The position numbers and the translations under genes are program-made. From a virus (Duplodnaviria; Caudoviricetes), in the IMG/VR virus record IMGVR_UViG_3300030744_000156, positions 1-64,000 of that record: DNA of 64,000 nucleotides. One strand, written 5' to 3'. Positions 1-64,000 of the stretch are shown one piece after another; the stretch's first letter is position 1; each line of letters opens with the position of its first letter. The notes beneath the pieces were generated by a model, which worked only from the letters and a program-made list of their open reading frames with translations, searched no databases and had not been told where the DNA came from.

Positions 1-41
1 ACACCTCTCCGCGCTCGCCCTCCGCGACGACGCTGAACCAC

Positions 42-464
42 ATGACGTTCACCGCTCACCGGCCCGACGTCCTCGTCCTCACCCGCGGTTTCCTCCACCC
101 GCTGCCGGCCGGTCTCCTGCCCGCCGACCTCGTCTTCGACCTACGCCGGTTTCTCGCCGACCCGGCGCGCCGACCGGAGGGCGACATGCTCGACATGACC
201 GGCCTGCATCCTGAGGTGCGGGCCTTCGTGCTTTTCACGCCCGGCGCCGAGCAACTGCTCGAGCACGCGGTGCCGCTCGCAGCCGCGATGGCTGCGGTGA
301 AGCGCGTGGTGGTGATGGTCGGCTGCGCTGGCGGGAAGCACAGGGCCGCGGCGATGGGCGTCGAGCTCGCCACGCGGCTGCGGGAGCGGGGACTGGTGGT
401 CGCGGTCCGGCACCTTCACGTGCACCTGCCGCGCGTGGTCCGGTCCACAGAGCTGGCCGCCTGA
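42..464 (+). CDS. Stand-alone RapZ C-terminal (PapZ_C)-like domain protein
   Basis: Motifs DLRRFLADP, DMTGLHPEV and VGCAGGKHRA match the RapZ C-terminal domain (GCTGGxHRS-like). There is no N-terminal P-loop. Confidence 0.75.
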   Translation: MTFTAHRPDVLVLTRGFLHPLPAGLLPADLVFDLRRFLADPARRPEGDMLDMTGLHPEVRAFVLFTPGAEQLLEHAVPLAAAMAAVKRVVVMVGCAGGKHRAAAMGVELATRLRERGLVVAVRHLHVHLPRVVRSTELAA

Positions 465-504
465 GAACGCCGCACCGGTCTACACATCCGTTTCCAGGTC
501 GGGT

Positions 505-774
505 GTGCTTACGATGCCGCCGCCCGCAGTCACCACCACGTGGGAGGCCCGCATGCTCATCGTCCGCGACGGCAGCCGAGGCGGCAAAGCAGTCTCGTGG
601 GGCACCGACCACCACCGCATGCACGAGATCGCCGACTCGGACCCGAACCTGTACGCGATCGCGGACATGGCCGCTAGCGCCTACTACTGCCACGTCGACC
701 GCCCGACGATGAGCGCCAGCTGGGTCCACCCATACGACCTGGACGCCCAACTACACGCAGAGATCAAGCCCTAG
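505..774 (+). CDS. Hypothetical protein
   Basis: ORF follows the RapZ-like gene; a GGGAGG RBS before an internal ATG (~552) suggests a later start. Confidence 0.5.
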   Translation: MLTMPPPAVTTTWEARMLIVRDGSRGGKAVSWGTDHHRMHEIADSDPNLYAIADMAASAYYCHVDRPTMSASWVHPYDLDAQLHAEIKP

Positions 775-1007
775 CCCTCCTGCGCCTGCCAGTTCGGATC
801 GTTTTCGAGGTCGCCAGGCGTAAGGATGCTGGGCTTCCAGCCCGCTCCGTCGGCCAACTCCCACCACACCTCGCTGCCACCGAACACGTGGTGCCGGCCA
901 CCGAGCCGGGCCAGGGGGCTGCTGTCGACCGCGACGTAGATGACTGCCTGCACGGAGTCGAGGCTGTCAGGGAGTTGCTGGAGGGTGTCCCACTTGTCGT
1001 TCGCCAC
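771..1007 (-). CDS. Hypothetical protein (start uncertain)
   Basis: Protein-like C-terminal part of ORF 771..1118; last gene of the leftward arm, converging on the + genes. Confidence 0.4.
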   Translation of the reverse strand: MANDKWDTLQQLPDSLDSVQAVIYVAVDSSPLARLGGRHHVFGGSEVWWELADGAGWKPSILTPGDLENDPNWQAQEG

Positions 1008-1078
1008 GCGGCGAAGTGTGCCAGCACGACAGCAGCCCCCAGACCACACGGGTCCAGGGGCCGCACGTCGCGCCAAAC

Positions 1079-1540
1079 TCAGCCAGACACCTCGCCCGCC
1101 GGAGCGACGAGATGCCACTCGCCGTGCGCCTCAGCGATCGATGCGACCCAGGCCTGGCAGTCCTGCTTCGATTCCATCTGCGGCACCTCAAGGTCACGCA
1201 GCCAGGGCAACAGCCGGGCCAGTTCGTCCGCCACCGGGACGGCTTCTGCCTCCCACCGGTCATGAGGCACGCCGTGGCCAGCCACCCGCTCCAGCAGACA
1301 CTGGATCTTGTCGAAGTCACGACCGACGAAGGTCTGCGTGACCACGGACAGGACCTCGCTCACGTGGAAGAGGCCAGTGCGGTAGATCTTCTGGTCCTCA
1401 GTGCAGGCCGCGCAGGCGACGGGCGACGTTCCGGGGCCGTTGCAGCGCGCCCACTCGCTGGGTTCTTCCTCGGGCCTGGGCCCGTCGCCGATCCAGATGC
1501 CATGGCCGCTCCAGCCAGTCGCAATGGTGAACTGGTCCAC
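1079..1540 (-). CDS. Hypothetical phage protein
   Basis: GTG start preceded by GAGGAGAGG RBS; C-terminal part of ORF 1079..1873. Confidence 0.6.
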   Translation of the reverse strand: MDQFTIATGWSGHGIWIGDGPRPEEEPSEWARCNGPGTSPVACAACTEDQKIYRTGLFHVSEVLSVVTQTFVGRDFDKIQCLLERVAGHGVPHDRWEAEAVPVADELARLLPWLRDLEVPQMESKQDCQAWVASIAEAHGEWHLVAPAGEVSG

Positions 1541-1592
1541 CGTGGTCCTCTCCTCGGTCACGAGCACAGCCTCGTCGTACCGGGCGTGTGCG

Positions 1593-1800
1593 CTGCGGCG
1601 ACTCGCAGGGTTGTCGTAAAACTGTCGCGTTTCTGACGTGTCTGTTGTCGTTGGTATACAAGCGGTTCCTCGGTATCGTGTGGTCCGGCTCGGTGGCCAC
1701 ATCGTGTGCGAGACGCGACAGATTCCAACCTGGGGTGAAGTTCCGCTGCGAACCCTCAGCGAGGCCCCGTCTTCGGCGGGGCCGGCAGTTGTCAGCGGAC
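1593..1800 (+). ncRNA. Candidate unknown structured RNA in ~290-bp intergenic gap
   Basis: Nested helices 1608-1613/1726-1731, 1622-1633/1710-1721, 1680-1685/1695-1700, 1742-1748/1793-1799 and 1763-1769/1777-1783 with a cUUCGg loop. G-U pairs work only on +. Confidence 0.45.
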
Positions 1801-1833
1801 GCCAGCTCGCATCAAGGCCACCGAGCCTTCTCA

Positions 1834-2364
1834 TCACAGCATCGCGGTGAGGAACGCTGCGACACCGAGCCATCCCCAGTGCCAGGACTGGTCTAGCGCG
1901 TACGCCCCGGTGCCGAGCGTCGGCTGGTCGAGCGGCACGGTCTCGGAGACGAGCGACAGGGTGTGTCCGCCGCCGGGCAGCTCACCCCGCTCAACACGGT
2001 CGACCACGACCATGTGCTGGCGGGGTTCGCCGAGCTCGTAGAACTCGGTCTTGCCCAGCAACCCGGCGAGCCGGGCCAGCGTGAAGCGCCTGTCCGCCCA
2101 GTAGTGCGTCACCGCGGACACCAGCTGGCCGGCGACGAAGCCCAGCCAGGTGATGTCGAGTTGGAACGCACCCCACAAGGCGAACACGATCGCCGCGGTG
2201 ACGGCGGTGTAGGACGCGACGTGCCGGGCGCAAGCGAGACGGCCAGCGTTGCCGGGTCGCCCCTTGGTCGCGGACTGGTGCTCGGTCTGAACCCAGTGGT
2301 CGGCGACCTGGTGCGCGACGAGCAGGCCGACAGCCACGCCCGCGAACGTGCCGATGTCAGGCAC
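1834..2364 (-). CDS. DUF3307-like membrane protein
   Basis: LLVAHQVADHWVQT...AVTHYWAD...ALDQSWH His/Asp motifs with hydrophobic helices. Confidence 0.8.
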   Translation of the reverse strand: MPDIGTFAGVAVGLLVAHQVADHWVQTEHQSATKGRPGNAGRLACARHVASYTAVTAAIVFALWGAFQLDITWLGFVAGQLVSAVTHYWADRRFTLARLAGLLGKTEFYELGEPRQHMVVVDRVERGELPGGGHTLSLVSETVPLDQPTLGTGAYALDQSWHWGWLGVAAFLTAML

Positions 2365-2554
2365 CCGACTTCCCTTCCGCCGCGGTGAGGCCGAGCATGT
2401 CGAGGAGCTCGGCGCAGTCGGCTGCGTCGTGGGCGTGGTTGCTGGCGAGCGCACGGACCGCGGCCCGCCGCTCGGCCACGCGGTGCTCATCCGACACCGG
2501 GCCGATGCGGGTGGATGCGAGTGACGAGCCGTCGTACAGGACGTCGTTCCCCAT
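2357..2554 (-). CDS. Hypothetical protein
   Basis: ATG at 2554, coupled to neighbours. Confidence 0.55.
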   Translation of the reverse strand: MGNDVLYDGSSLASTRIGPVSDEHRVAERRAAVRALASNHAHDAADCAELLDMLGLTAAEGKSGA

Positions 2555-3105
2555 CACGCCACCGCCAGTTCGTCGCGCAGTTTGTCCACGACCGCCGACC
2601 GATAAGCGTGCACCGGGAACGGGCACGGCCCGCCCAGCAACTGCATCCCGATCCCTGCCAGCGCGAGCGCGTCCGCCGTGTCGTTCTTGATCTCGTCCAG
2701 CGCCGGCCACATCCGCGCTGCGGCGAGCATCATGTCGTCCTTGTCGGCGTTGCCCTTACCTGTCGCCCACTTCTTTGCCGACGCTGGGGGAACCACAACG
2801 ACCGGGACGCCGTTCAGCATCATCCGGTCGAACACCTTGCCCCAGAGCCAGGACCGGTCGTGCGAAGACGCCGAGACTGAGCTGAACGACGGACCCTCAA
2901 CAACAACGAGCGCAGCTGGGAGGGTGCGCTTCTGGATCTCGTTGGCCAGATTGAGGATCCGCACAGACCGCGCTTCCCAGGTGTCGGTCTTGCTTCCCTT
3001 GGACTGGGCTCGCTGGATGCTGGCCATGACCTCGTCGTCGTTCCAGGTGATGTGGGCGATGCCGGTGTTGGTGAGGCTGAGGTCGAGGCCGATGACAGTG
3101 GTCAC
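2554..3105 (-). CDS. RuvC-like Holliday junction resolvase
   Basis: VIGLDLSLTNTG, VVVEGP, KKWATGKGNADK, DTADALALA acidic RuvC motifs. Confidence 0.88.
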   Translation of the reverse strand: MTTVIGLDLSLTNTGIAHITWNDDEVMASIQRAQSKGSKTDTWEARSVRILNLANEIQKRTLPAALVVVEGPSFSSVSASSHDRSWLWGKVFDRMMLNGVPVVVVPPASAKKWATGKGNADKDDMMLAAARMWPALDEIKNDTADALALAGIGMQLLGGPCPFPVHAYRSAVVDKLRDELAVA

Positions 3106-3560
3106 GCGTTCACCTTCCGGACCTCGGCGAGGATGTTGTCCAGCTGGCCCGGCTCGATGAGCACGTCCCGCGCCCGCGCACCGTCCGCCGGGCCGACCAC
3201 GCCGAGCTTCTCCAGCCGGTCGAGGATGCGGTGGGATTCCGCGAAGTTCACCTGCAGCTTGCGCTGCAGGAACGCCGCCGACCCGAACTGGGCCTGGACA
3301 ACGAGTTCGGTGGCCTGGACGAGCTGTTCGTTGGTGGGCACGGGGATGTCCTCCTCGAGGAGGCCGAGGCGTTGCGCCGCGGCGACGGTGTGGGTGATGT
3401 TGTTCGTGCCGAGGACGCTGGCGGCGTCGCGGCAGCGGCGTTTCACGGTGGTCTCGCTCAGGTGCAGGACGTCGGCGGCTTGCCGGTAGGTGTGGCCGTC
3501 GGCGACGAGCCGGAGCACGGCGACCTGGCCGACGGTCAGCACCGGCTCTGGGGCGGTCAT
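3102..3560 (-). CDS. LuxR-type HTH fused to FtsK gamma-domain
   Basis: N-term LRLVADGHTYRQAADVLHLSETTVK (LuxR HTH). C-term ATELVVQAQFGSAAFLQRKLQVNFAESHRILDRLEKLGVVGPADGARARDVL (actinobacterial FtsK gamma). Confidence 0.8.
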   Translation of the reverse strand: MTAPEPVLTVGQVAVLRLVADGHTYRQAADVLHLSETTVKRRCRDAASVLGTNNITHTVAAAQRLGLLEEDIPVPTNEQLVQATELVVQAQFGSAAFLQRKLQVNFAESHRILDRLEKLGVVGPADGARARDVLIEPGQLDNILAEVRKVNA

Positions 3561-3766
3561 GGCGTGGCCGCCGGGGTGCTGGTGTAGAACTGGCCGCCGC
3601 CGTCGCACCACGGGTGCTTCTGGCCGGGCTGGGTCTTCGGCTTGATGCGATGTTTGGCGCGGAGCCCGGTGATGCGGTTGACGACGATGTTCTCGCGGAG
3701 GCAGTGGTTGCAGGTGACCGAGGGTGGGGTGGCGGCACGCATGGCGGCCCAGTTGATGGTCTTCAC
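3557..3766 (-). CDS. Hypothetical small Cys/His protein
   Basis: GTG start coupled by GTGA overlap; CNHC...HPWC. Confidence 0.5.
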   Translation of the reverse strand: MKTINWAAMRAATPPSVTCNHCLRENIVVNRITGLRAKHRIKPKTQPGQKHPWCDGGGQFYTSTPAATP

Positions 3767-4050
3767 CGCGGCTCCTGCTGGACTGGAACGTGCATCCACT
3801 GTTCCGGCGGCCGGTAGCTCGGCACGTGCCCGCGCGGCCACTGCCCGAACCAGCCCCGGCACTGCCCGTTGCAGCCTCCCGGTTCCTTGCACACGTCGAG
3901 GACGTAGTGGGCGAAGTCGGGGCCGTACGCGATCGCCGCAGTGCTCTCATGCGGACACCCAGCGTGCGGGCAGATGCCCTCGACCGGCGCTGGTCCCCAG
4001 CCCTTGAACCAGCGGGTCTCCTCGGGGTGGTCGAGGTGTGCATCACCCAT
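3763..4050 (-). CDS. Hypothetical Cys-rich protein
   Basis: ORF track; coupled overlaps. Confidence 0.55.
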   Translation of the reverse strand: MGDAHLDHPEETRWFKGWGPAPVEGICPHAGCPHESTAAIAYGPDFAHYVLDVCKEPGGCNGQCRGWFGQWPRGHVPSYRPPEQWMHVPVQQEPR

Positions 4051-4321
4051 CGGTCTCTCCGCCTTTCGTCTCCTTCTGTGTGGAGTCGGCCAGGGTCACA
4101 AGCGCGCAGCGCGTCCACTCACCAACCCACACGCGGCGCGTCAGCAACTCCCGCGTCTGTCCCTGGGTGACCGGTTTCTTGAAGGCCGCGAGCGCAGCAG
4201 CCTGGTCGCCGCCGTAGTTCGTAGTTCCGCTTTCGCCGTAGAACGTCGTGCGGACGCCGTGCTCCTCGTACGAGAACGCCACGGGAGCGCCTATGTTGTC
4301 GTCGGTGACCCGGTCAGCCAC
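4043..4321 (-). CDS. Hypothetical protein
   Basis: GTG start after GGAG RBS; C-terminal part of ORF 4043..4564. Confidence 0.5.
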   Translation of the reverse strand: MADRVTDDNIGAPVAFSYEEHGVRTTFYGESGTTNYGGDQAAALAAFKKPVTQGQTRELLTRRVWVGEWTRCALVTLADSTQKETKGGETDG

Positions 4322-6275
4322 GCTCGTCTCCTTCCTGGGGAGAGGACACGGGAAGGACCTCGGTCGGCGGGATCTTCTCGACAGGCGTGTTCGGCGGGCG
4401 GTTGCCGGGGAAGCCGTTGCCCTCGTGGCTACCCGTCCAGTAGCCGACCCGTGCACATCCGGGGCACTGTTCCTGGTGCAGCGCGAAGTAGAACCGCTTG
4501 CAGCCCGAGCACTGCCACACTGCGCGGAGGTCCGGGGGTGAGGTGTCAGCCTCACCAGAGACACCCCGGTTGATCACGTTCGGCGTGACGTGCTTCCAGT
4601 CCCGAAGTTGCTCCAGCGGGAACTCCGCCAGGTCGTCGTGGATGACGTCGCTGTCGTCCGGCCCTGCCTCGGTGGCGGCTATCGCCGGTTCACAGCGGGC
4701 GCAGGGGATCTCGGTGTGCTCGGTCTGGTCGCAGACGAACTCTCGGGTCGCTTCGCTCCGGGCGGCTGACGCCGCGTCCTCACTCAAGAGGTCAAGCAAC
4801 TCCAGTACGACGTCTCCCGCGTGAGATGCCGATCCGTACGCCAACTCCTCCACCCCGGCCTGATGCGCCTTGTCGAGCGCGGCCTCAAGCAGTTCGTGGA
4901 TGGGCTGATATTGCGCGTCCCAGCAGTCACCAGTGGCCTGATGGATGGGAACCACGACAGGACTGCACGAGCACGCCGGGACAACGCCGGGACGCAGCCC
5001 CATGAGCGCGAGCAGCGTCTCAGAGAGTTGGTCGGAGAACTGCGACGGCAGCAGCACGCCGTTCGCCTGCTTCGGCCAACCCATGCCACGGTGCTCGTCC
5101 GCCATGGCCTGCCACCTGTCGCGGGCCTCAGTGAGCTTTGAGATGGCGTTGGCGAGCACGACGGCCTGTCGCTCTGCTTCGGAGACCGAAGGGCGGAGAC
5201 CCTCATCCAAATTCTGTTCCAACTTGGGGTTCGCTTGGATTTGGGGCACCAGCGTGTCGGCCTCGTGCCGGTCCTTCCAGTCCTCCGCCCGCTTCTTACT
5301 GGGGCTGTACTGGACGATGCCGCATGCCGAACACGTGGACTCCCACCAGTCCCTCTCGGCAGCCCTGACGAACACCTTGTGCTGGACGGGGGTCGCTTCG
5401 CTTGTGGCGCTACGCGCTCCCCACGAGGCCAGCAGATCCAGCACGGCGCGAGCACCCCAGCTGGCGATGGTCTCCCGCTGGCCGTCGAACACCTCTCGCG
5501 GGAGCTTTCGCAGCGCCGGGTTCGAGATCACGTCACGGATTGCGCTGCGCGCGTCCTCGGGGATCCCGGCGAGGCCGGCGAGCAGTGCCTGCTGCTTCTT
5601 CAGCGCGGACAACGCCTCGTCCCACTCGGCCTTCACGCGTCGGTTTTCGGCTCGCAGCAAGCCGGCATTGGCCATCGACGCGGCCGTATCGTGCAGCCGC
5701 TCGTCCACCTCCTTGTTCGCGCGGTTGCGCCACGCCTCGCGCGACCTCCGCAGCTTCGACGCCCGCCGGGCCATGCCGCGCAGACGGGCGCGTGCCTCGT
5801 CCCGCTCGGAGGTGAGCGTCTTCTCGCGCGCCCACGACTCCTTGGCCGCCTTCTCCCACTCCTCCTTGTCGTTCCACAGCGCCTGCCAGTCGGCCACTGC
5901 CTTGAACAGCCAGTCCATCCCAGGAAACAACGCGGCGGCAACGTGCGCGGTCAGCTCGTCCGGGGTGTCGACCGTCAGGTAGTACCTCGTCGGCCCGCTG
6001 CCGTAGTCCTCGCCCGCCGTGTAGTCGTCGACGACCGACGCGACCTTCTCGCGCAGCTCTTCCATCGACACCTGGGGTGCATCGGGCTTGAGATTCGTTT
6101 CCTCGCCGCCGACTGGTGTGACCCGTGTGCGGGTGCGCGGCCAGAAGCCCTTGATGTACTCGCCGACGGGCTCGTCGACGAACTCGCTGAGCCCGTCCTC
6201 CTTGACCACCACACGCTTGGTCAGCTGGTAGGTGCCGGGTGCGAGCCTGGGCAGTTCGTTCGTCGGCTCGGTCAC
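4314..6275 (-). CDS. Large mosaic hypothetical phage protein (coiled-coil plus several CxxC modules)
   Basis: 653-aa ORF with operon-consistent codon pattern. Confidence 0.7.
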   Translation of the reverse strand: MTEPTNELPRLAPGTYQLTKRVVVKEDGLSEFVDEPVGEYIKGFWPRTRTRVTPVGGEETNLKPDAPQVSMEELREKVASVVDDYTAGEDYGSGPTRYYLTVDTPDELTAHVAAALFPGMDWLFKAVADWQALWNDKEEWEKAAKESWAREKTLTSERDEARARLRGMARRASKLRRSREAWRNRANKEVDERLHDTAASMANAGLLRAENRRVKAEWDEALSALKKQQALLAGLAGIPEDARSAIRDVISNPALRKLPREVFDGQRETIASWGARAVLDLLASWGARSATSEATPVQHKVFVRAAERDWWESTCSACGIVQYSPSKKRAEDWKDRHEADTLVPQIQANPKLEQNLDEGLRPSVSEAERQAVVLANAISKLTEARDRWQAMADEHRGMGWPKQANGVLLPSQFSDQLSETLLALMGLRPGVVPACSCSPVVVPIHQATGDCWDAQYQPIHELLEAALDKAHQAGVEELAYGSASHAGDVVLELLDLLSEDAASAARSEATREFVCDQTEHTEIPCARCEPAIAATEAGPDDSDVIHDDLAEFPLEQLRDWKHVTPNVINRGVSGEADTSPPDLRAVWQCSGCKRFYFALHQEQCPGCARVGYWTGSHEGNGFPGNRPPNTPVEKIPPTEVLPVSSPQEGDERG

Positions 6276-6499
6276 GACTCGTCCTCGTCTTCCTCGGTGA
6301 AGTGGGGGCAGAACGACTCAGGTACCTGCCAGTGCACGACGGGACCGGTGTACGGCTCACGCCGGTCGTACGAGGCGATGCCCGCAAGCGCGACCTCGTC
6401 GGGCACGCAGAAGAAGCAGAACTCGTCGGCCGGGTGCTGCGGCAACGCGGTGGTCTCAGGCTGTTCGAGTGAGGGCAGTTCGGTGTTCGGCTCGGTCAC
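6272..6499 (-). CDS. Hypothetical protein
   Basis: ORF track; its start is near-duplicated with that of 4314..6275. Confidence 0.55.
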   Translation of the reverse strand: MTEPNTELPSLEQPETTALPQHPADEFCFFCVPDEVALAGIASYDRREPYTGPVVHWQVPESFCPHFTEEDEDES

Positions 6500-6753
6500 G
6501 ACGTCTCCTTAGGTGCGAACAGCAACTCGCTGAGCCGGGTGGGCAAGGTGAGGTTGAGCCAGTCCAGCGGCTGCCATCCGGTCTCGAACACGTGCTCCTC
6601 GGGCATCCACTGGAAACCGGGCTCCAGCGGCTCCTCGGTGGCGATGACGAGCCACGGCGTCGGGTCGACCGCGCGGCCGTTCGGAGCGCACAGGGCGATT
6701 TCGCGGGTGGTGGTGTTGACGCGGATCTCCTGCACGTTCAGCGCTTCGGTCAC
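6496..6753 (-). CDS. Hypothetical protein
   Basis: ORF track; GTGA coupling. Confidence 0.55.
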   Translation of the reverse strand: MTEALNVQEIRVNTTTREIALCAPNGRAVDPTPWLVIATEEPLEPGFQWMPEEHVFETGWQPLDWLNLTLPTRLSELLFAPKETS

Positions 6754-6989
6754 CGCGTCACCTCGGTGGTCTCGTAGTAAGCAACGATCTCCTCGTCGGT
6801 GATCCGGAACCGGATGGCGTCATCGGACGGCTCCTGTGTCTCACCGAGCCGCCCGGTCGACCGCATCTCGGAGATGAGCGCGGCGACCGCCTTGTAGACC
6901 TCGACCCAGCAGGCACCCCACGCCGGGTCGACGGGTACGACCTGCTCGACGTAGCGCACGGTGCGCTCCTGGCGGCGGACGCTGCTCAC
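6750..6989 (-). CDS. Hypothetical protein
   Basis: GTG start coupled to upstream stop. Confidence 0.5.
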   Translation of the reverse strand: MSSVRRQERTVRYVEQVVPVDPAWGACWVEVYKAVAALISEMRSTGRLGETQEPSDDAIRFRITDEEIVAYYETTEVTR

Positions 6990-7831
6990 GACGGCACCGC
7001 CGTAATGCTGTAGTGCTCGAACATCCGCCCCAGCGCCGAGCACGGCGGCCTAACGACCAGGTCGTACTGACCCTCCCACTCCCCAGCCCACGAACCCGCC
7101 TGGGTTGAGCACGTCTCGCAGGCGACGCAGTCTGACTGCGCGAAGCACTCCTGCGTGTCGACGTGATCGCAGTCGTTTTCCCGGCATTCCTCGGACAGCA
7201 GCACGAGCGGCCGGTGCGCGGTCGCGTGGCCGAGGCGCTGCAGCCACACCGGATGATCGGAGTCCTGGCCGCGTTCCTCGCGGGCTGCGGTGAGGATCGC
7301 TTCGCACAGCCGCACGAACATCAGCGGATCCGGCAGGAACCGTCGCAGTGCGTCCGCTTCACCGCTGCTCGGCACGTAGCGGGCCAGCTCCAACTCGGTG
7401 GTGCCTTCGGAGATCGCGACGGCCCAGCAGCAGTAGCCGCACAGATCGGTCCGTGTCACGAGGTGCTCGTTGATGCGGTGGAAACGTCCCCAGGTCTGGG
7501 CGATGTCGACGGGCTGGTCGCACTCGGCGTGTCCTTCGCGGCCGTCGTGCCGTTTCGGGTTGACCGCGTGGATCTGCTCCCCGATCCCGATCGCGAACCC
7601 GGCGTGCACCGCGGCCAGCACGGGCTCGGCGGGTTCCCATCGGGTCGTGGTGACCGTGCGCGTCTGCGCCTGCCCGGTCATGCCGAGCGGGGCGCGCCGG
7701 CCGATGAGCCAGCCGATGTTGTCCTTCGCGAACGGGCCCGCGTAGGAGACGCTGCCGTTCGGGAAGTCCCACTTGATGCCGTATTCGATGCGCTCGGCGC
7801 CCTCGTTCTCCATGACGATCGGCTCAGACAC
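6986..7831 (-). CDS. Hypothetical Cys-rich phage protein
   Basis: 281-aa ORF, coupled overlaps. Confidence 0.6.
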   Translation of the reverse strand: MSEPIVMENEGAERIEYGIKWDFPNGSVSYAGPFAKDNIGWLIGRRAPLGMTGQAQTRTVTTTRWEPAEPVLAAVHAGFAIGIGEQIHAVNPKRHDGREGHAECDQPVDIAQTWGRFHRINEHLVTRTDLCGYCCWAVAISEGTTELELARYVPSSGEADALRRFLPDPLMFVRLCEAILTAAREERGQDSDHPVWLQRLGHATAHRPLVLLSEECRENDCDHVDTQECFAQSDCVACETCSTQAGSWAGEWEGQYDLVVRPPCSALGRMFEHYSITAVPS

Positions 7832-8168
7832 CGGACACCTCGTACTCCAGCCAGAAGCGCACCGGCTTGCGGATCGACTTGGCGTAGGCGATCTCGGCGC
7901 GCGTGCTGTCGCCGATGTAGCCGTCGCGCGTGACGACGAGCACCTCGTCGGCGAGCCGGATCTTCGCGAAGTGCAGCTCGTCCAGGTTGGTCTTGATGTC
8001 GTCCTCGGTCACCATCGCGTGCAGCGTCACCGGCAACGGCCGCTTCATGTTCACGTGTGGCATCACGACGATGTGGCCGGAGATTGACTCCTCAACTGCG
8101 GCCAGGTGCATCTCGTCCTCGAAACGCATTGAACCGCTGATGCAGACGATGCGGGGATGTTCAGGCAT
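7824..8168 (-). CDS. Nucleoside 2-deoxyribosyltransferase-like / DUF4406-like protein
   Basis: IVCISGSMRF...LHFAKIRLADEVLVV...GYIGDSTRAEIAYA is the NDT-like Rossmannoid signature. Confidence 0.65.
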   Translation of the reverse strand: MPEHPRIVCISGSMRFEDEMHLAAVEESISGHIVVMPHVNMKRPLPVTLHAMVTEDDIKTNLDELHFAKIRLADEVLVVTRDGYIGDSTRAEIAYAKSIRKPVRFWLEYEVSGV

Positions 8169-8197
8169 GGTGTCCTCCGTGGACGGTTGCGGGATGG

Positions 8198-10129
8198 TCA
8201 TGCGGCGGTGCCTCCGAGCACCACGGCTACGCGCTCGGCGATCCACTGCGCGACGTTCGACGAGACGGCGTTCCCGGCCTGCATCGTGATCTCGCCGTTG
8301 TTGCCCTTGACCTTGTAGGTCTTCGGGAACCGCTGTGCTGCCAGGTGTTCGTACGGCGTCAACATCCGGAACCGACAGTCCTCGATCGCAAACGCCGGTT
8401 GCATCAGCCCGTGCTGCTCGCGGGTCGCCACGGTCGAAACTGGCTGTGAGTCCGCACGGTGCGGCTTCGCTCCGCGGCGGTACGGGATGACGAGGCTGTG
8501 GTTGCCGCCGGTGGCAGTGATCGCGCCCAGCGGGTGCGTGACGGGCTTGGACTTCGAAGCGTCGTGCCCGCCGTAGTGGCGAGTGACGAACGCGTTGTCC
8601 GGCACCACCAGGCCGTGGTGGTTGCCGCCAGCGGTGACGGTGCCGAGCGGGTGGTCGATCGGGCGGGCGGTGGATCCGCCGCCGCGCAGCTCGGCCACGA
8701 ACGGCGGCACGGTCAGCGCGTGGTTGCGTCCGGTGGTGAGCGGCGCGAGCGGCTCGTCGATCGACTTCGGCGTGTTGTTCGTGCGGTTCATCGTGATGAA
8801 CGGCGGCACCGCGACCCCGTCACCGATCTTCGTGGTGCGGGACGGCAACGGCCGCGAGTTGACCGGGTAGGCGCGGCCGGTGTCGTCGTCGTGGTTGACC
8901 GACAACATCACCGGCGGACACACGAGACCTTCGGTGTCGCGGGTGGTGCGGGTACGCATCGGCTGATCGACGGCGGACGGCGAGTCGTTCCACGTGCCGC
9001 CCGCTGGCGCGAGGAACGGCATCCCGGCAGCGGCGTACATAGAGCACTGCGGGTTGTGCCACGGTCCCGCTGCTTCGCCACGGGGGTCGTAGGTGGCGCA
9101 CTCCGAGCAGTAAGTCTCGGGAGGCGTCGCGATGCCGTCACCGGGCGTGCCGGTGCGGGCGTTGAACGCCGTGTCGTACGCGGGCCACGCGCGGACGTAG
9201 TCCGAGCCCGGCCTCTCCCACGTGTTCCCGCCTGCGGCCGCGATGACGGGTTGGGCGAACATGTCCAAGCCGACCTGGATGCGGCGCATCGTCTTGTCGG
9301 CCAGCGGCTTCGAGCGCTCGCCGATCACCTGGCCCAGGTCCGTCCAGTCGATCGCTGCGGCGGCGGGCAGGACGTACGGCTCGACGATCGCGTGACGACA
9401 CGCCGTGGACGGGCACCGGTACACGTACTGCTGCCCATACTTGCCGATCTTGCGGCGGTCGGGGCGCTTCCAGGACTGCACCGACTCGACCATCTCGTCA
9501 CAGGCGAAACAGAACGCAAGCGGACGCGGCGCGACATCCGGGAGCGGGATGTCCTTGCGGGTGAACACCAGATACAAGCGGTCGCGCCACTGCGGGGCGT
9601 GCGGGTTGCCGGGACCGCCGATGTGCGCGCTGGACACGCTGACGTACTGGACGTTGTAGCCGGGCCGCAGCTGGCACATGCCCTGCACCCACCAGTCGAA
9701 CAGCTCCCAGTCCGACGCGACGTTGGTGACGTTCTCCACGAGGATCGCCTTGTAGCGGTGGACCTCGGTAGCGCGGATGACGTCGTGGAACGTCGCGCGG
9801 GTGCGGTCGAGCGCGGCGGGAGCGACGTAGCCGTCTTCGTTGAGCTCGGCGAGCAGATCCATCTGGCCGCGGGACTTCTTGCGCCCACCGGCGGGGCTGA
9901 TCTCAGTGCAGATCGGCGAGGCCCACAGGATGTCGGTGCGCGGGAGTCGGCGCATGTCGTAGTTGGACACGTCGGCGCAGAGGTGGTCGGCTTCGGTGAA
10001 GTTTGCGGCGTGGGTCTCGATCGCCCGGTCCCAGTGGTTCGCGGCGAGTTTCAGCTCGAACCCGGCCGCAGCGAGGCCAATCGAGGATCCGCCCGCTCCA
10101 CAAAAAATATCCGTAAAGGTGATGCTCAC
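8198..10129 (-). CDS. DNA (cytosine-5) methyltransferase with repeat-expanded variable region
   Basis: Motif I DIFCGAGG, motif IV SPICTE, motif VI ENV, motif VIII QWRDRLY, C-terminal RMLTPYE...QRFP...QAGNAV. Confidence 0.92.
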   Translation of the reverse strand: MSITFTDIFCGAGGSSIGLAAAGFELKLAANHWDRAIETHAANFTEADHLCADVSNYDMRRLPRTDILWASPICTEISPAGGRKKSRGQMDLLAELNEDGYVAPAALDRTRATFHDVIRATEVHRYKAILVENVTNVASDWELFDWWVQGMCQLRPGYNVQYVSVSSAHIGGPGNPHAPQWRDRLYLVFTRKDIPLPDVAPRPLAFCFACDEMVESVQSWKRPDRRKIGKYGQQYVYRCPSTACRHAIVEPYVLPAAAAIDWTDLGQVIGERSKPLADKTMRRIQVGLDMFAQPVIAAAGGNTWERPGSDYVRAWPAYDTAFNARTGTPGDGIATPPETYCSECATYDPRGEAAGPWHNPQCSMYAAAGMPFLAPAGGTWNDSPSAVDQPMRTRTTRDTEGLVCPPVMLSVNHDDDTGRAYPVNSRPLPSRTTKIGDGVAVPPFITMNRTNNTPKSIDEPLAPLTTGRNHALTVPPFVAELRGGGSTARPIDHPLGTVTAGGNHHGLVVPDNAFVTRHYGGHDASKSKPVTHPLGAITATGGNHSLVIPYRRGAKPHRADSQPVSTVATREQHGLMQPAFAIEDCRFRMLTPYEHLAAQRFPKTYKVKGNNGEITMQAGNAVSSNVAQWIAERVAVVLGGTAA

Positions 10130-10614
10130 GGGTGGATCTCGCTTTCGTGGACGGTGAACCCGACCTCGCTGTCGACAAACGGTGCGCTGCGCTGGCAGTG
10201 GTCCTGCCGGTCGGCGCCGCACCAGCGGCAGCCGTTCGGCACGGGAATCGGCCCGCCAGCGTCGGTTGCCTGCTGCTCGCGGATCTCGGCGATCTCGGTG
10301 TGCAGGTCGCCGAACTCGTCGTAGAAGTGGCCCTCGTTGCGGCTGTTCCACGAGGTCGAGCAGCGGGGGCAGTTCCAGCTGTCGCCGTCGTGGTCGACTT
10401 CCTTGTTGCAGCCGAGGCAGATCGGGTACTGGTGCTCCAGCGCGGGCGGTGTGGTGAGGCCGCGCTTGATGCGGGCGCGCATGGAGCAGTTGCAGAGGTA
10501 CCAGCCCTTGATGGCCTGGTATTCGCACTGGTCGTCGTGCTCGCCGCGCTCGACCTCCTCGGCGTGCGACTTGGCCGCGCGCTCCTCGAAGCGCTTCATG
10601 ATGTCGTTAGGCAC
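10126..10614 (-). CDS. Hypothetical zinc-finger protein
   Basis: Several CxxC pairs (CLGC, CPRC, CRWC); coupled. Confidence 0.6.
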   Translation of the reverse strand: MPNDIMKRFEERAAKSHAEEVERGEHDDQCEYQAIKGWYLCNCSMRARIKRGLTTPPALEHQYPICLGCNKEVDHDGDSWNCPRCSTSWNSRNEGHFYDEFGDLHTEIAEIREQQATDAGGPIPVPNGCRWCGADRQDHCQRSAPFVDSEVGFTVHESEIHP

Positions 10615-10819
10615 GGTCGGCCTCCTTGCTGTGCTTGAGGTTCTCGACGACGGCGGGCCGGTGGTGGGGCGCGAGTTCGGCGATCGGTACGAACTCGGTG
10701 CCACCGGTCGGAATCACGTGCACCTCGTAGTGGCCGGCGGGGATGTCGACGCCTTCGGTGCGGGTCACGGTGACGGGGACGAGCTGGCCGTCGCGGGTCC
10801 ACAGGCAGGCGGTGCTCAC
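10607..10819 (-). CDS. Hypothetical protein
   Basis: GTG start, coupled. Confidence 0.5.
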   Translation of the reverse strand: MSTACLWTRDGQLVPVTVTRTEGVDIPAGHYEVHVIPTGGTEFVPIAELAPHHRPAVVENLKHSKEADRA

Positions 10820-11331
10820 GACGGATCCTCGTTCTCGGCCTCGGCGACGTGGTCGGTCTTGGTGGTGCACTGGCCCATCGCGCAGCGGACGGCGGTCTGC
10901 TGGTGGCCGAGCCACTTCTCGGCGAGGGCGAGCTGTTCCTCGTCTGTGCGCCGGTTCCAGCCGTCGACGAGCTCGCGGGCGGCCGGGAGCATGGCCGGGT
11001 CGGAGCCGATGGTGAGGCGCCGGATTTCGTCCTGCAGCGGCGTGATCGCGGCGGCCACGTCGGCGCGGTAGTGCTCGGCGGTGGTGTGCGAGCTGACGTC
11101 GGCCAGGGCCTGCCAGCTGGTGGCTCCGCCGTGCTGAGCGAACGCATCGAGGGCGGCGGCGAGCCACTGCTGGTCGAGGGGGCTGGCGTTGCGGCAGACG
11201 CAGTTGCCGAGACCGGGACAGCTCAGGCATCCCTCGCAGTGGTCGGAGTCGGGTTCGCCGCACTGCGGGGGTTCGCCGGCCATGCGGGCGTTGATGCACA
11301 CCAGCGGGTCGTTCGGATCCGAGGCGGTCAC
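10816..11331 (-). CDS. Hypothetical protein with Cys-rich N-terminus
   Basis: GTG start, coupled. Confidence 0.55.
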   Translation of the reverse strand: MTASDPNDPLVCINARMAGEPPQCGEPDSDHCEGCLSCPGLGNCVCRNASPLDQQWLAAALDAFAQHGGATSWQALADVSSHTTAEHYRADVAAAITPLQDEIRRLTIGSDPAMLPAARELVDGWNRRTDEEQLALAEKWLGHQQTAVRCAMGQCTTKTDHVAEAENEDPS

Positions 11332-11744
11332 GACTCGACCGCTTTCGCGTCGAACTCGGCCTGCTCTGCGGCGGCGCGGTCGCGCAGCACAGCGAGGTCG
11401 AACGGCATGGGCGCGTGCTGGCTGGTGGCCTTGGTGATGCCGAGCGGTTTCTTCATCTCCTGCACGACAACCCACACGGTCAGCTCGATTCCGTCCGCTG
11501 TGGTTCCCGTGATAGAGACCGAGGCGGCGCGCGGGTAGTCCTTGCTTCGTGACCACGGCAGGGCCGTGGCGGTCGCTTCGGTGAGGCTGTCGGCCCACTT
11601 GGTCAACTCGGTGGCGCTCAGCTCGGTGTACGTCAGCTGGAGGATGCGGTGCGCCGGGGTGTTGACGGGGCGCAGCCCTGGGTTGGCGCGGAGGTGGTTC
11701 GCGACTGCGGTCAAGAAGTCAGCGAGATCGGTTGCGGCGGTCAT
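11328..11744 (-). CDS. Hypothetical protein
   Basis: ORF track, coupled. Confidence 0.6.
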   Translation of the reverse strand: MTAATDLADFLTAVANHLRANPGLRPVNTPAHRILQLTYTELSATELTKWADSLTEATATALPWSRSKDYPRAASVSITGTTADGIELTVWVVVQEMKKPLGITKATSQHAPMPFDLAVLRDRAAAEQAEFDAKAVES

Positions 11745-12001
11745 CGGGTTTCTCCGGGCTCGGTGTCGGTGGTGGGGTGCTGGTTGCCGTGCTGGCCGTG
11801 GAACGGGTCGGGGTCGAGTTCCTCGCGGAAGATCCGGTCCACCTTGCGGGCGGCGAGGTACAGGGAGCGGGCGGCGAGCAGGACGACGAACGCGACCAGG
11901 CCGAGCACGGCGGACGCGGTGTCGAACAGGGCGGCCAGGCCGACATAGAGGCCGACGGCGATGGCGGCGAGCACGATGAGGTAGGCGGCGGTCCGGTTCA
12001 C
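11741..12001 (-). CDS. Small membrane protein (2 TM)
   Basis: Two hydrophobic stretches; GTG start coupled. Confidence 0.6.
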   Translation of the reverse strand: MNRTAAYLIVLAAIAVGLYVGLAALFDTASAVLGLVAFVVLLAARSLYLAARKVDRIFREELDPDPFHGQHGNQHPTTDTEPGETR

Positions 12002-12189
12002 CGTGCTGCTCCTGCCGGGGTGAGGACGTCCACAGCGGACTCGTGGAGCGGGATGTCGGGGCCGCCGGTGTAGAGGCTGGTGTGGAGGAGGTGGTTGTCG
12101 TCGGGGCCGTCTATGGCGTTCACCGTGAGTCGGGAGTTTGTGCCGTGGGGGCGGACGACGTCGTGGACGCGGGCACGGTGGTCGTTCAT
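11998..12189 (-). CDS. Hypothetical protein
   Basis: ORF track, coupled. Confidence 0.5.
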   Translation of the reverse strand: MNDHRARVHDVVRPHGTNSRLTVNAIDGPDDNHLLHTSLYTGGPDIPLHESAVDVLTPAGAAR

Positions 12190-12452
12190 CGCTCACGCTC
12201 CTGCGGCAGGGCCTTGAGGAGTTGGCCGGCGTAGGCGCGTTCGATGCGGTCCCGCTCGACCTTGTTGCAGGCTGCGGTGAGCTTCCAGTCCGGCACCATC
12301 TGCGGGTTGGACTGCCGCAGGCGCTGCAGCTGGTCGCGGTCGCGGATGTCCTGATCCAACTCGACCTGGGCTCGGTTGACAGCGTCGGCAAGGAATTGGC
12401 GGGTGTGTGCTGCGCCGGCTTCGGTACGCGGCTGGCGGGTTGGGGTGCTCAT
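12186..12452 (-). CDS. Hypothetical coiled-coil protein
   Basis: ORF track, coupled. Confidence 0.55.
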   Translation of the reverse strand: MSTPTRQPRTEAGAAHTRQFLADAVNRAQVELDQDIRDRDQLQRLRQSNPQMVPDWKLTAACNKVERDRIERAYAGQLLKALPQERER

Positions 12453-12868
12453 GCTGCTGTTCCCTCTTGGATGGTGGCGATCGCGGTGGGGGTGTCGACG
12501 AGCGGGGGGATCGGGCGTGCTTCGACGCTGTCGCGGAAGTCGAGCAGCAACGCGGTCACCGGCTCGTCGGCCACCGGGTCAGCGGAGCCGAGTCTGTCGA
12601 GGAGTCGGTCGCTGGCGCGGACGGCAGGGGCCTCGCGGATCCGCTCAATGAAGCGGCGGATCACGCCGGGACGTTCGACCTGGCGGGTGCCGCCGTCGAT
12701 GGTCATCACCCAGGCGCTGTTCGAGGTGAACCGCCATCCGTCGGCGGCGATGACGCCCTCAACGGCGCGGCGGGTGATGTCAGGCCCCCAGGAGCCGTAG
12801 AAGCGGCGGCGGCTGGTGACGACGCAGGACTTGTTGGCCAGGTCCACGTGAACGGTCGCGCGCTTCAC
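12449..12868 (-). CDS. Hypothetical protein
   Basis: GTG start, coupled. Confidence 0.55.
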   Translation of the reverse strand: MKRATVHVDLANKSCVVTSRRRFYGSWGPDITRRAVEGVIAADGWRFTSNSAWVMTIDGGTRQVERPGVIRRFIERIREAPAVRASDRLLDRLGSADPVADEPVTALLLDFRDSVEARPIPPLVDTPTAIATIQEGTAA

Positions 12869-13230
12869 TGGGTGCCCCCAAGGATCCGAAGCAGGTCGCT
12901 CTTGAACGTGTTGATCCGGTTGGCTCCGGAGGTGGGGTCGAGGCTGTTGGCCATGCGCTCGATGTCGTCGCGGCGGCGGCAGTGGCGGGCGAGCATGTCG
13001 GCCTGCTTGCCGCACTTGGCCTTCAGGTCGTTGATGTCGCCGTACAGCTCGTCGATGTGGGCGAGCAGCGCGGGCACGGTGGCGGCCATGCGGTCGGTCT
13101 TCTCGGGAGACGGCGAGATCGGGTGCTTGGCCTCGTAGTCCTGGCGGATGCCGAGGACCTGAAGCTGGCGGGCGGTCAACTTGTCGGGGTCGGCCTGCGC
13201 GAGGCGGTTGATGTTCGGGAAGTCGCTCAC
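12865..13230 (-). CDS. Hypothetical coiled-coil protein
   Basis: GTG start, coupled. Confidence 0.55.
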   Translation of the reverse strand: MSDFPNINRLAQADPDKLTARQLQVLGIRQDYEAKHPISPSPEKTDRMAATVPALLAHIDELYGDINDLKAKCGKQADMLARHCRRRDDIERMANSLDPTSGANRINTFKSDLLRILGGTQ

Positions 13231-13535
13231 TGCGCACCGCCCAACTCGGCGATGCGGGCCTGCACCAGGGTGGCGGCCCATGCCAAGCCAGCGGCGAGAC
13301 CCGCCTCGCGGCTGTCGTCGGTGAAGTTCTCCGCAGGGGAGTCCTTCAGGGCCTGTTCCAGGGTCGTGAGCAGTCGCTTCAGCTCGGCCGCCGCGAGAAT
13401 GGGCGTTGCGCTCGTGATGGCGACGTCCAGGGGCGCACCCTGGTCCTTCAGTTCCTCGGCGGTCTCCAGCGCCTTGTCCAGCACGTCGAATTCGATGCGG
13501 CGGCCATCGTCGGTGTAGAGGATGTTCGTGCTCAT
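13227..13535 (-). CDS. Hypothetical protein
   Basis: ATG start, coupled. Confidence 0.55.
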   Translation of the reverse strand: MSTNILYTDDGRRIEFDVLDKALETAEELKDQGAPLDVAITSATPILAAAELKRLLTTLEQALKDSPAENFTDDSREAGLAAGLAWAATLVQARIAELGGAQ

Positions 13536-13696
13536 CGGACGGTCACCATCCCGAGGGCGGCGACCTCTGCGCGGGCCTCGGCCTTCCAGGACTGGCGTTC
13601 CGTGGCGCGCTGCTGGCCGTGGCTGCGGCGCTTGTCGCACGGGCTGGTGCGGGCGGCGATGGTGCCCACGAGCTTCGCGGTGGTAGAGACGTTCAT
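13532..13696 (-). CDS. Small basic hypothetical protein
   Basis: ATG after GGGAG RBS. Confidence 0.5.
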   Translation of the reverse strand: MNVSTTAKLVGTIAARTSPCDKRRSHGQQRATERQSWKAEARAEVAALGMVTVR

Positions 13697-13741
13697 CGGT
13701 GGCTCCCGATCAGAGTCGCGGCGGGCGAACAGGTTTGGGAT

Positions 13742-13781
13742 GGCACCGCCAGGCGCGGGAGGGGTGTGGCCTGGCGGTGCC
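13742..13781 (-). terminator. 13-bp perfect hairpin, 14-nt loop (C-rich on -)
   Basis: GGCACCGCCAGGC / GCCTGGCGGTGCC. Confidence 0.5.
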
Positions 13782-13785
13782 GAGA

Positions 13786-13980
13786 TCAGCGGGACGTGGC
13801 GCCCGGCGGGGTGGCGACCGTGAAGAACGGCGAGTACGCGGGCCTGTCCGGGCCGGCGAGGAACATCAGCGCCAGCAGCAGGGTGCTGGCGGCGAACCCG
13901 CCGATGACGGCCCAGCCGATGCGGCGGCTGGTGCTGGCGAGGATCGGCGTCGTGTCGATCCGGGTGAGTCGGTGCTTCAC
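13786..13980 (-). CDS. Small single-TM membrane protein
   Basis: IGWAVIGGFAASTLLLALMFLAG; GGGAG upstream of GTG. Confidence 0.5.
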   Translation of the reverse strand: MKHRLTRIDTTPILASTSRRIGWAVIGGFAASTLLLALMFLAGPDRPAYSPFFTVATPPGATSR

Positions 13981-14024
13981 GGGGTACTCCCAACACGGTT
14001 GCGATGCGGTGCGGTTGGTTGGTC

Positions 14025-14070
14025 GACGTCGCCGGGCTCGGGGGAAGCGGGACACGAGCCCGGCGACGTC
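14025..14070 (-). terminator. 16-bp perfect hairpin, 14-nt loop (C-rich on -)
   Basis: GACGTCGCCGGGCTCG / CGAGCCCGGCGACGTC. Confidence 0.55.
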
Positions 14071-14074
14071 ACGA

Positions 14075-14482
14075 TCAGGCGGCGGCGAGGTCGCTGACGT
14101 AGGACTGCAGGTCCGCCACGTGGTGCGTGACGAGGTTCAGCGACGTGTCGGCCTGGTCCATGAGCGGCAGCTCGACCGTGTCGCCGAAGGGCGTGCCGTT
14201 GTCGAGGCGCAGGAAGCGGCCGGTGATGAGCACGCGGCCCGAGGCCGGCAGGGCGTGGACAGCGGAGACGAGCAGGCGCATCCGGCCGCAGTGCTCGCTG
14301 AGCACGTCGCCTTCCCGGACCTCGCCTGCCGGGATGGGGCAGGCGAGGAGGCGGTCGAGTAGGCGGAGGCGGAGCTCCTCGTGTTCGCGGCGGGCAAGCT
14401 CGTCGAGAGCGGCGGCGGCGTGAACGGGGACGCGTTCGGCGAGGCGGAGGAGCAGGTGCTCGGGGAAGCGGGTAAGGCGCAT
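14075..14482 (-). CDS. Hypothetical protein
   Basis: ATG after GAGGAG RBS. Confidence 0.55.
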   Translation of the reverse strand: MRLTRFPEHLLLRLAERVPVHAAAALDELARREHEELRLRLLDRLLACPIPAGEVREGDVLSEHCGRMRLLVSAVHALPASGRVLITGRFLRLDNGTPFGDTVELPLMDQADTSLNLVTHHVADLQSYVSDLAAA

Positions 14483-14510
14483 CAGGGGCTCCTCGCTGGG
14501 CGGCGGGTGG

Positions 14511-15137
14511 TCAGGCGGGGATGCGGGTGACGAGTGCGTCGACCTGGGCGCTGATCTCGATGAGCTGAGCGCGGGTGACGGCGGCGTCTGCGGCGACGCG
14601 GAGCCCGTCGATCTGCTGCTCCGCACGAGCGCACATGTCGTCGCTGGCCAACTCGTCGAGACGGTGGTGCAGGGCGTCGCGGTGGCGGCCGAGGTCGGTG
14701 CGGAGCGGAAAGGCCTCGCCCAGGCGGGCGTCCGCTGCGACGAGTGCTTCGGCGGTGATCGCTCCGGCAGCCTCGGTCCAGACCGCCCAGTACGTCTCGT
14801 CGGACGGGGTGCTGGAGTCGCCGGGCAGGGACTCGAACGCGCTGGTGTCGTCAAGGAATTCGACGGTGTGGCCGCGCTTCGCCCAGGCGGCGGTGAGGTG
14901 GTCGCGGATCAGGCTGTGGGCGGCGGTGTTGAGTTCGCGGCGCCAGGCGGTGACGAGGTCGCTGTCGAACATGTTGCCGAGGTCGTAGAGGGCGGGTTGG
15001 TCGGACTCGTTCCAGGCGTAGGCGGGGCAGTCGGTAACGACCAGCCGTCCGGTTTCGATGAGGATGGAACCGGACGTGTCGAGCAGCACAGTGGTGCCGT
15101 TGGCGCCAGCGGAGCGCTCCAGGATCGGTGCGGCCAT
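14511..15137 (-). CDS. Hypothetical protein, first gene of a leftward sub-operon
   Basis: ORF track; GGGGAG RBS. Confidence 0.6.
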   Translation of the reverse strand: MAAPILERSAGANGTTVLLDTSGSILIETGRLVVTDCPAYAWNESDQPALYDLGNMFDSDLVTAWRRELNTAAHSLIRDHLTAAWAKRGHTVEFLDDTSAFESLPGDSSTPSDETYWAVWTEAAGAITAEALVAADARLGEAFPLRTDLGRHRDALHHRLDELASDDMCARAEQQIDGLRVAADAAVTRAQLIEISAQVDALVTRIPA

Positions 15138-15188
15138 CTCAGTCTCCCCTGTTCACCGGTTTCTGTAAGACAGAAACGTACGCCCAAC

Positions 15189-15219
15189 CGTCCGGTTTCG
15201 CAAGACTTAAAACCGGACG
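15189..15219. promoter_or_regulatory. Palindromic operator copy
   Basis: CGTCCGGTTT-N11-AAACCGGACG in the divergent intergenic region. Confidence 0.75.
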
Positions 15220-15267
15220 CTTCCTCCGCTACCCTCCGAGCAGGCCCAACCCCACGACGGAGGTGAC

Positions 15268-15471
15268 GTGACCACAAACAAGGGAGGCCGACCGCCATCC
15301 CCAGACGCCCTCGACGACTCGTACACCTTCCGCACCTACAGGCGGGTGCTGCGCCGCTTCCTCGCGCTCGCGGGCCCGTCAGTACTCACCCAGTTCATGG
15401 CCTGGTACATCGGCGACGAGCGAGCCGAACTGCCTGAACGACCCTGCCCCGTCGCAGAAGACGCAGCCTGA
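15268..15471 (+). CDS. Small putative DNA-binding protein (RHH-like), counter-oriented
   Basis: GTG after GGAGGTG RBS; GGRPP...LRRFLALAGPSVLTQFMAWY. Confidence 0.55.
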   Translation: MTTNKGGRPPSPDALDDSYTFRTYRRVLRRFLALAGPSVLTQFMAWYIGDERAELPERPCPVAEDAA

Positions 15472-15569
15472 CCGCGTAGCCTTCCCCTTGCGGTGTAGCG
15501 GTTGGCGCGAACAGCAACGGCCCCTGACGTCCTACCTGGACATCAGGGGCCGTTGTCGTGCCTGCCCGT

Positions 15570-15689
15570 CTATCCGCCCTCGCCAAGGGCTTCCCACAGC
15601 CGCTCAGCAGCAGCCGGATCGTCCTGTGCCCGACGGGCCAGCGCCTGCATCTCCTCGTCCGACAGCGGCTGCTCGTCGGGTTCGCCCAT
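15570..15689 (-). CDS. Small acidic hypothetical protein
   Basis: TGATG coupling with the upstream gene. Confidence 0.35.
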   Translation of the reverse strand: MGEPDEQPLSDEEMQALARRAQDDPAAAERLWEALGEGG

Positions 15690-16063
15690 CACCAAACCTT
15701 TCGCACCGCACTCGTCAACGCCTTCCACAGCGATCTCGACTGCGGCTGAACCCACATCCCAGACGGTGCCGACCCGATCACCGCGTCGGCTTGCGGGGCG
15801 ACCGTGATCCGCTGCGCGAACTCGGCCCGCACCTGCACGGCCTCCTCCGCCGCGACCGGAACAGCTGGCGGCGGTGGGTCCTGCGAGCCGTCGTCCAAGA
15901 CCACGCGCTCAGCCTTGCCCGGCCCGATCGCCCACTGCTCGGTCCACCGTCTCCGGCATGCCCCGTCCGCGAACCGCGGTGCAAGCCCGTCGTTGTCAAC
16001 GGGCGTCTCGCATCCGCAGGCACACAGGCCTGGGTCGTGTTTGGTGAAGTTGCTGTGCGGCAT
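15689..16063 (-). CDS. Hypothetical protein with CACGC zinc-binding motif
   Basis: ORF track. Confidence 0.55.
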   Translation of the reverse strand: MPHSNFTKHDPGLCACGCETPVDNDGLAPRFADGACRRRWTEQWAIGPGKAERVVLDDGSQDPPPPAVPVAAEEAVQVRAEFAQRITVAPQADAVIGSAPSGMWVQPQSRSLWKALTSAVRKVW

Positions 16064-16395
16064 CAGGTTCTCCTGCCCGCGGTCTTGGCCTGCCGCCTCG
16101 GCGGCGCCGTCTCGGCCGGCTGCTCGGGCACGGCAGTCTCAGGCGCGGCGAGGGCGTCCGGCGGGGCATCGGCGATCTCGGTGACCTCGATGCCGTCCTT
16201 CTTCAGCTCGGCGAGCTTGGCGTGGAGCAAGCCGCGGGCGGTGCACTGCTGGACGTCGTGCTGCCGGCGGGCGGCTTCGCTGAGGATCGTGCCGTCGCCG
16301 AACTGGTCGGCTTTCGCGGCGAGGCTGGTGGCCTTGGCCAGGTGCTGTTCCCAGGTCCAGTCGGTGTAGTCAGGGTGTTCGAGTGATTCGGTCAA
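16063..16395 (-). CDS. Hypothetical protein
   Basis: ORF track; TGATG coupling. Confidence 0.55.
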   Translation of the reverse strand: MTESLEHPDYTDWTWEQHLAKATSLAAKADQFGDGTILSEAARRQHDVQQCTARGLLHAKLAELKKDGIEVTEIADAPPDALAAPETAVPEQPAETAPPRRQAKTAGRRT

Positions 16396-16441
16396 CGGAT
16401 GCCCTCTTCTGCTTGTGCCACTGGCGTGCGGTTTAGGGTGG

Positions 16442-16708
16442 TCATGTCTGCACCTCGCGCGGTGCTAGTCCCGGCATGGGTGTCATGCAGTGCACGCAGA
16501 AGTCGTGCTCGGGCTTGTCGCACTGATTGGCGACTGGCTCGTGGCCGAAGACGTTGCAGAGCACGGCGAGTCCAGCGGTTTCGAGCCGGTCCCGCCAGTT
16601 CCACCGCCAGCCTTCCGGCGCGTCGGACATGATCAGGCGGTCGTACTGGGTGTCGGTGAGCCAGAACTTCAGGCGCTGCGCCCACTTCGGGCGGCGGATT
16701 TCAGCCAC
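16442..16708 (-). CDS. Hypothetical protein (C-terminal Cys/His cluster)
   Basis: GTG after GGAGG RBS. Confidence 0.55.
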   Translation of the reverse strand: MAEIRRPKWAQRLKFWLTDTQYDRLIMSDAPEGWRWNWRDRLETAGLAVLCNVFGHEPVANQCDKPEHDFCVHCMTPMPGLAPREVQT

Positions 16709-16816
16709 GACGCCTCCCCCGCCACACGAGCGCCAGCAGGAACGCCAGTGCGGCGGCCGGAGCGAGTACGAACTTGAAGCAGCCCCGGCCGTTCGCCCAC
16801 TGCTCACCAGAGCCCA

Positions 16817-17680
16817 TCACGCGACACGCGCCGGGAGGTACGCGGGAAACTCGACGTGCTCACGGCCATCCAGCAGCGAGCCGCCTGCCTTCGACGTGTG
16901 ACCGCCGACCTGCTTGAAGAAGAACGGCACCTCTGCGCTCGTGCACTGATCTCGCAGGGACCGCGCCCAGTCGAGGTTCATCGGACGGGCCTTCGATCCG
17001 GACTCTCCACCGCAGATGATCCAAGAGATCGCTGGGCCTGCGACCCACTGCTTGCCGTTGCCGTAGATGTCTGTGTCCGGGGTGTCCAGCCAGTAGCCGC
17101 GCTGCTGGCGCTCGAACCGGCGAGGCAGGTACATGCTCAGGTCAAGTTCGCCGAGTAGCGGCTCACACGAGAGGAACCGGACCTTGGCCGGCAAGCTCGT
17201 GAGGATCGGGATGCGCTGCTGCGCAAAACGCTGGTTCTCGACCGACGTGCCGATCCACACGGTGTCTGGCCAGGCGTCGCCCCAAGGCGCCATGGCGGCG
17301 ACGTTCTCGATGCGCTTGGTGAGCAACTGCCAGCGCAGCCACGGCGTCTGCTCGATCAGGTCCCACAGTCGCGCCCGTGCCTTGTCGAGTTCGGCGTTGA
17401 CCTCAGGAACAGGGTGCTGCTCGAAAACGTCCGACATGGAGGCGCAGAACACCAGCGCGGGCGTGCCGTCGCGCTCGGCGTCGCGGTTCCACTTCAGCGG
17501 CTTGCGCCAGTTGTCCTCGCCCAGCATCCGGCGTGGACCGCCGCGCCGCCACAGCTCGTGGCCCCAGCGGTGCGCGAGGGTGTCGGCGTAACAGAATCTG
17601 CACGCGGGCGAGACGCGTGAGCATCCCCACCACGCGTTGAACGTGTGGTCCGTCCACTGGATCGCGGTCTCGTCAGCCAC
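16817..17680 (-). CDS. DUF5131 (phage Gp37/Gp68, radical-SAM-like) protein
   Basis: IQWTDHTFNAWWGCSRVSPACRFCYA, SMSDVF, QLLTKR, WIGTSVENQ, FLSCEPLL, WIICGGESG, FFFKQVGG. Confidence 0.9.
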   Translation of the reverse strand: MADETAIQWTDHTFNAWWGCSRVSPACRFCYADTLAHRWGHELWRRGGPRRMLGEDNWRKPLKWNRDAERDGTPALVFCASMSDVFEQHPVPEVNAELDKARARLWDLIEQTPWLRWQLLTKRIENVAAMAPWGDAWPDTVWIGTSVENQRFAQQRIPILTSLPAKVRFLSCEPLLGELDLSMYLPRRFERQQRGYWLDTPDTDIYGNGKQWVAGPAISWIICGGESGSKARPMNLDWARSLRDQCTSAEVPFFFKQVGGHTSKAGGSLLDGREHVEFPAYLPARVA

Positions 17681-18404
17681 GGTCGGCCTCCTTGTCTTCG
17701 CTCGCGGGCGTGTGCTCGGCGACGAATCGTTTGATGCGCGCCTGATAGCACTCGCCTTCGCTGAAGTCCATGTGCTCCTGGCAGTAGCCGTGGTGGTCAA
17801 GCGAGCACGGGTCCGTCACGATCGCATCGTCGAGCAGATGCATGGCCTGGGCCAGGAGCCCCTGCAGGTGTTTGGTTTCCTGGTCGGCGCGCTGCCGTGC
17901 TTCGTGCGGCGTGAGGCCGTTGGGGCGTACGACGATCAGCGAGTACCGCTCCCTGGTCGGCTCGTGCACCGCGTCCCACGACAGGTAGTTGCCTGCACCC
18001 GTCTCCTGGAAGGCGGGCACGAACACAGCGAGCAGCTGCTTCGCCATGTCCTCGGCGGCCAGGGCTGCTGCGCCGCCGACGCTTGCGGTCCAACCGGTTT
18101 CGTCGCGGCTCAGTTGGGTGACGGTGGTCGGCGTCTCTGCGTCGTCTGCGTTGTCTGGTTCGGCAGGGTTCGCTTTGGGCCTCGCGACCGTGAGGATGTT
18201 TGCCGCCTGCCGCAGCACGGCAACCGCTTGACGCTCCGACTGTCCTTCCCGGGCAACGATCGTCGCCGCAGCATCTCCGCCGTTGCCGGGCACGAGCATC
18301 GCCCCGCCGAGCGCTGCGTCGAGGACGTTACCGACGGCACTGAACAGGTCGATGGACTGGCCGGACGGAATCCGCGCGATCGCGACTTCCTGTCGGGGTG
18401 CCAT
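17673..18404 (-). CDS. Hypothetical protein
   Basis: ATG coupled to the PNKP stop. Confidence 0.55.
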   Translation of the reverse strand: MAPRQEVAIARIPSGQSIDLFSAVGNVLDAALGGAMLVPGNGGDAAATIVAREGQSERQAVAVLRQAANILTVARPKANPAEPDNADDAETPTTVTQLSRDETGWTASVGGAAALAAEDMAKQLLAVFVPAFQETGAGNYLSWDAVHEPTRERYSLIVVRPNGLTPHEARQRADQETKHLQGLLAQAMHLLDDAIVTDPCSLDHHGYCQEHMDFSEGECYQARIKRFVAEHTPASEDKEADRG

Positions 18405-19324
18405 CAGAACGCTCCTTCTGCTACCTGGAGCACCGTGAGGCCGATCGACCTCCAGGCGCGGCAAACCCTGTCGCGGTCGTCGAAGACACACGTGACGCGG
18501 AAGCGGTCGCGAATGTGCGCGTCGAACAGTTCGAGCTTGATCAGGTCATCGCGGCGAAGATCCCCAGCGGCACGCATGAACAGGCCGGCGCGCGGGATGT
18601 CGACGTGCTCGTCGAGCCACGTCTCAGTCACGGCACGGTAGGTCTCGTCGCGGCCGGAACAGAACACGACCTCATGCCCGGTGAGGAACATCGACCGCAC
18701 CGCGGTGATCACCGCGTCGTTGGGCTGGTCAAGGTGGTACCTGCTGGCGTCGAACGGGTCCCGGATGCTGTGGTGCAGGGCCACCGTCCCGTCGATGTCC
18801 ACCATCACAGCCGCAGGCAGCGACAGGTTCGGCGTGTACGGGCGCCCAACAGCCCCTTCGCCCGGCGCGGGAACGGGAAGCGGGAGAACGCGGCCCGCGA
18901 GGAACTTCCGGTGCAGCGTCCGCACGACGTCCTCGCCGACCCGCGCCTGGCCGTTCCGCTCTGCGTCGCGTCGGATGCACTCGTCGAGCGGCACATCGGT
19001 GAGGTCGCGCACCGCGAAACCGGCGCCGCAACGCCAGGCCAGCTCGGCGAGGTTCCGAAGGTTGCGCTGCCGCAGGTTGGTGTCATCCACGATCACGTCC
19101 ACTCCGACGCGGAGGAGACGTTCGATGGCGGCGTGCTGGGCGATAGTGACCTGGTCTTCGCAGACCGGGTCACCGAAGCGCGGCGTGCCGTGCAGCATCT
19201 GCCTGTAGCTGTCACGGTTGCAACGCACCAGCGTTCCGGGTGCCGCAGCGTCGAGCATGATGAGTGCTTCGGTGGTCTTGCCGCATCCGGGCAGGCCACG
19301 GAAGGCGGTGAGGGTGGCGGTCAC
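18404..19324 (-). CDS. Polynucleotide kinase-phosphatase (T4 PNK-like)
   Basis: Walker A GLPGCGKTT with RD motif (CNRD), VDDTN; C-terminal HAD DIDGT, SGR, FDDR. Confidence 0.92.
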   Translation of the reverse strand: MTATLTAFRGLPGCGKTTEALIMLDAAAPGTLVRCNRDSYRQMLHGTPRFGDPVCEDQVTIAQHAAIERLLRVGVDVIVDDTNLRQRNLRNLAELAWRCGAGFAVRDLTDVPLDECIRRDAERNGQARVGEDVVRTLHRKFLAGRVLPLPVPAPGEGAVGRPYTPNLSLPAAVMVDIDGTVALHHSIRDPFDASRYHLDQPNDAVITAVRSMFLTGHEVVFCSGRDETYRAVTETWLDEHVDIPRAGLFMRAAGDLRRDDLIKLELFDAHIRDRFRVTCVFDDRDRVCRAWRSIGLTVLQVAEGAF

Positions 19325-20496
19325 GCGGTGTCCTCCGTCCGGTTCCAGAACGGCTTCTCGTGGGCGGGGTAGATCGCAGCCCACGCCTGGGCGGTGACGG
19401 GCTTGCCGTCGAGGGCGGCGAAGACGAGGCCGCGGTGCGGGTGCTGCATCAGCTCGGCGGCCGAGGTCTTGCGCGGCAGCGGTGCCAGCCGCTCGGCGGT
19501 GGCGTGCACCTCGGCGAGAAGGGCAGCGGCCGCCTCGCGCTGGGCCTCGATCGTGCGGTCGATCCAGGCGAGGAACTCCTCGGGAGCGGTCGCGCGCAGC
19601 GTGTCGACCCAGTCGGCGCCGGCGTCCACGATGGCCTGCGCGTCGACGGGGTCCAGGCGAAGGTTCTGCGCGATGCGCTTGATCGACATGTCCGGATGGG
19701 CAGCGAGCGTCGCGTGCACTGCAGCGCGGTCCCACAGTCGGCGCGCGGTGAAGCCGGTGACGACGCGATGCATGGCCACGTAGTCGGCCTGTTTGATCTT
19801 TACTCGCTGGTCGGAGGTGAGCAGGTGCACGACGAGCCCTTCGGCGTTCGGCCGCGGCTCGGCGGCCAGCGCATCAGCCAGCGAGGCGTGCGGGAAGGAC
19901 TCCACCACAGGGCCGGGCCAGTCGACGCCGAGGAAGCTCGCCCCCGCGGACAAGGTCTGTCCGGTCTTGATGTCGACGAGCCCGAGCAGGATCAGGTCGT
20001 CCATGGCGCCGTAGTCGAGAACGATCCGGTTCTCCGGGTACACGATCTCGAACAGCACCGTCACGCCCGGCGGCGGCGTCCAGTCGCCGTACTGGCGCCG
20101 GAACAGCTCGGTGGCGTGCTGCGCCTGCTCACTTGCGAACGAACCACGCGTCGCGATAGCCCAGCCAGCGGGTGTCGGGTAGAGGATCCCGAGGCTTCCG
20201 TCAGCCTTGTCCGTGACCACTACCGGCTCGCTGAAGTCGAGCGTGGCCGCCTCGGTCTCGTTGTGGTTGAAGAACTTCGGGAACGGCCTGGCGATGATCT
20301 CGCTGGTGTTCGAGTCGGCGATCAGCCCGCGGCACTGCCGGGTGACCGGGGTCCAGACGCGCTCGTAGGCGGCCTTCTCGGTGTAGTTGAAGATCGTGAA
20401 CGGGTAGGCGGGGTGTTGCTGTGCACGCACGTAGCCCTCGTCGATCGCGGCTTCGAGGTCGTGTACGTCGAACAGGTCGTCAAGGCGGGTGGTCAT
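19321..20496 (-). CDS. RNA ligase, T4 Rnl1 family
   Basis: NYTEKAAY, CRGLI, RPFPKFFN, motif I KADGSLG, ATRGSF, LFEI, EGLVV, VKIK. Confidence 0.9.
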   Translation of the reverse strand: MTTRLDDLFDVHDLEAAIDEGYVRAQQHPAYPFTIFNYTEKAAYERVWTPVTRQCRGLIADSNTSEIIARPFPKFFNHNETEAATLDFSEPVVVTDKADGSLGILYPTPAGWAIATRGSFASEQAQHATELFRRQYGDWTPPPGVTVLFEIVYPENRIVLDYGAMDDLILLGLVDIKTGQTLSAGASFLGVDWPGPVVESFPHASLADALAAEPRPNAEGLVVHLLTSDQRVKIKQADYVAMHRVVTGFTARRLWDRAAVHATLAAHPDMSIKRIAQNLRLDPVDAQAIVDAGADWVDTLRATAPEEFLAWIDRTIEAQREAAAALLAEVHATAERLAPLPRKTSAAELMQHPHRGLVFAALDGKPVTAQAWAAIYPAHEKPFWNRTEDTA

Positions 20497-21146
20497 GCGG
20501 TAGCTCCAGCGGACTCGGTGTTGTGGTTGGGGCAGTAGTCGCCGTTCTCGTCGCAGCGCCAGCCCTGGGTGCGCAGGAACGCGCGGGCGGTCTCGAACCG
20601 GGCCTCCTGCGGGTCGGCCTCGCGAACGAGGTAGTCGCCGCGTTCCTCGTGGCCGCACACGTCGCAGAACACGGCGACCTGACACGGGAACCGGGCCAAG
20701 CTGTACGGCGGAACAGAAGCGGCGCCGTGGCCGAGTAGCCAGCCGAACGTCGGGATGCCGAGACGGCTCGACTTCGCCGCCGTGTCCTTCGCACCCCGGC
20801 TGCCGGGTGCGAGGAACGCGTGCGTCTCGGTGATCGGTTCGCCCAGGAACATCTCGGCGTTGCGGTACGGGCCAGCCGCCGGGCAGTACTCCTTGCCGTC
20901 GCGGCCGATCCGGCGGTGGCGTGGTCTGCACTTCGGCCGGCATGGGCCGTGCCAGTCGGCTGGATTCGGCTCGTCGACGCCGCCGAGGTCACGCCAGATC
21001 GCCGCCCCGTCCTGGTCGCCGTCCGGGCAGTCACCGTGCACGAGCACCGCATCCGGATAGCGGCAGCGCACGACCGTGAAGACCTCGCGCACCGTGGCAA
21101 AGTCGGTGTAGCCGCGGGCGAACGTGGCGAGGATGCGGGGCGTCAT
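20493..21146 (-). CDS. SLOG-superfamily (DUF2493/YspA-like) protein
   Basis: VLVHGDCPDGDQ...AAGPYRNAEM...AFLAPGSRGAKD. Confidence 0.7.
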   Translation of the reverse strand: MTPRILATFARGYTDFATVREVFTVVRCRYPDAVLVHGDCPDGDQDGAAIWRDLGGVDEPNPADWHGPCRPKCRPRHRRIGRDGKEYCPAAGPYRNAEMFLGEPITETHAFLAPGSRGAKDTAAKSSRLGIPTFGWLLGHGAASVPPYSLARFPCQVAVFCDVCGHEERGDYLVREADPQEARFETARAFLRTQGWRCDENGDYCPNHNTESAGATA

Positions 21147-22078
21147 GACGCGTCCCGGTAGAGCTTGTTCACGCGCTCGATCAGGGCGTCCCAGCTCGCG
21201 CTACCCCACGGCGCGGTCGCGGGATTGACGCCGACCGCGGCAGCCAACTCCTGGTACCTCTGCTGCTCGCGGGATACGCAGGCGTTGATCTCGTGGACCT
21301 GGTCCAGCATCTCGTCCCACGTCACGCTGGAGTCCTTGGTGCCGAGGATCTGCATCAACCGCCAGCGTGCAGCCCAGTCGGCGTCGGTCGTGCCACGTTT
21401 GGCGCAGATCAGGTTGAGCTTGCGTGCGCGTTCGACCGCGTCCGCGAAGGACAGCTTCAGCTCTGGCTCATCACCGCCGAGCGCGCCGACGAGCGCCTGC
21501 CGCTGGAGTTCGACCGAGCGGCACACGTCGTCGAACGCCTCACGCGTCGGCCGATCCGCGTGGCCTTCGTCCTGGCACCGCTTGGCGTTCCAGCCGTTCT
21601 CGACCATCGCGTCCAGCGTGTTCAGCCGTGACTCAGCCGAAGCGTCCAGCAGCATCCGCCACATCTGCGCGGAACTGAACCTGTCCCCGCCGTGCACGGT
21701 GAACGCCGCTCCCGCTTCGTACGCGGCCACCTTGGCTCGCAACTTCTTGAGCTCGCCCAGCAGGTCGTCTTCGGTGAACGCGGCGACGAGCGGGCCGAGC
21801 TGGCGGAGCCGTTCCCGGTGCTGCTCGTCTTCCGCGAGCAGCGTCTCGAACTCGGTGTTGCGTTCGTCGCGCTGTCGGCAGAGTTCGATGACCGAGGTCT
21901 TGAACTCGTCGCGCTCGTGCTTAGTTGCTGCGGCGAGTCGCCCGGCCTCCTCCGTGACAGCCTTGAGCTGGTCGAGGTCACTCAGCACGCTGCCGTTGGG
22001 CAGATCTCCAGTGATAGCGATCAGGAGGCAGGCGACCAGTGCCCGGAGTTCGTTGGCCTCGGAGGGCTGAGCGGTCAT
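21143..22078 (-). CDS. Coiled-coil hypothetical protein
   Basis: ATG start, coupled. Confidence 0.6.
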   Translation of the reverse strand: MTAQPSEANELRALVACLLIAITGDLPNGSVLSDLDQLKAVTEEAGRLAAATKHERDEFKTSVIELCRQRDERNTEFETLLAEDEQHRERLRQLGPLVAAFTEDDLLGELKKLRAKVAAYEAGAAFTVHGGDRFSSAQMWRMLLDASAESRLNTLDAMVENGWNAKRCQDEGHADRPTREAFDDVCRSVELQRQALVGALGGDEPELKLSFADAVERARKLNLICAKRGTTDADWAARWRLMQILGTKDSSVTWDEMLDQVHEINACVSREQQRYQELAAAVGVNPATAPWGSASWDALIERVNKLYRDAS

Positions 22079-22491
22079 GCGGCAGACTCCTTGATCGTTG
22101 TGGCGGCGGGCTTGTCGATCTGCCACGGCCCGTACAGGCGCATCTCCGTGCGGTGCGCGGCGCCTGCCCCGGCGAGCCATCCGTCGGCGGCGAGCGCGTC
22201 GTCGAGCGTGTCGGCCGGGCACGCGTACTGGGCGTCGTCGGGGCTGTCGCCGGCGAGGAACGCTTCGTGCTGGACGAAGCGGCGGGCGCGGGCCGCGTAC
22301 GTGTTGATCTCATTGACGCGGGCTGCCCAGTGCTCGGCGAGCAGGCCGGCGAGTTCGTCGGTGGTGTCCTCGATCGCTGCGGCGGCGGCGAGGAGTTCGC
22401 GGCGCAGGTGCTTGGCGGCGAGCGGCGGCATGACGAGTGCGGTGTGGGCGGCGGCCTCGCGGATCGCGGCCACAGCCTCGACGGCGTTCAT
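22075..22491 (-). CDS. Hypothetical protein
   Basis: ATG start, coupled. Confidence 0.55.
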   Translation of the reverse strand: MNAVEAVAAIREAAAHTALVMPPLAAKHLRRELLAAAAAIEDTTDELAGLLAEHWAARVNEINTYAARARRFVQHEAFLAGDSPDDAQYACPADTLDDALAADGWLAGAGAAHRTEMRLYGPWQIDKPAATTIKESAA

Positions 22492-22586
22492 GCGTTCACC
22501 GTCGCGGGCGTGACTTGGCTGCCGTCCAGTCGGGCGTAGACCGTGCCGCCGTTGGGGAAGCGCCTGAACCACTCGACCTCGCTCAC
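22488..22586 (-). CDS. Very small hypothetical protein
   Basis: GTG after GAGGTG RBS; coupled on both sides. Confidence 0.35.
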   Translation of the reverse strand: MSEVEWFRRFPNGGTVYARLDGSQVTPATVNA

Positions 22587-23143
22587 GCGGGCACCTCGGT
22601 CCACTCGGTGCAGACCGACATGCGGGTGCGCTCGAACACCGTCGAGCCGGGCCACACGTGGTCGGCGAAGTCCACGGCCGAGCCGATGTCGTCGAACGCG
22701 TCGTGCGCGTCGCCGTCGGGGTGGCGCACCTGGTACTCGGGCCACGCCCGCATCTCGTCGTTGTCGCCGAGTGCGATGTCGGCCAGCAGTGCGCGGGCTT
22801 CACGGCGCCACGCCTCCCGGTTGTGCTCCGGGGTGGTCCGCCACAACTCGCGGGCCTCGGCGACGTTGGACTGGCGGCTCGTAGCGCCGCAGACCTTCGT
22901 GCACAGCATGCGCAGTGCGATCCGGTCGACGACGCTCAGCGGCTTGTCCTCGGGCTGCGTGGTGCGCAGCGACTGCGTGGAGAGCGACAGCCGCCCCTCC
23001 CACTCGTCACGGCCGATCGGCTCGTCGAACGACTTCGCGGGCAGCTGCTTGCTGCCGCGCCATCCATCCGGGTCCATGACGGTCACGCCGTCCAGGGCGG
23101 ACCACTCGGCAGGGGTGCGGAGTTCGGGGGCCGAGGCGTTCAC
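22583..23143 (-). CDS. Hypothetical protein
   Basis: GTG start, coupled. Confidence 0.55.
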   Translation of the reverse strand: MNASAPELRTPAEWSALDGVTVMDPDGWRGSKQLPAKSFDEPIGRDEWEGRLSLSTQSLRTTQPEDKPLSVVDRIALRMLCTKVCGATSRQSNVAEARELWRTTPEHNREAWRREARALLADIALGDNDEMRAWPEYQVRHPDGDAHDAFDDIGSAVDFADHVWPGSTVFERTRMSVCTEWTEVPA

Positions 23144-23922
23144 GCGTTCACCTCGGCACGGAACGACAGGACGGGCTGGTGGTCGCCGTCCGAGCAGGAT
23201 GAGCACAGGTCATGGGCTTCGAACACGGCGAGGATCGCCTTACGGGTGTCGTGGTCGAGGCGCAGCACGAAGTCTCGGGAGGTCTGCGTCCAGTCGACGT
23301 CGAGTTCACCGAGCCTGGCCGCGACGGACTGGGCGACGTCGAGGGGGTAGTCCCAGTTCTGCACGCGCAGCAAGGTTGCCTCGTGGGTGACACCCCAGCG
23401 GCCCTGCGACGGCTTCCAGGCAGCGCCGTCGAACGAGCCCGTGAGCGCCTGGGTGACGATCAGGCCAGGTGTGCGGGTGGGCACGTACGGCACGTCCTGC
23501 GTCTTGCCGTCGCGGGTGGTGATCTCGGCGGTGCTGAGGCCGGCGGGGATCGGCGGCTGCTTTTCGGTGTCGCCACCGAGCCAGGTCATCGGGTGGCCGT
23601 CGGCGATCTGCCTGGACCACTGCCAGTTCAGTTCGCCCGCAGTGTCGCCGTCTTCCATGGCCTGCTGGACCCATGCGGCGAGCCGGTCGGCTTCCTGCGG
23701 ATCGCGGCGGCGTAGTGCTTCGAGGAACACCACGGCGGGGAACTTGCCGATGTAGTGGGCGATCGCGATGTGGTTGGGGTTGCCGCTGTCGTCGACCATC
23801 CGATCGAGGAGGGACTTGGCGTCGGCGAGCGCTCGGCAAATGAAGTCCTCGGCGGTCTTGATCTCGACTACGGGCTGAGACGCGCTCTCCGTCTCGGCGA
23901 CGGCGGGGGGTTCCAGGGACAT
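23140..23922 (-). CDS. Hypothetical protein
   Basis: ATG after AAAGGA RBS. Confidence 0.6.
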   Translation of the reverse strand: MSLEPPAVAETESASQPVVEIKTAEDFICRALADAKSLLDRMVDDSGNPNHIAIAHYIGKFPAVVFLEALRRRDPQEADRLAAWVQQAMEDGDTAGELNWQWSRQIADGHPMTWLGGDTEKQPPIPAGLSTAEITTRDGKTQDVPYVPTRTPGLIVTQALTGSFDGAAWKPSQGRWGVTHEATLLRVQNWDYPLDVAQSVAARLGELDVDWTQTSRDFVLRLDHDTRKAILAVFEAHDLCSSCSDGDHQPVLSFRAEVNA

Positions 23923-23983
23923 GCGAGAGGGTCCTTTCGTGGCGCCCCGGCGAACTGGGGCAGGCAAACGGTGGGGTTGTTGA

Positions 23984-25345
23984 TCAGACGGCGCGCAGAT
24001 ACGGGGAACGCCCAGTTACCCGCTGGTACGGGCCGACCCAGAACAGGTCCAACACGCCCGTTCTGCCGCCGCGGTGCTTCGGGATGCGGAACTCGATCTG
24101 GTCGGCCGCCGTCTCGTCGTCAACGTCGCGGTGCAGCAGGATCACGATGTCGGCGTCCTGCTCGATCGCCCCCGACTCGCGCAGATCCGACAGCTGCGGG
24201 CGCTTGTCGGCGCGGCCTTCCGGCCCGCGGTTGAGCTGAGACAGGGCAACGACTGTGATGCCGAGTTCCTTCGCGAGCAGCTTCAAGCCGCGGGAGATCT
24301 CGCTGATCTCCTGCTGCCGGTTGTTGTCGCGATTACGGCCGCTGCCGCTCATCAACTGCAGGTAGTCCACGACCAGCAGCCGCAGCCCGCGGGCGGTACG
24401 TACCCGGTCACGGGCGACCGCCCGGATCGTCGCGAGCGACTGCTGCGCCGAGTCCACGATCTTCAACGGCAGCGTGCTGATCTGGTCAGCGGCGACCGCA
24501 AGGCGCTGTCGGTCATGTGCATCGAGCAGCTTCGGCTGCCGCAGACGTTCCAGCGCGACCGCAGCCTGGTCGGCAAAGATCCGCTCCATGAGCTCCGGCT
24601 CGGACATTTCCAGCGAACAGATCGTCGCGCCGAACCCGCGCTTCGCCGCCGCCACCGCAAAGTTCGTGCCGACGACCGACTTGCCGATACCGGGCCGTGC
24701 GCCGACAACGATCATCTGGCCCGGCCGGGTCCCGCCGCCGAGCAGCTCGTCGAGGTCCTGGATGCCGGTGGACAGCGGCGGCACCTTCGGCGCGTCAAGG
24801 CTGACCAGCCAGTCCTCGACGACCCGGTCGAACTCGCGGCCGTCCGTGGCGCGGCCGATGCCGGCTGCCTGCTCAAGGCTGGCTCGCGCCCGGTCGAGGA
24901 CCTCGTCGACGTCCGCGCCGTTGCCGTCGTTCCCGGCGTACTGCTGCAGTTGGATGCCGGTGGTGCCGACGAGCCGGAGCTTGTGGCGGCGCAGCACGGA
25001 CTCGACGTAGTGGGTGACGTTCGCGGTCACGTGCGGCGTGGCGATGAGCGTGTGCAGGTACGGGGCGCCGCCGACGCGCTGCAGGGTATTGCGAGTGGTG
25101 AGCTCGTCGGACAGCACGACCGGGTCGATCGGGCCGTTGACGCGGCTGAACACGTCGACCAGCGCCGAGAACACTTCCTGGTGTGCGGGCCGACGGAAGT
25201 GCTCAGCCTGCAGGCCGGTCTCAAGCACGTCGAGGACGGCGTTGCGCGAGAGCATCATCGCGCCGAGCACGTACTGCTCGGGGTCGATGTCGTGGGACAC
25301 GGGGTTGGTGCCGTCCCACTCGGTGTCTTCTGCGGTGTGGGTCAT
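23984..25345 (-). CDS. dnaB: Replicative DNA helicase, DnaB family
   Basis: EQYVLGAMML, F..PAHQ, GARPGIGKS, SLEMS, VVDYLQLM, LSQLNRGPEGRADKRPQLSDLRESGAIEQDAD. Confidence 0.95.
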   Translation of the reverse strand: MTHTAEDTEWDGTNPVSHDIDPEQYVLGAMMLSRNAVLDVLETGLQAEHFRRPAHQEVFSALVDVFSRVNGPIDPVVLSDELTTRNTLQRVGGAPYLHTLIATPHVTANVTHYVESVLRRHKLRLVGTTGIQLQQYAGNDGNGADVDEVLDRARASLEQAAGIGRATDGREFDRVVEDWLVSLDAPKVPPLSTGIQDLDELLGGGTRPGQMIVVGARPGIGKSVVGTNFAVAAAKRGFGATICSLEMSEPELMERIFADQAAVALERLRQPKLLDAHDRQRLAVAADQISTLPLKIVDSAQQSLATIRAVARDRVRTARGLRLLVVDYLQLMSGSGRNRDNNRQQEISEISRGLKLLAKELGITVVALSQLNRGPEGRADKRPQLSDLRESGAIEQDADIVILLHRDVDDETAADQIEFRIPKHRGGRTGVLDLFWVGPYQRVTGRSPYLRAV

Positions 25346-26502
25346 GCGCTGCTCCTGGTGGTGCGGTACGCGGTGCGGGCCAGGTACTGGCGGACGCGCT
25401 CGGCGCGGTGGTTGCGGAAGAACTGGGCTTTCCACTGCTGGTGCGCGGGCGTGCCGTAGTCGATGCCGTCGGGCGGGGCGGGCAGGGTCACGAGTGCCTT
25501 GCCGAGGACCGCGTCGAGTTCGGCGTCGGTGGGTTCGCCGGCGGTGTGACGGTGGGCCTGTTCGAGGTAGGGCTCGTACAGCTCGCCGTTGAGCCAGCCG
25601 GACAGGTCCTTGACGAACTGCGGGCGGGCGGCCATGTCGCGGGCGTAGGCGCGGGCTGCGGCGATGAGCGCGGTGTTGCTGACGCCAGCGGTCATGAGCT
25701 TCTGCCACGCCTTGAGTGCCTGCCCCTTGTGGCCGCGGTGCTTGCCGTCGCGTCGTGCGGCGGCTTCCCAGAGCGCCATGAAGTCAGCCGGGTAGGGGTC
25801 TGGGGTCTTCTTCGGCTTGCTCTTGGGTGTGGTGGTGGGCGGTGTGAGTTCGGGCAGGAGCGTGTCGCTGGACGCGCTCGCGCGCGTTGGTTGGTTCCTG
25901 GTGGTTCCTTGGTCGGTTCTCGCGGGCTCTGCGTCCCGGACATCCGGACTTAACGCCCCGGAATCCGGATTTAAAGTCCCGGACACCGCCGCATGTCCGG
26001 ATTCAACGCCCTGGATGTCCGGCCTGTGTGCCCCGGAATCGGGCGCGTGTCCGGGATTCTGCGTCCGGACATCCGGACTCTGAGTACCGGACAGCGAGTC
26101 AGTGTCCGGACGCAACGCCCCGGACGCGCGAGAGGTCTTCTTGCGCCTGCGGTCACGGTCGCGGTGATCCTGAACCTCAGCGTCGATCGCTTCCCGATCC
26201 GACACTGGACGCACCAGCTCCGTCTTCAGCGCCCACTCGGTAACCCCGTCGCCGCGCACCCCAACCGACTCGATCAACCCGCCAGCAGCGAGCCTGCCCA
26301 GCGCCCGCTGAACGGTCTTCATGTCCAGTCCAGTCGTGTACCGCAACAGCGCCAGCGACGGATGCGCCCTCGGCGGCGAGCTCGCGTCAGCGTGCTCAGC
26401 GACCGCGGTCAGCACAAACCTGGCGGTGGCGTCGAACTTGCCGGCCGCGGTGCGCAACATCGGCGCGCGGTGAAGGGCCCACTGAACGGCCTGCCAGCTC
26501 AC
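25342..26502 (-). CDS. Phage replication initiator / replisome organizer (N-terminal winged HTH)
   Basis: ARFVLTAVAEHAD...HPSLALL...GLDMKTVQRALGRL, internal repeat-rich linker, C-term F..LW.A...KGQALKAWQKL; directly upstream of dnaB. Confidence 0.8.
   Translation of the reverse strand: MSWQAVQWALHRAPMLRTAAGKFDATARFVLTAVAEHADASSPPRAHPSLALLRYTTGLDMKTVQRALGRLAAGGLIESVGVRGDGVTEWALKTELVRPVSDREAIDAEVQDHRDRDRRRKKTSRASGALRPDTDSLSGTQSPDVRTQNPGHAPDSGAHRPDIQGVESGHAAVSGTLNPDSGALSPDVRDAEPARTDQGTTRNQPTRASASSDTLLPELTPPTTTPKSKPKKTPDPYPADFMALWEAAARRDGKHRGHKGQALKAWQKLMTAGVSNTALIAAARAYARDMAARPQFVKDLSGWLNGELYEPYLEQAHRHTAGEPTDAELDAVLGKALVTLPAPPDGIDYGTPAHQQWKAQFFRNHRAERVRQYLARTAYRTTRSSA
25925..26130. repeat. Iteron-like repeat array inside the initiator gene (putative origin)
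   Basis: Many TCCGGA/CCGGAC units; GCGTC(C)CGGACATCCGGACT at 25931 and 26061; AACGCCCCGGA at 25952 and 26114; small AT patch GATTTAAAG. Confidence 0.6.
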
Positions 26503-26693
26503 GTCAGGTCCTCGATCTCCGCGCCATCGAGGATGGCGAGCAGCAGGACCGCGGTGTCGCGCGTGTACTCGCGGTGTCCGAGGACGGCCTTGGCGAGCTG
26601 CACTCGGTACCACAGGTCAGTGCGCGAGGGGACGCTGATGGGAGTTACCCGTGCGGCGGATATGCCGCGTTGAGGACTGTTTGAGACAATCAC
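26499..26693 (-). CDS. Small hypothetical protein
   Basis: GTG after AAGGAGG RBS. Confidence 0.55.
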   Translation of the reverse strand: MIVSNSPQRGISAARVTPISVPSRTDLWYRVQLAKAVLGHREYTRDTAVLLLAILDGAEIEDLT

Positions 26694-26737
26694 AGACAGC
26701 CCCTCCTTCCGTCCATGGCTAAGGAACGAGGTGGTGA

Positions 26738-26773
26738 GGAGTCGAGTGGGTGTTACCGGCACCCCTCGACTCC
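26738..26773 (+). terminator. Hairpin followed by T-rich tract on +
   Basis: GGAGTCGAG(T)GGGTG / CACCCCTCGACTCC, then GCTCTTTTCT. Confidence 0.4.
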
Positions 26774-26827
26774 GCTCTTTTCTCATTCCGATCTTACCAT
26801 TCTGGCTGGGTTTCCCCTGGTCAGAGG

Positions 26828-26881
26828 TTGTCCACAGGTCGCACATAAGCGCTCCGCAAATGTGGATGGAAATGTGGACAA
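26828..26881. promoter_or_regulatory. DnaA-box cluster
   Basis: TTGTCCACA at 26828-26836, its inverse TGTGGACAA at 26873-26881, and degenerate TGTGGATGG at 26861-26869, in a lower-GC intergenic stretch. Confidence 0.65.
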
Positions 26882-26890
26882 CCCCGATTC

Positions 26891-27214
26891 TCACGCGGTT
26901 TCGCCTCTCTCCGTGCGCATCCGCACTCGCGCACCAGCAGTAATCGAACTGACTCCGCGCGCTCGCAGTCGGCGGTACTCGATCGGGTCGGCCAGCCACG
27001 CCAGCAGAGGTGCGGGCGGAACGTCGTCGGGCACCATCGCGGCCAGCACGAGCAGCAGGGCGTGCACACCGCGCACGCCAGCCAGGTCCTGCACCGCGGC
27101 GATGGTGTTCGCGATCGTGGCGGCGTCGCGTTCCCGTACCGCCCACACGATCTGGGAGGCGTGGTCGATGACGCCGTCGGTGAGCGGGTCACCAGTGAGA
27201 CTCGGCGCCGTCAC
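26891..27214 (-). CDS. Hypothetical protein
   Basis: ORF track. Confidence 0.6.
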   Translation of the reverse strand: MTAPSLTGDPLTDGVIDHASQIVWAVRERDAATIANTIAAVQDLAGVRGVHALLLVLAAMVPDDVPPAPLLAWLADPIEYRRLRARGVSSITAGARVRMRTERGETA

Positions 27215-27408
27215 GCCGCACCTGCTGTCTTCGCGACAGCGCGAACGAACGCTGCAATGCGGGTCTCGGTCATCGGCAACGGCTTGCGCTTCGGCGCCGG
27301 CCGCACCACGACGATCTTCCCGTCACGCACGTCGCTGACGACCAGCCACCAGAAGTCCATGTAGGGCATGAACTCGGCGGGCGCGGCGAACAACGGTTCC
27401 ATGGTCAT
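27211..27408 (-). CDS. Hypothetical protein
   Basis: ORF track, coupled. Confidence 0.5.
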   Translation of the reverse strand: MTMEPLFAAPAEFMPYMDFWWLVVSDVRDGKIVVVRPAPKRKPLPMTETRIAAFVRAVAKTAGAA

Positions 27409-27719
27409 GCCTCGCTCCTGCTGACTGAAGGAAAGTCGGAAGGTCGACAGCGCACGCCGGGGCAGCGCGAGGTGTAGTCCGGGCCGTTGCCGAAGTGCCA
27501 GCGAATCCGGCCCTTGTCGTCCAAGGCGCAGCCGTCACGCCTGCACCACGGGCAAGTGACGCGTTCGACATGACGGGCCGGTGCCAGCGGTGTCCAGTTG
27601 GCCACCTGCGAGTCGAAGTAGCGCCTGCCATCGCTCCCACGCCAGGGGCGGCCGAACGGGACCTCCACGCGGATCGCGACGACTGTGCCGTCCGGGCTCA
27701 GCCGGACCTCGGGCGTCAT
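27405..27719 (-). CDS. Hypothetical protein (Cys-containing)
   Basis: ATG start, coupled. Confidence 0.5.
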   Translation of the reverse strand: MTPEVRLSPDGTVVAIRVEVPFGRPWRGSDGRRYFDSQVANWTPLAPARHVERVTCPWCRRDGCALDDKGRIRWHFGNGPDYTSRCPGVRCRPSDFPSVSRSEA

Positions 27720-28231
27720 GCCGCAAGCTCCCACTCGGCTTGCAGCGGGTGCTGCTTGGCCGGAACCCAACCGGTCTCGCCCGGCATCTGGTACTCCTCA
27801 CGCCCGAACCGACGCACGGGCCAGTCCTCGGGGCGGATGTTCATGGGCACCAGCCATCCGTCGATGTAGGCCTGCTTGCGGGCTGCGGCTTCCACGGCTT
27901 GATGACAGCCGCCGCGCGAGGTCGCCGACCCGCACAGCAGCACCAGGTTCACCAGCGCGTGCGGGTCCGCTTTCGATCCGCCCATGCCTCGCGGGTCCCG
28001 GTGATGCCGGCTGAACGGGCCGGTGCCGATCAGCCGCCCGCACCTCTGGCACTGCGGCCAGCCGTGGTGCTGGTCGCGGTCGCGGATGGCGTCCTTGACG
28101 GCGTCGGGGATGACCGTTGAGGCACTGGCCTTGCGGGACTTCGTGGTGCCAGTGCGCTTGAGGCTGCTGTTCGAGCGGAGTTCGGTGTGGCGCTTCAGTG
28201 GCTTGCCAGGCTTCAACGGGGTGCGCTTCAC
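27716..28231 (-). CDS. HNH endonuclease-like protein
   Basis: CQRC...HHRDPRGMGGS...NLVLLCGSATSRGGCH. Confidence 0.8.
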   Translation of the reverse strand: MKRTPLKPGKPLKRHTELRSNSSLKRTGTTKSRKASASTVIPDAVKDAIRDRDQHHGWPQCQRCGRLIGTGPFSRHHRDPRGMGGSKADPHALVNLVLLCGSATSRGGCHQAVEAAARKQAYIDGWLVPMNIRPEDWPVRRFGREEYQMPGETGWVPAKQHPLQAEWELAA

Positions 28232-28452
28232 GCTCCACCGCCAGTGATCACGCCGTTCAGCTCGTAGCCGTAGGCGGTGACTTCCTCGCCGCTGTCGAGC
28301 CGAACATCCCAGGTGCCTTCGTCGCGGTCGTCCAAGCCGATGACGCGGCCGAGTTCGCCGTGCCACGGGTGGCCCTCGCTGTCGATCTCCACGCGGTCGT
28401 CTGGGTCCCATGCGGACGCGGGGTAGACCCATCCCGGCTCTGGCTCGTTCAT
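28228..28452 (-). CDS. Small SH3/KOW-like protein
   Basis: DRVEI...GRVIG...WDVRLDSGEEV beta-barrel pattern. Confidence 0.5.
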   Translation of the reverse strand: MNEPEPGWVYPASAWDPDDRVEIDSEGHPWHGELGRVIGLDDRDEGTWDVRLDSGEEVTAYGYELNGVITGGGA

Positions 28453-28922
28453 GCCCTCACTCCCCACTTCCGGGCCCGACGCAACGCCTCGTAGGTGAAC
28501 CGATGCACCGGCAACGACGGCATCGGGTGCCGTTCAGCGAACGACAGGTGGAACCGCATCGACGTGTCGTACAGCGACGTGATGTCGTGCACCGGGGCCA
28601 TGAAGTACGACGGCCGCCGACTGGTCAGCTCGGCCAGCCGCACGATCTGTTCCCACGTCGGGTAGAGACGTCCGGCTTCCCAGTTGTCCACGGCGGGTTC
28701 TTGGACACCGCACGCCCAGTCGACCTGCGGCCCGTGGAGGTCTGCGCCGTCGAGCGCCATGGTGATGTGCGCCGGAACGACCAAACCCATGAGCCACTTC
28801 TGTCGGGCCTGTTCGTCCTCGACCTGCTGCTGTTCCATGACACGGCGGTGGAATCCGCGTGCGCTGCGCCGCCGCCGTGCTGACTCGGTGTCGCGGCGGC
28901 CCCACTTCGGCTGGTCGGTCAC
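28449..28922 (-). CDS. XRE-like HTH protein
   Basis: QVDWACGVQEPAVDNWEAGRLYPTWEQIVRLAEL. Confidence 0.65.
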   Translation of the reverse strand: MTDQPKWGRRDTESARRRRSARGFHRRVMEQQQVEDEQARQKWLMGLVVPAHITMALDGADLHGPQVDWACGVQEPAVDNWEAGRLYPTWEQIVRLAELTSRRPSYFMAPVHDITSLYDTSMRFHLSFAERHPMPSLPVHRFTYEALRRARKWGVRA

Positions 28923-29365
28923 GACGCAGCCTCGTTCGCGATGCGCAGCAACACGTCGGCGTGGCACGGCTGATTGGGCGAGCACCAGCAGACGAGGTCC
29001 TTGCCGCACAACTCCTCACGAGTGGCGTCCACGTCGAACCGGGTCTTCCAGTCCAGCGGCCACCCACCGCCACGCACGTACGCCTCGAAGCACAGCACCG
29101 ACTGCTCGGGCGTCATGGCGTAGACGTGGCACGGGATGATCCGGCCGTCCGGGTGGTAGTACGGGTGCAATGCTCCTGCCGCGCTGATCCGCCCCTCGTA
29201 CTCCCACGGCTTGTCCGGGTAAGTGACGGTGGGGATTCGGACCAGCCCGGACGGCGAGCCGATGGCGAAGGGGTTGCCCCACTTCGTTGGGCGCCCGACG
29301 TACACGGCGCCCACAGGCATCCGCCAGCCCTTGGTGCGCTTGCGCTGGATCCGCTGCGGCGTCAC
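28919..29365 (-). CDS. DUF4326 protein
   Basis: RIQRKRTKGWRMP, VYVGRPTKWGNPF, LCGKDLVCWC, CHADVL. Confidence 0.88.
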   Translation of the reverse strand: MTPQRIQRKRTKGWRMPVGAVYVGRPTKWGNPFAIGSPSGLVRIPTVTYPDKPWEYEGRISAAGALHPYYHPDGRIIPCHVYAMTPEQSVLCFEAYVRGGGWPLDWKTRFDVDATREELCGKDLVCWCSPNQPCHADVLLRIANEAAS

Positions 29366-29721
29366 GTCAGGCTCCCTTCGAAGTGCAGGAGGTCCATTGC
29401 GGCCAGCGCGTCCCGTGCCGCGTTCAGCCCGTCAGGGTCGAACAGGCCCGCCACGTCGACGGCCAACCGCGAGAGGGCGTCGAGATCCCGCAGGTCGTCA
29501 TCGATCCGGGCGGCGGTGACGAGATGGAAGGCGCGGCGCAACGCCATCCGCAGCGCCGCGTCGTGGGCGCGTGCACCGCTGGCGAGCAGCGCCCGCACTG
29601 CCGGATCACCGGCCTGGCACGGGCACTCCAGGCAGCACGGGCAGTCCGGGGTGGGGCGGTGGCCACCGCAGCACACGGTGACCACCCGTCCTGTGTCCGG
29701 AACGGCAGGAAGGCCATTCAC
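29362..29721 (-). CDS. Hypothetical Cys-rich protein
   Basis: GTG start, coupled. Confidence 0.5.
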   Translation of the reverse strand: MNGLPAVPDTGRVVTVCCGGHRPTPDCPCCLECPCQAGDPAVRALLASGARAHDAALRMALRRAFHLVTAARIDDDLRDLDALSRLAVDVAGLFDPDGLNAARDALAAMDLLHFEGSLT

Positions 29722-30749
29722 GACTGCCCCTGCTTCCACGCCGCTTCGCGAGCGCAGTACGTGCACGACTCCTCGGGGTCGGTGTGCAGCTTGTCGTGCG
29801 CCTCACCTGCGGTGTCGCCCTGGCAGGTCTCGCACTCCGACGACCAGGCCTGGCCGAGGCCGTGCCCATTGGCGTGCGTCGCCTCGACGACCTCGCCGTC
29901 CACGGTGGAATCGGGGTCGGGTCGTTCGCCGTGCAGCATGGCGTCCGGGTTCGGCGTGAGATCCACGCGCACGGTGCCGTCCGCAGCGATCGCAGCCGCG
30001 AGCTCGGTGGACTTCGGCATCCACTTTGCGAGCTTCAGAAACGCGGTCTTCATGGCCATGGCGTCGAAGTCGTCGCGCCACGGTCCGGTGAAGTAGGTCT
30101 CGCCGCTCTGCTTGTCGGTGCCCTTGGCCATCGCGAACTTGTCGCGGTGCTCGATCGCTTCGGTCTTCGACAGGTGCACGAAGCTGTAGCCGCCGTTGGT
30201 GTACTTGACTACCGCGTAGTAGTGGGCAGGCTCGCCGCGGGGGCCGTCGAGGAACGGCTTGTGGATGAGGGTGTCCTCGATGCCGTAGCGGACGTCGTAC
30301 TCGTCGTTCTCGTGAACTACACGGGCGATGACGCTCGCAACCTGTGGCGCACGCTGGGCAAGTTCCCGGTAGCCCTGGTAGCCGAGGACGAGTTGCGCGC
30401 GGAAGCCGCCCTTCGGCCGGCCTTCACCGTTGTCGCGGTTCTTGTCCCAGAACGGCAGTAGCCACGCGTGCCCCAGCACGCCGACTCGCAGGCTGAGCTG
30501 GGCGCAGGTCATCAACCCGCCCAGCACTGAGAGCCGGTCGCAGCGCTCCAGCTTCGGCGTGGTCCGCAACGCGGTGAGTGCGTCGCGCACGAGCTGCGCA
30601 GCCTCTGCCCCCTTCGGCATGGCGGCCGAGAACTGCTCTTCCATCGCCTTGATGTACTGGCCCAGCGTCAGGTCCTCGTCGCGCGTGGCGACCTCGGTGC
30701 CGACGTTGTTCGCGCGCCCGTTGACGCGTTCCTTCAGGTTGCTGCCCAT
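29718..30749 (-). CDS. recT: RecT-family single-strand annealing protein
   Basis: GLMTCAQLSL..GVLGHAWLLPF, QLVLGYQGY, YYAVVK, FDAMAMKT, L.KWMPKS. Confidence 0.92.
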   Translation of the reverse strand: MGSNLKERVNGRANNVGTEVATRDEDLTLGQYIKAMEEQFSAAMPKGAEAAQLVRDALTALRTTPKLERCDRLSVLGGLMTCAQLSLRVGVLGHAWLLPFWDKNRDNGEGRPKGGFRAQLVLGYQGYRELAQRAPQVASVIARVVHENDEYDVRYGIEDTLIHKPFLDGPRGEPAHYYAVVKYTNGGYSFVHLSKTEAIEHRDKFAMAKGTDKQSGETYFTGPWRDDFDAMAMKTAFLKLAKWMPKSTELAAAIAADGTVRVDLTPNPDAMLHGERPDPDSTVDGEVVEATHANGHGLGQAWSSECETCQGDTAGEAHDKLHTDPEESCTYCAREAAWKQGQS

Positions 30750-30762
30750 CGTGTCCTCCCCC

Positions 30763-31806
30763 TCAACTGGTGAAGCGCAGTTCGCGCGTGCAGAACTGGC
30801 GGTAGATGTCGGGTTCGTTCTCGGCGAGCGCGTCGAGGTCGAGCACGGTGGCCGCCTTCTGGTACTTCGCCCACATCTCCGGGCATGCCTTGCGGAACGC
30901 GGCGTGCTTGAACCGGTCGGTGTGCAGCCACGTCCAGACGGTGGTGTCGTCACACATCAGGCGCTCCGACGGGCCGAGAAGCATCCGGACTCGGTTCTTC
31001 ACCGCCTCGTGCTCCTTTTCGGCCTTCTTCTCAGCTGCAGTCGCCTTCTCCCGCGCGGCAACGAGTTCGTCTCGTACGACCGCTGGAATTTCGACGGCGT
31101 CAGCGCCGGGATCGGACAGGCCGTACCGCTCCGTCAGCAGCGACGTGCACGCCTTGCCGCCGTCTACAGGGGGCTGGACGTCGGCGAGGACGTGGTTGTG
31201 CCAGAAGTCCTGTGAGATCAGCACGAGGTCGCCGATCAGGTCGTTGTCGCGCTGCACGAATCGCACGACGTTGCGCTGTCCGCCGATCAGGCACGCCACC
31301 CACCAGCCGGCCAGTCCGGTGACGGCCATGCACCACTGGGCTTGCAGCTCGGCGTGGTCGGGGATCAGGGGTTCCTGTTCGGTTCCCCACTCGTGGGCCT
31401 TCCACAGGCTGCACGTCTTGCCCTCGTAGCCGTTGCCGTCGGAGCAGATGCCGTCGGGGTTGGCGAGCATCCACGGGAAGCGGGTGGAGCGCAGCATCCC
31501 AGTCGGCCAGACGGTCACCTCGTGGACGCGAGCAAACCGATCGCGAACCACCGGCTCCAGTAGCGTGCCCATCTCCGCAGCCTCGGACTGCTCGTCGACG
31601 AGCGGCAGCTTCCCAGTCTTGTCCTCCCACAACTCGTACGCGGACACGTAGTTGCTCATCCCGACGAGCGCGGAGATGTCCGAGCCGCCGAGCCCGGATC
31701 GGCGAGCCGCGAGCCACTCGTAGCGATTCGCGTCAGGACCGAGGATCTGGATCGCGTCAGCCGGGTCGATACCGCCGGTGGCGCGTCCTTCTGCAACTGC
31801 GGTCAT
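30763..31806 (-). CDS. YqaJ-like (lambda-type) exonuclease
   Basis: WLAARRSGLGGSD, G..LEP, ANPDG, YEGKT, QAQWCMAVTG. Confidence 0.92.
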   Translation of the reverse strand: MTAVAEGRATGGIDPADAIQILGPDANRYEWLAARRSGLGGSDISALVGMSNYVSAYELWEDKTGKLPLVDEQSEAAEMGTLLEPVVRDRFARVHEVTVWPTGMLRSTRFPWMLANPDGICSDGNGYEGKTCSLWKAHEWGTEQEPLIPDHAELQAQWCMAVTGLAGWWVACLIGGQRNVVRFVQRDNDLIGDLVLISQDFWHNHVLADVQPPVDGGKACTSLLTERYGLSDPGADAVEIPAVVRDELVAAREKATAAEKKAEKEHEAVKNRVRMLLGPSERLMCDDTTVWTWLHTDRFKHAAFRKACPEMWAKYQKAATVLDLDALAENEPDIYRQFCTRELRFTS

Positions 31807-32564
31807 GCCTCAGCTCCCACCCGCTCGAAGGGAACGATCGGCCAGAACCGAGGGATCGACACGTCCTCGCCCTGCCCGCGTTTGAACGCCTCGAAGTTGG
31901 CCGCCCAGCGGGAGTGCGCTTCCCGCTGCCAGACCTGCAACTGATCGATGTCCATCCGCCCAGCGGGAGTGCGCTTCCCGAGACACCAGGCGACTCGCGC
32001 GGCGGCCATGCAGTCGCCAGCGGAGGTGTGCGCCTCGTCTTCGGTGAGCGTGACCCGGTGATGGCGCGCGACGTCGACGAGTTTCCGTGAGCCCTTGCGG
32101 CGGGAGGTGGCGCGGTCGATCACCAGCGGGTCAATCACCCGCAGCGGAACACGCGCGGCGCCGAGCGGTTCGATGCCGTGGCGGCGGCACTCACGGTCCA
32201 ACAGGGTGAGGTCGTACGGGGCATTGAAAATCACCAGCGGGCGGCCCTCGTACATCGACTCCACCAGCGCGTCCCGGATCTCCACGATCGCCTTCGCGGC
32301 CGGAGTGCCGTGTGCACGGGCGTGCTCAGTGGTGATGCTGTGCACTGCGGTCGCTTCGGCGGGGATCTCCTCGCCGTCCACATCGGTCAGCCACGACCGG
32401 ACGCGTGGCGTCGAGCCGACGATCGTCACGACCGAGGCGGTGACGATGCGCGCGGACTCGGTGTCCACGCCGGTGGATTCGATGTCGAACGCAGTCATGG
32501 GCTCGTCGGCCCACGTGCGCGCAGGTGGATCGGATGCAGCGGGTATGCCATCCTGGGCGTGCAT
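31803..32564 (-). CDS. DEDDh 3'-5' exonuclease (DnaQ-like)
   Basis: AFDIESTGVD, HSIT, IFNAPYDL, VIDP, AHTSAGD. Confidence 0.9.
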   Translation of the reverse strand: MHAQDGIPAASDPPARTWADEPMTAFDIESTGVDTESARIVTASVVTIVGSTPRVRSWLTDVDGEEIPAEATAVHSITTEHARAHGTPAAKAIVEIRDALVESMYEGRPLVIFNAPYDLTLLDRECRRHGIEPLGAARVPLRVIDPLVIDRATSRRKGSRKLVDVARHHRVTLTEDEAHTSAGDCMAAARVAWCLGKRTPAGRMDIDQLQVWQREAHSRWAANFEAFKRGQGEDVSIPRFWPIVPFERVGAEA

Positions 32565-32667
32565 AGGGTGTTGTCTCCCTAAGTTCTGTGGCGATTGGTT
32601 GGCCGTCTGCGATGCCGGGTGCGAGCCGGCGTGGTGGACGGCCTTCGTCGTGTTGGTGAAGCAGCGG

Positions 32668-32970
32668 TCATCCAGCCTTGGGGGGACGACGCGGCTGCCG
32701 CGCTCGAAGCGGGACGACCTGCTCGGTGGGCGCGGGGCGCGCCTGGGTACGACGGCGCGGTGCGACAGTCGCGGCCCCCGGCACCGCTTCGGGTCGCTGT
32801 TCGAAGATCTCCAGGATCTCCGCCAGGTGTTCGTCCTTGAACCGGTAGGCGCCGCCGACACGAACGAACGGGATCTCACGGCGACGTGCGCGTTCCTTCA
32901 CCCACCACTCGGAGCACCCGAGCGAGCCAGCGATTTCCTTGGGTGTGCGCAGGCGGGGCAGCTCGGTCAT
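32668..32970 (-). CDS. Excisionase-like HTH protein
   Basis: LRTPKEIAGSLGCSEWWVKERARRREIPFVRVGGAYRF. Confidence 0.8.
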   Translation of the reverse strand: MTELPRLRTPKEIAGSLGCSEWWVKERARRREIPFVRVGGAYRFKDEHLAEILEIFEQRPEAVPGAATVAPRRRTQARPAPTEQVVPLRARQPRRPPKAG

Positions 32971-33005
32971 CAGCGACCACTCCACTCGCCAGAAGGCGCG
33001 TTCGC

Positions 33006-33035
33006 CGTCCGGTTTGACAAAATCAAAACCGGACG
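33006..33035. promoter_or_regulatory. Palindromic operator copy (contains TTGACA)
   Basis: CGTCCGGTTT-N10-AAACCGGACG upstream of xis. Confidence 0.7.
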
Positions 33036-33100
33036 ATCCGCGTACGCCTGATCACCGTTTGTCGCGCAGATAGCCTCCGGGGTGTACAGCGCGTCGCTGG

Positions 33101-33367
33101 TCATGCCGCGAGGTCTTCCATCTGAAGCGAGGTGCGAGGCTCGATGAATAGGAAGCTGGTCTCTACCTTGAGCAGCTCGGCGAACTTCTCGGCGGTGTTG
33201 ACCGCGACGTCGACCATCTTGCCGCTGGTGAAGCGGTGTGCGGTGTCAGCTGTTACCCGAGACTTCCGCGCCAGGTCATTGACGCCGTTGATGCCGCGCA
33301 GCGTCATGAGTGCCTGGATCACCGCCGGCTGGGCGTAGAGACGGAGGTACGGTCCCTTCGGTCTCAT
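33101..33367 (-). CDS. Cro-like XRE HTH regulator
   Basis: VNDLARKSRVTADTAHRFTSGK...AEKFAELLKV; divergent from the repressor. Confidence 0.7.
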   Translation of the reverse strand: MRPKGPYLRLYAQPAVIQALMTLRGINGVNDLARKSRVTADTAHRFTSGKMVDVAVNTAEKFAELLKVETSFLFIEPRTSLQMEDLAA

Positions 33368-33414
33368 GTGGACCCTCTCGTTCACTTTTGACGGGCCCTG
33401 ACCGTATGTCCGAC

Positions 33415-33466
33415 CGTCCGATCTAGCAACCCGCAGAATCGGACGGTTATCGGATGGTTATCGGAT
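33415..33466. promoter_or_regulatory. Immunity-region operator variant plus tandem half-sites
   Basis: CGTCCGATCT-N11-GAATCGGACG (33415-33445), with GGTTATCGGAT twice at 33445-33466. Confidence 0.6.
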
Positions 33467-33615
33467 GCCCGGCCGACCGTTCGGCCCCTCCTGAACAGGT
33501 TCAGACGGCCTAGCAGCGAAAACCCCGCGTTGGCGATGCCCGCCGATCATGGGACACTCCGAAACGCATCCACCCGCGCAGGGATGCACACACCCCACAC
33601 TTCGGAGGCTGCGCC

Positions 33616-34062
33616 GTGGGCAAGAACCTCAGCGACTACCTCGCCACCAACGAACGCACCCAGGACATGTCGACCGCCGAGTTCGGCAGACTTGTCGGCA
33701 TCTCCAAGAGCCAAGCCGCTGAGATCCTCGCCGGCCGATCCACCCCTGGGCCGCAGACGCTGCGGAAGATCGCCGCCGCGTTCCCTGACGTACCGCTCGC
33801 GACCCTGGAAGAGAGGGTGCTGCTCGACACCCCGTTCGAGTTGCAGGAGGGTGCGCAGCTGCTGAACTTGAAGCAGCGGGCGTTCATCCGGGGCGCGGTC
33901 GACCTGCTGCTGGAGTCATCCGGGAAGACTGAGCGAGTCCAGCATCTGAAGCCAGAAGAGCTGGAAGAGCTCCGGCGTCTCGCATCCGGGAATGTCGTGA
34001 GCCTGCATCCGCAGACGGAGCGAGTGAGCAAGGCCGCCTACGACCCACCCGACGACGAGTAG
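33616..34062 (+). CDS. Immunity repressor, XRE HTH
   Basis: MSTAEFGRLVGISKSQAAEILAGRSTPGPQTLRKIAAAF; upstream of ImmA-like gene and integrase. Confidence 0.8.
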   Translation: MGKNLSDYLATNERTQDMSTAEFGRLVGISKSQAAEILAGRSTPGPQTLRKIAAAFPDVPLATLEERVLLDTPFELQEGAQLLNLKQRAFIRGAVDLLLESSGKTERVQHLKPEELEELRRLASGNVVSLHPQTERVSKAAYDPPDDE

Positions 34063-34179
34063 CTACGCGTCGTTACTTGTATGCGGCAACCCTCACCCGG
34101 AAGCACCAACGCGGGGGTTACGTCGAACGCCTAATTCGACGCCAGGTTACTCCGCAACGGTGAACCACCCCCAGAATGT

Positions 34180-34632
34180 TTGCCGGAGCACGTAACAGGC
34201 ATCACCCGGCCGGTCGATGAGCGGCGCGTGCACCACATTCCGCCGCTCCTCCACTTGCTCGACACACTGCTCGGTCACGCGCAGGACGTCACCATCCGCC
34301 GTGGCTTCCCCGACGTTGGGCTCGCCGAAGTCGACTTCGCCGCCCGACTCATCACCCTCGGACACGGCCTGACTCTCGGCCAGACGCACGTAGCGCTCGC
34401 GCACGAACTGTTCCACCTTCTCCGCGGCCCCGCCCTGATAGGCCGAGAGCAAGAGGAAGAGGTGGCGGTGCACACAGAAGTCGCGCGGCTGCTTGTCCCC
34501 AGGCATGAGCTGCCTGCCATCCTGCATGGTGCCAACCCCACCGAGATTGCCGAACGCCTCGTAATCGATCGGCACACCGCGCGCCTCGCTCTCGATCTCG
34601 CGCGCGCGGAGGATGCGACAGGAGCCGCCTGA
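34180..34632 (+). CDS. ImmA/IrrE-like metallopeptidase (start uncertain)
   Basis: ALAHELFH (HExxH), EE...ARLLVP, IAERL; TGATG coupled to int. Confidence 0.7.
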   Translation: MPEHVTGITRPVDERRVHHIPPLLHLLDTLLGHAQDVTIRRGFPDVGLAEVDFAARLITLGHGLTLGQTHVALAHELFHLLRGPALIGREQEEEVAVHTEVARLLVPRHELPAILHGANPTEIAERLVIDRHTARLALDLARAEDATGAA

Positions 34633-36215
34633 TGGGCTACGCGGAGAAACGCACCGGCAAAGACGGCCCGTACTACCGAGCCCGATACAAGATCGCCCCT
34701 GGCAGATACGGCACCGTCACCGATCCCGCAGGCGCAACGATCAGGTACCGCACGAAACGCGACGCCGAAAAAGCAGCGAACGACGAAGAAGCCAAGGTCC
34801 GCGCCGGCACCTGGCGCGACGTCGCCACCAGCAAGACGCCGTTCATCAACTACGCGTCACGTTGGTACTCGGCACAAGACCTGGCCCTGTCGACGATGGA
34901 GAGCTACAAGTCCAGCCTCGAGGTGCACCTGCTGCCGTTCTTCGGAGAGATGGAGCTCGGCGCGATCACCGCGCTCGACATCGCCGAGTGGGAGAAGGCG
35001 GAGCGGGCGGCCGGCTACAAGCCGGGCAGCATCGGGGGCTGGCGACGCACCCTTCACCTGGTCCTCGCGGACGCCGTCGACGACGAGCTGATCCCCTCGA
35101 ACCCGGCGACGAAACGCCGGGGCCGCGGCAAGCGGGCGGGCCGCACGCCCGACCGCGGTCCGGAGAAGACCATCACCGACCCGCTCGGCGCGCTGCTGCT
35201 CGCGGAGCGGACCGCACTGCTGGCCGGCCGCGACGACGAGTTCGTTGCGACGGTCCTGCTCTTCTACACCGGAATGCGGTGGGGCGAGCTCGTCGGTCTC
35301 GAGACGGAGTTCGCGCGGCTGCGGAGCCTCCGGATCGAGTGGCAGCTGTATCAGCTCAGCTCAAGCGAGTTGCACCGCTGCCCGCCCAAGGACGACTCGT
35401 ACCGCACGGTCGATACTCCGGCGTGGTTGTCCAGGCTGGTGTCCGACCACATCTCCCGCACCGCGCCGAGCCCATGCCCCTGTCACGGCCGGACATACGT
35501 GTTCCAGGGCTTGGGTGCGGCGAACGGCGCGGCACATCGTCCTGGCGCGAAACTCGTCGACGTCGCGCGCCGTGCGGGAGTGTCGACCGGCACCGTGTCG
35601 AACGTGCTCAACCACCCGGAGCGGGTCGCCGACGACACACTGCAGCGCGTGCAGGACGCGATCGCCGAGCTCGGCTTCATCCGCGGCACGAGCGGCGGGG
35701 AGACGGCCGCGCACTGGCGGCGCAACGGGTTCGCCACGTGGCTGTTCCAGCCCGCGGCCACCGGCTGGTACCCGAAGAAGTCTCCGCACGACGCCCACCC
35801 CGTGCCGGTGATCGGCGAGCCGTGGCCCGGGGTGCCGGCCCGCGGACGCAACGCCGCTGGACGCGCCACCGCATCCTGGCTTCCCATCGCCAGCGGCCTC
35901 ACCCCGCACGGGATGCGGCACAGCCACAAGACCCGGATGCTCGGGCTCGGCACGCCGACGAAGCTGATGGACGATCGTCTCGGGCACCTCGATGGCTCGA
36001 TCCAGGGCCGCTACTCCCACGTGACCCAGGAGATGCGCGACCGACTGCTTGAGGGGCTGACCGCGGAGTGGGAGGCGTCGCTGGACGCACGGCTCGCGAT
36101 GAGCCCGCGGTCGCCGGTCGGTGTGCTTGACGAGTTGCTGCGTGCACGTGCCCGCAAGGTCAGCGAGAGCGTCCGGGACGAGGTGCAGTGGGGGATTCGC
36201 GGGGTGGCCCGATAG
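34632..36215 (+). CDS. int: Tyrosine integrase with inserted LacI-type HTH
   Basis: Catalytic R (GMRWGE), HGMRH, LGH, RYSH; insertion KLVDVARRAGVSTGTVSNVLNHPERV. Confidence 0.92.
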   Translation: MGYAEKRTGKDGPYYRARYKIAPGRYGTVTDPAGATIRYRTKRDAEKAANDEEAKVRAGTWRDVATSKTPFINYASRWYSAQDLALSTMESYKSSLEVHLLPFFGEMELGAITALDIAEWEKAERAAGYKPGSIGGWRRTLHLVLADAVDDELIPSNPATKRRGRGKRAGRTPDRGPEKTITDPLGALLLAERTALLAGRDDEFVATVLLFYTGMRWGELVGLETEFARLRSLRIEWQLYQLSSSELHRCPPKDDSYRTVDTPAWLSRLVSDHISRTAPSPCPCHGRTYVFQGLGAANGAAHRPGAKLVDVARRAGVSTGTVSNVLNHPERVADDTLQRVQDAIAELGFIRGTSGGETAAHWRRNGFATWLFQPAATGWYPKKSPHDAHPVPVIGEPWPGVPARGRNAAGRATASWLPIASGLTPHGMRHSHKTRMLGLGTPTKLMDDRLGHLDGSIQGRYSHVTQEMRDRLLEGLTAEWEASLDARLAMSPRSPVGVLDELLRARARKVSESVRDEVQWGIRGVAR

Positions 36216-36270
36216 CGGCCAAGGCCATGATCGTCTCCCCAGATTCTCCCCAGAGCCCCAGTGAGACGAA

Positions 36271-36307
36271 TCAGGGCCGGTTTCCCGTTTCCGGAAACCG
36301 GCCCTGA
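36271..36307 (-). terminator. 15-bp hairpin downstream of the tRNA fragment
   Basis: TCAGGGCCGGTTTCC / GGAAACCGGCCCTGA. Confidence 0.65.
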
Positions 36308-36322
36308 CCTGCTGTTTCGACC

Positions 36323-36365
36323 GTCGGGACGACAGGATTTGAACCTGCGACCCCTTGACCCCCAG
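36323..36365 (-). pseudogene. 3' half of tRNA-Pro(GGG) (att core), not a full tRNA
   Basis: Reverse complement CTGGGGGTCAAGGGGTCGCAGGTTCAAATCCTGTCGTCCCGAC = anticodon loop, T arm and acceptor 3' strand; no 5' half upstream. Confidence 0.85.
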
Positions 36366-36633
36366 CAAGGTCCCCACACCCTCGCTGACCTGCACTTCGC
36401 GAATAAGCCCTGTTCAGGGCGTTGGTGTGCGTTGGTCTCACGTGGATTCGCACGGTCTTCTGGAGTGTGTCGTCTCCCCAGATTCTCCCCGCACACCCCC
36501 TCAGTACCCCGCTAGTCCGTTTGGGTGCAGCACCGAACCGGTCGCACCCACTGCTCGTTGACTCGGCAAGGACCTTCGCGACGGGCGCGGATCCGCCACG
36601 TTCCGCGCGTGTCCGCGTAAGGGAAGTGAGCCC

Positions 36634-36846
36634 ATGCCGAACCGGGAGATTCCGTTCCGCGAGATCCTCGACTGCCGCGACACGAAAGGGAACAAGATCC
36701 AGATAGCGGCGGGATCCACACGAGACGGCAGGGTCGTACTCCTCAACCCCTCCGGACACATACCCGTGCTGAACCTCCAGCAGGCCACCGAGTTCGTGGA
36801 CAAGCTGCGGCATGTCATCCAAGACGCCGCCCAACGCGACGGATAG
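36634..36846 (+). CDS. Small hypothetical protein (similar to 52803..53051)
   Basis: ORF track; GGGAAG upstream. Confidence 0.6.
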   Translation: MPNREIPFREILDCRDTKGNKIQIAAGSTRDGRVVLLNPSGHIPVLNLQQATEFVDKLRHVIQDAAQRDG

Positions 36847-36900
36847 CCGGCGGCCCCAGCGCCACGAGAGAGCACCGGGGCCGCTGCTGTGCGCCGCGAA

Positions 36901-37407
36901 CTATGCGTCCCCGTTGGTCGACACGGCGTTGTTCTGAACGACGAGATCCCAGCGGTCGTCGTCGTCCTCGCCCTGCGCCTCGATCACCCCGTTCACCTGG
37001 TGGTCGAACGTGAAGTGCTGGAGTTCGTCGGCGTAGACCCGGCCAGGCACCGGAGCCGCGAGTTCCCGCTGGACCGTCGCGCCAGGCTTGAGGAACGTGT
37101 CGATCAGGTAGGTCATCCACTCGGCGGAGCGGTAGAACTTCTCGACGCCGTTCCACTCGATGCCGTCGCCGTGCTCGGTGGGCACCCATCCGCACCACAG
37201 TCCGGGCTGGTCTGCGGGCTGCTGGTTGTAGTCCTTGATGTCCGCGTCGCGCCCCTGGCCTGCGTAGCCGGTGCCATCAACGAAGTACGGGCCGTTGGCG
37301 CGGTGCATGCGGCGGGTGGTGCCGAACTTCGTCAGGTACGCGATCTCGTGCGGGTTCAGCGGCGGGACGACGGTGACGTGGCCGGTGAAGTCGGTGGTGT
37401 AGCCCAT
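36901..37407 (-). CDS. Hypothetical phage protein
   Basis: MGYTTDFTG...QPGLWCGWVP...EKFYRSAEWMTYLI; GAGGAG RBS. Confidence 0.7.
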   Translation of the reverse strand: MGYTTDFTGHVTVVPPLNPHEIAYLTKFGTTRRMHRANGPYFVDGTGYAGQGRDADIKDYNQQPADQPGLWCGWVPTEHGDGIEWNGVEKFYRSAEWMTYLIDTFLKPGATVQRELAAPVPGRVYADELQHFTFDHQVNGVIEAQGEDDDDRWDLVVQNNAVSTNGDA

Positions 37408-37418
37408 CGAGGTTCTCC

Positions 37419-37796
37419 TCAGGTGTTGTTGGCGGTCTGTGAGCGGACGACGCCCGCCCACGTTTGGTGCAGCGTCGGCCAGTTCTCGCCGGGTTCGAGC
37501 GCTTGGGCGGGCAGTCTGCCCTGCGCCACGGCGAGCCGGACGCCGACGTGCTCGTGCCCGAACTGGGCGAGCCATCCAGCGCAGGCGAGGTCGTCGTTTG
37601 TGCCGGGCTCGCCCTTGTGGCAGCCGAACAGCGGGTCACCGGGCATCGGCTGACGGCCGGTCTCCGGATCGCGCACGCTCGCGGTGAGGGCGTCCCAGCG
37701 TTCGGCGGAGAACTTCGCGTCCGGGTTGTCCGCGTTGTCCGCGCGGATCGGACAGGGCGCACACGGGAAGCGGCGGCGCGGCAGCTCGTCGGGCAT
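37419..37796 (-). CDS. DUF6283-like protein
   Basis: PCAPCPIR...FGCH...LACAGWLA...VRLAV. Confidence 0.7.
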   Translation of the reverse strand: MPDELPRRRFPCAPCPIRADNADNPDAKFSAERWDALTASVRDPETGRQPMPGDPLFGCHKGEPGTNDDLACAGWLAQFGHEHVGVRLAVAQGRLPAQALEPGENWPTLHQTWAGVVRSQTANNT

Positions 37797-37809
37797 TACT
37801 CAACTCCAG

Positions 37810-38580
37810 TCAGGCCGAGGCAAGGTCGACGATCTGCTTCATGGACAGGTCGTTGCGGAACCGGTGCCCGATCCTCGCCTCGACCGCCACGTATTCGATG
37901 GCGAGCTCGGGATTCAAGCGAGCGGCGAGCACGAGCTCCTTCTGCCCGGCCAGGACGCAGAACACACACGAGAGGCGCGGCATCCCGGCGTCGTACGCCG
38001 GGTGGTGCGGCAGACCGGAGCGGCGGATCGTGGCCCACACCTGCTCCGTGGTCCAGTCGAAGATCGGCAGCCAGCGGTCCACGGTCCGCCGGCCGTTGGT
38101 AGCTGCGACGTCTGGGCCGAACGCGGTCTTCTTTGCTCGCGCCGGGGACTCGTCGGCGCGGATACCAAGGCAGTTCAGGATGCGGATCGGCCCCACGTGG
38201 CCAGCAGTACGGTGCTCGGCGGCGAGCCGGGTCATCAGCTTGGCCACCTGACTGGTCTTCTGGTCGCTGGTGCAGTAGCGCGCCGTGCTGGACGGGAACA
38301 TGCCGCGCGCCTCGATCTGGTTCAGCAGATCACCACGCTCGCGGCGTACGACCTCGAAGCGCAGTCCGTATGCGGCGGCCTGCCGCTCGGCCAGTTCGCG
38401 GGTGCCCTGCCATTCGACCCGTCCGAGGTCAGCGTGCACCGCCACGATCCGGGCCCGCTCGACGCTGGCGGCATCGGCCAGCTCGACGACGTGCGTGAGC
38501 ATCGCCTGTGAGTCCTTGCCTGCGCTGGAGTTCACGAGGATCACGTCATAAGACGCGAGATCCGGCAGGGGCTTGCTCAC
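37810..38580 (-). CDS. PAPS-reductase-family (PP-loop) protein
   Basis: SSAGKDS, RYCTSDQK, GIRADES, WLPIFDW, HPAY..GMPRLSCVFC. Confidence 0.85.
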   Translation of the reverse strand: MSKPLPDLASYDVILVNSSAGKDSQAMLTHVVELADAASVERARIVAVHADLGRVEWQGTRELAERQAAAYGLRFEVVRRERGDLLNQIEARGMFPSSTARYCTSDQKTSQVAKLMTRLAAEHRTAGHVGPIRILNCLGIRADESPARAKKTAFGPDVAATNGRRTVDRWLPIFDWTTEQVWATIRRSGLPHHPAYDAGMPRLSCVFCVLAGQKELVLAARLNPELAIEYVAVEARIGHRFRNDLSMKQIVDLASA

Positions 38581-38583
38581 GGG

Positions 38584-38733
38584 TCAGTCCTCTCGGGCGG
38601 CGTTGCGGGTGATGGCTGCGATGAACGCGGGCAGCTCCGGCAGGATGTGCGTCTCGTTGACGTCGATCGGGTACTCGTTGCGGGAGAGCGTGTCGGCGAT
38701 GTCGTAGGCCAACATCTCCAGGTCGATGTCCAC
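38584..38733 (-). CDS. Small hypothetical protein (not in ORF track)
   Basis: Read from sequence: VDIDLEMLAYDIADTLSRNEYPIDVNETHILPELPAFIAAITRNAARED; fills the gap exactly. Confidence 0.5.
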   Translation of the reverse strand: MDIDLEMLAYDIADTLSRNEYPIDVNETHILPELPAFIAAITRNAARED

Positions 38734-38737
38734 GGCG

Positions 38738-39259
38738 TCACGCTTTCAGCTCGTCGGCCGCGCGCTGCTCGCGGGCCTGGGCGGTGGCGAGGCGGCCGGC
38801 GAGTCGGTCACGCCGCTGGGTGAGCGCCGTGTACCGCTGCAGGTCGCGATCCATGCGCTCGAACCGGCGCCGGCCAGCACGGGCAGCCGCCCGGCTCCGG
38901 GCGTGGGGCGAGAGGTTCGCTGCCGCGCGGTCCGGCACGTCGTTGGCGTCGAACGTCGCCAGCTGGGCGATGACGTTCTCCAGTTCGGCGCGGATCGACT
39001 CGGCGGAGCGGTACACGCGAGGCTTCGGGACGCGCTTCGGCGCGGGTGTGGTCTCCGGCAGGACGACATGCTGCTCGTCCTCGTCGCGGACGAACCACTC
39101 CAGCAGCGGCGGGAAGCGCAGCAGCGGGCCGGACTGTTCCAGGGTGGCGACGTAAGCGGCCTGCCGGGCGAGGAGCACCAGGATGTAGTCCTCGCCGCTG
39201 ATCGGTTCGGTGAGCGCCGTCGAATCGGCGGGGTCGTACGGAATCGGGGACGCGGTCAC
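38738..39259 (-). CDS. Hypothetical protein
   Basis: ORF track. Confidence 0.6.
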   Translation of the reverse strand: MTASPIPYDPADSTALTEPISGEDYILVLLARQAAYVATLEQSGPLLRFPPLLEWFVRDEDEQHVVLPETTPAPKRVPKPRVYRSAESIRAELENVIAQLATFDANDVPDRAAANLSPHARSRAAARAGRRRFERMDRDLQRYTALTQRRDRLAGRLATAQAREQRAADELKA

Positions 39260-39729
39260 CGGGTCTCACCTCCGCCCAGGTTGTAGATCGGCTCGTCGTC
39301 GACGCCAGTCATCCATTCGGGGATCTCGCCGATCTCGTCCTCAACGGGGGCGGGGGCGAGTCGGCCGGTGCCCCTGCAGTAGCGGCAGCGGCGTTGAACC
39401 GTCCGGCGGCGGTGAGTGATGGCGGCGTGCACGGAGTCCTCGACACGCCCACGACCGCCACAGTTGCGGCACTCGGGGCATTCGGCCAGCACGTCCGCGA
39501 TGACCTGTGCGCCAGTGCGGCCGTCGATGAGGTCCTCGGCCCATGCGTCGTACGCGGCCTTGACCTGCGGGTACTTGCCGTACAGGTGCTCGGTGATGAG
39601 GCCCCGCACGAGCTTCCCGGCGTCGTCCAGGTCGGGCGTCTCGTCGAGCGCGAGAAGCGCGGTGAGGTTGACCTGGTCGGATGCCTGCGCGATGTGCGCC
39701 ACGAGGCGCTGACGGTCGGTGGTCTGCAT
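39256..39729 (-). CDS. Hypothetical protein with DnaJ-like CxxCxGxG motifs
   Basis: CRNCGGRG and CRYCRGTG. Confidence 0.6.
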   Translation of the reverse strand: MQTTDRQRLVAHIAQASDQVNLTALLALDETPDLDDAGKLVRGLITEHLYGKYPQVKAAYDAWAEDLIDGRTGAQVIADVLAECPECRNCGGRGRVEDSVHAAITHRRRTVQRRCRYCRGTGRLAPAPVEDEIGEIPEWMTGVDDEPIYNLGGGETR

Positions 39730-39748
39730 GTCGACTCCAAGAACTCGT

Positions 39749-40099
39749 TCAGGCGGCAGCCAGGATGGTGGCTGCAACCCTGTGAAAGCACACGCGCTGG
39801 TCGGCACGCTCGGACTTGAGGCCGGCGGCGCACGTGCAGGTCTGCGGTGCGGTGAGGTAGGTGCGGGTGCCGTCGGTGGACACGGCGCGGAATACGCGAC
39901 GCCCCCGGATCGGCAGGATGCCGCCGTCGGCGATCAGCTCCTGGGCCTTGGCGATCTGGGCGGGCTTGAACTCGGCGGTCCTCGCGGCGGCGGCGATCTT
40001 CGCCTTGCAGGTGCGACCAGCACCGTCCGCGATCGCCTTGGCGGCACGCAGGACACGACCGCAGCGGATGCACTTGGCGGTGGTCTGCGTGGCGGGCAT
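39749..40099 (-). CDS. DUF6011-like plus SWIM zinc-finger protein
   Basis: CIRCGRVL...GAGRTC; CTC...CFH. Confidence 0.7.
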   Translation of the reverse strand: MPATQTTAKCIRCGRVLRAAKAIADGAGRTCKAKIAAAARTAEFKPAQIAKAQELIADGGILPIRGRRVFRAVSTDGTRTYLTAPQTCTCAAGLKSERADQRVCFHRVAATILAAA

Positions 40100-40108
40100 C
40101 CCTGGCTC

Positions 40109-40175
40109 CTGTCAACTAGGTTCCGAACATGGTTGACAGTACGTGGGCGCCGTGGCACTGTCAACCATGTTCCGA
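40109..40175. promoter_or_regulatory. Symmetric divergent promoter/operator
   Basis: 16-bp inverted repeat 40125-40140 / 40157-40172. Minus strand TTGACA-17-TACTGT; plus strand TTGACA-17-CACTGT. A third motif copy lies at 40109. Confidence 0.75.
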
Positions 40176-40216
40176 CCCAAGGTCCAACCACAGTTGCGAA
40201 CGGAGGTGATGGCACG

Positions 40217-40465
40217 ATGCTGCTCGTGGCACGAGACGAGATTCCCAAGCTCAGGGCGCTACGCGACGAGCTCGACGCGGCGGCGAAAGAAGCCGCCGAG
40301 ATCGTCGACCCGCCGAAGAAGGCCCTCATGGAGGCCATCGTGGAGGCGTTTGCCGCCGGCGAGCCCGACTCGCGGATTGCCCGCTCGGTGGATTGGTCGC
40401 GGGAGTACGTCGGGCGGTTGCGCAAGAAGCTGGCGTCGAAGCAACGAGATGACGAGGAGGACTGA
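40217..40465 (+). CDS. Small HTH regulator
   Basis: GGAGGTG RBS; DSRIARSVDWSREYVGRLRK. Confidence 0.65.
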   Translation: MLLVARDEIPKLRALRDELDAAAKEAAEIVDPPKKALMEAIVEAFAAGEPDSRIARSVDWSREYVGRLRKKLASKQRDDEED

Positions 40466-40466
40466 C

Positions 40467-40979
40467 GTGGGCGACGTGCCAAGACCACTGCTTCTGCTCG
40501 ACGTCGACGGCCCTCTCAACCCGTTCCGTGCGACGAAGCCCGAGGGCTACACGATGCACAAGCTCCCAACCGCTGGCAGCTCGTTCAACGTGTGGCTCAA
40601 CCACGGCCACGGCGCCATGCTGCTGGCGTTCGCGGAGCGGCACAGTTTCAAGCTGGTGTGGTGCACGACGTGGGAGCACGACGCGAACAAGCACATCGGC
40701 CCGCACATTGGCCTGCCCGAGCTGCCGGTCATCGAGTTCGGGTTTACCGCCACCGAGTGGAAGTTCAACGCCGTCCTCGACTACGCCGCCGGCAGGCCGC
40801 TGGCGTGGCTGGACGACGACTTCGAGCTGTTCGACGCCGAGCAGCAGTGGTTCGAGCAGCAGCGCGGTGATGCGCCGACGCTGCTGCACCTCGTGAGCCC
40901 GAAAGTCGGGATCACGACCGAAGACCTCGACGCCGTCGCAGCCTGGGCGGCTCAACTCAAGGGAGCAGATGCCGCGTGA
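40467..40979 (+). CDS. HAD phosphatase of the Swiss-Army-Knife RNA-repair type
   Basis: LLLDVDGPLNP, LVWCTTWE..AN, WK, LAWLDDD, V.P.VG. Confidence 0.8.
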   Translation: MGDVPRPLLLLDVDGPLNPFRATKPEGYTMHKLPTAGSSFNVWLNHGHGAMLLAFAERHSFKLVWCTTWEHDANKHIGPHIGLPELPVIEFGFTATEWKFNAVLDYAAGRPLAWLDDDFELFDAEQQWFEQQRGDAPTLLHLVSPKVGITTEDLDAVAAWAAQLKGADAA

Positions 40980-41257
40980 GCGAGCAGAACGTGGACGACG
41001 AAGAGAACGGCACGCAGGACCTGGTGCTCGACTACGACTTCACCGACTACGTCGAGGGCACAGTGTCGATCCGGCACGGCGAGGGTTCGATTACCTTGCC
41101 TGTCGGCGCCGCAAGCGCACTGCTCGAAAAGGCCGCGCGAGAGATCAGCGAGGAGCTGACCGAGCGATCGTGTCCCGGCAGGCCGGCCACCGGTTCCTCG
41201 GCTACCTCCACGGCCAGCGTCAACGCATGCTCAACGGCAACGTCCACGCCCGCGTGA
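40976..41257 (+). CDS. Acidic hypothetical protein; tail reads out-of-frame through the nucleotidyltransferase remnant
   Basis: ORF track; protein-like only up to about EELTER (~41165). Confidence 0.5.
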   Translation: MSEQNVDDEENGTQDLVLDYDFTDYVEGTVSIRHGEGSITLPVGAASALLEKAAREISEELTERSCPGRPATGSSATSTASVNACSTATSTPA

Positions 41258-41583
41258 ACCGGCCCGAGCTCGTCGAGAAGTACGGCCATGACACGAAGTA
41301 CGCCGCGCACATGGTCCGCCTCGCCGTGCAGGGCGTAGAGCTGCTGGAGACCGGGCGGATGACCCTGCCCATGTCGGAGCCGTGGCGTACCTGGATCCGG
41401 GACCTGCGGCAGGGCAAGCACACCGAGCAGGAAGCGATCGAAGCCGCTGACGAGCTGGAAGCACGGCTCAAGGTGCTCACCGAGACCGCGGACCTGCCGG
41501 CACGTCCGGACACGGCGCGGGCGAACAGGTGGCTGATCGAGACCTACCAGCGGGCTTGGGTGCACGGGAGGTGGGTGCCGTGA
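41164..41583 (+). pseudogene. C-terminal half of a Pol-beta-superfamily (RlaP-like) nucleotidyltransferase
   Basis: IVSRQAGHRFLGYL..QRQRM...NRPELVEKYGHDTKYAAHMVRL..QGVELL.TG; the N-terminal GS...DxD catalytic part is absent. Confidence 0.7.
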
Positions 41584-41879
41584 GTTCGACTGCTGTCGAG
41601 ATGCTCGACGCCGCCCAGTGCCGGATGCGCGCGGCTGTCGCCGCTCAGGAACCGGCTGAGGTCGTGCACCCCCTGATGCTGGACGTCGCGGCCGTGTTCG
41701 ACGCGCTCGGGTTCGACTCGACGAGTGTCCGCCGTACCGCAGACATGCTCGTGCCGATGTTCGGCCTGCACGCCCAGCACGAGCGGGAACGGCTGCCGTG
41801 GTGGCGGCGGCGCAAGTACCAGGCGCCGAACTACGCGGCGCGGGTCCAGGCCTACAGAGAAGGTGTGCACCGTGGATGA
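41580..41879 (+). CDS. Hypothetical protein
   Basis: GTG start, coupled. Confidence 0.55.
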   Translation: MSSTAVEMLDAAQCRMRAAVAAQEPAEVVHPLMLDVAAVFDALGFDSTSVRRTADMLVPMFGLHAQHERERLPWWRRRKYQAPNYAARVQAYREGVHRG

Positions 41880-42252
41880 GACGTTGAAGGACGCGGCCGA
41901 GCACTCCGGCATCGCGGCAGCCAAGAGGTGGCTCACCGCCCTCACCGAGGCAATGGAAGCCGAGGCTGTGCCGGGTGACACGCGGCGCCGGATCGTGAAC
42001 CGGGTTCTGTTCGGCGATCCGGACGGCGACGTGTTCGAGAAGGCCTCACTGGAGGTTGAGGCGAGGCTGGCCAGGATGGACCCCGCCAGGGTGCTCGGGT
42101 TCCGCCAGGACGAGTGGAGTAAGCGGGCCGAGTCGATGCGCCGTGCACTGGAAGACACCGGCCGGGGGCTGACCCGCGTCCTCGACGCTGCTGGGTTCGA
42201 GAATCTGGAAGTCCGCTGGGACGAGCACCCCGAGGAGACCGACCGTGGGTAA
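41872..42252 (+). CDS. Hypothetical protein
   Basis: GTG start, coupled. Confidence 0.55.
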   Translation: MDETLKDAAEHSGIAAAKRWLTALTEAMEAEAVPGDTRRRIVNRVLFGDPDGDVFEKASLEVEARLARMDPARVLGFRQDEWSKRAESMRRALEDTGRGLTRVLDAAGFENLEVRWDEHPEETDRG

Positions 42253-42526
42253 CCAGATCGTCAAGCAGCCTGACGGCAAGTACGCGATCTTCTCCAGCAT
42301 CACCGACACCATCGTGTTCTGGGACGCCACCTACGACGAGATCGTGCAGTTCTTCGTCGACCGGGCCATCGAGGACACCAAACGTTCAGTGCAGAAGGTC
42401 CTCGACCACGTCGCCGCTGACGAACCGCGCAAGGCCTACTACCAGTTCACGATGACCTGGGAGGAAGCCCTTAGGGATGACCGTGACGGCGGCGGCGAAG
42501 TGTGGAAGGAGTACAGCCGTGGATGA
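42245..42526 (+). CDS. Hypothetical protein
   Basis: ORF track, coupled. Confidence 0.6.
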   Translation: MGNQIVKQPDGKYAIFSSITDTIVFWDATYDEIVQFFVDRAIEDTKRSVQKVLDHVAADEPRKAYYQFTMTWEEALRDDRDGGGEVWKEYSRG

Positions 42527-42971
42527 CATCCCCATACGACCCGAGGCGGTCGCTGCCGCACGCTGGTGGGTCGACACCATCACCGCCCCGCCCAAGAACG
42601 ACGAGTACGGCGATGCAGCGCTGAACGCAGGCATGGCGCGCTCACGCCTCCAGCCTGCGCCCACCACCTGGACACCCGAGCAGGTCGAGGCGTTCCGCGT
42701 TGAGCTCGAACGACGCATCGATGCCCACTGCGCCGAGACGTCGTGGCGCCCGGACGAGCCGAACTACGGCTCCGGGGTGCGGGTGATGATCTGCGACTAC
42801 GGCCCAGACCCCGTGCTGAAGGACGCCGCCGAGGCAGTCGGCCTGCGGTTGCAGAACCGCGACACGCCAGCGAAGACGTTCGTGTGGGTGAACCCAGGCG
42901 AGGTCAAGGCACAGCTGGGCTACTCGGCACCGCGCGAGGTCGTGTGGAGCGAGGAGTACGGCCGTGGCTGA
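42519..42971 (+). CDS. Hypothetical protein
   Basis: GTG after AAGGAG RBS. Confidence 0.6.
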   Translation: MDDIPIRPEAVAAARWWVDTITAPPKNDEYGDAALNAGMARSRLQPAPTTWTPEQVEAFRVELERRIDAHCAETSWRPDEPNYGSGVRVMICDYGPDPVLKDAAEAVGLRLQNRDTPAKTFVWVNPGEVKAQLGYSAPREVVWSEEYGRG

Positions 42972-43422
42972 CGACTGGATGACCGACGACCACAAGGCCG
43001 CCGCCCTGGAGGGCTTCCGGGGAAACCCGGTGGCGGTCGCGTTCGCCCTGCAGAGGGCCGAGGAAGAACGCGAGGCACGCAAGGCTCAGGCCATGGTGGC
43101 GTGGGTGCGGGAGCAGATCGCCCACAATCGGGGCATCGCAGAAGCCGCCCACGCCGACGACTACCAGTCCATCGAGGACGAGTCGGACGCGATGGAAAGG
43201 TTCCGCCGCAGGTTCAACACGGAAGCCGTGCTTGAGCAGTGCACGGCGCACGCGGCGATCATCGACCGCTACGCGGTGGCCATGGGCATACCGGAGAACA
43301 GGATCTCCAGCTTCGTGCGCGGCCAGGACGACGGCTACCGACAGGGCTGTCTCGACGCGATCCGAGACATCGCTGTGTCGATGGCAGACCGGCCCGGCTT
43401 CCGGGAGGAGTGGCGTCCATGA
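42964..43422 (+). CDS. Hypothetical phage protein
   Basis: ORF track, coupled. Confidence 0.6.
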   Translation: MADDWMTDDHKAAALEGFRGNPVAVAFALQRAEEEREARKAQAMVAWVREQIAHNRGIAEAAHADDYQSIEDESDAMERFRRRFNTEAVLEQCTAHAAIIDRYAVAMGIPENRISSFVRGQDDGYRQGCLDAIRDIAVSMADRPGFREEWRP

Positions 43423-43685
43423 CCGAAACCGGTCGCCTCGTTGGCGGTCCGCACGACGGCACCACGTTCCCCGTCAATGACAGGTTCTGGCACGCCCGCC
43501 CCGACCAGCTCCCTGAGCCTGCGCAACGCGTCTACGTCACCGAGGACGGACACCGCTCGTTCTGGTTCACGGCCAGCGTGACCGGTGCCGGCGTGTTCGG
43601 CCCGCCGCCACTGAGTAGGTACGACCTGGACCCGGACGACAGCGGCTGGCTCTACCAGTACGTGGGCGAGGAGCAGCATGGATGA
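43419..43685 (+). CDS. Hypothetical protein
   Basis: ATG after GGAGGAG RBS; LVGGPHDG motif. Confidence 0.55.
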   Translation: MTETGRLVGGPHDGTTFPVNDRFWHARPDQLPEPAQRVYVTEDGHRSFWFTASVTGAGVFGPPPLSRYDLDPDDSGWLYQYVGEEQHG

Positions 43686-44028
43686 CCCGAGCCAGCACGA
43701 CGAGCTGGTCCGCCAGGTCAAGGAGCGATACCGCGCCGCTGGCATCACGCCTGCCCTCCGCACTGACTGGGCCGAGGAGGACCTCGTCTACTGGCTGGAG
43801 GACGGCATCGAAGGGCAGATCCAACGTCTCGACGGCGACCGCGCCCTGGTCTGGTGGGAGGACGACGACCTCTCCTGGATCGACACCGCCGAGCTCCAGA
43901 AGCCCGATGACCTCCAGCACAGACCACCGACAAGACCGACGCGATCCGGCAGCCCACCCCATGCACCGATCTGGCCAGCCTGGACCCCAGGCAACCTCCC
44001 CGAAGGGACCGCCCGTGACCGCTCCTGA
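43678..44028 (+). CDS. Hypothetical protein
   Basis: ORF track, coupled. Confidence 0.5.
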   Translation: MDDPSQHDELVRQVKERYRAAGITPALRTDWAEEDLVYWLEDGIEGQIQRLDGDRALVWWEDDDLSWIDTAELQKPDDLQHRPPTRPTRSGSPPHAPIWPAWTPGNLPEGTARDRS

Positions 44029-44332
44029 CCTGGTGCGGCAGCCGCCCGCAGTCGCCAACGCCCCGCAGATCGGCATGTGCGGCGCCGGCTACTGCGACCG
44101 ACCCGCCGTGGCCTACGTGTCCCGCACGGTCGGCGTCTCCCGCCGGGTCACGATCATCATCGGCCCGCGCGGCGAGTTCCTGGGCGAACAGAACCAGCCA
44201 GAGCTGCGCTGCTTCGACTGCCTACACGACGAGGTCGACACCGCACTCGCCTCCACCGGCATCCCGGTGCACGCCGCAGAACGCCCGCCGGCTGAAGCGC
44301 GGGCTGATCGTCCGGTTTCACATACGCCTTGA
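44015..44332 (+). CDS. Hypothetical protein with CxxxxC/CxxC
   Basis: GTG start in ORF 43682..44332. Confidence 0.5.
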   Translation: MTAPDLVRQPPAVANAPQIGMCGAGYCDRPAVAYVSRTVGVSRRVTIIIGPRGEFLGEQNQPELRCFDCLHDEVDTALASTGIPVHAAERPPAEARADRPVSHTP

Positions 44333-44347
44333 CAGGACGCTTACGCT
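44309..44347 (+). promoter_or_regulatory. Operator copy plus putative -10 (TACGCT) for the Y RNA/Ro operon
   Basis: CGTCCGGTTT-N11-TGACAGGACG at 44309-44339; TACGCT at 44342-44347. Confidence 0.6.
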
Positions 44348-44356
44348 GAGCGAGCA

Positions 44357-44426
44357 CTCCCGGTGCGAAGTCCAACGGCTACTTCCTTGGGTGAAACGAC
44401 GCCGTCGGACGACCTGATCTCGGGAG
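44357..44426 (+). ncRNA. Short Y RNA (Ro-binding stem, no tRNA-like domain)
   Basis: CTCCCG-GTGCGAAGTC ... GACCTGATCT-CGGGAG terminal stem; internal CTACTTCC; same architecture as the adjacent Y RNA. Confidence 0.65.
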
Positions 44427-44436
44427 CCCACAACTC

Positions 44437-44578
44437 CACACGTGCCCGGTGCGCAGGCGAGGCCTACTTCCAACTGCTAATTGGGTGGTCCGGGTTCGAA
44501 TCCCGGCGGCCTTTCGGGGCTGTGGTGTAACGGCAGCACGCTATGTCGGCTTCACCGTCTTGATCTCGGGCCCGTGTG
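44437..44578 (+). ncRNA. yrlA: YrlA-like Y RNA with circularly permuted tRNA-like domain
   Basis: Outer stem CACACG-GCCCG/CGGGC-CGTGTG; GTGCG/TTGATCT Ro site; T arm CCGGG-TTCGAAT-CCCGG; UUCG-capped acceptor-like stem; D arm GTG-TAACGGCAG-CAC; directly upstream of Ro60. Confidence 0.8.
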
Positions 44579-44614
44579 GGGCTGTAGCTCCCCTTCCGCT
44601 GAAGGGTTGAGCCC

Positions 44615-46228
44615 TTGTCGAAGTTCAACACCACCAAGACCCGCCCGGCCGTGTCGAGCCCGGTCACCAGCGAGTCCACCCCATCCGCCCGCACCTACGA
44701 GGGCGGCGCCGGCTACGCCCGCGACACGAAGTCCGAGCTGTTCCTGCTCGCCGTCACTCAGTTCGCCGAGGCAACGTTCTACGAGTCCGGCCAGGACCGC
44801 GACAGCCGCTACGCCCAGCTCATCCACGCCGCTGCACTCGCTGACCCGGAGTGGACGGCACGCCTGCTCAGCTGGCTCCGCAACGACGCCAACATGCGCA
44901 CCGCATCCCTCGTCGGCGCCGCCGAGTACGTCAAGGCCCGCCTCGCCGCAGGAGCGGACACGGGCGTCTCCAACCGGGCCGTTATCGACTCCGTGCTGCA
45001 GCGCGCCGACGAGCCCGCCGAACTCCTCGCCTACTGGACCAGCCGCCACGGCCGCAGCATCCCGAAGCCCATCAAGCGTGGTGTCGCCGACGCCGCTCGT
45101 CGGCTCTACGACGAGCGATCCCTGATCAAGTGGGACTCCGACGCCCGCGGCTACCGCTTCGGCGACGTGCTCAACCTCGTCCACCCGGCCCCGCGCGCCG
45201 ACTGGCAGGCCGACCTGTTCACCTACGCCCTCGACCGCCGCTACGACCGGCCGACGAGCGACTGGCCCACCCTGCCGATCCTGCAGCGCCGCCAGGGCCT
45301 GATGGCGACCGAGCTCGACGACCGCCGCGCGCTCTTCGAGGACCCTGCGCGCGCCGCCATCTGCCTCCGCGAGGCGGGGATGACGTGGGAATCGGTCGCC
45401 GGCTGGCTGCAGGCGCCGATGACAAAGGAGGTGTGGGAGGCGCTCGCACCGTCGATGGGTTACATGGCGCTGCTGCGCAACCTGCGCAACTTCGACGAGG
45501 CCGGCGTCTCCGACGAGGTCGCTGCCATCGTCGCGGCGAAGCTCTCCGACCCCGGCCAGGTCGCACGCTCCCGCCAGCTGCCGATGCGGTTCCTCTCCGC
45601 CTACCGCGCCGCGCCCTCCCTGCGATGGGGCCACGCCCTGGATCAGGCGCTCACCCACTCGCTGGCCAACATCCCGCAGTTGTCTGGCCGCACCCTTGTG
45701 CTCGTCGACACCTCGAGCTCCATGGACGCCGGGTTCTCGAAGGACGGCACCCTGATGCGCTGGGATGCCGCTGCGGTGTTCGGTATCGCTCTCGGTGCCC
45801 GATGCGAGTACGCCGACGTCGTGTCGTTCTCCTCCAACCAGCGCTACTGGAACGACCCGGCCGGTGCGAACACCAAGCAGTTCAAGCTCCAGGCCGGCGA
45901 GTCCCTGCTCCGCTCGGTCGACCGATGGAAGAACGGCGGCTACTTCCTCGGCGGCGGCACCGACACCGTCGGCGCCATCCAGCGCCACCTGCGCCCTGGC
46001 TTCCACGACCGGCTCGTCATCGTCACCGACGAGCAGGCGGAACGCGGCGACGTCGGCCGCACCGTGCCCGCAGACCTGCCGCTGTACACGTGGAACCTCG
46101 CTGGCTACCGCCACGGCCACAGCGCCTCAGTCCACAGCAACCGCCACACCTTCGGCGGCCTCACCGATCAGGCCTTCCGGATGATTCCCCTGCTCGAAGC
46201 CGGAAAGAACGCCGCCTGGCCGTTCTGA
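44615..46228 (+). CDS. rsr: Ro60/TROVE-domain RNA-binding protein with C-terminal vWA domain
   Basis: TYEGGAGY..D.KSELFLLAV, MALLRNLRNF, RQLPMRFLSAY, VLVDTSSSM (MIDAS), GGGTD, IVTDEQ, WNLAGY, FGGLTD. Confidence 0.95.
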   Translation: MSKFNTTKTRPAVSSPVTSESTPSARTYEGGAGYARDTKSELFLLAVTQFAEATFYESGQDRDSRYAQLIHAAALADPEWTARLLSWLRNDANMRTASLVGAAEYVKARLAAGADTGVSNRAVIDSVLQRADEPAELLAYWTSRHGRSIPKPIKRGVADAARRLYDERSLIKWDSDARGYRFGDVLNLVHPAPRADWQADLFTYALDRRYDRPTSDWPTLPILQRRQGLMATELDDRRALFEDPARAAICLREAGMTWESVAGWLQAPMTKEVWEALAPSMGYMALLRNLRNFDEAGVSDEVAAIVAAKLSDPGQVARSRQLPMRFLSAYRAAPSLRWGHALDQALTHSLANIPQLSGRTLVLVDTSSSMDAGFSKDGTLMRWDAAAVFGIALGARCEYADVVSFSSNQRYWNDPAGANTKQFKLQAGESLLRSVDRWKNGGYFLGGGTDTVGAIQRHLRPGFHDRLVIVTDEQAERGDVGRTVPADLPLYTWNLAGYRHGHSASVHSNRHTFGGLTDQAFRMIPLLEAGKNAAWPF

Positions 46229-46245
46229 CCCGCTAGCCTCGCCCT

Positions 46246-46318
46246 CGGCCGACCCATGCCCCCCGAGGTCGACCGTCCCACTGCGGCCCCGAATCAGCTG
46301 CCCCCGGTTCGGGGCCGC
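46246..46318 (+). ncRNA. 6C-RNA-like double hairpin
   Basis: Hairpin 1 CGGCCGACC-CATGCCCCCCGA-GGTCGACCG; hairpin 2 GCGGCCCCGAA-TCAGCTGCCCCCGG-TTCGGGGCCGC; -10 TAGCCT at 46234-46239. Confidence 0.6.
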
Positions 46319-46349
46319 CGTCCGGTCTGCCTCTCGCTCAAACCGGACG
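46319..46349. promoter_or_regulatory. Palindromic operator copy
   Basis: CGTCCGGTCT-N11-AAACCGGACG. Confidence 0.72.
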
Positions 46350-46410
46350 CTCTCACCTACAGTCACCACAGTGGACGCATCCGCCGAGCGTCCCGCGTGG
46401 AGGTGCAGCG

Positions 46411-46674
46411 ATGCGGGTGACGACGATCCCCGACGAGGCCGTGTGGGCTGGTGCCCGCCGCGTGGTCGTGGGCCCGCCCGATGGTGACCCGACCGGTGCG
46501 ATTCGCCCTGTTGAGGCCGTGCTGGACGAGTCGCCGAGCATGGGCGTGCCGGTGTTGTCGGTGCGGTGCGCACTGGAGCAGGGCGATCTGGAACGGCTCG
46601 CGGCTGGCGAGCACTTGTGGGTGTCGTTCTACGGCGGCGGCATGCCTCCGTTCTCGGTGGATGTGCGGCCGTGA
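46411..46674 (+). CDS. Hypothetical protein
   Basis: GGAGGTG RBS; ORF track. Confidence 0.6.
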   Translation: MRVTTIPDEAVWAGARRVVVGPPDGDPTGAIRPVEAVLDESPSMGVPVLSVRCALEQGDLERLAAGEHLWVSFYGGGMPPFSVDVRP

Positions 46675-46949
46675 CCGCGCTGACGAGGCTCCCGGCCCTG
46701 CTGGAGCGCATCGACGCGGTCGTGTCCGACGTTGCACTGTGCCGCCGCCGCTACTGCTACGCCGAGGCGTTCAGCTGGCTGCCGTACTGCGAGGCCCATC
46801 AGGAACCCGCGCCGTTCCGGTTCTTCGAGCCGTCGGGCTTCAGCTTCGGCCGGTTCGCGCTCCAGGCTGAGTTCCGGCTCGGGTACGGGATCGGCCTGGC
46901 GGGGCCTTCGTCGCTGTCGCATTTCATCCGTGTCAGCTCGGCGTGCTGA
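46671..46949 (+). CDS. Hypothetical protein
   Basis: GTG start, coupled. Confidence 0.45.
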   Translation: MTALTRLPALLERIDAVVSDVALCRRRYCYAEAFSWLPYCEAHQEPAPFRFFEPSGFSFGRFALQAEFRLGYGIGLAGPSSLSHFIRVSSAC

Positions 46950-47034
46950 GGGGGCAGCTCTGACCGCTCGAACAAGATCGAACTATCGCATATCCGCAGG
47001 TCGCATCCGTACTGACTAGTAACAAGGAGTCGTA

Positions 47035-47277
47035 GTGCTCAACGTCGAGGGCCGTCACACCGCCGTACAGGAGTTCGCGGACGCGTTCGAAACCGGGCAC
47101 CTCCCGCCCGGCCTGCCGAAGGACGTGATGGTCAAGTGCGCCGCCCTGGCGCAGGACCTCATCGACCTGCTGCCCGACGGCCCATGCCTCACCCGCGCGT
47201 TGCACGACCTGTGGCGGTCGAAGAACGAGGCGGTGCTGTACGCGGTGCGGCTCCAGCGCAAGGCGGACGCCTCGTGA
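47035..47277 (+). CDS. Small helical-hairpin phage protein, possibly Acb2/Tad1-hairpin-like
   Basis: F..GHLPP.L...C..LA..L..LLPDGP.LTRALHDLWRSKNEAV; AAGGAG RBS. Confidence 0.5.
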   Translation: MLNVEGRHTAVQEFADAFETGHLPPGLPKDVMVKCAALAQDLIDLLPDGPCLTRALHDLWRSKNEAVLYAVRLQRKADAS

Positions 47278-47468
47278 CCCCGCAGGAAGCCGCCAACCGG
47301 GCGGCAGAGGTGCTGAGCAGGGCGGAGGACATGGCCAAGCCTGGTCGTGTCGTAGACGGCTCCAGTGCGGCGATGGCGCTCGCCACTGTCGCCGACAGCT
47401 GGACGCGGCTGGCTGAAGCGCTGGCCCAGAACCCGATCATGACGTTGGGGTCGGAGGGCACGACGTGA
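47274..47468 (+). CDS. Hypothetical protein
   Basis: GTG start, coupled. Confidence 0.5.
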   Translation: MTPQEAANRAAEVLSRAEDMAKPGRVVDGSSAAMALATVADSWTRLAEALAQNPIMTLGSEGTT

Positions 47469-47857
47469 GCGGCATCGTGCACATCGTCGGCACCGTCGTG
47501 GACGTCGGCACCCGCACCCGCCAGGTCTGCGCCTGGTGCGGCACGCTCCTGCTCGACGTCGACCGGACCCGTGGTGCCGCCGAGACCAGACATGACCCGG
47601 AGCCTCCGCACTTCCTGCCCGGCGAGCTACTGCGCGTAGACGGGAACATGTCCGTGGTCGTCGACCACAAGGACGGAGACGACCTGCCCGACAACGCGTG
47701 CGCTCTGATTGTTCCGGCCGTGTCCGCTGATCGTCGGGCGCTTGAGATCGCAGACCGCATCGCCGCCGAGGAGCCAACCGCAGGCGCGGGGCGCGTGACG
47801 CGCAGGTTCCTCGCTGCACTGCTGGACGCCGGGCTGATCACGCAGAAGGTGTCGTGA
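47465..47857 (+). CDS. Hypothetical protein (zinc-ribbon-like)
   Basis: QVCAWCG; ORF track. Confidence 0.55.
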   Translation: MSGIVHIVGTVVDVGTRTRQVCAWCGTLLLDVDRTRGAAETRHDPEPPHFLPGELLRVDGNMSVVVDHKDGDDLPDNACALIVPAVSADRRALEIADRIAAEEPTAGAGRVTRRFLAALLDAGLITQKVS

Positions 47858-48219
47858 TGGACGGCATCGTCATCAAAGGCGACCCGGTACCGCGCAGGCA
47901 GCGCTGGCACTTCGCCCAGTCCGTCGTGCGTGAGATCGCAGACGAGGACCCCGACACGCTCGACATCGTCGAGCAGATGCTCCGCGACCACGCCGAGGCT
48001 AAGAACGCCGAACAGGGCCTGAAGGTCGTCTCCGACACCGGCATCGAGTGGTTCGAGTCCCCGAACCGTGACCCCGAGTTCGACGAGGCCCGCCGGTTCC
48101 TTTCCGAGCGGGCGTGGACGCGCGGCGAGCCGATCGAGTTCGACTACCTGTTCTGCCGGCTGTCGGGCGAGTCCATCGCGCCGAGCGGGACCCCGCCCAC
48201 CGAGGAGCCAGCCCCGTGA
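47854..48219 (+). CDS. Hypothetical protein
   Basis: ORF track, coupled. Confidence 0.55.
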   Translation: MMDGIVIKGDPVPRRQRWHFAQSVVREIADEDPDTLDIVEQMLRDHAEAKNAEQGLKVVSDTGIEWFESPNRDPEFDEARRFLSERAWTRGEPIEFDYLFCRLSGESIAPSGTPPTEEPAP

Positions 48220-48533
48220 CCCGCGCCGACTTCAAGATCTGCGCCCGCGCCGTGCTCGACAGCGGGCGGGCCGTCACCGTCGTGCCCACGTCGCCGCAGG
48301 TTCCACGTGACGAGATCAACGTGATGGACGCGACGGGCAGCGTGCAAACCGTGCGCGTGGACCGGTTGCGACACGAGGACACTGCGGCGTGGCCGTCGTC
48401 AGGCACGTGCGGTGCGTGCCAGCACAAGGCGTCCCGGACCGGAGAGCCGTGGGCCAACCAGTACCGGTGCGGGGAGGGCTGCTGCTGCACCATGCAGGGC
48501 TGCTGTCCTGGCAAGACCACGCAGGAGGCGTGA
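48216..48533 (+). CDS. Hypothetical Cys-rich protein
   Basis: GTG start, coupled. Confidence 0.5.
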   Translation: MTRADFKICARAVLDSGRAVTVVPTSPQVPRDEINVMDATGSVQTVRVDRLRHEDTAAWPSSGTCGACQHKASRTGEPWANQYRCGEGCCCTMQGCCPGKTTQEA

Positions 48534-48964
48534 TGGCCACCTGCGGCGAACTGTCCCCAAACGTCAAGAACATGCCCTGCTCGGCGCTGGACCGGCCAGG
48601 CCCGTGCCGGTGCATCAACGACTCGCGGCACGAGGACGACCACCAGTGCAGGTGCGGCGACGAGTGGCCGAGCCGCACCCAACGCGAACTCGTCGACCTG
48701 ATCGAGCGCGCCACCGTTGTCGAGGTCCGGCCGGGCGACCTGCTCCTGTTCGAGGCCAGCAACACGATGACCGATGCCGAGATCGAGCACTTCGAGACGG
48801 CCATGCGCGACCACATCTCCAGTGGCATCCGGGTCGCCGTGCTGGAGCACGTCCGGTTCGCGGCCGTCATCCGGCACGAGCACGCGAAGAAGCCCCATGA
48901 GCGCAGCGACGAGGCGTTCGGCCTCGACCCCGAAGGAGGCGACACCCAGTGCAGAGTGGACTGA
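48533..48964 (+). CDS. Hypothetical protein, Cys/His-rich N-terminus
   Basis: GGAGG RBS; TGATG coupling. Confidence 0.55.
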   Translation: MATCGELSPNVKNMPCSALDRPGPCRCINDSRHEDDHQCRCGDEWPSRTQRELVDLIERATVVEVRPGDLLLFEASNTMTDAEIEHFETAMRDHISSGIRVAVLEHVRFAAVIRHEHAKKPHERSDEAFGLDPEGGDTQCRVD

Positions 48965-49167
48965 TCCCCACCGGCGACGACCGGTGCTACGTGCTGTTCG
49001 GGCCCGACAACTGCCCCGACAGCGGCCAGTCGTGCACGTGCATCAACCCGAAGGGCCACAAGGACCGCGACCCCGGCGGCACGCACGGCTGCCACTGCGG
49101 ACGCCGCTGGAACGGCACCACCGACGAGGTCGACCCGCCGGGATGGGGGCAGGTGGTCAGCCCGTGA
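48949..49167 (+). CDS. Small Cys/His-rich protein
   Basis: CTCINPKGH...HGCHCGRRW; resembles the N-terminus of the preceding gene. Confidence 0.5.
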   Translation: MQSGLIPTGDDRCYVLFGPDNCPDSGQSCTCINPKGHKDRDPGGTHGCHCGRRWNGTTDEVDPPGWGQVVSP

Positions 49168-49571
49168 CCACGGGAGCGTCGGCCGACGACGAGATGGTGC
49201 GTCGCGTCGCAGAGGCCATGGGGCACAAAGACTCCGGTCTGGCCGACGCGTTCGGCGGCTACCTTTGTGCTTGCGAGCGAGCGTCGTGGCTTCATCTGAA
49301 GGAGTTCGGCTACCGCGGTGGCTGCACATCTGGGTGGGCTGATGCACGGGCCGCCCTAGCGGCGATTCAGCCTGGCGGCATCATCTGCATCCCCGGAACG
49401 ATCACCGACGAGGACTTCGCGCGGCTCGAACATCGTTGGCGCTGGGCGGTCAAGGAGCAGGGCAACGCGCTGCGGGTCCTCAACGACGACGGCACGCACG
49501 GCAGGTGGCTCGGTCGCCGCCCGCCGTCGTGGAAGCGCGCCTACTACCGCGTCCGGAGGTGGTTGGCGTGA
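49164..49571 (+). CDS. Hypothetical protein
   Basis: GTG start, coupled. Confidence 0.5.
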   Translation: MTTGASADDEMVRRVAEAMGHKDSGLADAFGGYLCACERASWLHLKEFGYRGGCTSGWADARAALAAIQPGGIICIPGTITDEDFARLEHRWRWAVKEQGNALRVLNDDGTHGRWLGRRPPSWKRAYYRVRRWLA

Positions 49572-49870
49572 GCCTCACCAACGACATCATCGGCCTGCAC
49601 GACGGCCGGACCTTGCTCGTCCACCCACCATCCGCGTGCGAGAACACAGCGTGCTGCGTGCACAACCCGAGCACGCACCCGCTCAACACCGCACCGCTCT
49701 CCTGGAACGCCTTCACCCGCACGATGGAACGGACGTGCCAGCACGACGCCACTCACCCTGACCCGGACGACCTCGCTTACAAGCGCAGCGCGCTCGGCGC
49801 CGACTTCGCGAGGCACTTCGAGTTCCACAACTGCTGCGGCTGGCGCTGCTGCAAGGACGTGACGCCGTGA
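49568..49870 (+). CDS. Actinophage hypothetical protein (Cys/His metal-binding)
   Basis: VHPPSAC...CCVHNPS.HPL...MERTCQH..THPDPDD. Confidence 0.65.
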   Translation: MSLTNDIIGLHDGRTLLVHPPSACENTACCVHNPSTHPLNTAPLSWNAFTRTMERTCQHDATHPDPDDLAYKRSALGADFARHFEFHNCCGWRCCKDVTP

Positions 49871-50418
49871 CCGCGCGCCGCAACCCCGGAGCGTCGGCCC
49901 CGGTCCCTATCGTGAAGACCGCCACGAACGAGGAGACCACCCCGCCACAACGAAGGGTGGACCTCGGCATGGACGAACTCGCGGCACGAACCACAGTGGA
50001 CGCACACGCTCAGACCACGGTCACGACACCAGTTCGGCGCCTCGCTAGAGCACGGATCACCTCGACACCGGCAGGCGACGTCGCGCACGTGCAGTACACC
50101 AACCCCTATCGCACGCCCGCCGACGCCCGCCCCGATGCCGGCGCGTTCCTCAGCATCGGCCACCTCAACGACCTGCCCTGGTACCGCGCCGACCAGCCGC
50201 CCGCCCGGCACGACTGCTGGCGGCAGTCATGGCACACCGACACGGACGGGTACCTGTGGCTCGAACGCTGCCCCTGCGGGGGCTTGCGCACCTACCGCGA
50301 AGGACAACCAACCACGCTGTGGTGGGTCGCCCGCAACAGCCGCGCCACCGGCCGTGTCCTTTCCCCCTCAATCATCCGACGCGCCTGCACGTGGCTACGG
50401 CAGAAGGGCAGACCATGA
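49867..50418 (+). CDS. Hypothetical protein
   Basis: ORF track; H.CWRQS...ERCPCGG. Confidence 0.55.
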   Translation: MTARRNPGASAPVPIVKTATNEETTPPQRRVDLGMDELAARTTVDAHAQTTVTTPVRRLARARITSTPAGDVAHVQYTNPYRTPADARPDAGAFLSIGHLNDLPWYRADQPPARHDCWRQSWHTDTDGYLWLERCPCGGLRTYREGQPTTLWWVARNSRATGRVLSPSIIRRACTWLRQKGRP

Positions 50419-50651
50419 GCGACCTCCCCGAACGGCCACAGCCCATCACCGACGTGTACCTGCAAATCGCAGGCCACGAAGAGTGGATCCTCATCTCCCA
50501 GTACGGCGACCGCTCCAGCATCACCGGCTGCTTCGGCCCGTTCAACGACGAACAAGCCGCGCTCGACGCCAAAGCACCCCTGCTGGAGGCGGGCATCGAT
50601 GGCACCTTGTGGCAGGCGCTGCCGCTGAAGAAAGTCATCACCGAACCATGA
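50415..50651 (+). CDS. Hypothetical protein
   Basis: ATG start, coupled. Confidence 0.55.
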   Translation: MSDLPERPQPITDVYLQIAGHEEWILISQYGDRSSITGCFGPFNDEQAALDAKAPLLEAGIDGTLWQALPLKKVITEP

Positions 50652-50676
50652 CCGGCCGCAACGCACGGCGGGATCG

Positions 50677-50787
50677 ATGAGGCGCGGCACCCCACAGCCC
50701 GGCTGGCTGCTCGCCGGGGCACTCGCCGCCCTCTTCGCTGCGGTCGCTCTCATCGGCGTGCTGCTCGCCTGGTGGATCATGGGATGA
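50677..50787 (+). CDS. Tiny single-TM peptide (not in ORF track)
   Basis: MRRGTPQPGWLLAGALAALFAAVALIGVLLAWWIMG read from sequence. Confidence 0.4.
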   Translation: MRRGTPQPGWLLAGALAALFAAVALIGVLLAWWIMG

Positions 50788-50832
50788 CCAGGCCAACGCT
50801 CGCCAATCAACCGACGTCAGGGAGGTGACCTA

Positions 50833-51399
50833 ATGCAAGCCAACGGCGAACACAAGCCTCGCTGCAACGGCACGACCAGGAAGAAAAAGCCCTGCACCAA
50901 CCCGCCCGTGCATGGCGCGACGGTGTGTCGCATGCACGGCGGCGCCGCCCCCCAGGTGATCGCGAAAGCACAGGAACGCATCGCCGAGCAGCAGGCACGG
51001 AAAGCACTCGGCAAGCTGGACGACGTCCTCGGCCCCGCCCAGCCAGTCACCAACCCACTCATGGCGCTCTCACTGATCGCCGGAGAAGCGCTGCGCTGGA
51101 AGGAAGTGATCGCCGAACGCGTCGCCCGCCTCCAGGAGATCCGCTACACCGACGCCAAGGGCAGCGAACAGATGCGGGCGGAGATCGCAGTGTTCGAACG
51201 CGCCCTCGACCGCTGCTCCACCGTCCTCGCGAACATCGTCCGCCTCAACATCGACGAACGCCTCGCCACCATCACCGACCGGCAAGGCCACATCCTCGCC
51301 GGAGTCATCACGTCGGTGCTCGAGCAACTCGACCTCGGCGACCAGCTCGACCGGGTCCGGGAACTGATCGCCGTCGAGCTCGAGCGGCTGGACGCCTAG
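50833..51399 (+). CDS. Terminase small subunit-like (HGGxSTG-type) protein
   Basis: RCNGTTRKKKPCTNPP..GATVCRMHGG; GGGAGGTG RBS; immediately upstream of terL. Confidence 0.75.
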   Translation: MQANGEHKPRCNGTTRKKKPCTNPPVHGATVCRMHGGAAPQVIAKAQERIAEQQARKALGKLDDVLGPAQPVTNPLMALSLIAGEALRWKEVIAERVARLQEIRYTDAKGSEQMRAEIAVFERALDRCSTVLANIVRLNIDERLATITDRQGHILAGVITSVLEQLDLGDQLDRVRELIAVELERLDA

Positions 51400-51402
51400 A
51401 CC

Positions 51403-52806
51403 GTGGGCGTGTTCGCAGCGGCAGCCGCAGCGCTGCGGCCACGCGCCTACGTGACCGATCCGATCGGCTGGGTGAAGGGCAAGCTGTCGCAGATCGTCTG
51501 GTCGAAGCAGCGGCAGATCCTTGAGTCCATTCGCGACAACCGCAAGACCGCGGTCCGCTCCTGCCACGGCGTCGGCAAAAGCTGGACCGCGGCACTCGCC
51601 GCCAGCTGGTGGCTCGACACCCACGAGCCCGGCACGGCATTCGTCGTGACGACGGCGCCGACGTTTCGGCAGGTTCGGGCGATCCTGTGGCGGTACATCC
51701 GCCGCGTCCACAAGGTCGGCAAGCTGCCTGGCCGGGTCAACCAGACCGAGTGGCATCTCGGCGACGAGCTCGTCGCGTTCGGTTCGAAGCCCGCGGACCA
51801 CGACGAGTCCGCCTTCCAGGGCATTCACGCGCAGTTCGTGCTGGTCATCGTCGATGAGGCGTGTGGCGTGCCTGAGCAACTGTGGGTGGCGGCGGACGCG
51901 CTCACCACGAACACGGACTGTCGGATCCTCGCGATCGGCAACCCGGACAACCCCGCCTCGCACTTCCGGAAGGTGTGCGCTGGTGGTTCAGGCTGGAACG
52001 TCATCGGCATCAGCGCCTTCGACTCGCCGAACCTGACTGGCGAGGAGGTGCCCAACGAGGTCGCGCAGGCCCTGGTGTCGCGGGAATGGGTGGAGGAGAA
52101 GAAACGCGAGTGGGGCGAGGACAACCCGCTGTACCTGGCGAAGGTGCTCGGCGAGTTCGCTTCGGACCACCCGAACCAGGTGGTGCGGCAGTCCGACGTG
52201 TACGTGTGCCGGCAGCCTGCCGAGACGCCACTGGCCGACGAGGATCTCCTGCCGGTCGAGCTCGGCGTCGACGTCGGCGGCGGCGGGGACGAGACAGTGA
52301 TCCGGGAACGCCGCGGACGGCTGGTCGGCCGGGAGTGGCGGGCGCTCACCGACAGGCCCGAGAAGATCGCGCCGATGGTGTTGGCCGCGATCAAGGAATC
52401 CGGCGCGACCGACGTGAAGGTCGACTCCATCGGCATCGGGTTCGGCGTCATCGGCGAGCTCCGCAACATGGCCGGCAACAAGCTGCACAGTGCGCACATC
52501 ACCGCAGTGAACGTGGCGGAGAAGTCGTCGGAGCCGGACAAGTTCATCAACCTGCGCGCAGAGCTGTGGTGGCAGCTCGGCCGCGGCCTGTCTGAGCGGC
52601 ATGGCTGGGACCTGTCGACGATGGACAACGCGGATGCCACGGTCGCCCAGTTGCTGGAGCCCCGGTGGGAGATCGATGCGCAGGGCCGGATCAAGGTCGA
52701 GAAGAAGGACGATGTGCGAGCGCGGCTGGGGCGCAGCCCAGACAACGCTGATGCGCTGCTGCTGGCGTTCTACCGCGGCGAACGGACACGCCTGCGGTGG
52801 ATCTAG
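51403..52806 (+). CDS. terL: Terminase large subunit
   Basis: RSCHGVGKS, TAPT..QV, VIVDEA, IGNP, LGVDVGGGGDET, SPDNADA. Confidence 0.93.
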   Translation: MGVFAAAAAALRPRAYVTDPIGWVKGKLSQIVWSKQRQILESIRDNRKTAVRSCHGVGKSWTAALAASWWLDTHEPGTAFVVTTAPTFRQVRAILWRYIRRVHKVGKLPGRVNQTEWHLGDELVAFGSKPADHDESAFQGIHAQFVLVIVDEACGVPEQLWVAADALTTNTDCRILAIGNPDNPASHFRKVCAGGSGWNVIGISAFDSPNLTGEEVPNEVAQALVSREWVEEKKREWGEDNPLYLAKVLGEFASDHPNQVVRQSDVYVCRQPAETPLADEDLLPVELGVDVGGGGDETVIRERRGRLVGREWRALTDRPEKIAPMVLAAIKESGATDVKVDSIGIGFGVIGELRNMAGNKLHSAHITAVNVAEKSSEPDKFINLRAELWWQLGRGLSERHGWDLSTMDNADATVAQLLEPRWEIDAQGRIKVEKKDDVRARLGRSPDNADALLLAFYRGERTRLRWI

Positions 52807-53051
52807 AACTGCCGCCGCCTCGACGCTTCGGTCACGGCGGCGCGGATCTTCATCTGTAACTCGGTGGCCTCGTGCATCGACAGCGGCAGCGGCTCGCCGT
52901 TCGGCGGCGGCAGGATCACGACCTCGCCGCGGTCGTTGACGGCTGCGCCGATGTTGAACTGGGTGTCGCGTCGGCGGACGGTGAGCAGGAAGCTGGCGAC
53001 GTACTCGCGCACGATGTTTCCTCGGGCGTGCAGATCGGACACCACGAGCAT
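52803..53051 (-). CDS. Small hypothetical protein (similar to 36634..36846)
   Basis: ORF track; counter-oriented inside the late region. Confidence 0.55.
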   Translation of the reverse strand: MLVVSDLHARGNIVREYVASFLLTVRRRDTQFNIGAAVNDRGEVVILPPPNGEPLPLSMHEATELQMKIRAAVTEASRRRQF

Positions 53052-53196
53052 GGCCCTGAGCTTGCGGTGGGAATGGAGACGGCGCCACAGCGGGCAGCAC
53101 GGAACGGGATGCCTTTGAAGACGAAGCAGATCGGGGCTGGGTCGACGAGATGCTTCAGTCTTCGGAACACGCCTCGCCCGAGCTGCGGCGGGCCTT

Positions 53197-53574
53197 CTAC
53201 GGCGTCCACAGCGCAGGCGCGTTGCCGACGACCAGCTGCGGTGCGAGCCGCGTGTCTGGTGCTGGCAGCGTCATGAGTCTCTCGACGACCTCGGCCAGGG
53301 TGCCGCTGTATTCCCACACGATCTCAGGGTTCGTGTGTCGGTCTGCGGGGACGCGGATCCGGATGCCGAGCGCGTCGGTCTCTTCGCGGACGCGGATGCA
53401 GTCGCGCCACCCATGCGGCCATCGTTTGAAGCCTTCGAGCGCCATGATGTTCGCGACACCCCGCAACGGCAGGAACTTCCAGCCTGCGTCGGGGAGCAGC
53501 GCGAGGCCTTTCAGGCAGGGGTAGAGCTCTATCGCTTGGGCTGAGGTGAACGTCTGGGTAGGCACGTCGGTCAT
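53197..53574 (-). CDS. Actinomycete hypothetical protein
   Basis: ATG after GGAGG RBS; L..L.DAGW.F...GF..W..GW.D.I....G....V+.L..LP.P. Confidence 0.6.
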   Translation of the reverse strand: MTDVPTQTFTSAQAIELYPCLKGLALLPDAGWKFLPLRGVANIMALEGFKRWPHGWRDCIRVREETDALGIRIRVPADRHTNPEIVWEYSGTLAEVVERLMTLPAPDTRLAPQLVVGNAPALWTP

Positions 53575-53761
53575 GCGCGGGCCTCCGGTGGTCGTCATGT
53601 GTGCTGCGCCGGGCACTCCCACCCGACATGATCAGTGTCGGCACTCTTGACCTGCGACAACACAGCGGCAAAGGCGCAGCTCGCAGTAACCTTGGAGGGT
53701 TACCCGGCGTAAAAAGCAGAGAAGGACCCGGCGTTCATTCTGCCCAGTACCCTGCTTAGCT

Positions 53762-54262
53762 GTGGACTTGTTGCCGTACGCCGAGTACGCCGCCTCGCTC
53801 AACAGGAAGCGCACGAGCGCAGGTGTGCTCTACCGCGACCGCCGCGGTCGTGTGCTTCTCGTCAAGCCGACCTACAAGTCCGGCTGGGACATCCCAGGTG
53901 GAGCGGTCTCGGAGGGAGAACCACCGTGGCGCGCCGCTCGCCGCGAGGTCCAAGAAGAGATCGGATTCGACCTGCAGCTCGGCTCCCTCCTCGTCATCGA
54001 CTACATCCCCACCGAGCCCCCCATGCCGGAAGGTCTCGCGTTCGTCTTTGACGGCGGCCTGATCACCGACGAGGAGGTCTCGGCCATCGAGCTGCGTGAC
54101 CCGGAGATCGGCACAGTGCGTCTGAGCACCATCGACGAAACTCGTACCCTGATGAAGCCTCGGCTGGCCCGCCGGATCGAGGCCGCGCAACATGCCGCGC
54201 TCAACGGCGTTCTGACGTTCTGCGAGTCCGGGAAACCGATCATCGAACCCCGGCACAGCTGA
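53762..54262 (+). CDS. NUDIX hydrolase
   Basis: Nudix box PGGAVSEGEPPWRAARREVQEEIG; LLVKPTYK..W. Confidence 0.92.
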   Translation: MDLLPYAEYAASLNRKRTSAGVLYRDRRGRVLLVKPTYKSGWDIPGGAVSEGEPPWRAARREVQEEIGFDLQLGSLLVIDYIPTEPPMPEGLAFVFDGGLITDEEVSAIELRDPEIGTVRLSTIDETRTLMKPRLARRIEAAQHAALNGVLTFCESGKPIIEPRHS

Positions 54263-54274
54263 GGGAGACCGCCC

Positions 54275-55498
54275 ATGCAAGCGCCGCCGATCGCCGAGAA
54301 CCTTGCCCGATTCCGCAAGTCCCGGACCATGTCCCAGGAGGAGCTCGCCGCCTGCTCCGGTGTTGGCGTCGACACCATCGGCAGGATCGAACGCGGTGAG
54401 CGCCGCACCACCCGGCCAGGCACCGTCGCGAAACTCGCCAGAGCACTGGACGTCTCTGCCGAAGCGCTACTGGGATTGAGACCGGCGCCCAGCACGAGCC
54501 AGGCGCCGCAGGTAGCCGAGCTGCGGCACGCCATCACCGCGACCGCCGAGATCCCTGGCCTGTCGGACTTCAACGAGGTCAACGAGGTCGCGGCACCAAG
54601 CGATATCGCAGCCACGGCACATCGAGCATGGCGCGCCTACGTCGACGGCCAGCACGCCGAACTGCTGTACGCGCTCCCGATCCTGCTTGTCGACGCTCGG
54701 CGGCTCGTGCATCACACCTCCGGTGACGACAACGCCATCGCTCACCGGCTGCTCTCCACCGCTTACCGGCTCGGCGCCGGCCTCGCGGGACGCTACGACC
54801 TCGATGACCTCGCATGGACAGCAGCGGAACGTGCGCTCACGGCGGCGCACCACTCGGATGCGGCCGAGATCGAGACGGCCATTTCGCTGCGCTACCTCGT
54901 GTGGACCCTCGTCCGCCAAGGACGGTTGGATGATGCCGAACGGGTAGCGGTGATGGCGGCCGAGAAAATCGAGCCTCGCATGCTCGACCGCGACCCCGAG
55001 CGCGCCGGGGTGTTCGGCAACCTCGTCTTCAACGCTGCCACTGCCGCGCAGCGCGCCGGCAGCGAGAGCCGCGCTGATGACCTGCTGGCGGTGGCGCAGG
55101 CTGCCGCCGTGCGGGCAGGCCGGGACACCGCGTCCGAGAGCGCGATCTTCGGCCCGCGTGTCGCCGCCTTCCAGCGGGTCGACAAGGCCGTGCGGGCTGG
55201 TGATCCCGAGACCGCCCTGCAACTGGCCATGCGGGTACCGGAATCGCAGGGCGTGGTGCCCGCGTTCTGGGAGGCCGGCCACCGGCTGCACCTGGCCGCT
55301 GCGGCGTTGCAGGTTCGGCGCGATCAGCTCGCGCTCGACTTCCTGTCCGAGGCCCGCGACCTCGCCCCGGACTGGGTACGGCAGCAGCCGCTCGGAGCGA
55401 ACACGATGCGGCAGCTGGTCGACCGGGCGCCTCGTCGACGCGGCGCCGACTTTGCGCTGCTGGCGGCGCATTACGGGGTCGTTGAGACCGGACGGTGA
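54275..55498 (+). CDS. XRE-family regulator with long helical C-terminal domain
   Basis: LARFRKSRTMSQEELAACSGVGVDTIGRIERG; typical actinomycete XRE architecture. Confidence 0.88.
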   Translation: MQAPPIAENLARFRKSRTMSQEELAACSGVGVDTIGRIERGERRTTRPGTVAKLARALDVSAEALLGLRPAPSTSQAPQVAELRHAITATAEIPGLSDFNEVNEVAAPSDIAATAHRAWRAYVDGQHAELLYALPILLVDARRLVHHTSGDDNAIAHRLLSTAYRLGAGLAGRYDLDDLAWTAAERALTAAHHSDAAEIETAISLRYLVWTLVRQGRLDDAERVAVMAAEKIEPRMLDRDPERAGVFGNLVFNAATAAQRAGSESRADDLLAVAQAAAVRAGRDTASESAIFGPRVAAFQRVDKAVRAGDPETALQLAMRVPESQGVVPAFWEAGHRLHLAAAALQVRRDQLALDFLSEARDLAPDWVRQQPLGANTMRQLVDRAPRRRGADFALLAAHYGVVETGR

Positions 55499-55506
55499 AG
55501 TAGAGC

Positions 55507-55628
55507 TGGTGACGAGGACGGGATTCGAACCCGCGTCTCCTACTAGCCCCCTGCCTGACTGGCCGTCCGGACGTGCCAGCAGGCAGTACGTGGGGTGTTC
55601 AGGATTCTGGCCGCTGAACTACCTCGCC
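55507..55628 (-). ncRNA. tRNA-like RNA (122 nt) with a long hairpin replacing the anticodon loop
   Basis: Acceptor GGCGAGG/CCTCGTC+ACCA; U8 A9; D arm GTTC-AGCGGCCA-GAAT; variable AGAC; T arm GCGGG-TTCGAAT-CCCGT; 65-nt central region instead of ~18; -10 TAGCCT at 55641-55636. Confidence 0.75.
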
Positions 55629-55734
55629 GTAACCGAGGCTAGCTGACAGCGCGCGAGTGGCCAGCCACCCACAGCACCCTGAACCGACGATTCAACGGTC
55701 ACAAACCGGTCTCACCGACGAATCGCAGGCGTGT

Positions 55735-55765
55735 CGTCCGGTCCTGCGCTTGTTTAAACCGGACG
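55735..55765. promoter_or_regulatory. Palindromic operator copy
   Basis: CGTCCGGTCC-N11-AAACCGGACG between the tRNA-like gene and the portal operon. Confidence 0.7.
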
Positions 55766-55903
55766 AAGCGATCTACCTTGTGTCCATGCAGGACAGCGCC
55801 GCACACCCCACCGCTACCCAAGCGGCGCTCCCGGCATGCCAGGACTGGGACGCCCAACCCCCGCGTGGGGTGTGGGGTTGGGCGTCCTCCCCCGGCGGCC
55901 CGA

Positions 55904-56083
55904 ATGAACCTTAAAAGGCTCAAGGGCGCACGCAGCGCCGCACTCGTTCTTGGCGGCCTCGGCTGCATCGTCGCCGGAATCTGGGTCATCGCCGCCGTCA
56001 TCTTCGGCGCCATCATCGGCGCCGGCGCAGGCCTCATCGCCACCGGTTTCGCGTTCCTGCTCACCGAGCTGGTGAGCGAATGA
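55904..56083 (+). CDS. Small membrane protein preceding portal
   Basis: Two hydrophobic helices; ATGA coupled to portal. Confidence 0.65.
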   Translation: MNLKRLKGARSAALVLGGLGCIVAGIWVIAAVIFGAIIGAGAGLIATGFAFLLTELVSE

Positions 56084-58122
56084 GAAACCCACTTAGCCTC
56101 GTCTTCAACCAGGCGCCCGTCCCGCTCGCGACTCGCCGCAGCAGCGGTGGCGCGATGCTCAGCGCCGGCGGCACCGCAGGCGGCTTCGAAGCCCAGCTCC
56201 GCTCCTACACCTCGAACGGCACGGTCAACGGCATCGTCAGCCGCACCAGCACCGCCGTCTCCCAGTCCCAGTGGCACCTGTACCGCAAAGCCAAGTCCGG
56301 CAAGCCAGAAGACCGCGAGGAGATCACCAGCCACGCGGCCCTCGACCTGTGGAACAAGCCCAACCCGTTCATGCCCCAACAGGAGTTCCTCGAGGTCGTC
56401 CAGCAGCACATCGACCTGGCCGGCGAATCCCCGTGGGTGATCGCCTACGACAAGCGGGCCAAGAACCTGCCGCTTGAGCTGTGGCCCGTCCGCCCGGACC
56501 GCATGGAACCCGACCCGGATCCCGACAAGTTCCTGCTCGGCTGGAACTACCGCAGCCCCGAGAACGGCCAGCTCATCGGGTTGGGCTTGCGTGAGGTCAT
56601 CCACCTCCGCACCCCCAACCCGCTCGACCCCTACCGCGGCTGCTCCCCCATCGCCACCCTGCTCACCACCCTCGGACGCACCAAAGCCGCACAGGAGTGG
56701 AACAAGAACTTCTTCGTCAACTCGGCCCGGCCCGGCGGCATCATCCAGGTCCCCAACCGGCTGAACGACGACGAGTTTGACGAGCTCCGCATGCGCTGGA
56801 ACGAGCAGCACCGCGGCGTCGGCAACGCCCACAAGGTCGCGGTGCTCGAGCACGGCGAGTGGAAAGAGCTCGGCTTCAGCATCAAAGACCTTCAGGTCAC
56901 CGAGCTACGCGAGTCTGACCGGGACGAGATCCTCGAGGCCTACGGCTTCCCGCGCTCCATGCTCGGCATCGACGAGTCGGCGAACAAGGCCGTGGCCGCC
57001 ACCGCCGAGTACATCTTCGCCAAGTGGTTGACGGTGCCCAGGTTGCAGCGCATCCGAGGAGCCCTCAACCACGACCTCCTGCCCTTGTACGGCGAGACCG
57101 CGCGGGACCTTGAGTTCGACTTCGACAGCCCCGTACCCCAGGACGAGGCCGCCGAAAACGATGCCCGCGACTCGAAGGTCAACGCCTACAAGGTCCTGGT
57201 CGTCGACTGCGGTGTGGACCCGAAGGACGCGGCCGAGGTCGTCGGCCTGCCGGTCATGGAGATCCGTGAACGCGTCGAAGCGCCGGCCCGCGAGAAGACC
57301 ACGCCCGCCGAGAAGGTGGATGACGCGCAGTGGTCGCGGATCGTCGCCAACCTCGTCCGCAATGCCGCCGAGGATGAGGCACCCGAGGTGGACCTGTCCG
57401 CCGTCGAGGAAGCCTGGACTGCTGCGCTGGTTGCACTGCTCGCGCAGTGGACGTCCGTCGTCGCCGACTGGATCACCCAGCTCCTCGCCCAGATCCGCGG
57501 TGTGTTCGAGTCCGGCACCCGCTCCGGTCTTGCTGATCTGAGCGTCTCGACGGCGACCGCGACCGGCGTGTTGCAGGACGCTCTGCTGCGGCTCGGTGAG
57601 ACCTCTGCCCGTCAGGTCGTCCGCGAGGCAGCCGAGCAGGACGTCGACCTGTCCGCCGTCTACCCCTCACGGGACGACTACGCCGACGACGCCAGCCTGA
57701 CCGTCGACCTGCTCGCCCGCGGACTCGAAACCTCGGCGGCCCGCGAAGCTCAGCGTCTCGCCGGACCTGAGCCGGACGTGACCGCAGTCGTTGACGGGGT
57801 ACGGGAACACCTTGAGGCCCTGACTGACGCCGAGCCGCGCAGGGTGCTGGGCGGGGCGCTGCACGGCGCAACGAACGCGGCACGAGCAGCCACGCTCGCA
57901 GCCGGCCCGCTCGGCGCCATCTACGCCAGCGAAATGAACGACCACAACCGATGCAAGCCCTGCGCCGACATCGACGGCCGCTGGATCTGCAACACCGACG
58001 ACCTCACCGCGCTCTACAAGCTCTACCCGCTCACCGGCTACGTCGACTGCCTCGGCGGGGTTCGCTGCCGCGGCACTTTCCACGGCGTGTGGCGACCGCA
58101 GACCGGCAAGGAGACCTCATGA
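56080..58122 (+). CDS. Portal protein fused to minor capsid (Mu gpF-like) domain
   Basis: ID L.GE..W, LWPVRPDRM, VIH.R.PNP.D..RG.SP, RPGGII, YGFPRSMLG; C-term SEMND.N.C.PC..IDG...CLG..RCRG. Confidence 0.88.
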   Translation: MRNPLSLVFNQAPVPLATRRSSGGAMLSAGGTAGGFEAQLRSYTSNGTVNGIVSRTSTAVSQSQWHLYRKAKSGKPEDREEITSHAALDLWNKPNPFMPQQEFLEVVQQHIDLAGESPWVIAYDKRAKNLPLELWPVRPDRMEPDPDPDKFLLGWNYRSPENGQLIGLGLREVIHLRTPNPLDPYRGCSPIATLLTTLGRTKAAQEWNKNFFVNSARPGGIIQVPNRLNDDEFDELRMRWNEQHRGVGNAHKVAVLEHGEWKELGFSIKDLQVTELRESDRDEILEAYGFPRSMLGIDESANKAVAATAEYIFAKWLTVPRLQRIRGALNHDLLPLYGETARDLEFDFDSPVPQDEAAENDARDSKVNAYKVLVVDCGVDPKDAAEVVGLPVMEIRERVEAPAREKTTPAEKVDDAQWSRIVANLVRNAAEDEAPEVDLSAVEEAWTAALVALLAQWTSVVADWITQLLAQIRGVFESGTRSGLADLSVSTATATGVLQDALLRLGETSARQVVREAAEQDVDLSAVYPSRDDYADDASLTVDLLARGLETSAAREAQRLAGPEPDVTAVVDGVREHLEALTDAEPRRVLGGALHGATNAARAATLAAGPLGAIYASEMNDHNRCKPCADIDGRWICNTDDLTALYKLYPLTGYVDCLGGVRCRGTFHGVWRPQTGKETS

Positions 58123-59291
58123 AGGACCGGACGAGGGCTGCGCGCCGGATGGCGGTCGCCAAGACCGCGGCCCCGCAGAAGCGCGTCAACGCCAACAAGT
58201 GGTACCGGATCGAGAACCTCGTCGACCGGCCCTCCGCCGCGGCGATCTACATCTACGACCGCATCGGCTGCTCCTGCTGGTGGGACGACGAATGCCGGTG
58301 CCTCACCGCGAAGAACTTCGTCGACGAGATCAACGCGCTGCGGGTCGACGAGCTCCACGTGCACATCAACTCGCCGGGCGGCGAGGTCGATGACGGCATC
58401 GCGATCCACACGACGCTGCGCAATCACCGCGCCCGGAAGACGTCGTACATCGACGGGATCGCCGCGTCTGCCGCCTCGTTCATCGCGCTCGCCTCGGACG
58501 AGGTCGTGATCGCCGAAGCAGGTCAGATGATGATCCACGACGCCTCGACCATCGCGATCGGTGACGCCGCCGAACTGCGCGAGACCGCCGAACTGCTGGA
58601 CCGGTACTCGAACAACATCGCCGGGATCTACTCGCGCAAGTCCGGCAGGTCCGTTGAGGAGTGCCGAGACCTGATGCGCGCGGAGACGTGGTTCACCGGC
58701 GTCGAAGCCGTTGAGGCTGGCCTCGCCGACCGCACCGACGCGGACCCTGCCGAGGAAGACGGCGACGAGGACATGCAGCAGCGCATGGCGGCCCGCCACA
58801 ACCTGTCGCTGTTCGCGTTCCGCTACGCCGGCCGCGAGCTGGCCCCCGCGCCCGCGCTCACCAACCACGTGGAGCCAGGCGAACCTGCGGCGGACGTCGA
58901 ACCGGAGGCCGTTGTGGACGCCCCCGAACCTGTCGAGCCCGATGTGGCCGCTGTGGTCGAGCCCGTGGAGGACACCACGGGCACCGTCGATGCCGCTGTC
59001 GTGTCCGAACCGTCCGCTCTTGAGGTTGACGAAACCGGACGGCTCGACGAGGAGACCCCGGCTGAGGCCGCCTTGACCTCAGAGCCGGCCGAGTCCGAGG
59101 CGGACGGCACGCCCGCCGATGCCCTGGCCGCCGAGCCGGACCCCGAACCCGTCGATGCCACGCCGGAACCGGACCCGGTCACGGCAACCACCGACACGGA
59201 CCCGTGGGCGCAGCTCATGAGTCCCCTGCTCTCCGCCACCCCAGCGTCGTCCACCTGGGACGACGTGTTCTCCACCCTCACCAAGCCCTGA
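58119..59291 (+). CDS. ClpP-type prohead protease with acidic P/E/D-rich tail
   Basis: HINSPGG.V.DG.AI, IDGIAASAAS, MMIHDA, ETWFT..EAVEAGLAD. Confidence 0.92.
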   Translation: MKDRTRAARRMAVAKTAAPQKRVNANKWYRIENLVDRPSAAAIYIYDRIGCSCWWDDECRCLTAKNFVDEINALRVDELHVHINSPGGEVDDGIAIHTTLRNHRARKTSYIDGIAASAASFIALASDEVVIAEAGQMMIHDASTIAIGDAAELRETAELLDRYSNNIAGIYSRKSGRSVEECRDLMRAETWFTGVEAVEAGLADRTDADPAEEDGDEDMQQRMAARHNLSLFAFRYAGRELAPAPALTNHVEPGEPAADVEPEAVVDAPEPVEPDVAAVVEPVEDTTGTVDAAVVSEPSALEVDETGRLDEETPAEAALTSEPAESEADGTPADALAAEPDPEPVDATPEPDPVTATTDTDPWAQLMSPLLSATPASSTWDDVFSTLTKP

Positions 59292-59298
59292 AGGGGGC

Positions 59299-60780
59299 GT
59301 GACGATGAAGACGAAGCTCTCTCCGGGGCGGCGTGCGCTGCTCGCATCTCGCGGCATCGACCCGAGGTGGGTCGGCCGCATCTGCAACCGGGCCACCCTC
59401 ACCCCGCCGCCCGGTGTGCCGATCCCGAAGAACGCCGACGAGCTCGCCGAGATGATCGGCGACCCGTCCAAGGTCAAGGACATCGCGAAGGACGCCGCGA
59501 CGCTCGCCGGGTTCGTGCAGGCCTACGCCGACGAGCAGCAGGGCGACGGCACCGACCTGCGTCGTGAGATCCAGGCGGAGACGCAGCGGACGCTCGCGAA
59601 GATGCTGCGCGACAGCGACGTCGACGACGACGGTGCGGAGAACATCAAGCGCCTCAACCTCGACCCGCAGAACCGTGCGGCCAACTCGCGGATGCTGTCG
59701 AACTACAAGCAGGCGGCGGCGCACAACCCCAAGGCACTCGGTGCCGCGCTGGACGGCAAGTTCGCGTCCAGCAACGAGTACATCCGCAACATCTGGCACC
59801 TCAACAAGCGGCCCGAGGCGCTGGCGGCACGGTCGGAGATCAGCAACGCGTTCGGCAGCGTGGTGCCGTCCGACGGTGGCTTCCTCGTCCCGGAGACGCT
59901 GAGGTCGCAGCTGCTGGAGATCGCGCTGGAGATGGCCGTTGTGCGGCCGCTGGCGACGGTCGTGCCGATGGAGTCGGCGCGCGTCCCGTTCCCGATGATC
60001 GACTCCACCACGAACTCGGGCAGCCTGTTCGGCGGCATGATCGCCTACTGGGCCGAGGAAAGCGCCGCGCTCACCGACTCGTCGGCGAAGTTCGGCAAGG
60101 TCACGCTCGACGCCCAGAAGCTCACGGGCCTGTCCGCGGTGCCGAACGAGCTGCTGCAGGACAGCCTCATCTCCTTCACGGCCCTGATCGAGCGGCTGTG
60201 GCCGCAGGCGCTGGCGTTCTTCGAGGACGCCGCCTTCATGACCGGCACCGGTGTGGGTCAGCCCCTGGGTTTCCTGGGTGCGGGCAACAACGCCGCCATC
60301 GAGGTCGCCGCCGAATCTGGCCAGGCCGCGGACACGATCCTCATCGAGAACATCGTCAAGATGTACTCGCGGATGCTGCCCGCCTCGCTGAACCGGGCGG
60401 CGTGGATCGTGTCGCCCGAGTGCATCCCGCAGCTGTACACGCTGGCACTCTCGGTCGGCACCGGCGGTGCCCCGGTGATGCTGGTCAACGCCGTAGGCGC
60501 GGGCCCGGCCACGATGCTCGGCCGCCCGATCATCGTCACCGAGAAGGCCGGTCGTCTCGGCAACCGCGGCGACATCTCGTTCGTCGACCTCGCCTACTAC
60601 CTGGTCGGCGACAGGCAGGTCATGACCGCCGACTCGTCCACCGACTACCGGTTCGGCGAGGACAAGACCACGTTCCGGATCATCCAGCGTGTCGACGGCC
60701 GCCCGTGGGTGCAGAGCGCGATCACCCCGCAGAACGGCGGCTCCACCCTTTCCCCGTTCGTCGAGCTCGCGGCCCGCTGA
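59299..60780 (+). CDS. Major capsid protein (HK97 fold)
   Basis: DGGFLVPE, YWAEES, F.KVTLDAQKL, ELLQDS, LLGRPI...E, GD.S.Y, F.ED.T.FR...RVDG. Confidence 0.92.
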   Translation: MTMKTKLSPGRRALLASRGIDPRWVGRICNRATLTPPPGVPIPKNADELAEMIGDPSKVKDIAKDAATLAGFVQAYADEQQGDGTDLRREIQAETQRTLAKMLRDSDVDDDGAENIKRLNLDPQNRAANSRMLSNYKQAAAHNPKALGAALDGKFASSNEYIRNIWHLNKRPEALAARSEISNAFGSVVPSDGGFLVPETLRSQLLEIALEMAVVRPLATVVPMESARVPFPMIDSTTNSGSLFGGMIAYWAEESAALTDSSAKFGKVTLDAQKLTGLSAVPNELLQDSLISFTALIERLWPQALAFFEDAAFMTGTGVGQPLGFLGAGNNAAIEVAAESGQAADTILIENIVKMYSRMLPASLNRAAWIVSPECIPQLYTLALSVGTGGAPVMLVNAVGAGPATMLGRPIIVTEKAGRLGNRGDISFVDLAYYLVGDRQVMTADSSTDYRFGEDKTTFRIIQRVDGRPWVQSAITPQNGGSTLSPFVELAAR

Positions 60781-60792
60781 TCCAGCCAACGT

Positions 60793-60851
60793 CCCAGGCG
60801 GCAATCAACCCCCGCCTGGGGCCCCACCAGAACGGCATTAAACCCCCGTTC
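60793..60851 (+). promoter_or_regulatory. Two tandem hairpins with matching 10-nt loops after the capsid gene
   Basis: CCCAGGCGG-CAATCAACCC-CCGCCTGGG and GAACGG-CATTAAACCC-CCGTTC. Confidence 0.5.
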
Positions 60852-60865
60852 GGAGAGGCACCACC

Positions 60866-61282
60866 ATGGAAGGACTCGGAAGGGTCTTCAACGTCGTCCC
60901 GGCGGCGAGCGGCGTGCACATCCCGCTCAAGAACGCCAGGGCCGTCAGCTTCGTCACCTTCGAGGACGACGGCTCCACGATCATCACGATCAAGGAGTCC
61001 GTCGACGGCGCGAGCGAGCAGAACCTCGCTGTCATCGACCTCATCCACAAGGCCCCCGGCGTCGGCGGCACGTGGACGAAGGTCACCCAGGCCGCGGCAG
61101 CGACCTACGACCTGGCGGACGACACCACCAACGACGCCACCGTCATCACGGTGAACGCCGAGTCGTTGTCGGACGGCTTCAACTGTGTCGAGGCGACTGT
61201 GGACGGCGGCATCTGCATCGCGGTCATCCACGACCTCACCCCCCAGCGGACCCCGGCGAACCTGCCGCGGAACGTGGTCTGA
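60866..61282 (+). CDS. Putative head-associated structural protein
   Basis: GGAGAGG RBS; beta-rich, post-capsid position. Confidence 0.65.
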   Translation: MEGLGRVFNVVPAASGVHIPLKNARAVSFVTFEDDGSTIITIKESVDGASEQNLAVIDLIHKAPGVGGTWTKVTQAAAATYDLADDTTNDATVITVNAESLSDGFNCVEATVDGGICIAVIHDLTPQRTPANLPRNVV

Positions 61283-61296
61283 GAGGGATCTGACTC

Positions 61297-61779
61297 ATGG
61301 CAACCATGGTTCCTGGGAAGCAGCAGCGGAATCTGCTGCTGGGCAGCGCTCCAGTCGCCTCGGCGTCGGGTGCGTTCGCGGCGGACACGCGCACGATCTT
61401 CACGGTCGCAGGCGGCGAGGTGCTGGTGACCGCCCTGTGGGGTGTGGTCACCACCGCCATCACCGTCGCGAACACGGTGGCGCTGCAGACGAATCCGACG
61501 ACCGGTGACACGAAGGTGTTCGTCGAGGCCACGGACATCGGCACCAACGACACGGCGGCCGGAACGGTGGTGGGGTTCAACGACTCCATCGACGACCCGG
61601 CCACGAACGGTGCCACGGTCGAGGAGAAGATCGAGCTCGGCGGCCACGCCCTGCGCGACCTTGTCGTGACGACCGGCGACATCGAGATGGTCGTCACCGG
61701 CACCAACCCGGACGGCGCGATCACCTGGTACGCCACGTGGATCCCGCTCACTGACGGCGCGACGCTGGTGGCCGGCTAG
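61297..61779 (+). CDS. Putative structural/decoration protein
   Basis: Thr/Gly/Val-rich, post-capsid position. Confidence 0.6.
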   Translation: MATMVPGKQQRNLLLGSAPVASASGAFAADTRTIFTVAGGEVLVTALWGVVTTAITVANTVALQTNPTTGDTKVFVEATDIGTNDTAAGTVVGFNDSIDDPATNGATVEEKIELGGHALRDLVVTTGDIEMVVTGTNPDGAITWYATWIPLTDGATLVAG

Positions 61780-61781
61780 TC

Positions 61782-62207
61782 ATGGCGGGCTCGATCACCG
61801 TGACGACGTCGGAGGTTGCAGGCGGCGCTGGAGTGCGTGAGTACTCGATCGCCTGGACCTCCGACGCGTCCGGAGCTGTCTCGGGCAACACCGTGGCGGT
61901 CGCCGCGGGCACGATCATCGCGGTCGAGTTCGTTCCTGGTGCTGGCGGTGTGCAGCCGTCGGATCTCTACGACGTCACGTTCACCGATGCCGAGGGCGTG
62001 AACATGTTCGACGACGGCGCGGGCACAAGCGTCGGGGCGAACCTGTCGAACTCCGCTGCCAGCCACAAGGTTCCGTTCGTGGGTGGCGGCTCCGTCACCT
62101 ACGTCCGGCAGTGGTTGCACGGCGGCACCTACACGCCGGTCGTGGCCGCTGCGGGCAACGCGAAGCAGGGAACGATCAACGTCTACGTGGCGCCGGGGGT
62201 TCTGTGA
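61782..62207 (+). CDS. Putative structural protein
   Basis: Beta-rich, late operon. Confidence 0.6.
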   Translation: MAGSITVTTSEVAGGAGVREYSIAWTSDASGAVSGNTVAVAAGTIIAVEFVPGAGGVQPSDLYDVTFTDAEGVNMFDDGAGTSVGANLSNSAASHKVPFVGGGSVTYVRQWLHGGTYTPVVAAAGNAKQGTINVYVAPGVL

Positions 62208-62671
62208 TGGCGCTGTGGGTCTGCCGTTCATGCACCACCCGGTTCTCGGTGGGCGCTGCGGCGTGCCCGCACTGCGGATCTCTTGAGCACTACGAGGAAG
62301 GCAGCGTCATGCCGAAGATCACCGTTCACGGCGGGCCGACGAACGCCGCTGCCGACCCGCCGAAGCCCGGACCGGTCACGGTCGGGGAGGCGGAACCCGA
62401 ACCCGTTGTGCTGCCCGAAGGTGCTGTCGTCGCGTCGGTCTCGGTCGACGGCGTGGACCAGGGGCCCGGCGAGGTCGGCGAAGCGCTCGGTGGCGGCTTC
62501 GAGCCGCTGCCCGAGGCCGTCGAAGGCGACACCACCAAGCACGTATCGGTGCCGGACTACGAGGCGTGGACGAAGACCCAGCTGCAGGAGGCACTCGCCG
62601 AGCGTGAGCTTCCGACATCCGGCACAAAGGCCGAACTCGTCACTCGGCTGCGAACCCACGACGAGCCATGA
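62207..62671 (+). CDS. Zinc-ribbon plus acidic linker plus SAP/HeH-like domain protein
   Basis: CRSC...CPHCGS; C-term YEAWTKTQLQEALAERELPTSGTKAELVTRL; a second start at 62309 is possible. Confidence 0.65.
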   Translation: MALWVCRSCTTRFSVGAAACPHCGSLEHYEEGSVMPKITVHGGPTNAAADPPKPGPVTVGEAEPEPVVLPEGAVVASVSVDGVDQGPGEVGEALGGGFEPLPEAVEGDTTKHVSVPDYEAWTKTQLQEALAERELPTSGTKAELVTRLRTHDEP

Positions 62672-62829
62672 GCTGGGAGGAGCTGCTCGACATCGGCCGC
62701 GAAGCACGCCAGTACGCGGAAGCCGAGCAGTCCCAGCCACCCCAAGCGTGTCCGAACGACGGCGAACCACTGGAGCGAGGCCCGAACGGGATCTTGCACT
62801 GCCGGTTCGACGGCTGGACTGACCAATAG
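62668..62829 (+). CDS. Small Cys/His protein (not in ORF track)
   Basis: MSWEELLDIGRE...ACPNDGEPL...GILHCRFDGW read from sequence; ATGA coupled. Confidence 0.55.
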   Translation: MSWEELLDIGREARQYAEAEQSQPPQACPNDGEPLERGPNGILHCRFDGWTDQ

Positions 62830-62889
62830 CAGCTGGGGATCCGCCGGCGGACGGATTCCCAGCCCCTTCGGGAGAGGAGGTGAACCGGG

Positions 62890-63942
62890 ATGGCGCGACC
62901 TTGGCACTGTGCCCGTGAGGACGTGATGGTCCGCGGGGACATCAAGCTGACGGCGCGCATGGTCGCGCAGGTCGACGATGCGATCGAAGCCGCTACCCGC
63001 GATGTGGAGAAGCGTCTGCACCGCGTCTTCTATCCGAGGATTGAGACGCATCGCTTCGACTGGCCCAGCAGCCAGTACGCCACGTCGTGGCGGCTGTGGC
63101 TCGACCAGCACGAGCTGATCTCGGTCACCACCCTCACCTCCGCTGGCACTGCTATCGCAGCGTCGGACTTCTTCCTCTACCCGGACAGTGGTCCCCCGTA
63201 CAACCGGGTAGAGATCGACCTCGACTCCAGTGCTGCGTTCGGCGGCGGCGACACGCATCAGCGGTCGATCGAGATCCTGGGCTTGTACGGCTACAACGAC
63301 GACTCCAAGACCGCAGGCGCGCTTTCGGCGGCCATCTCGACTACGGCCACGCCCACTGTGGACGTCACGAACTCGTACGCGGTCGGCGTCGGCGACCTGA
63401 TCAAGGTTGATTCCGAGCGGATGATCGTCACTGGCAAGACGATGGCCGATACCACCATCAACACCGCCGGGGCGCTCACCGCTACCGCCAACAACCAGTC
63501 CCTCCCCGTTTCAGACGGCAGTGGTTTTACCGTCGGCGAGATCCTGCTGCTGGACTCCGAACGCGTCCGCATCGACGACATCGCCGGCAACACGCTCACC
63601 GTCACCCGGCAGTGGGACGGTACGACGCTGGCCGCGCACAACACGGGCATCGACGTGTACGCACCACGCAGGCTCACCGTTGAGCGCGGCGCCGTGGGCA
63701 CTACCGCAGCAACACACCTGATCTCCGCCGCCATCACGAAGTGGGCCGCGCCCGGGCCGGTTAAGCGGCTCACGATCGCCGAAGCGCAGACCACGCTCGC
63801 GCAGGAATCTGTTGCATGGGCGCGTCTCATTGGCACTGGCGAGCACGCCCGGGAGTCAGGTGCGAAGGGTCTCAAGGACGCCCGCGAGGAGTGCTACGAG
63901 AACTTCGGCCGCAAGGCGCGCATCCGGGCGGTGACCGGATGA
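62890..63942 (+). CDS. Head-tail connector-like protein with inserted beta-rich repeats
   Basis: VDDAIEAATRDVEKRLHR.F N-terminus and PGPVK.L.IAEA C-terminus, flanking two AGAL...GD/GE.+.+DSER repeats. Confidence 0.65.
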   Translation: MARPWHCAREDVMVRGDIKLTARMVAQVDDAIEAATRDVEKRLHRVFYPRIETHRFDWPSSQYATSWRLWLDQHELISVTTLTSAGTAIAASDFFLYPDSGPPYNRVEIDLDSSAAFGGGDTHQRSIEILGLYGYNDDSKTAGALSAAISTTATPTVDVTNSYAVGVGDLIKVDSERMIVTGKTMADTTINTAGALTATANNQSLPVSDGSGFTVGEILLLDSERVRIDDIAGNTLTVTRQWDGTTLAAHNTGIDVYAPRRLTVERGAVGTTAATHLISAAITKWAAPGPVKRLTIAEAQTTLAQESVAWARLIGTGEHARESGAKGLKDAREECYENFGRKARIRAVTG

Positions 63943-64000
63943 TCAAGGTGAAGGTCCAGGCCAGCGGACCACTCGCAGATGGTGAGTTCCCGGCGATCAT
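63939..64000 (+). CDS. 5' end of next late gene (partial)
   Basis: ATGA coupling, MIKVKVQASGPLADGEFP; runs off the window. Confidence 0.5.
   Translation, partial: MIKVKVQASGPLADGEFPAI

What the first reader, a model, noticed from the sequence alone, without database searches (positions are those of the whole stretch)
44309..46349. Phage-encoded Ro60 RNP locus: two tandem Y RNAs, Ro60 and a 6C-like RNA, bracketed by two operators
Seen: operator and -10, a 70-nt Y-like RNA, a 142-nt YrlA-like RNA with permuted T/acceptor/D arms, full-length Ro60-vWA, a second -10, a C-loop double hairpin, and another operator. Both Y-like RNAs share GTGCG...TGATCTCGGG and CTACTTCC. Known: bacterial Ro60/Y RNA tethers PNPase for structured RNA decay and is linked to RNA repair; Ro/Y pairs have been reported in a few actinophages. 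Inference: with the PNKP, Rnl1, HAD and tRNA mimic elsewhere in the genome, this phage carries an unusually complete RNA surveillance, repair and decoy system against host RNase defences.
Basis: partly seen in the sequence, partly recalled or inferred. Interest (0 to 1): 0.85.

Follow-up and report, generated by a model that had tools for sequence, protein, structure and literature searches.

The report
Phage Ro60 gene with two Y RNAs
A soil actinomycete phage carries the ring-shaped RNA-binding protein Ro60 preceded by two small partner RNAs, one a tRNA look-alike; this is a genuine but already known kind of phage module, and the claimed extra "6C-like" RNA is not supported.

Summary
The core observation holds. 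A full-length Ro60 gene (TROVE + vWA, 44615-46228) follows two tandem Y RNAs. These are a ~75-nt minimal unit (44355-44432) and a ~142-nt YrlA-type unit (44437-44578) with V, T, closed-acceptor and D arms. Covariance models built without the window find both (E 1e-10 and 2e-23), and the helices covary strongly across relatives.

The same cassette lies before Ro60 in 13 viral contigs, in Gordonia phages and in about 60 actinomycete genomes. It is therefore a new member of a known kind. Chen et al. 2014 listed 22 phages. Hu et al. 2025 showed that Thermus phage phiLo Ro60 binds two upstream Y-like RNAs and host PNPase. This scan has also noted many Ro60/Y loci on other DNA.

The "operators" are real. 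They belong to a genome-wide palindrome family of at least 7 sites and are not specific to this locus.

The "6C-like RNA" is not supported: there is no Rfam match, and C-rich loops occur in only 8 of 72 related loci. It is more likely a terminator.

PNKP and Rnl1 exist 25 kb away, but any functional link to Ro60 is inference.

New details: the V arm copies an anticodon arm (loop CU-NN-UAA), and a conserved hairpin hides the Ro60 ribosome-binding site.

The parts
44309..44339 (.). Palindrome copy 1. The left arm CGTCCGGTTT is intact. The right arm is degenerate and contains TTGACA and the stop codon of the upstream small gene. This is the most degenerate member of a genome-wide family.
   Evidence: 3 mismatches to the consensus; 0.00 matches expected by chance.
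44342..44347 (+). -10-like hexamer TACGCT, 7-8 nt before the first Y unit. The relative L014 has TAGCTT at the same distance before the same GAGCGAGCACTCCCGG.
   Evidence: Promoter activity was not tested. The E. coli-type scan found nothing.
44355..44432 (+). Small Y RNA (YrlB-like, minimal unit). It has a closing helix CUCCCGG/CUCGGGAG, an internal loop with GGUGCGA, an inner stem GUCC-ACGGC/GCCGU-CGGAC, and a loop that begins CUACUUCC.
   Evidence: R2 hit at 57.9 bits, E 1e-10. Core covariation: 94% of cells paired and 15 of 18 pairs with compensatory change. MFE fold.
44437..44578 (+). YrlA-type Y RNA. Closing Ro-type helix 44437-44456 with 44558-44578. Stem 2: 44460-44464 with 44548-44552. 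CUAC at 44464. V (anticodon-like) arm 44469-44485, loop CUGCUAA. T arm 44490-44506. Closed acceptor-like hairpin 44507-44522 with a UUCG loop. D arm 44525-44539.
   Evidence: R1 hit at 97.4 bits, E 2e-23. On A1, 95% of cells pair and 25 of 36 pairs show compensatory change, against 38-49% in slid controls. Partial Rfam YrlA match to model positions 27-81. V arm.
44587..44612 (+). Leader hairpin. Its 3' arm is the G-rich Shine-Dalgarno-like GAAGGG (44601-44606), 8 nt before the TTG start. The hairpin occludes the ribosome-binding site. In many Streptomyces-type relatives a U-run follows it, giving a terminator-like element.
   Evidence: A C-rich/G-rich hairpin is seen at this place in most of the ~70 distinct related leaders, with different sequences.
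44615..46228 (+). Ro60 (Rsr) ortholog: TROVE ring plus vWA domain with an intact MIDAS motif.
46239..46321 (+). Two hairpins after the Ro60 stop codon (46239-46272, and 46280-46321 with a 14-bp GC-rich stem). They are most likely the terminator of the Ro60 unit. The loops are C-rich.
   Evidence: No 6C match. Not conserved as C-loop hairpins. Most relatives have a single strong hairpin here.
46319..46349 (.). Palindrome copy 2 (1 mismatch). It is followed by TACAGT (46358-46363) and the next gene (ATG 46411). It most likely belongs to that gene's promoter.

Best explanation
This is a phage-borne Ro60/Y-RNA module of the actinomycete type. One transcription unit starts at or near 44355, below a palindromic regulator site and a -10-like TACGCT. 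It gives two Y RNAs and then the Ro60 mRNA.

Both RNAs share a core 'handle': a closing helix with the GGUGCG(A/C)AGG strand, a second stem, and a UACUUC junction. This handle is the expected Ro60-binding platform. The first RNA carries almost nothing else. The second displays a circularly permuted tRNA body (anticodon-like V arm, T arm, closed acceptor hairpin, D arm).

Shown here: the gene, the two RNAs, their conserved covarying folds, and their fixed position before Ro60 in phages, proviruses and about 60 actinomycete genomes.

Inferred by analogy with Deinococcus, Salmonella and Mycobacterium Rsr, and with the Thermus phage phiLo Ro60-Yrl1/Yrl2 complex: Ro60 binds the handle, and the free module tethers a host partner. 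The best candidate is PNPase, or else a tRNA-elbow-binding protein. During infection or lysogeny the particle would then re-aim or damp host 3'-5' RNA decay.

A conserved hairpin that hides the Ro60 ribosome-binding site probably keeps the protein low relative to the RNAs. The phage-wide palindrome probably ties expression to a phage regulator.
For: Ro60 identity.

Y RNAs: leave-one-out models R1 and R2 hit the window at E 2e-23 and 1e-10. Covariation is far above the shuffled and slid controls.

Same-strand cassette: present in 13 viral contigs and 2 Gordonia phages. It ends about 35-40 nt before Ro60 in about 60 of 63 actinomycete genome loci.

Published features met (PMC4201824): YUAY at the start of the V region, T, AS and D arms, a same-strand position within 4 kb of Ro60, and YrlA plus YrlB upstream of rsr on one precursor in M. 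smegmatis.

Closest solved structure: 9KOP/9L5Y, which is phiLo phiRo60. It binds two upstream Y-like RNAs and host PNPase and attenuates PNPase (PMC12135203).

Leader hairpin. Palindrome family.
Against: Rfam's YrlA model stays far below its gathering score (19.9 against 69 bits), and it finds none of the related actinophage units.

The published GNCGAAN0-1G motif is not met exactly in either unit. They carry GGUGCGAAG and GGUGCGCAGG.

PNPase tethering is shown only in distant systems. For the YrlA class the effector is stated to be unknown (10.1101/312249).

The promoter is inferred from a hexamer only.
Confidence: 0.8

Rival explanations
1. Integrated anti-defence system. Ro60/Y RNAs, PNKP, the Rnl1 ligase and the anticodon-less tRNA mimic would act together to sense, decoy and repair RNA cut by host RNase toxins.
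For: PNKP and Rnl1 are confirmed in the same genome. A HAD_PNKP domain is present in 3 of 5 other Ro60-bearing phage records, within about 6-7 kb of Ro60 in VanLee and Rabbitrun. The V arm copies an anticodon arm. In Salmonella, rsr and the Y RNAs lie in the rtcBA RNA-repair operon (PMC4201824).
Against: In this genome the repair genes are 25 kb away on the other strand. The count rests on only five records. The Rnl1 search in relatives was uninformative because its control failed. There is no experimental link.
Confidence: 0.2
2. The stretch 46234-46321 is a separate 6C-like small RNA gene. Its C-rich loops would pair with G-rich mRNA sites.
For: Two adjacent hairpins have C-rich loops and a favourable fold (z = -2.8). 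TAGCCT lies just upstream. Loops reading CCCCC also occur in the hairpin after Ro60 in VanLee and in a Streptomyces provirus clade.
Against: No 6C match appears at E<=10 in searches of 2251 nt or 201 nt. Only 8 of 72 related loci have a C4 loop there, mostly from one close clade. The position directly after a stop codon and before the next promoter fits a terminator.
Confidence: 0.1
3. The 142-nt unit is a genuine tRNA-Ser(GCU) gene, as ARAGORN calls it and as the equivalent unit is annotated in Gordonia phage VanLee (tRNA-Arg).
For: ARAGORN calls a tRNA at 44442-44515. The Rfam tRNA model scores 24.5 bits. The anticodon-like arm and T arm are canonical.
Against: The score is below the tRNA gathering score of 29. 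There is no D arm in the normal place. The tRNA-type acceptor pairing is not conserved in relatives (36.8% paired, the same as slid controls). The YrlA-type helices covary. The acceptor-like stem is closed by a loop, so there is no CCA end.
Confidence: 0.02
4. The palindromes act as RNA hairpins (terminators or processing signals) and not as DNA operators.
For: Each copy would form a 10-bp stem in RNA. Copy 2 directly follows the Ro60 terminator-like hairpin.
Against: The arms are conserved in sequence, not merely in pairing, while the 11-nt centre is free. That pattern is typical of a dimeric DNA-binding protein. The sites lie before genes on both strands, and TANNNT hexamers follow several of them.
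Confidence: 0.2

Closest known systems
Thermus phage phiLo phiRo60 with Yrl1 and Yrl2 (Hu et al. 2025, NAR, PMC12135203; PDB 9KOP, 9L5Y)
   Same: A phage-encoded Ro60 with two Y-like RNA genes directly upstream on the same strand. It is the best PDB match of the window's protein. The RNAs have a 5'-3' closing stem and an internal loop with a CGAA-type motif.
   Different: The sequence relation is distant (E 2e-22 for a single sequence). The host is a thermophile. In the passages read, the phiLo RNAs are described as hairpin RNAs and the term 'tRNA-like' does not occur. The window's second RNA carries a full permuted tRNA body.
Bacterial Rsr with YrlA/YrlB, especially Mycobacterium smegmatis (Chen et al. 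2014, PMC4201824; Rfam RF02553; structure 6CU1, 10.1101/312249)
   Same: Two Y RNAs lie upstream of rsr on one strand, one tRNA-like (~147 nt) and one short. The order of arms is V, T, closed acceptor-like stem, D. YUAY opens the V region. The paper also lists 22 phages.
   Different: The order of units is short then long. The acceptor-like stem is a 6-bp stem with a UUCG loop, not the 7-bp RNase P substrate of M. smegmatis. The 5' motif is GGUGCG(A/C)AGG and does not fit GNCGAAN0-1G exactly. The V arm has the dimensions and loop pattern of an anticodon arm. The Rfam model does not reach threshold.
Deinococcus radiodurans Rsr-Yrn1-PNPase (RYPER)
   Same: A Ro60 ortholog plus an adjacent Y RNA that tethers an exoribonuclease. 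It is the model for the proposed mechanism.
   Different: Yrn1 has a different arm order and is held to have evolved independently (PMC4201824). No PNPase link was tested here.
6C RNA (Rfam RF01066; actinobacterial sRNA with two C-rich loops)
   Same: Two neighbouring hairpins with C-rich loops in a high-GC actinomycete context.
   Different: There is no covariance-model match, no conservation across related loci, and the element sits where a terminator is expected.

Membership tests
Ro60 / Rsr (TROVE + vWA) | TROVE domain detectable by profile | tested here: met
   Pfam PF05731, 4.3e-16. PHROG 850, 1e-60 over residues 8-532.
Ro60 / Rsr (TROVE + vWA) | Homology to solved Ro60/Rsr rings over both domains | tested here: met
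   Profile of 17 relatives: 9KOP/9L5Y 1.4e-48, human Ro60 9NEN 3e-14, Xenopus 1YVP 2e-13, Deinococcus Rsr 2NVO 3e-12.
Ro60 / Rsr (TROVE + vWA) | vWA MIDAS motif (DxSxS ... T ... D) | tested here: met
   D365, S367, S369, T449 and D472 are invariant in 17 sequences. The alignment to 9L5Y covers this region.
Ro60 / Rsr (TROVE + vWA) | Closed ring fold that binds Y RNA on its outer surface | not tested
   No structure prediction was run, and RNA binding cannot be tested with these tools.
YrlA-type Y RNA (Chen et al. 2014; Rfam RF02553) | Encoded within 4 kb of Ro60 on the same strand | tested here: met
   The unit ends 36 nt before the Ro60 start.
YrlA-type Y RNA (Chen et al. 2014; Rfam RF02553) | T arm, closed acceptor-like stem-loop and D arm in that order, enclosed by a stem that joins the 5' and 3' ends | tested here: met
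   Consensus fold and pair counts on 19 sequences. Rfam YrlA positions 27-81 align to exactly these arms.
YrlA-type Y RNA (Chen et al. 2014; Rfam RF02553) | YUAY at the start of the V region | tested here: met
   CUAC at 44464, and at 44379 in the small unit.
YrlA-type Y RNA (Chen et al. 2014; Rfam RF02553) | GNCGAAN0-1G near the 5' end | tested here: not met
   No exact match. The units carry GGUGCGAAG and GGUGCGCAGG, which are near variants of this motif and of the metazoan GGUCCGA.
YrlA-type Y RNA (Chen et al. 2014; Rfam RF02553) | Rfam gathering score (69 bits) | tested here: not met
   19.9 bits, E 0.57, partial match. None of 15 related phage loci reaches it either. The model evidently does not cover this actinomycete clade.
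YrlA-type Y RNA (Chen et al. 2014; Rfam RF02553) | Bound by the cognate Ro60; tRNA-type modifications | not testable with these tools
   Needs co-immunoprecipitation and modification mapping.
6C RNA (RF01066) | Match to the family covariance model | tested here: not met
   No 6C hit at E<=10 in the 2251-nt or the 201-nt search.
6C RNA (RF01066) | Two conserved hairpins with C-rich loops, kept in relatives | tested here: not met
   The hairpins are present in the window. A C4 loop is found in only 8 of 72 related downstream regions.
tRNA (RF00005) | Cloverleaf with an open acceptor stem, and a score above gathering | tested here: not met
   24.5 bits against 29. The acceptor-type pairing is not conserved.

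The most novel reading that the evidence does not exclude
In this actinomycete clade the YrlA 'variable' arm would be a maintained anticodon-arm mimic. It has a 5-bp stem, a 7-nt loop C32-U33-N-N-U36-A37-A38, a 4-5-nt variable loop, and then the T arm. Positions 34-35 vary freely (GCU, GUU, GAU, CCU, GGU, UUU, CUU, UCU ...), while U36-A37-A38 are kept. From my own knowledge, U36-A37-A38 is the signature of ANN-decoding tRNAs and of t6A37 formation.

The RNA would then be a nearly whole, circularly permuted tRNA held on Ro60. It could serve as bait or sensor for enzymes that read anticodon loops (modification enzymes or anticodon nucleases), possibly in concert with the phage's PNKP/Rnl1. It would also be direct support for the proposed origin of YrlA from a tRNA dimer.
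Probability: 0.15. Interest if true: 0.7.

Novelty: new member of a known kind. Interest (0 to 1): 0.35.

Why it matters
It adds a temperate phage of a mycelial actinomycete to the phages known to carry their own Ro60 particle.

The two-RNA cassette turns out to be a very conserved, mobile unit in Pseudonocardiales, Streptomyces and Micromonosporaceae genomes. The public YrlA model misses it, and tRNA finders and annotators mislabel it. For example, 'tRNA-Arg' in phage VanLee and ARAGORN's 'tRNA-Ser' here are YrlA-type units.

Practical value: better annotation of actinophage genomes, and a ready set of natural variants for asking what the tRNA-like module binds. These variants comprise the anticodon-like arm, the shared handle, and the hairpin over the Ro60 ribosome-binding site.

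It does not open a new category. A phage Ro60 with two upstream Y-like RNAs has already been studied biochemically.

Tried and rejected
Rfam at gathering thresholds found nothing in the window and only real tRNAs in 15 related loci.

The E. coli-type promoter and terminator scan found nothing. It does not cover actinomycete signals, so this is uninformative.

Megablast against isolated phages found no near relative.

The MAFFT alignment of the small units was wrong in the interior, and RNAalifold saw only the outer helix. I therefore used a hand-structured 5-sequence model and re-aligned with it. That alignment leans towards the model.

The Rnl1 family search in five related phage records found nothing, but the control also failed. 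It says nothing either way.

The 216-aa ORF 43682-44332 has no family hit and no likeness to VanLee's RHH protein. Only its last ~85 codons (from ATG 44076, with CxxxxC ... CxxC) look like coding sequence.

The reading as a true tRNA was rejected.

The reading of the downstream hairpins as 6C was rejected.

No complex or structure prediction was run. Ro60 identity did not need one, and RNA partners cannot be submitted.
Full report
**What the window is.** The window is the first 64 kb of an 84,441-bp IMG/VR virus record with direct terminal repeats and 68% G+C. No isolated phage is close at the DNA level.

**The protein.** ORF 44615-46228 (+) has a TTG start and encodes 537 aa.
- Its N-terminus, MSKFN..., aligns with the start of all relatives.
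- It matches Pfam TROVE and PHROG 850 'RNA-binding protein' over its full length (1e-60).
- A profile of 17 relatives finds phiRo60 of Thermus phage phiLo (9KOP/9L5Y, 1.4e-48), human and Xenopus Ro60, and Deinococcus Rsr.
- The MIDAS residues of the vWA domain are invariant.

This is a full-length Ro60 ortholog.

**Distribution of the protein.**
- 91 phage records hold a relative; the best isolated phage is 46% identical.
- The closest copies (62-69% identical) lie in genomes of Amycolatopsis, Saccharothrix, Actinosynnema, Lentzea, Streptomyces and Micromonosporaceae, and in provirus contigs.

**The two RNAs.** Two units lie upstream of Ro60. Both contain CCCGGTGCG, CTACTTCC and TGATCTCGGG.

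The same layout appears in 13 viral contigs and in Gordonia phages VanLee and Rabbitrun, which have 2-4 units each. All units are on the Ro60 strand, and the last unit ends about 35-40 nt before the start codon.

*Long unit.*
- I aligned 19 long units. RNAalifold gave an outer helix, a second stem, a T arm, a closed acceptor-like hairpin and a D arm.
- 95% of cells pair, and 25 of 36 pairs show changes on both sides. None of 500 shuffles reached these values. Slid controls paired at 38-49%.
- Model R1, built from the 18 other sequences only, finds window 44439-44578 end to end at 97.4 bits, E 2e-23. Nothing else in the 84-kb genome scores.

*Short unit.*
- Model R2, built from five relatives with a hand-set structure, finds window 44355-44432 at 57.9 bits, E 1e-10.
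- R2 also hits most long units, which shows that all units share one core 'handle'.
- On that model-fitted alignment, 94% of cells pair and 15 of 18 pairs have compensatory changes.
- MFE folds of 16 short units mostly show the same architecture.

*Wider survey.* R1 finds a full-length unit just before Ro60 in about 60 of 63 actinomycete genome loci, usually with further units upstream.

**Comparison with the literature.** Chen et al. 2014 (PMC4201824) report the following:
- YrlA-like RNAs lie within 4 kb of Ro60, on the same strand, in 254 bacteria and 22 phages.
- The arm order is V, T, acceptor-like, D.
- A conserved YUAY opens the V region.
- M. smegmatis has a ~147-nt YrlA and a short YrlB upstream of rsr, on one precursor.

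The window meets these features. Two published criteria are not met:
- The exact GNCGAAN0-1G motif is absent. The units carry GGUGCGAAG and GGUGCGCAGG.
- Rfam's YrlA model gives only a partial 19.9-bit match against a gathering score of 69 bits. It finds none of the related actinophage units.

Hu et al. 2025 (PMC12135203) found two Y-like RNA genes upstream of phage phiLo Ro60. They showed binding to Ro60 and to host PNPase, and attenuation of PNPase activity. That protein is the window protein's best PDB match. The locus is therefore a new member of a known, experimentally studied kind. This scan has also noted Ro60/Y loci on much other DNA.

**Not a tRNA.** ARAGORN calls tRNA-Ser(GCU) at 44442-44515, and VanLee's equivalent unit is annotated tRNA-Arg.
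- The tRNA-type acceptor pairing is not conserved: 36.8% of cells pair, the same as slid controls.
- The Rfam tRNA score is below threshold.

**The V arm.** The calls above arise because the V arm looks like an anticodon arm. In the window it has a 5-bp stem, the loop CUGCUAA, a 4-nt variable loop, and then the T arm.
- About 15 of 25 phage or provirus units share this form.
- So do 55 of 71 units in bacterial loci.
- The loop consensus is C-U-N-N-U-A-A. Counts out of 55 are C 47, U 48, U36 39, A37 41 and A38 50. The two middle positions vary.

The YrlA papers say that YrlA lacks an anticodon loop and treat V as a variable arm. I found no description of this feature. It fits the tRNA-dimer origin model cited. 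It may be functional, but shared ancestry has not been excluded.

**Leader hairpin.** Between the long RNA and the start codon, a hairpin (44587-44612) pairs a C-rich arm with GAAGGG, the likely Shine-Dalgarno sequence.
- A hairpin of this kind, with differing sequences, is present in most of the ~70 distinct related leaders.
- In many relatives a U-run follows it.
- It probably limits Ro60 translation or read-through relative to the RNAs. This is inferred.

**The 'operators'.** CGTCCGGTTT-N11-AAACCGGACG occurs at 15046, 15189, 46319, 55735 and 59011, and in degenerate form at 44309. That is six sites within 3 mismatches, against 0.00 expected.
- A 30-nt variant lies at 33006.
- A related palindrome lies at 33415.
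- By a rough gene call, most sites lie in gaps between genes, and TANNNT hexamers follow several.
- The arms are conserved in sequence while the centre is free, which fits a dimeric DNA-binding regulator.

The element is real but genome-wide. The copy at 46319 precedes TACAGT and the next gene (46411), so it most likely belongs to that unit.

**The '6C-like RNA'.** Hairpins 46239-46272 and 46280-46321 fold well (z = -2.8) and have C-rich loops.
- No 6C match appears even at E<=10 on 201 nt.
- Relatives mostly show a single strong hairpin after the stop codon.
- C4 loops occur in 8 of 72 loci, mainly one Streptomyces clade.
- VanLee also has a CCCCC loop, in a canonical terminator.

I read these hairpins as a terminator. 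The recurrent C5 loops remain a minor unexplained point.

**Wider gene set.**
- PNKP (AAA_33 kinase plus HAD_PNKP phosphatase, 5e-47) lies at 18404-19735 (-).
- An Rnl1-type ligase (PF09511, 7e-15) lies at 19321-20943 (-).
- A HAD_PNKP domain is present in 3 of 5 other Ro60-bearing phage records.
- The Rnl1 search in relatives was uninformative.

A joint system with Ro60 is possible but not shown.

**Verdict.**
- The mechanism is inferred by analogy, and no expression data could be obtained.

Noticed in passing
window 42477-42971 (+): A 164-aa protein with a BTG/Tob-family domain (PF07742, 1.5e-13; phrog_8937, 2e-16) lies 1.6 kb upstream of the Ro locus on the same strand. In eukaryotes, BTG domains bind the CAF1 deadenylase. 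That is an unusual domain to find in a phage near an RNA-decay module.
   Followed up: no
window 18404-21146 (-): An RNA-repair cassette. PNKP (AAA_33 + HAD_PNKP) at 18404-19735, an Rnl1-type RNA ligase at 19321-20943, and a weak SLOG-like hit (YAcAr, 0.0011, below cut-off) at 20493-21146.
   Followed up: partly
window 55518-55534 (-) and 36332-36348 (-): Isolated perfect T-arm-like hairpins (GCGGGUUCGAAUCCCGU at 55518) were picked up weakly by the YrlA-type model. The first lies in the anticodon-less tRNA-like gene noted by other readers.
   Followed up: no
window 15046, 15189, 33006, 33415, 44309, 46319, 55735, 59011: A genome-wide family of 30-31-bp palindromes (arms CGTCCGGTTT / AAACCGGACG). 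By a rough gene call most lie in gaps between genes, and several are followed by TANNNT. This looks like a candidate regulon of one phage DNA-binding protein.
   Followed up: partly
L002 (Gordonia phage VanLee) 2340-2874; L003 (Rabbitrun) 2300-2860: Both Gordonia phages carry about four tandem Y-type units before Ro60. VanLee's annotated 'tRNA-Arg(tct)' (L002 2638-2709) is the V-T part of a YrlA-type unit and is most likely a mis-annotation.
   Followed up: partly
L008 2697-2803, L010 2708-2824, L016 2677-2790, L010 2846-2955, L011 1644-1752: Further unit types share the same handle. Some have a T arm placed directly after UACUUC, followed by other hairpins. Others have a V arm plus T arm but no D arm. 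The handle seems to display interchangeable modules.
   Followed up: no
L009, L013, L015, about 2250-2690: In a Streptomyces provirus clade the Y/Ro cassette sits directly downstream of what looks, by eye, like the C-terminal part of a tyrosine recombinase (integrase) gene. That would place it at the edge of the element, like a cargo gene. No family search was run.
   Followed up: no
window 46280-46321; L002 4670-4700; L009/L012/L013/L015 about 4650-4690: Terminator-like hairpins after Ro60 carry a CCCCC run in the loop in three separate lineages: the window, VanLee and a Streptomyces clade. This is unexplained. It is not a general feature (8 of 72 loci).
   Followed up: partly
window 44076-44332 (+): The gene just upstream is probably a small (~85-aa) protein with CxxxxC ... 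CxxC (zinc-ribbon-like). Its TGA stop lies inside the TTGACA of palindrome copy 1. The longer 216-aa ORF call looks wrong in its 5' part.
   Followed up: no
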